From Promethearchaeota archaeon (lineage in GTDB: Archaea; Asgardarchaeota; Lokiarchaeia; Sigyniarchaeales; SOKP01), in contig JBHLLU010000073.1 of NCBI GenBank assembly GCA_048938895.1, positions 1 to 16,607 of the forward strand: a DNA stretch of 16,607 bases, read 5' to 3'. The notes beneath the pieces were generated by a model, which ran no database searches, was not told the DNA's origin, and was given only the letters and a program-made list of their open reading frames with translations. Both the position numbers and the translations under genes were made by a program. This document shows positions 1 through 16,607 of this stretch, piece by piece. Position 1 is the first letter of the stretch. Each line of letters begins with the position of its first letter.

Positions 1-1
1 C

Positions 2-1219
2 ATTGCAGTATTAGGTGAATATGATGCGTTGCCTGGGTTGAGTCAAATTACTGAACCTGTAAGAAAGCCTTTAAAAGAAGGAGCACCAGGTCATGGTTGC
101 GGTCATAATCTTTTGGGCGTTGCAGGAATAGGTGCAGTTCTAGCTATAAAAAGAGCAATCGATGCTGGTGAAGTGAAAGGAACCATAAAATACTATGGAT
201 GTCCTGCTGAAGAAATATTTAATACTAAAGGGTATATGATTAAACCTGGAAACTCTTTTGAAGATGTTGATATCTCTATTACATGGCATCCGGGGATTGT
301 TAATGGGATCGCGGTCCAGTCAAATAATGCCATGAACTCTGTATTTTTTAAGTTTTACGGGAAAACTGCACATGCAGCAGCAGATCCTTATAATGGTCGA
401 AGTGCACTCGATGCGGTAGAACTTATGAATGTAGGTGCCAATTATATGCGTGAACACATGATACCAGATGCTCGACTTCATTATGTGATAACCAATGGTG
501 GTCTTGCCCCTAATGTGGTTCCTGATGAAGCTGAGGTACATTATTTCGTCCGATCTCCTGAACGATGCCAAGTTGATGAACTATACGAGCGTTTAATAAA
601 TGTGGCTAAGGGCGCTGTATTGATGACAGAAACTCGACTAGAGATTGATTTCTTTAGTGGTACTTATAATCCTGTGAGAAATGATGTAGTTAACCATGTC
701 ATTTATGAAAAAATGAAGGATTTAGGCCCTCCGTTATTTAGTAAAGAAGAAAAAAGCTTTGCAGAAGAGTTGAAGAAAACTGTACCTCCACCGGATTTTA
801 CAGGAATGAAAAAAATCGTACCTCCTGAAAAATGGGAAAGGGCAATGGAAAACCTTAAACAACCATTGTTTCCCGTCGTATCTCCTCCTTTAGGAAAAGG
901 AACAGTCATGGCGGGATCTACCGATGTTGGAGATGTGTCATGGAATACCCCGTTAGGAGAATTTGGGACTGCTTGTCATGTAACAGGTTCACCGGGGCAT
1001 TCATGGCAAAATGTAGTTACTTCAGGAATGAGTATAGGACATAAAGGAATGATTAAAGCGGCTCAAATTATTTGTCTTTCTGCTTTAGAATTTTTACATA
1101 ACCCAGAATTAGTACAAAAAGCATGTGAAGAATTTAACAATGAATTTAAAGACAAAAGCTATAAATCTCCTTTCCCTGAAGGATATACACTTCCTTTGCA
1201 TCGATTAATCAGGGAATAG
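2..1219 (+). CDS. abgB: M20-family amidohydrolase, p-aminobenzoyl-glutamate hydrolase subunit B (AbgB)-like; 5' partial
   Basis: The frame is open from position 2 (IAVLGEYDALPGLSQ), so the TTG at 29 is internal and the start lies upstream of the window. Motifs GEYDALPGLSQ, GHGCGHNLLG, GCPAEE, WHP, HAAADPYNGRSALDAVEL, GSTDVGDVSW and HSWQ match the AbgB subfamily. The substrate is uncertain. Confidence 0.88.
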   Translation: MAVLGEYDALPGLSQITEPVRKPLKEGAPGHGCGHNLLGVAGIGAVLAIKRAIDAGEVKGTIKYYGCPAEEIFNTKGYMIKPGNSFEDVDISITWHPGIVNGIAVQSNNAMNSVFFKFYGKTAHAAADPYNGRSALDAVELMNVGANYMREHMIPDARLHYVITNGGLAPNVVPDEAEVHYFVRSPERCQVDELYERLINVAKGAVLMTETRLEIDFFSGTYNPVRNDVVNHVIYEKMKDLGPPLFSKEEKSFAEELKKTVPPPDFTGMKKIVPPEKWERAMENLKQPLFPVVSPPLGKGTVMAGSTDVGDVSWNTPLGEFGTACHVTGSPGHSWQNVVTSGMSIGHKGMIKAAQIICLSALEFLHNPELVQKACEEFNNEFKDKSYKSPFPEGYTLPLHRLIRE

Positions 1220-1225
1220 AGAAGT

Positions 1226-2722
1226 TTATCTATATTTTATTGTTCCTTGCCTTTGTCTGTATTCTGTATATTTACAAACTTTTGCTAGGGCATTTACTGG
1301 TCTATCCCATAATTGAAAAAGTAATGCTCCAATTTTTCTTAACCGTTTAGACCAAGGACTTGAAAAACTCATTGGACTGACATACAATATCGGTATTGAA
1401 TAATGCTTAGAATTTTTCATTGTAGGATGTAATAATTTTTGGGCTAATGAATCCATAATTTCATCAGATTGATGTTGAAACTCTGCGGTTTTAGCAATTT
1501 TCTCATTTTTGAGATAATCGTCTAAAACGTCTTGAAATCCTACAACCCCATACTGAATTATTGCATCAATTTCTCCAGATTTCATAAGTATTTCAGGTAA
1601 GTTTATGTAGAAGTAGGGTAAATTCATATCAAATGCACAATCTACCGGATTTTTAGCACTAGCATTGGAAGGTAAAATCTCAAATAAATGGTTTTGCAAG
1701 GATTCAGATAATTCCGGTATGACAAGTCCCTTTTTTTCTGCGTTGTTTGCTGCCATTGCTCCTGGACCACCAGAATTTGTTATAATACCGAGTCTTTTTC
1801 CTTTAGGTAAAATACCTCTAGATAGAATTAGAGCAATATCCAAAAATTCTTGCACATAGTCTGTTTGTATTATTCCTGTTTCCTTAAAAACAGCATTATA
1901 TAACTTAGCATTCCCTGCTATTGAACCAGTATGGCTTTTAAGAGCTCTATTACCTGCTTCTGAACCTCCAACATATATAGCTATAATAGGCTTTTTCTGA
2001 GTAATCTCCTTTGCTAATTCTAAAAATCGTTTACCTCGCTTTAATTCCTCAATATACAACCCAATAACACCTGTATCGTTATCATCTTTAAAATATTCCA
2101 AACAATCAACTATGTCAATATTTGCCTCATTCCCAACGGATAGAGATTTGCTTAAACCTAAATCAATACTTTTTGGATCAAACCAAATGTGACTGGAAAG
2201 TGTGCCACTCTGGGAAGCGATTGAGAAGTTATCTTTTTTAATACGCTCCCAGATGGAAGTATTAAAAGCCATATTCTCATTATTATTCCCATACCAGTTA
2301 TTAAATACTCCTAAACAGTTGGGTCCAATAAATCTCATACCATAATGGTTTGCAATTACATTAATTTCTTCTGTAAGAGTATTCTCACGACTCCCTTCTA
2401 ATTCTCTGAATCCTCCTGAAATTACAATAATTCTTTTTACTCCTTTTTCTCCACATTCTTTAAATATTTGAGGAACCAATTTCGCAGATAAAACAATAAC
2501 AACAAGTTCAGGTACTTCTGGTAATTCTGCTATTGATCTATATGCTTTATACCCCATAACTGAATCCAGTTTTAAATGAATAGGAAAGATATTTCCATCA
2601 TAATTAGACTTAATTAAGTTCATAATTATTATTGCTGCTAAAGAGCTTCCTTTGTTATTAGCCCCAAAAAATGCAATACTTTTTGGATTCAAAAATCCAT
2701 GAAGAAAGTGACTTTCACTCAT
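1226..2722 (-). CDS. acdA: Acyl-CoA synthetase (NDP-forming) alpha subunit / acetate-CoA ligase family
   Basis: CoA-binding N-terminus (LNPKSIAFFGA), GPNCLG, SQSG, SVGNEA, phospho-His motif SHTGS, TNSGGPG and NPVD. At 498 aa it has no fused ATP-grasp beta domain. Confidence 0.9.
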   Translation of the reverse strand: MSESHFLHGFLNPKSIAFFGANNKGSSLAAIIIMNLIKSNYDGNIFPIHLKLDSVMGYKAYRSIAELPEVPELVVIVLSAKLVPQIFKECGEKGVKRIIVISGGFRELEGSRENTLTEEINVIANHYGMRFIGPNCLGVFNNWYGNNNENMAFNTSIWERIKKDNFSIASQSGTLSSHIWFDPKSIDLGLSKSLSVGNEANIDIVDCLEYFKDDNDTGVIGLYIEELKRGKRFLELAKEITQKKPIIAIYVGGSEAGNRALKSHTGSIAGNAKLYNAVFKETGIIQTDYVQEFLDIALILSRGILPKGKRLGIITNSGGPGAMAANNAEKKGLVIPELSESLQNHLFEILPSNASAKNPVDCAFDMNLPYFYINLPEILMKSGEIDAIIQYGVVGFQDVLDDYLKNEKIAKTAEFQHQSDEIMDSLAQKLLHPTMKNSKHYSIPILYVSPMSFSSPWSKRLRKIGALLFQLWDRPVNALAKVCKYTEYRQRQGTIKYR

Positions 2723-2834
2723 GATAAAAACCTAAATCAGTAAATATTTCATAATTTTAAAACAGAGGACATGGATTTTAATAATTTAAAAAATTATAAA
2801 AAATAATTAATATTCAAAATTAAGGTAATTTATA

Positions 2835-3131
2835 ATGAGTGATAATGGAGAAGAAAAAGAAAATTTCATTGATAAGATTAATAAGGGAATTACTGATCTT
2901 TTCGGGAATGTTTTTGGAGAATCTGGAAAAGACTTTATCGAAGAAACTTTAGAAAAAGTAAAAGAGTTTTCAAGTGAAGCTCTTAGTAAAGGTTTAGAGT
3001 TTGCTGATTCGGTGAGTGAACAACTTAAAATTCAAGATAATGAACAATATATTAAAACTCGAGACAGCGTAGAGGATTTATTAAAACAAGCCGGTTTACT
3101 TAAAGAAAGTGAAGAGGAAGAAGAGTTTTAA
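2835..3131 (+). CDS. Hypothetical acidic, helical protein (98 aa)
   Basis: ATG-initiated ORF filling a gap between AT-rich intergenic regions, preceded by AAGGT. Amphipathic helical pattern and an acidic C-terminal tail EESEEEEEF. Confidence 0.75.
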   Translation: MSDNGEEKENFIDKINKGITDLFGNVFGESGKDFIEETLEKVKEFSSEALSKGLEFADSVSEQLKIQDNEQYIKTRDSVEDLLKQAGLLKESEEEEEF

Positions 3132-3199
3132 TTTTAAATTATTATTTTTAAAAGGATTTATTCTTTTATTCTTATTTTTTTAAAAGTTTATACAAAAAT
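3132..3199. terminator. Probable terminator region between convergent genes
   Basis: T-rich tracts (TTATTTTTAAAAG and TTATTTTTTTAAAAG, an imperfect direct repeat) between the two convergent stop codons, in the archaeal oligo-T style. Confidence 0.45.
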
Positions 3200-3448
3200 T
3201 TATTCAAAAACCTTTGCATTTTTCAGGAAAGATTTAATCTCTTCTTGAGTTGCATTGAATAATTCCGAAATAACCATCAATGATGTATTCTCATCCATTC
3301 CAAGACCTCGGTAATCCTGCCATAATTTTATCCATGTCTCTTTTTGTGAATATTTCTCGGGATGTTCAGCTTGAACATGAGCCCAATATGGGTGTTCTAA
3401 TTCAATGCCGCAGTATGGACAAAACCTAGATTCTTGATCATCGCTCAT
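3200..3448 (-). CDS. Small C2H2-type zinc-finger protein with C-terminal helical domain (82 aa)
   Basis: FCPYCGIELEHPYWAHVQAEH gives C-x2-C-x10-H-x4-H, followed by predicted short helices. Purine-rich GAGAAGTGG lies upstream. Confidence 0.75.
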   Translation of the reverse strand: MSDDQESRFCPYCGIELEHPYWAHVQAEHPEKYSQKETWIKLWQDYRGLGMDENTSLMVISELFNATQEEIKSFLKNAKVFE

Positions 3449-3568
3449 ATTTTTTTTCCACTTCTCTTAAAAAATAATCTTATGAATAATTGTAATATAC
3501 AATTATTAGTTTAAAAAATTTTTATTTAATTTGTAATAGAAATACACTTTCTTAAAATTGATATTTGT

Positions 3569-4087
3569 TCATTCCCAGTTTTTATCTAGCTCTTCTCGTG
3601 TCAAATTTCTAATTGTATCTACTGCCCATACTACAAATTTATAACAAGTTTTCTGCCATACACCTTTTTCTCTGTATTGTAAATAATTTTCCGACTGGCT
3701 AAAATCATAACCACATAACTCTGAACATATGACACTCCCAAATTGTTTCTCAAATTCAGAGCAATATTTTGCAGCTTTAAAATAAGCAAGTGCCATAGTG
3801 TCATCATCCATTAATTTTCTTCCACCCATAATTGCCCCTATGGCAGCACATGCACCTGTTACTGCACCACATGCCCCCATCCAGCCTTCTTTTGATTTGT
3901 AACCTCCAAATCCTCCCGCTAAAGGTTTGGCTATATTATGGAACATATAATTATCAACATTAAGAACTTCCAAAATACTTGTTAATGTTAATTCAGCACA
4001 ATTTACCCCTACAGTTCGGTTGGGTAATTCCTTCTCTAATCCCTTAACTTTTTCATCAAATTTAGCCTGTAAATTATTCTCTACCAT
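3569..4087 (-). CDS. C_GCAxxG_C_C family putative redox-active protein
   Basis: NCAE, GGFGG, ACGAVTGA, FGSVICSELCG and TCYKFV give the family's Cys pattern. Confidence 0.88.
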   Translation of the reverse strand: MVENNLQAKFDEKVKGLEKELPNRTVGVNCAELTLTSILEVLNVDNYMFHNIAKPLAGGFGGYKSKEGWMGACGAVTGACAAIGAIMGGRKLMDDDTMALAYFKAAKYCSEFEKQFGSVICSELCGYDFSQSENYLQYREKGVWQKTCYKFVVWAVDTIRNLTREELDKNWE

Positions 4088-4114
4088 ATTTACTATCCTT
4101 TTGTTTTATTTGTA

Positions 4115-4624
4115 TTATTCTTCAGGAGTGAAACCAGCATCTAAAATTATTTCAGTAGCTAGTCTTGAGATAGTTCCTACTAGATTAGAACAATGTTTCA
4201 TCATATCAGATTCAAAAGCTGCTTTTAATTCGTCTGGATCCCATAAGTTATATGTTCTACCCACTAACGATTCCTGAACGTCATGACATCTACATGAGCC
4301 ATATTTTTCGACATATTTATCAAGCAGTTTCTTTACAAGGGTATAAGATTTCATAGGTTTATACATATCTCCAAAATCTTTTAAATCTCTCCCAAACAAA
4401 TAACTAATTACCATAGAAGCGCCTGTTAACGCACCACAAGCAGATTCTCCAGTTAAACCGAATCCATCAGCTAGTCCACTTCCAGCTTTAAAAACATCAT
4501 CGCTCCAAATTCCTAAAGCTTCAAATATAGCAGCTATAGAAGTTTGAGCACAGCCTGTATTCTTCTTCTCATATTTTTGCCCTAATTCAAAGGCTTTAGC
4601 TAGAATTTTTTCTTTTTCCATCAT
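4115..4624 (-). CDS. C_GCAxxG_C_C family putative redox-active protein (tandem paralogue)
   Basis: GCAQ, LADGFG, ACGALTGA, YGSCRCHDV and HCSNLV give the family's Cys pattern. Confidence 0.88.
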   Translation of the reverse strand: MMEKEKILAKAFELGQKYEKKNTGCAQTSIAAIFEALGIWSDDVFKAGSGLADGFGLTGESACGALTGASMVISYLFGRDLKDFGDMYKPMKSYTLVKKLLDKYVEKYGSCRCHDVQESLVGRTYNLWDPDELKAAFESDMMKHCSNLVGTISRLATEIILDAGFTPEE

Positions 4625-4685
4625 AATTAATATAAATTATTTTATTGGTATTGTATAACTTTTTATAAAATTTAAAAAATTAGAT

Positions 4686-5909
4686 TTAGAGGTCATAAAG
4701 ATCAACTTCCTTTATAATTAATACATCTTCTCCTGAAAGATTCTTTCCACAATATTTAGCATATCTATCAAGAAAGCCCATCGGATCTGTAAACGCTTCT
4801 TCTGGAGTAAGAACTCCCTTTTCAATAATTTCTCCATTTACTAACATTTCTACAGTAATTGCTAATGGAATTCCAGTTACTCCTGCCATCCCCCCAGCGG
4901 GTACCTTTTCATTAGCAATTGCGATTTTTTTTCTCTTTCCCTCTTTTGTACCAATTGCAATAACACTCAATCCAGGGGGCATGCCTATATACTCTTTAAT
5001 ATTTTCTGAAGTCCTTGGTTGGTCTCTTAATTCCTCATAAAATTTAATAGACGCTTCACTTACACTGAGTTCTTTATTCCTTATTTTTTGAGTATATTTA
5101 CGAATTATTTCTGTTATTCCCTTACCCATATACATTAAATTTGAGACAGATTTTACCTTTAAAACCCTTGGGAGTGTTACTGGTTCAGGATGACCAATAT
5201 GACATACATAAGTGTCCTTAAATCCAGGAAATTGATAAGGTTCTGCATCAGTTAACGGTTTAATATTTATAAACTTACCATCTTTGTAGATTGGGAAATC
5301 TTCTAGTGTCTCATAAAAAAGATGCATTGTGGCTGCGTTTGCTATAATTGGCATGTCTTTATACTTCTTATAAAATAGTCTTGCAGGTACATAATATTTG
5401 GGATTTTCTCCCACTTTACCGGCACCACCAGTGCCCCATGCTGTAATGAGATCATTAACTTCATCGAGTTTAGAGCAGGCGATTACAGCCATTATATTAG
5501 TAATTCCAGGACTCGCACCTATACCTATAATTCCTGTAATCTCAGCTTTTTTAGCCTTTTCATTCATTTCAAGGAGATCTAAAGTTGGTTTCCAATCATC
5601 ACATATATCCACATAATGTTTCTTAGCTTTAATAACAGAATCCAAAATCGAAGTTGTATATTTATAGTATGGACCAACTGTGTTCATTACGATATCATGA
5701 GAAGCTATTAAATCTTGTAACTTATCTTTGTAAGTTACATCAATTTCAGCGGGTATAAGTTTATCAGAACCAATTATATCGATAAAATGGTTCACTCTTT
5801 CAATATTTTTATCTGCTACTGTAATATAAGAAATAGTTGGAGATTCAAGCAGAATTGATACTGCCATTCTCCCCATGTCTCCAGATCCTCCTAATGCTAA
5901 TACCTTCAT
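4686..5909 (-). CDS. Saccharopine dehydrogenase / lysine 6-dehydrogenase-like NAD(P)-dependent oxidoreductase
   Basis: Rossmann start KVLALGGSGDMG, then NTVGPYY, YVDICDD, GIGASPGITN, HPEPVTLP and GVLTPEEAF. Confidence 0.87.
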   Translation of the reverse strand: MKVLALGGSGDMGRMAVSILLESPTISYITVADKNIERVNHFIDIIGSDKLIPAEIDVTYKDKLQDLIASHDIVMNTVGPYYKYTTSILDSVIKAKKHYVDICDDWKPTLDLLEMNEKAKKAEITGIIGIGASPGITNIMAVIACSKLDEVNDLITAWGTGGAGKVGENPKYYVPARLFYKKYKDMPIIANAATMHLFYETLEDFPIYKDGKFINIKPLTDAEPYQFPGFKDTYVCHIGHPEPVTLPRVLKVKSVSNLMYMGKGITEIIRKYTQKIRNKELSVSEASIKFYEELRDQPRTSENIKEYIGMPPGLSVIAIGTKEGKRKKIAIANEKVPAGGMAGVTGIPLAITVEMLVNGEIIEKGVLTPEEAFTDPMGFLDRYAKYCGKNLSGEDVLIIKEVDLYDL

Positions 5910-6051
5910 TTTTGATTTCTTTTCAATTTTTTTATTGGATCAAAATATCACTACTCAACGCAATTGATCCTTTGTCATTTCTCTATAAAAATATTTATTA
6001 CTTGATTAATGTTGTATAATAATTAAATCATTTAATGAAAGGGAGACTTTA

Positions 6052-7359
6052 ATGTCAAGAAAAGAAATTGCCTGGTATGAAAACGATATGCTTAAGGACA
6101 TGTATATCAAAGCAGGTTCAAATGCCTTCAGAGGGTATCATTCTCCAATTGTCACTCCTAAAACTACTTTTGTTGGAACGAATAGCTTAAATGATTTTAT
6201 TAACCACATATCCGCTTATCTATCCGATGACGAAAGAAGGGTTTTGATAGTGGTTGATAAAGATTTACGAAAGCTGGGCGAAAGAGTTGCTAAAAGATTA
6301 GATCAGCGAAGAATTGATTCAAGATTTTATGATAACGTGCTTCCAGATGCACCTAAGTTCACAATACTTGAGGGAGCTAAAATCTGTGAAGAATTTGATC
6401 CAAAAGTAATTCTAGCTATAGGTGGTGGTTCTGCTATGGATACTGCAAAGCTAATTTTACTATATTATGAACAGCCGAATATTAATATTAACAATATGAG
6501 TGCTCCATATTATGCCGGGCTTAGGAAAAAAGTAAAGATTCTTGCGGCAATACCTACTACTTCAGGAACAGGCGCAGAAACAACATTTATAGCTGTGGTG
6601 ACAGATACAGATAGAGATCCACCTAAAAAAACAGAGGTTGTCTTGTATGAATTTTGTCCAGATTTCGTAGTTCTTCATCCCGATTTTGTTAAGACTATGC
6701 CTCCTAGTTTAACTACTGGAACGGGAATGGATGCACTTGCTCATTCAATGGGTTCTTACATACTTACAATGAGTACTTTATTCACTGACATGCATAATTT
6801 GAAAGCAATTGAACTGATTTTAAAGTATTTACCTCGCTCTGTGAGAAGAGGGAGTGATATGGAAGCAAGAGAAAAAATGCAGATGGCAGCATATATAGCG
6901 GGAATAGGATTTGGGAACATTTCTGGAGGGATAGAACATTCTTTAGGTCATTCTTTTGGAGCTTTGTTCCATGTTCATCATGGAATATGTGTAGGTTTAT
7001 TTTTATGCGCTTCGATTGCTTTTCAAGCAAAAGTGACGAATAGATTTATTGACCTTGCCAAACTATTTAATATAAAAGTTGAAAAAAGAGAGAGAGATGA
7101 GATTTTAAGAGATTTACTTATTGATTTAAGAGAATTTATGAATAATGTAAATTGTCCCTTATCTATTCAAGAGCTAGATGACCCTAAGATATCAAAAGCG
7201 GATTATTTTGATAAGTTGGAACAACTGATCGAATTTGCATTTAACGATTATTGTACATTATCATCTACACGTAGAATTAACCGCTTACAATACAAAAAAA
7301 TCTTTGAAATAACCTATGAAAACAAATTAGAAGATTTAATGAGTTTATTTTATGAATAG
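6052..7359 (+). CDS. Iron-containing (group III) alcohol dehydrogenase
   Basis: GGGSAMDTAK, IPTTSGTGAE, and metal ligands in GMDALAHS, EHSLGHS and VHHG. SD-like GGGAG lies just upstream. Confidence 0.93.
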   Translation: MSRKEIAWYENDMLKDMYIKAGSNAFRGYHSPIVTPKTTFVGTNSLNDFINHISAYLSDDERRVLIVVDKDLRKLGERVAKRLDQRRIDSRFYDNVLPDAPKFTILEGAKICEEFDPKVILAIGGGSAMDTAKLILLYYEQPNININNMSAPYYAGLRKKVKILAAIPTTSGTGAETTFIAVVTDTDRDPPKKTEVVLYEFCPDFVVLHPDFVKTMPPSLTTGTGMDALAHSMGSYILTMSTLFTDMHNLKAIELILKYLPRSVRRGSDMEAREKMQMAAYIAGIGFGNISGGIEHSLGHSFGALFHVHHGICVGLFLCASIAFQAKVTNRFIDLAKLFNIKVEKRERDEILRDLLIDLREFMNNVNCPLSIQELDDPKISKADYFDKLEQLIEFAFNDYCTLSSTRRINRLQYKKIFEITYENKLEDLMSLFYE

Positions 7360-7365
7360 GAGGTG
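7358..7365 (+). promoter_or_regulatory. Shine-Dalgarno AGGAGGTG for aor, overlapping the adh stop codon
   Basis: AGGAGGTG at 7358-7365 is 7 nt before an in-frame TTG at 7373. Confidence 0.7.
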
Positions 7366-7372
7366 TGAAAAA

Positions 7373-9241
7373 TTGAATACACTATTTGGGTATAATGGTA
7401 AAATAGCATATATTGATTTGAACTCTTTAAATGTGGAAATAAAAGACTTGGGATATGAACTTATTGAGGAGTATTTAGGTGGCGCAGGACTCTCTGCAAA
7501 ACTTACCTATGATCTCCTATCTGAAGATGATTATCACACTTTGCGAGAAGATCCTTTTTCGGGTGTAAATCCATTGATCTTTTCTACAGGACCTTTGACT
7601 GGAACAGCTACTCCTTCTAGCAGTAGATATTGCGTTACAGGAATTTCACCCCTCACAGGGATATGGGGTGAAGCAACTTCAGGTGGATTCTTTCCCATTG
7701 CTTTAAAAAGATGTGGTTATGACGCTATAGTAATCACTGGGAATAGCAAAGCACCTAACTTTATTTATATCAATAATGGAAAAATAGAAATTAAAGATGG
7801 AGATTATATCTGGGGAAAAAACACTCGAGAAACTATAGAGCTAATTAGAGAGAATCTGAATGATGACAAACTTAGAGTCGCGTGCATTGGAAAAGCTGGA
7901 GAAAATTTAGTGAAATATGCTGCGATTATTAACGATGAAGGAAGAGCTGCAGGCAGATGTGGATTAGGGGCATTGATGGGAAAAAAGAAATTGAAAGCTA
8001 TAGCGATAAAAGGAAGTCAACCAATTGAGTATGCTGATAGGGAAGAATTAAGAAATCAAGGAAGGACAACTCAAGAAAATGTGATGATTCCTTTTGCGGC
8101 AAATCTTTTTTCTCACTATGGAACGTTAATTTATACAGATATGGGTATGGTTATTGGTGACGTTCCCACTAAATATTTTACAAGTTCTGAATTTATTGCT
8201 GAAGATTTAACTGGGAGGGCTTTAAAGGAACAATATGTAGTTTTAAAATACGCTTGTTCTGGTTGTCCTATTGGATGTGGGAGAAAAACCATCTTAGAGA
8301 TCAATGGTGAGGAAGTAGAGGTTGACGGACCTGAATATGAAACGACAGCAGCTTTTGGACCATTGTGTGGAATCCTTAATTTTAAACCAATAATTAAAGC
8401 AAACCATAGATGTAATCTCGAAGGAGTAGATACAATTTCTTGTGGGGTTTCTATTTCATTTTTAATATATTTGGTTGAAAACAACCTTGCTAAACCCGAG
8501 ATTGAGAAATATCTAAATGAAATCAGTTTAGAGGAGATTCGATGGGGAAATGACGAAATAGTTTTAAAACTATTAAATCTCCTTATCGATAGAAAAGGAA
8601 TAGGAGATCTATTAGCTGAAGGCACTAGAATAATGGCTAAAAAACTTGGTGTTGATCCTAGCTTGGCTGCCCATGTAAAAGGTTTAGAAATCCCCATGCA
8701 TGACCCCCGAGCATATTTAGGACAGGCTCTAACTTATATGACTGCTTGTACAGGAGCTAATCATAATAAAGGAGATTTTTATAATATTGATGGTGATGCT
8801 GCTTCTTATGCGAAAATTAGGAAAAAAGATAGATTCACAATTAATAAAAGGGAAAAAGCCATAATCGCATATCAAGATTTAACTAATATCTATGATTCTG
8901 CGGTTATATGCAATTTTACACATATTAACGATGGAACGCTAGCAAAACTTTTAAAATTGTCTACAGGAATTCAATCATTTGGAAGCAGTGGTACTCTATT
9001 TAAAATAGGAGAACGCGCTTCAAATCTTAAAAGATTGATTTCATGTAAGCTTGGGTGTAGACGAGAAGATGACTACCTACCAAAAATTGTTTCAACTGCT
9101 TTAAAAACAGGAGGTTCAGCGGGAATTGCCGTGAATTTAGAGGAAAATTTAAAAGAATATTATGAAAAACGCGGATGGGTGTGGGAGACAGGTTTTCCTT
9201 CTGAAAAAAAATTAGAGGAACTCAATATATTAACATCATAA
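7373..9241 (+). CDS. aor: Aldehyde:ferredoxin oxidoreductase (tungstopterin, 4Fe-4S); ORF track start 7352, likely true start TTG 7373
   Basis: GYNGKIAYIDL, YLGGAGL, SPLTGIWGEATSGG, GRCGLGALMGKKKLKAI, Fe-S motif CSGCPIGC, GPEYET, GVDTIS, VKGLEIPMHDPR, distal Cys in ICNF, and EYYEKRGW. Confidence 0.95.
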   Translation: MNTLFGYNGKIAYIDLNSLNVEIKDLGYELIEEYLGGAGLSAKLTYDLLSEDDYHTLREDPFSGVNPLIFSTGPLTGTATPSSSRYCVTGISPLTGIWGEATSGGFFPIALKRCGYDAIVITGNSKAPNFIYINNGKIEIKDGDYIWGKNTRETIELIRENLNDDKLRVACIGKAGENLVKYAAIINDEGRAAGRCGLGALMGKKKLKAIAIKGSQPIEYADREELRNQGRTTQENVMIPFAANLFSHYGTLIYTDMGMVIGDVPTKYFTSSEFIAEDLTGRALKEQYVVLKYACSGCPIGCGRKTILEINGEEVEVDGPEYETTAAFGPLCGILNFKPIIKANHRCNLEGVDTISCGVSISFLIYLVENNLAKPEIEKYLNEISLEEIRWGNDEIVLKLLNLLIDRKGIGDLLAEGTRIMAKKLGVDPSLAAHVKGLEIPMHDPRAYLGQALTYMTACTGANHNKGDFYNIDGDAASYAKIRKKDRFTINKREKAIIAYQDLTNIYDSAVICNFTHINDGTLAKLLKLSTGIQSFGSSGTLFKIGERASNLKRLISCKLGCRREDDYLPKIVSTALKTGGSAGIAVNLEENLKEYYEKRGWVWETGFPSEKKLEELNILTS

Positions 9242-9242
9242 C

Positions 9243-9250
9243 TTTTTTTT
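9243..9250 (+). terminator. Oligo-T terminator of the adh-aor operon
   Basis: T8 run beginning 2 nt after the aor stop, followed by further T-rich sequence. Confidence 0.6.
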
Positions 9251-9369
9251 ATTCATACTTTTCTTGTTCTAAACACTATTTAAATAAGGTTTTAGTTCAA
9301 AGTTAAATATGAGAAAAATTACTATTTTAGTAATAAATATTTTAACTAATTTAAGTAATCGATCATATA

Positions 9370-9816
9370 TTGAAAGAACTCTACGAAATAGGCTTTGTTT
9401 TTAGAGGTTTTGTATTAGTTAACCATATATTTAAGCGTTTACCTGTTCAAAAAGAACATGGAGTAACTAAAGATCTTAGGGGCGCGTTTATTTCGGCAAT
9501 AAACGCTTTTACTGAAACTGCGTTTAATAAAAGCTCACTTGAATATTTGGAGTCTGGAAATATATTATTCATTTTTAAAATCGCAGAGATTCAATCAGAA
9601 GATAATGTTGTAAAAGAACCTTTAATTCTGTATGGTTTAGTAGATAAATCCAAAAGGAAATCTGATAAACTTGTTAACAAATTTTTTGATCGAGTGAATC
9701 CTGTTTTACAATTGTTTGTTCAGTCATTTAGTGGGGCGAATTTCTCAGAATTAAACCAGTTTGAAGATTTTGAAGAAAAGGTCATTGCTTTTCTTACAAA
9801 AAAACCACAAGAATAA
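9370..9816 (+). CDS. Stand-alone longin-like domain protein (sigma-adaptin/TRAPP/Mon1-type fold), 148 aa, TTG start
   Basis: The pattern fits the longin beta-beta-alpha-beta-beta-beta-alpha-alpha order: LYEIGFVFRGFVLVNHIF hairpin, helix DLRGAFISAINAFTETAF, strands LEYLESGNILFIFK and LILYGLVD, helix ending LQLFVQSF, final helix NQFEDFEEKVIAFL. Confidence 0.72.
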   Translation: MKELYEIGFVFRGFVLVNHIFKRLPVQKEHGVTKDLRGAFISAINAFTETAFNKSSLEYLESGNILFIFKIAEIQSEDNVVKEPLILYGLVDKSKRKSDKLVNKFFDRVNPVLQLFVQSFSGANFSELNQFEDFEEKVIAFLTKKPQE

Positions 9817-11466
9817 TTAAACCATAAGACTCCACCCTTTTGGTTTTGCCCTAGAATATTGTATTTTGCCTTGTTGCTTTAATAAATTAATTTCACTTTC
9901 AATCTGAGTAACTGGAAACCCTCTTGCTTTAATATCGTTTATAAATTCTGTTTTAGTATCAACTACTCCTTTTTCCTTTAGGTATTCAATAATTACATTA
10001 CTCAGTGAATCCATTGAACTTATTTCTTGTATTGGTGCTTTATCTCTTTTAGATGTCGATAGCACTGCACTTAACTTTTCTTTATCAGACTTAGTAGGTT
10101 CTTCTAATACCATATGTTTTACAGCGACTTTCGGTTCTTCAATCGGAGTTTCCTCTTTAACTTCTTCCTCCCTACTTTCCTCTTCTAGTCGCCAAGCAGG
10201 ATATTCAATTTTTTCATAAATGACGGATTTTTGTGTCTTTAGTAAAGTTAAATCTTCCAGGATCTCATCTTCAGTGTAATCTAATTCCTTTAATTCAGTT
10301 TCTAAATCTTTCAAATATCCCTTTTTTAACATAATTTCAAAAATGTGCTCTCTTATATTAGTAGGAACATCTTTGACCTTAGCAATCTCATCAATAACAG
10401 TTGAACCTTCATTAGTATCTACAACCTCTAATTCTGTTTGAGGGGAAATTTCTAAAAGTTGTTTATCACCCCATTCAAAATCAGTCATTATACGGATAGT
10501 ACGGTCATATCCACCAAAAATAATATTTTTTTTCTCTCTGTCTACTCTATAACATATATGTTTAATTGATGTAGACACCTTAGTCTTCCATTTTAATTCA
10601 AAATCGGAAGAATCTAGATTAGGATTATGATACACTTTTAAGGAACCGTCTGCACATCCAACCACGATCTCCTTAGCATTATCACCATCAATATCTTCAA
10701 TCAATAATGCTAAAGGGCGGCTTTCTTCAGTTAGAATATCTTTAATTGATTCTCCATTACCATCAAGAACTTTTATAACTGAATTGTCAGTACTTATCAA
10801 GATTTCATTGAAACCATCATTGGTTACATCCCCGACTTTGATATCATTAATTTGTGCTGCGAAATCTTTTTGCCAAACAATGTCAGGAAGTCCATCTTTA
10901 AATCTTATTAATTGAACGATTCCACTCTTAGTTCCAACTATCAGTCCATAAATTGGTGTCTTTTCAGCATTTAATTTTATTATACCTAGTGTGCAAGCTG
11001 TTACCCAAGAGTCGTAGTACATAATGAATTTTGGTTCCTTCGAATCAATGCTCTCAAAGATTTTTATAGTTTTATCTTCACTACCAAATATTAATTCTAT
11101 ATTCCCATTGCGAGTAATATCTCCCGCAATGCAACAATTTACACGCTTAGGAGATTTGTAACGCATTATTCCAACTAATTTTTTCTTTTCTGGACTCAAC
11201 TTTAAAACCATAAAACTTCCATCTCCCGCACCCACTAATACTTCATCGCATCCATCCCCATCAAGATCAATAGGATAACTACATCGACACCATCCATCAA
11301 AGACTCGATCATCTATTATATTCATAGTTTCATCCATTAAATAGAGAGTTTTATCATGTCCCCCGAAAACTAAGAAGTTATTCTCTTTACATTTTAATAC
11401 TGAACATGTTAAAACCGCATCTGGACATTCAAACATATGATTAAGTTGAAATCGCTTTCGAATCAT
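9817..11466 (-). CDS. Seven-bladed FG-GAP/WD-like beta-propeller protein with two C-terminal winged-helix-like domains
   Basis: Seven blade repeats in aa 1-330 (FGGHDKTLYL, VGAGDGSFMV, FGSEDKTIKI, VGTKSGIVQL, ISTDNSVIKV, VGCADGSLKV, FGGYDRTIRI). Four carry DxDGDG-like loops. Two related ~60-aa units lie at aa 368-427 and 487-549. No signal peptide or TM segment is visible. Confidence 0.8.
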   Translation of the reverse strand: MIRKRFQLNHMFECPDAVLTCSVLKCKENNFLVFGGHDKTLYLMDETMNIIDDRVFDGWCRCSYPIDLDGDGCDEVLVGAGDGSFMVLKLSPEKKKLVGIMRYKSPKRVNCCIAGDITRNGNIELIFGSEDKTIKIFESIDSKEPKFIMYYDSWVTACTLGIIKLNAEKTPIYGLIVGTKSGIVQLIRFKDGLPDIVWQKDFAAQINDIKVGDVTNDGFNEILISTDNSVIKVLDGNGESIKDILTEESRPLALLIEDIDGDNAKEIVVGCADGSLKVYHNPNLDSSDFELKWKTKVSTSIKHICYRVDREKKNIIFGGYDRTIRIMTDFEWGDKQLLEISPQTELEVVDTNEGSTVIDEIAKVKDVPTNIREHIFEIMLKKGYLKDLETELKELDYTEDEILEDLTLLKTQKSVIYEKIEYPAWRLEEESREEEVKEETPIEEPKVAVKHMVLEEPTKSDKEKLSAVLSTSKRDKAPIQEISSMDSLSNVIIEYLKEKGVVDTKTEFINDIKARGFPVTQIESEINLLKQQGKIQYSRAKPKGWSLMV

Positions 11467-11536
11467 AATCTCACAAGAAGCCTTTAGATTATAGAAATTT
11501 TAATAATATCAAAAATAAATTTTTCTATTTATTCAT

Positions 11537-11559
11537 TTAAGAATTATCTTAAGAATTAT
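11537..11559. repeat. Tandem 11-bp direct repeat TTAAGAATTAT x2 upstream of the propeller gene
   Basis: Exact copies at 11537-11547 and 11549-11559, separated by one C. Confidence 0.55.
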
Positions 11560-11587
11560 TAAACTGTTAGTTTGGATTAGATATATG

Positions 11588-11605
11588 AAAAAAATAAAAA
11601 AAAAA
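11588..11605 (-). terminator. Oligo-T terminator after the 713-aa gene
   Basis: The minus strand reads T10-A-T7, starting about 10 nt after the stop codon. Confidence 0.65.
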
Positions 11606-11614
11606 TTTATTATT

Positions 11615-13756
11615 TTATAATGCTAATTGCGCATCTGATGGACTATATTCACCTGTACCAGTGATTTCATAAGAAATCTCTAATTTATCTCCTATATCCA
11701 ATTCTTCAATTTCCCATTTTAAGGTATCTTGGCCTACTTCATCCGTAACCTTAGGTGTCATTGAATAAGTTCCATATTCAAACGAATCTGGTACTTTATC
11801 AAGAAGTACAAGATTATAGAGTTTTGATTCACCAATATTTTCAAGAGTTAAGATGATTCTGTAATTACCAAGAGTTCCGATTGGAACAACTTCTTTACTT
11901 GTACGGAATTTCCTTCTAATATGAAGTGCTTCGATTACAGGAACTTCAGGTCTGAATTCTAACTCTTGACTTACAGGGTAAGTGTTTGCATGATAAATTA
12001 TTTCAGATTCAAATGTAGAATCTCGAACAGGATTTACACAATGAATAGGATACTGAAATTCTAAAGTCGAGTCTGGTTTAAACATCCCCGTACTTGTATC
12101 TTTAAGATCTTTAAGAGATATAGTAAAAACATCCATTTCAAAGCTCACAGCGTCTCCAGAAAGTTCTACTTCATCTCCGTCCCAAATTAATTTAATTTCA
12201 TCGGCTTTGGGAGGCTGATATTCATCTGTAAAAGTTTGTTGAATAACAGTAATTTCATTTAGTGGAGCTGAACCGTTATTTGCCATTTTAAGAGTAGCAA
12301 TAACGTCTTGAGCTTTGTAGGTAGGAGTTTCAACTCTGTCGTAAGCCATATCTCCTGTGATGCTAGCAATCTCTAATATAACGTCTGAAATTGATACTGA
12401 GACAGTAACTTGATATTGATAATCAGGAACAACACGAAATTCAAGTTTCTTCCGAAATGTTGGATAATCTTCGCTTTCATATTGCCACTTAACTGAATGC
12501 CATTGAGCTCCTGAAGGTAACATAGGAACATCATTAGGATCAATATCGACAAATTTTGTACTCTCGTCATCTGGACTATAAACATCTGCATTGAAAAGCT
12601 GAATTATAAATTCTGAAGAGTTATCAAAGATTAATTTATTATCCCAAATATTTGGTTCTTCATCTCTCTCAAGAGTATCAATAAAAAATTTGTTCCGAGT
12701 ATAGGCATCAAATTTATCAATAGCTAATCCCTCTGCAAATGAAGAAGCTGCTTTATAGGTAACATCGATATCGCCTGTTCTTCTTCTAGCGATGTCATTT
12801 ACTGTGATGTTACATGTAAATTTGAGTAAGACGGTATAATCTGGTCTTAATTTCTCTATTTTCCAAATTATTTTATCGCCTTCGATTTCAGCCTTTCCTT
12901 CTGTTGTGTTTCGAATGGCAGGATTAGTAAATTCATCTGGTATTGTCTTTATAACTTCGATTTTTGAAACAGGTTTATCAAATTCATTTCTTAACGCAAT
13001 TGCAAAGGTTACAGTGTTTTCTCTGTCAATTGAGATTCCAAATGTTTCTAATTCCGATACTACAGCAGTCCCACCATCTTCCCAGACCTCTTCTTCATCA
13101 TCTTCATCATTATCCTCTTCTTTGTCGTTTTTTGCTTCTGGGGGTATAGTTGCAACTTTTTTACTTACTTTACTTGTTTTATCTTTAAGTTTTAAGAGTT
13201 CTTTTTCGATATCGTTAATATTTAAAACATCATCAGCTTCAGGAAGAGTACTTATAAATTCTTTTACTAAAAAGAGGTTTTGAACATCTTTTTTAAGTTC
13301 AAATTCTTTTGTTTCAACGTTATCTGGATATTCTGTTCCTAATTCCCTTATTGATATATCCTTTGATTTTAAATTTGTACTAGCAATATTTTTTAATGAA
13401 ACATCAATATCCCAAAGACGGTCAGAATTACTTGGGTTTTCAATACTTATTTTTCCCCCAAAATTAAATGAATCAACATTTGCATCATGGTCTTGTTTAA
13501 CTTCTACATCTTCAATGATTTTTACTAATGCTAATAATCCTTCTCGATTTCCATCTTTTAATAAAATGCTACCTTCAAGTGCTCCGGTGTCTTCATCATA
13601 TGTCTCAATAACTGGAGTTGCTGTATCTCTATCAACTAACTTTACTTTTCCCTCATCCATATCTGTTCTTTTTAAAGCATCTGCTACGAGTTCTTCTCCA
13701 GCTTCCTCTTTGTCAAATCCCATTCTAGATGGTTTTTTTTTCTTATCTTTTGCCAT
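11615..13756 (-). CDS. Cytoplasmic multi-beta-sandwich protein: mu-homology-domain-like N-terminal half plus C-terminal DUF11/appendage-like Ig folds
   Basis: 713-aa acidic ORF rich in beta strands, with no signal peptide. aa 75-352 resemble the adaptin mu C-terminal domain. aa 614-705 (KEVVPIGTLGNYRIILTLENIGESKLYNLVLLDKVPDSFEY..LKWEIEEL..LEISYEI) fit the DUF11-type Ig pattern. The CDS is certain; the product call is inferred. Confidence 0.6.
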   Translation of the reverse strand: MAKDKKKKPSRMGFDKEEAGEELVADALKRTDMDEGKVKLVDRDTATPVIETYDEDTGALEGSILLKDGNREGLLALVKIIEDVEVKQDHDANVDSFNFGGKISIENPSNSDRLWDIDVSLKNIASTNLKSKDISIRELGTEYPDNVETKEFELKKDVQNLFLVKEFISTLPEADDVLNINDIEKELLKLKDKTSKVSKKVATIPPEAKNDKEEDNDEDDEEEVWEDGGTAVVSELETFGISIDRENTVTFAIALRNEFDKPVSKIEVIKTIPDEFTNPAIRNTTEGKAEIEGDKIIWKIEKLRPDYTVLLKFTCNITVNDIARRRTGDIDVTYKAASSFAEGLAIDKFDAYTRNKFFIDTLERDEEPNIWDNKLIFDNSSEFIIQLFNADVYSPDDESTKFVDIDPNDVPMLPSGAQWHSVKWQYESEDYPTFRKKLEFRVVPDYQYQVTVSVSISDVILEIASITGDMAYDRVETPTYKAQDVIATLKMANNGSAPLNEITVIQQTFTDEYQPPKADEIKLIWDGDEVELSGDAVSFEMDVFTISLKDLKDTSTGMFKPDSTLEFQYPIHCVNPVRDSTFESEIIYHANTYPVSQELEFRPEVPVIEALHIRRKFRTSKEVVPIGTLGNYRIILTLENIGESKLYNLVLLDKVPDSFEYGTYSMTPKVTDEVGQDTLKWEIEELDIGDKLEISYEITGTGEYSPSDAQLAL

Positions 13757-13956
13757 TATTAACTACCAGTTTTTGTATTTAGATTGAAATTTTATTTAAG
13801 AGTTAATAAAAGTTAACCCGATAAAATAAGATCTAACTACACTCTTTAAAAAATTTATCATACCAAAGAATTAGATTATAAGAAGAAACATCGTAGGTGT
13901 ACCTTTTGTTAAAATCTGAAAAATTTTTTACCATATAAATGAAAATTTTTAGTAAT

Positions 13957-13977
13957 AAAATCAACAAGATTGATTTT
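13957..13977. repeat. Perfect 8-bp inverted repeat AAAATCAA-N5-TTGATTTT
   Basis: Arms at 13957-13964 and 13970-13977, in the 269-bp gap downstream of the glycerate kinase and upstream of the 713-aa gene. Confidence 0.45.
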
Positions 13978-14025
13978 GTGACCAATAATAACGAAGATTC
14001 TTAGAAATTTTTACGACAAATAAAT

Positions 14026-15459
14026 TTATTTTTTCCTAATTTGTAATAAAACTATAACTAAATCGTTTACATTACATCCTGTCAAACCGGTGACTATTTC
14101 AGTTTTATTTAATTTGAAAAAACAATTCGAATCATTAGATTTTAGATATTTTAATATACTTTTTTTATCCCGTCTTTTTAATATATCATTGTCTATTAAA
14201 GCACCCATAGCATGACTATTTCCTTCTATGCCATCAAGGTTAGCTCCTAAAATTGCAAAATCCCAATCAATCTCTTGTTTTTCTACACTATTTAAAAAAC
14301 TTAGTAGCATTTCTTGATTTCTACCACCAATTCCATTACCTTTTATCGTTACAGTCAATTCACCAGTGCCAATTAAGGCAAGTTTACCAGAAATATCTTT
14401 CTCAATTGCATCCTCTATTCTTTTGAGAACAATTCTATATAAGTTTTTGCCATATTCTACTGCTTCCCCTGCAATCTCATTAGAAAAATAATGAGTTTTA
14501 AAACCTTCTGCTTCCAAAAATGAGATCGCTTTTTCTACTGCTATTTCAACAGTTCCAATTACATAATTATGAACATTGTTGAAAGATTTGTCGTTATACT
14601 TAGGATTTTCAAGTTTCTCGTCTTTTAGACCGTTGCTAATATGAATCCTTATGGATTCAGGGACTTTTTCATAAAGAGTATACTTGTTTAAAATTGTATG
14701 GGCATCATGAAACGTACTTGTGTCAGGTACAGTCGGTCCAGACGCTATGATATCTAAATTATCCCCTACAACATCTGATATAATTAAACTGATTAATTTT
14801 GCTCCACTTGATGTATATGTCGTTCTAGCAATATTTCCACCTTTAATAGCAGATATATGTTTTCGGACGACATTTATTTCATGTATTGATGCTCCAGACT
14901 CCAGGAGAAGGGTATTCAAGATTTGTATATCTTCTAAACTTATTCCTTTTATAGGTAAAGGTAATAATGCTGACCCCCCTCCAGATATTAAAAACAATAT
15001 TAAATCATTGGTAGTTGAGTTTTCTATAAGGTTTACCATTTCTTTTGCACCATCAAGCCCACCCTTATCTGGAATAGGATGAGAAGCATAATTAATTTTG
15101 ATTTTAGTTTGTTTCAACTTCTCAGAATCTACTGAATCTTTAGGAACATTAATAAGACCTTGATATTTAATCTCTTTATTTTGATTCAATATATTTTCCA
15201 GTGAAAGAGCCATATCGGCTGCAGCTTTTCCTCCACCAACAATATAGAGTTTATTTACTTTCTTAAGATCGTAATCATCATTCTGAATAGTTAATATGTT
15301 ATTCTTTATTTTAATAGAAGATTTAATTAAATTTTGAGGTTTAACAGCCTTAATTGCTATTTCAAGAGTCTCAAGAATAATTTTTCTTAGATATAATTGA
15401 TTTTTGTCCAGATCTTTATTAAGAAGTTCAGAAATATTTTGAATATATATTGAAAACAC
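14026..15459 (-). CDS. gck: Glycerate 2-kinase (MOFRL / DUF4147, GckA-TtuD family), GTG start
   Basis: VGGGKAA, ASHPIPD, LISGGGSALL, INVVRKHISAIKGG, IISDVVGD, IASGPT, GIGGRNQE and TGCNVNDL. Confidence 0.92.
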   Translation of the reverse strand: MFSIYIQNISELLNKDLDKNQLYLRKIILETLEIAIKAVKPQNLIKSSIKIKNNILTIQNDDYDLKKVNKLYIVGGGKAAADMALSLENILNQNKEIKYQGLINVPKDSVDSEKLKQTKIKINYASHPIPDKGGLDGAKEMVNLIENSTTNDLILFLISGGGSALLPLPIKGISLEDIQILNTLLLESGASIHEINVVRKHISAIKGGNIARTTYTSSGAKLISLIISDVVGDNLDIIASGPTVPDTSTFHDAHTILNKYTLYEKVPESIRIHISNGLKDEKLENPKYNDKSFNNVHNYVIGTVEIAVEKAISFLEAEGFKTHYFSNEIAGEAVEYGKNLYRIVLKRIEDAIEKDISGKLALIGTGELTVTIKGNGIGGRNQEMLLSFLNSVEKQEIDWDFAILGANLDGIEGNSHAMGALIDNDILKRRDKKSILKYLKSNDSNCFFKLNKTEIVTGLTGCNVNDLVIVLLQIRKK

Positions 15460-15639
15460 ACCTTGATTAAAATTAATACGTATTCTGATCGTTAATCTCG
15501 ATCTAATCCGATAATTTGTATAGCTTTGGTTTAATATGCTTATTTCTATTTATAATTTTATGTAAGCAAATTTATTACTTAATGTATTATTTAAAATTTA
15601 AATAGGAAATATTTATTAATCAGCAGTTATGAGAGAAAT

Positions 15640-16607
15640 ATGCCTGATCTTATTTATGATATAGCTATAATTGGGGCAGGTCCTGGAGGTTATCATGCAG
15701 CGATAAGAGCGGCTCAATATGGAGCAAAAGTTGCTTTAATTGAGAAAGAAAAACTTGGGGGGACTTGTCTGAATCGTGGTTGTATTCCCACAAAAGCTTT
15801 ATATGCTTCTGTTGAATCTATTGAGAAACTAAAGGATTTTGAGGATTTTGGTATAAAAATTATAGATTATACTCTTGACTTTAAAAAAGCTGTAGAAAGG
15901 AAAAACCGCATAGTTGAAGAGTTAGTAAACGGAATAGAAGTATTAGAGAAAGCATGGAAAAATGATATATATTTTGGACATGGTAAAATTATAGGAGGAA
16001 GCAAGACTTCTGGTTTTACTATCTCAATTCAGGATGAAAATCATACTCTCATTAAAGCAAAGAGTGTTATTCTAGCAACAGGCTCTTCTCCTGCCTTAAT
16101 TCCGTCGTTCAATATAGACCATGAAAAAATTTTAACAAGTGACGATATTTTAGACCCTAATTTCATTACTGTTCCGGATAAGTTACTAATTATAGGAGCT
16201 GGAGTAATCGGGTGTGAATTTGCAAATATCTTTGCATCGTTTGGCAGTAAGGTTACAATGTTGGAATATCTTTCTTCACCGATAGCTACTGAAGAGCACA
16301 TGATAGTAAAAGAACTAATAAAAAAGTTCAATGAATTGGAAATTGAGATAAAAACATCTCAAAATGTATTATCTATTACAAATACAGGTTCAGGTGTGAA
16401 GGCAATAACATGTGCTGCTTCTGTTCCGAAAGATAAAATTGAGGAAGCAGAGAAGTTTATTTTTGAAGCAGATTTATGTTTAGTTTCAATAGGGAGAGTA
16501 AAAGAATCAAAAGATCTAGGATTGGAAGCCCTGGGAATTAAAACAGATAGGGGTGCTATAAAATGTAATAGCAATACATTAGAAACTTCTGTGGATGGAA
16601 TATATGC
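15640..16607 (+). CDS. lpdA: Dihydrolipoamide dehydrogenase (E3 / L-protein); 3' partial, absent from the ORF track
   Basis: From ATG 15640: MPDLIYDIAIIGAGPGGYHAAIRAAQYGAKVALIEKEKLGGTCLNRGCIPTKAL (FAD motif plus redox-active CxxxxC). Later ILATGS, IIGAGVIGCEFA and SIGR; the window ends in ETSVDGIY. Confidence 0.93.
   Translation, partial: MPDLIYDIAIIGAGPGGYHAAIRAAQYGAKVALIEKEKLGGTCLNRGCIPTKALYASVESIEKLKDFEDFGIKIIDYTLDFKKAVERKNRIVEELVNGIEVLEKAWKNDIYFGHGKIIGGSKTSGFTISIQDENHTLIKAKSVILATGSSPALIPSFNIDHEKILTSDDILDPNFITVPDKLLIIGAGVIGCEFANIFASFGSKVTMLEYLSSPIATEEHMIVKELIKKFNELEIEIKTSQNVLSITNTGSGVKAITCAASVPKDKIEEAEKFIFEADLCLVSIGRVKESKDLGLEALGIKTDRGAIKCNSNTLETSVDGIY

What the first reader, a model, noticed from the sequence alone, without database searches (positions are those of the whole stretch)
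12701..13534. N-terminal half of the 713-aa protein resembles the adaptin mu-homology domain
Seen: LVKIIEDVEVKQDHDANVDSFNFGGKISIEN (aa 77-107) and VTFAIALRNEFDKPVSKIEVIKTIPDEF..TEGKAEIEGDKIIWKIEKL..IDVTYKAASSFAEGLAIDKF (aa 249-349). From memory, AP mu subunits have, in the same order, '[30 protein letters not shown]' and 'KIEVRIPTP..GKAKY..IVWKIKRM..ISMNFEVP.APSGLKVRYL'. Both MHD subdomains seem represented, which a simple DUF11 repeat would not explain. Inference: a prokaryotic MHD with no fused longin, while a free longin is encoded two genes away.
Basis: partly seen in the sequence, partly recalled or inferred. Interest (0 to 1): 0.8.

Follow-up and report, generated by a model that had tools for sequence, protein, structure and literature searches.

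The report
Asgard stand-alone mu-homology-domain protein
This Lokiarchaeia-type Asgard archaeal gene encodes a soluble protein whose first two-thirds are predicted to fold like the cargo-binding "mu-homology" domain of eukaryotic vesicle adaptors, but its family was already listed as such in 2023 and what it does is untested.

Summary
The ORF at 11615..13756 (-) encodes 713 aa, and the quoted stretches lie at aa 77-107 and 249-349.

The sequence signal is weaker. The protein itself hits only DUF11. Pfam PF00928 is reached only by some homologues, and only on the middle lobe. That lobe is a DUF11-type repeat of the protein's own C-terminal Ig domains.

There is no fused longin. The 148-aa neighbour is plausibly longin-like. 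Only the BBS7/ITFG2-like propeller gene stays nearby beyond the family level.

Orthologues are listed as "Adap_comp_sub" candidates in Eme et al. 2023, Table S3. This scan has met the family on other DNA before.

Verdict: real and well supported as a fold, already known as a family, function inferred only.

The parts
11615..13756 (-). Whole gene, 713 aa (P0001). A soluble, very acidic protein with no signal peptide and no membrane segment.
   Evidence: ORF list and translation. The highest Kyte-Doolittle 19-residue mean is 1.49. Net charge is -64.
13547..13756 (-). N-terminal extension, aa 1-70. It is lysine-rich then acidic, with one helix and four short strands. It is not a longin domain and is poorly conserved.
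   Evidence: AF2 pLDDT 38-81 and DSSP. Mean occupancy is 0.64, and no position is conserved at 80% or more across 48 homologues.
13166..13546 (-). First part of the MHD-like N-lobe, aa 71-197.
   Evidence: Structural alignments start at aa 71-72 = mu2 168-169. Eight positions are conserved at 80% or more family-wide: E82, G101, N107, W115, D116, L139, E166, T170.
13061..13165 (-). Disordered acidic insert, aa 198-232 (14 D/E, 4 K/R). It ends in a W-E-D-G-G motif and is lineage-specific and variable in length.
   Evidence: pLDDT is below 50. The corresponding stretch is 16 to 208 residues long in 18 homologues, and the W-[EG]-D-G-G motif is kept in the 7 closest.
12662..13045 (-).
   Evidence: DUF11 E 8.2e-8 at aa 245-325. 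PF00928 profile positions ~121-240 match here in homologues. hhalign to the C-terminal DUF11 domain gives probability 97.6%.
12377..12661 (-). Return segment, aa 366-460. It has seven strands and starts with the conserved ERDEEP / N-x-S-E-F stretch. Its last strands align with the last strands of mu2.
   Evidence: Structural alignments end at aa 458 = mu2 435. Nine positions are conserved at 80% or more. It is longer than the corresponding mu2 segment (95 residues against about 42; the mu2 figure is recalled).
11921..12370 (-). Ig-like domain 2, aa 463-612.
11618..11914 (-). Ig-like domain 3, aa 615-713, a DUF11-type domain.
   Evidence: Pfam counts two DUF11 stretches in this protein, only one of which (aa 245-325) is printed. 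In homologues the printed DUF11 stretch lies at aa ~633-709. Nine positions are conserved at 80% or more.
9817..11466 (-). Downstream co-directional neighbour, 549 aa. It has a BBS7/BBS2/ITFG2-like FG-GAP beta-propeller and a C-terminal non-propeller part. It is the only neighbour that stays near the MHD gene beyond the family level.
   Evidence: PF23743 E 6.6e-19, 68.7 bits; PF14783 E 1.2e-10; PF13517 E 7.1e-10. It is adjacent in 7 of 7 loci of the same family. In 5 genomes of the sister family it is adjacent in 2 and one gene away in 1.
9370..9816 (+). 148-aa ORF convergent with the propeller gene, plausibly a longin-like small protein.
   Evidence: No Pfam hit in any of 11 members. hhalign to four Fuz_longin_1-type proteins of the same genome gives probability 82%, E 1.1e-5, 76 columns. 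It is present in 7 of 7 same-family loci and in 0 of 13 other loci.

Best explanation
The gene encodes a cytoplasmic, strongly acidic scaffold protein of the Asgard family that Eme et al. 2023 listed under Pfam Adap_comp_sub.

Residues 71-460 are predicted to fold as a complete two-lobed mu-homology-domain (MHD)-like module. It has an N-lobe made from aa 71-197 plus the returning aa 366-460, a DUF11-type middle lobe (aa 238-365), and a lineage-specific acidic loop. Two further Ig-like domains follow (aa 463-713).

Shown: the gene, the family, the predicted fold and its best matches, the internal DUF11 repeats, and the gene neighbourhood.

Inferred: the protein works as a protein-protein adaptor that grips partners on the edges and faces of its beta-sandwiches, as eukaryotic MHDs grip short peptide motifs. 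In this order of Lokiarchaeia-type archaea its most likely partner is the neighbouring BBS7/ITFG2-like propeller protein. It is not a subunit of a canonical AP tetramer, and it probably does not read YxxPhi signals.
For: Fold:
- AF2 pLDDT is 84.5 for the full protein and 87.0 with pTM 0.78 for aa 25-470, with all five models at 86.2-87.0.

Sequence:
- PF00928 is hit on the middle lobe in 7 of 8 close homologues. Seven of those eight were chosen because they already carried the label. E was 1e-5 to 1e-8, and 3 were over the 31.6-bit cut-off.
- It is hit in 8 of 12 members from other families (two over the cut-off, at 47.4 and 40.1 bits).
- It is hit in 4 of 15 longer members.
- A protein with 32 canonical DUF11 repeats gives no PF00928 hit at E<=0.1.

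Family:
- Orthologues with the same N-terminal motifs are listed under Adap_comp_sub PF00928 in Eme 2023 Table S3.

Cytoplasmic location:
- No hydrophobic segment, and net charge -64.

Partner:
- The propeller gene is adjacent in 7 of 7 same-family loci.
- It is adjacent or one gene away in 3 of 5 sister-family genomes. The glycerate-kinase-like and 148-aa neighbours are absent in all 3 sister-family loci.
Against: - This protein itself does not reach PF00928 at E<=1, nor PF10291 muHD at E<=10.
- Its only significant Pfam family is DUF11.
- phmmer against the PDB finds nothing. A family profile finds AP-3 mu only at E 0.23.
- PF00928 was missed by 0-of-7 and 11-of-15 scanned longer members, and by both paralogues in this genome.
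- In P0152 the PF00928 hit lands on the C-terminal DUF11 domain. The profile therefore recognises this family's Ig repeat in general, not the MHD context.
- DSSP gives seven strands each to aa 71-169 and aa 370-456. A packing of separate Ig domains, rather than one interdigitated N-lobe, is therefore not excluded.
- ESM Atlas nearest named clusters are all archaeal DUF11 proteins. For some of them the commonest phylum is Thermoplasmatota.
- A gap-free extrapolation from the alignment ends puts L77, K79, E106, P444 and Y446 at the mu2 pocket numbers that I recall (174, 176, 203, 421, 423). None is alike, but this is crude.
- No partner, ligand or expression data exist.
- Beyond the order, none of 10 loci has the propeller nearby.
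Confidence: 0.6

Rival explanations
1. Generic archaeal Ig array. The protein is a tandem string of five DUF11-type or Ig-like sandwiches whose first three happen to pack like an MHD. The likeness to eukaryotic adaptors would then be convergent, or reflect only a shared Ig ancestry, and would say nothing about function.
For: - DUF11 is the only significant Pfam hit.
- The middle lobe, Ig2 and Ig3 are repeats of each other (hhalign 92-98%). The return segment is weakly like Ig3 (69%).
- A PF00928 hit falls on the C-terminal DUF11 domain in P0152.
- The two N-lobe segments have seven strands each.
- Atlas neighbours are all DUF11 clusters.
- Sequence identity to MHDs is 10-17%.
Against: - All nine MHD representatives in the library outrank every other fold, with twice the aligned length and both chain ends matched.
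- Canonical DUF11 repeats (32 in P0192) do not hit PF00928.
- Six family members pass Pfam's own PF00928 cut-off.
- The N-lobe first part has no detectable likeness to the DUF11 repeats (hhalign probability below 12%).
Confidence: 0.25
2. The protein is the medium-subunit part of an AP/COPI/TSET-like adaptor assembly, in which the longin part is supplied in trans by the 148-aa neighbour and large subunits by HEAT proteins elsewhere.
For: - The fold is a complete MHD.
- The 148-aa ORF is plausibly longin-like and is present in 7 of 7 same-family loci.
- The genome has two HEAT proteins over the Adaptin_N cut-off.
- Eme 2023 reports all AP domain types in Asgard archaea, unfused (passages).
Against: - The 148-aa gene is on the opposite strand and is absent from all 13 loci outside the family. 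The unrelated glycerate-kinase-like neighbour is just as conserved within the family, at 7 of 7.
- No Clat_adaptor_s match reaches the cut-off in this genome (best 19 bits against 22.5).
- The Adaptin_N hits lie on other contigs, and control genomes ring too.
- None of 22 longer family members has a fused longin.
Confidence: 0.08
3. Surface or S-layer-type DUF11 protein exported to the envelope.
For: DUF11 and related Ig repeats are typical of surface proteins. Foldseek on the full model ranks pilins, integrin legs and adhesins first by E-value.
Against: - There is no signal peptide or membrane segment. The N-terminus is charged, and net charge is -64.
- The Foldseek array matches have TM 0.1-0.2 and rmsd of 24 A or more.
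- The gene neighbours encode cytoplasmic proteins.
Confidence: 0.02

Closest known systems
Asgard 'Adap_comp_sub (PF00928)' candidate eukaryotic signature proteins, Eme et al. 2023, Nature 618:992 (PMC10307638), Supplementary Table 3
   Same: Same family. The table holds 44 occurrences of the label. Its Lokiarchaeales entries share long N-terminal stretches and the ERDEEP motif with this protein (table passages seen). The main text and an extended-data legend say that the C-terminal domain of the mu subunit is found in Asgard archaea, not fused to the other AP domains (passages and section 11 read).
   Different: This exact protein is a further orthologue and does not itself reach PF00928. The paper calls the distribution sparse. 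The full-length profile used here matches 249 of 301 sampled genomes of the phylum. I saw no structural model, domain dissection or synteny for this family in the parts I could read. The Supplementary Information PDF is not held.
Mu-homology domains of AP-1 to AP-4 mu subunits (for example PDB 5wrk, 9fiw, 7ohz, 4mdr, 4ikn, 1w63)
   Different: - There is no N-terminal longin domain or linker.
- The return segment is about twice as long.
- An acidic disordered loop is inserted between the lobes.
- Two extra Ig domains follow.
- Identity is 10-17%.
- The YxxPhi pocket could not be verified and is probably not conserved (crude extrapolation).
MHDs of delta-COP (4o8q, 5fjw) and of muniscins SGIP1/Syp1 (5awr, 3g9h)
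   Different: In eukaryotes they follow a longin domain (delta-COP) or an F-BAR or other N-terminal region (muniscins). No such domain is present here.
DUF11 (PF01345) repeat proteins of archaea and bacteria
   Same: The middle lobe and the C-terminal domain pass the DUF11 cut-off (33 bits against 24.6, two stretches). They are repeats of each other.
   Different: Canonical DUF11 proteins are long exported arrays, for example P0192 with 32 repeats. This protein is cytoplasmic. It has a non-DUF11 N-lobe, and its first three segments pack into an MHD-like unit.

Membership tests
Pfam Adap_comp_sub (PF00928), the MHD of adaptor medium subunits | Match to the family HMM at or above the gathering score (31.6 bits) | tested here: not met
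   There is no hit at E<=1 for this protein, or for its genome in six frames. The threshold is met by some relatives only: 3 of 8, 2 of 12 and 1 of 15. Their hits always cover only profile positions ~107-241.
Mu-homology domain (fold level) | Two beta-sandwich lobes in a fixed elongated arrangement, with the chain leaving lobe A, forming lobe B and returning to lobe A | tested here: met
AP mu / delta-COP / TSET medium subunits | N-terminal longin domain joined to the MHD by a linker | tested here: not met
   Only 70 residues precede the module, forming one helix and four short strands. There is no longin Pfam hit in this protein, or in any of 22 longer family members.
AP mu subunits | YxxPhi-binding pocket residues on the first and last strands of lobe A | not testable with these tools
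   No residue-level structural alignment or coordinates are returned. A gap-free extrapolation from the alignment ends gives unlike residues at the recalled mu2 positions. This is a hint only.
AP/COPI-type heterotetramer | Sigma-type small subunit (Clat_adaptor_s, PF01217) and large adaptin subunits encoded in the genome, ideally linked | tested here: inconclusive
   The best PF01217 match is 19 bits, below the 22.5 cut-off, and control genomes ring as well. Adaptin_N is over the cut-off on two unlinked contigs, but control genomes ring too.
DUF11 (PF01345) | Match to the family HMM above the gathering score (24.6 bits) | tested here: met
   E 8.2e-8, 33 bits, two stretches, the best at aa 245-325.
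Asgard Adap_comp_sub candidate family of Eme et al. 2023 | Full-length homology to the listed Lokiarchaeales proteins | tested here: met
   Word search of Table S3 with two short words of this protein found Lokiarchaeales entries under the PF00928 label. Their printed sequences are collinear with this protein from the N-terminus on. I read this by eye from the passages; no alignment was run on them.
Longin/roadblock superfamily (for the 148-aa neighbour) | Match to a longin-type profile | tested here: inconclusive
   None of 11 members hits any longin or roadblock Pfam model at E<=10. The ORF is not hit by PF19036 or PF03259 in the genome scan. hhalign to four Fuz_longin_1-type proteins of the same genome gives probability 82%, E 1.1e-5. 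An Atlas neighbour cluster with Fuz_longin_1 on 34% of members scores 0.88, which is a lead only.

The most novel reading that the evidence does not exclude
This family preserves the pre-eukaryotic form of the mu-homology domain. In this form a module is assembled from tandem DUF11-type Ig domains, with a still full-sized third sandwich that eukaryotes later reduced to two or three return strands.

In Lokiarchaeia-type archaea the family would already work together with a BBS7/ITFG2-like beta-propeller protein as a primitive adaptor-plus-propeller pair acting on membranes or cargo.

The family is also far more widespread in the phylum (249 of 301 sampled genomes) than the published 'sparse' PF00928 listing suggests.
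Probability: 0.12. Interest if true: 0.8.

Novelty: already known. Interest (0 to 1): 0.35.

Why it matters
Eukaryotic vesicle coats use the mu-homology domain to select cargo, and where it came from is part of the open question of how the endomembrane system arose.

A complete MHD-like module in a widespread cytoplasmic Asgard family would give a concrete, expressible archaeal protein on which to test whether motif-based cargo or partner selection predates eukaryotes.

- Both lobes are predicted, not only the lobe that Pfam sees.
- That lobe is a DUF11-type repeat of the protein's own C-terminal domains. This cuts both ways for the homology claim.
- The family profile matches most sampled genomes of the phylum.
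- The only neighbour that persists beyond the family level is a BBS7/ITFG2-like propeller.

None of this shows function.

Tried and rejected
- phmmer of the protein against PDB sequences gave 0 hits at E<=10. A family profile gave only AP-3 mu at E 0.23-0.82, among unrelated hits. This is not significant.
- PF00928 and PF10291 scans of the genome gave nothing. For both, no control genome rang either, so these blanks show little.
- The search for related loci with alignments A1 and A2 failed, because no stretch was conserved enough. I used the genome search instead.
- Complex prediction (aa 23-470 with the propeller protein) was never accepted, because the queue was full at every try. No complex was predicted, so nothing can be said on binding.
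- The look-up of sequencing runs listed no RNA holder.
- ESM Atlas gave only DUF11 clusters for aa 60-470, and unnamed clusters for the 148-aa ORF. These are leads only.
- The listing of cluster members: only 2 of 10 distant members carry a name, Hodarchaeales and a 'Bathyarchaeota' MAG label. The question of whether the family leaves the Asgard phylum stays open.
- One search compared alignment A4 with itself by mistake and says nothing.
- The PDB profile search with the 148-aa family found no longin.
- The YxxPhi pocket was tried only by gap-free extrapolation from range ends, with mu2 residue numbers recalled from memory. I rejected this as a test and kept it as a hint.
- Literature searches: 'Asgard' with 'mu homology domain', with 'Adap_comp_sub', and with 'MHD' plus 'coatomer' each found 0 papers. 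Kostlbacher et al. 2026 (PMC12962969) mentions adaptor homologues only as patchily distributed (passages). PMC13734099 lists a BBS7/ITFG2 Asgard cluster and AP gamma adaptin, but no MHD (passages). I found no printed structural analysis of this family. The Supplementary Information PDF of Eme et al. is not held and may contain one.
- The S-layer or surface reading was rejected on sequence grounds.
Full report
THE GENE

The window (about 32% G+C) carries one ORF at 11615..13756 on the minus strand, 713 aa. The finding's coordinates cover aa 75-352.

The protein has no hydrophobic segment: the highest 19-residue Kyte-Doolittle mean is 1.49. It starts with a lysine-rich then acidic tail and has a net charge of -64. 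I read it as cytoplasmic.

Its relatives are 'hypothetical proteins' of Promethearchaeota, Lokiarchaeota and similar MAG labels. The window is therefore from a Lokiarchaeia-type Asgard archaeon. Its genome is held as G000: 174 contigs, 98.7% complete, 7.5% contamination.

SEQUENCE-LEVEL EVIDENCE

Pfam gives this protein only DUF11 (E 8.2e-8, 33 bits, two stretches, the best at aa 245-325). There is no PF00928 hit at E<=1. A six-frame scan of the genome with PF00928 and with PF10291 finds nothing. phmmer against PDB sequences finds nothing.

Homologues do reach PF00928:
- 27 of the 120 best listed relatives carry a precomputed PF00928 label.
- I rescanned 8 of them, 7 chosen because they had the label. 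Seven hit PF00928 at E 1e-5 to 1e-8, and three were over the 31.6-bit cut-off. All hits were at aa ~245-366, matching profile positions 123-240 of 259.
- Among members from other families of the phylum, 8 of 12 hit at E<=1e-3, two of them well over the cut-off at 47.4 and 40.1 bits.
- Among longer members, 0 of 7 hit and 4 of 15 hit.
- Neither of the two paralogues in this genome hits.

The hit always covers only the part of the profile that corresponds to the second lobe of the MHD.

Two controls bear on what that hit means:
- A protein with 32 canonical DUF11 repeats does not hit PF00928 at E<=0.1. So the hit is not a general property of DUF11.
- In P0152 the PF00928 hit lies on the C-terminal DUF11 domain rather than in the MHD-like module. 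In addition, hhalign on sub-alignments of 48 family members shows that the middle lobe (aa 238-365) is a repeat of the C-terminal domain (probability 97.6%, E 2.8e-12) and of the domain before it (92.2%).

The Pfam signal thus says that mu subdomain B resembles this family's own Ig repeat. It does not by itself place that repeat in an MHD.

STRUCTURE

With a 48-sequence alignment, AlphaFold2 gives:
- pLDDT 84.5 and pTM 0.67 for the whole protein. The disordered parts are aa 1-22 and 198-232.
- pLDDT 87.0 and pTM 0.78 for aa 25-470, with all five models at 86.2-87.0.

Foldseek on the whole model ranks long Ig arrays first by E-value, but with TM 0.1-0.2 and rmsd of 24 A or more. Mu2 MHD chains have TM 0.64-0.70 by target.

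The decisive test is the wide search with the domain model, which does not lean on Foldseek. Of 48,161 representative chains, ranks 1-10 are all MHDs:

|---|---|
| mu2 | 15.8 and 15.6 |
| mu4 | 14.9 |
| a further mu2 | 14.7 |
| mu3 | 14.6 |
| delta-COP | 13.9 |
| mu1 | 13.7 |
| SGIP1 | 12.9 |
| yeast delta-COP | 12.8 |
| Syp1 | 11.7 |

I conclude that aa 71-460 are predicted to have the whole MHD architecture.

One reservation remains. DSSP gives seven strands each to aa 72-169 and aa 370-456, and the return segment is about twice as long as I recall it to be in mu2. The tools return no coordinates. I therefore could not check whether these two segments share sheets (true interdigitation) or are two sandwiches packed together.

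DOMAIN MAP

| Residues | Element |
|---|---|
| 1-70 | N-terminal extension |
| 71-197 | N-lobe, first part |
| 174-194 | helix |
| 198-232 | acidic disordered loop |
| 238-365 | middle lobe (DUF11-type) |
| 366-460 | return segment |
| 463-612 | Ig domain |
| 615-713 | Ig domain (DUF11-type) |

The extension and the loop are lineage-specific. The loop region is 16 to 208 residues long in 18 homologues. Members from other families are about 595-600 aa and align from aa ~238 on by sequence.

The N-lobe is nevertheless family-wide. Its occupancy is 0.86, with eight positions conserved at 80% or more across 48 sequences. Several distant loci also align to aa 61-177 by tblastn.

DISTRIBUTION AND PRIOR KNOWLEDGE

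A full-length profile matches 249 of 301 genomes sampled across the phylum at E<=1e-10. That is 75 of 90 high-quality genomes and 27 of 30 families. The weakest matches (E 1e-11 to 1e-25) may be DUF11-only.

Eme et al. 2023 (PMC10307638) state that the C-terminal domain of the mu subunit is detected in Asgard archaea, unfused and sparsely distributed. Their Table S3 lists 44 occurrences of 'Adap_comp_sub PF00928'. These include Lokiarchaeales proteins that are plainly orthologues of this one.

The family is therefore already in print as an MHD candidate. I found no printed structural dissection of it. The paper's Supplementary Information PDF is not held.

The scan's own notes show the same family reported on at least eight other windows. 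They reach the same reading and cite the same paper. I tested the points that I reuse.

NEIGHBOURHOOD

Downstream and co-directional lies a 549-aa protein with a BBS7/BBS2/ITFG2-like FG-GAP propeller (PF23743, E 6.6e-19). Convergent with that gene is a 148-aa ORF. Upstream lies a glycerate-kinase-like gene (DUF4147/MOFRL).

In 7 of 7 loci from five or more genera of the same family, all four genes keep their order. The metabolic gene is as conserved as the others, so at this depth synteny shows shared ancestry, not linkage.

In the sister family the propeller gene is:
- adjacent but convergent in G165 and G237;
- one gene away in G213;
- on other contigs in the fragmented G089 and G094.

The glycerate-kinase-like and 148-aa genes are absent from all three sister-family loci examined. 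In 10 loci from more distant families no propeller is nearby. So there is modest evidence for an MHD-propeller pair within one order, and none for a three-gene block.

The 148-aa protein:
- has no Pfam or PDB hit;
- is missed by PF19036 and PF03259 in the genome scan;
- aligns to four Fuz_longin_1-type proteins of the same genome at 82% probability, E 1.1e-5.

It is plausibly longin-like.

MECHANISM

Shown: a cytoplasmic protein with a predicted MHD-like module plus two Ig domains.

Inferred: it acts as a protein-protein adaptor, as all known MHDs do. The propeller protein is the most likely partner in this order.

It is unlikely to be a YxxPhi reader (crude hint) or a subunit of an AP-type tetramer. 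There is no fused longin in any of 22 longer members. No sigma-type subunit reaches the cut-off. The HEAT proteins are unlinked.

The complex prediction that would have tested the pair could not be queued.

VERDICT

The family is already known, and its function is open.

Noticed in passing
G000 contig C85, locus L054:7175-9178 (-): A 667-aa paralogue of this family sits inside a chemotaxis gene cluster, between CheA (L054:9242-11326) and a CheW-CheC fusion (4260-6242), with CheY at 11355-11750. With this protein as query, no match at E<=1e-60 was found in the 3 same-genus genomes or the other 18 same-family genomes searched. One match was found in another family of the order. The genome has 7.5% contamination, so the contig may be foreign.
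   Followed up: partly
Loci L045-L050 (genomes G038, G239, G128, G075, G006, G055): In 6 of 6 loci from three other families of the phylum, a ~230-aa metallo-beta-lactamase-fold gene (Lactamase_B_3, E 1e-15 to 1e-23) lies immediately upstream of, and co-directional with, the ~595-aa member of this family. This gene pair is conserved more widely than the propeller pairing.
   Followed up: partly
window 13061-13165 (-), aa 198-232: The disordered acidic loop inserted between the two lobes ends in a tryptophan motif, W-[EG]-D-G-G, that is kept in the 7 closest of 18 homologues while the rest of the loop varies. Trp-acidic motifs are what some eukaryotic MHDs and appendages bind (recalled). It could be a self-binding or partner-binding motif.
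   Followed up: partly
window 9817-11466 (-); genomes G213, G089, G094: In one genus of the sister family the BBS7/ITFG2-like propeller protein is only 370-500 aa. The part matching the C-terminal ~130-150 residues of the window's protein is then a separate 238-243-aa ORF elsewhere in the genome. A 2026 preprint lists a BBS7/ITFG2 Asgard-eukaryote structural cluster (PMC13734099, passage).
   Followed up: no
Locus L045:10390-10962 (+) and L045:5131-5535 (-): In genome G038 the family member lies within about 2 kb of an ARPC4-like ORF (PF05856, E 3.4e-7, 30.5 bits, over the cut-off) and a ubiquitin-conjugating-enzyme ORF (PF00179, E 3e-31). These are further eukaryote-like genes in one neighbourhood.
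   Followed up: no
Proteins P0227 (aa 694-776) and P0228 (aa 603-676): Two longer family members give weak, sub-threshold hits to the adaptin appendage Ig domain Alpha_adaptinC2 on one of their Ig domains (E 0.003 and 0.031; 18.3 and 15.0 bits against a cut-off of 27.6).
   Followed up: no
window 6052-9241 (+) and 4686-5909 (-): The rest of the window is metabolic. It holds an iron-containing alcohol dehydrogenase followed by an aldehyde:ferredoxin oxidoreductase that overlaps it by 8 bases, and a saccharopine-dehydrogenase-like gene. An AOR gene also lies near the family member in loci L042 and L043, from another family of the phylum.
   Followed up: no
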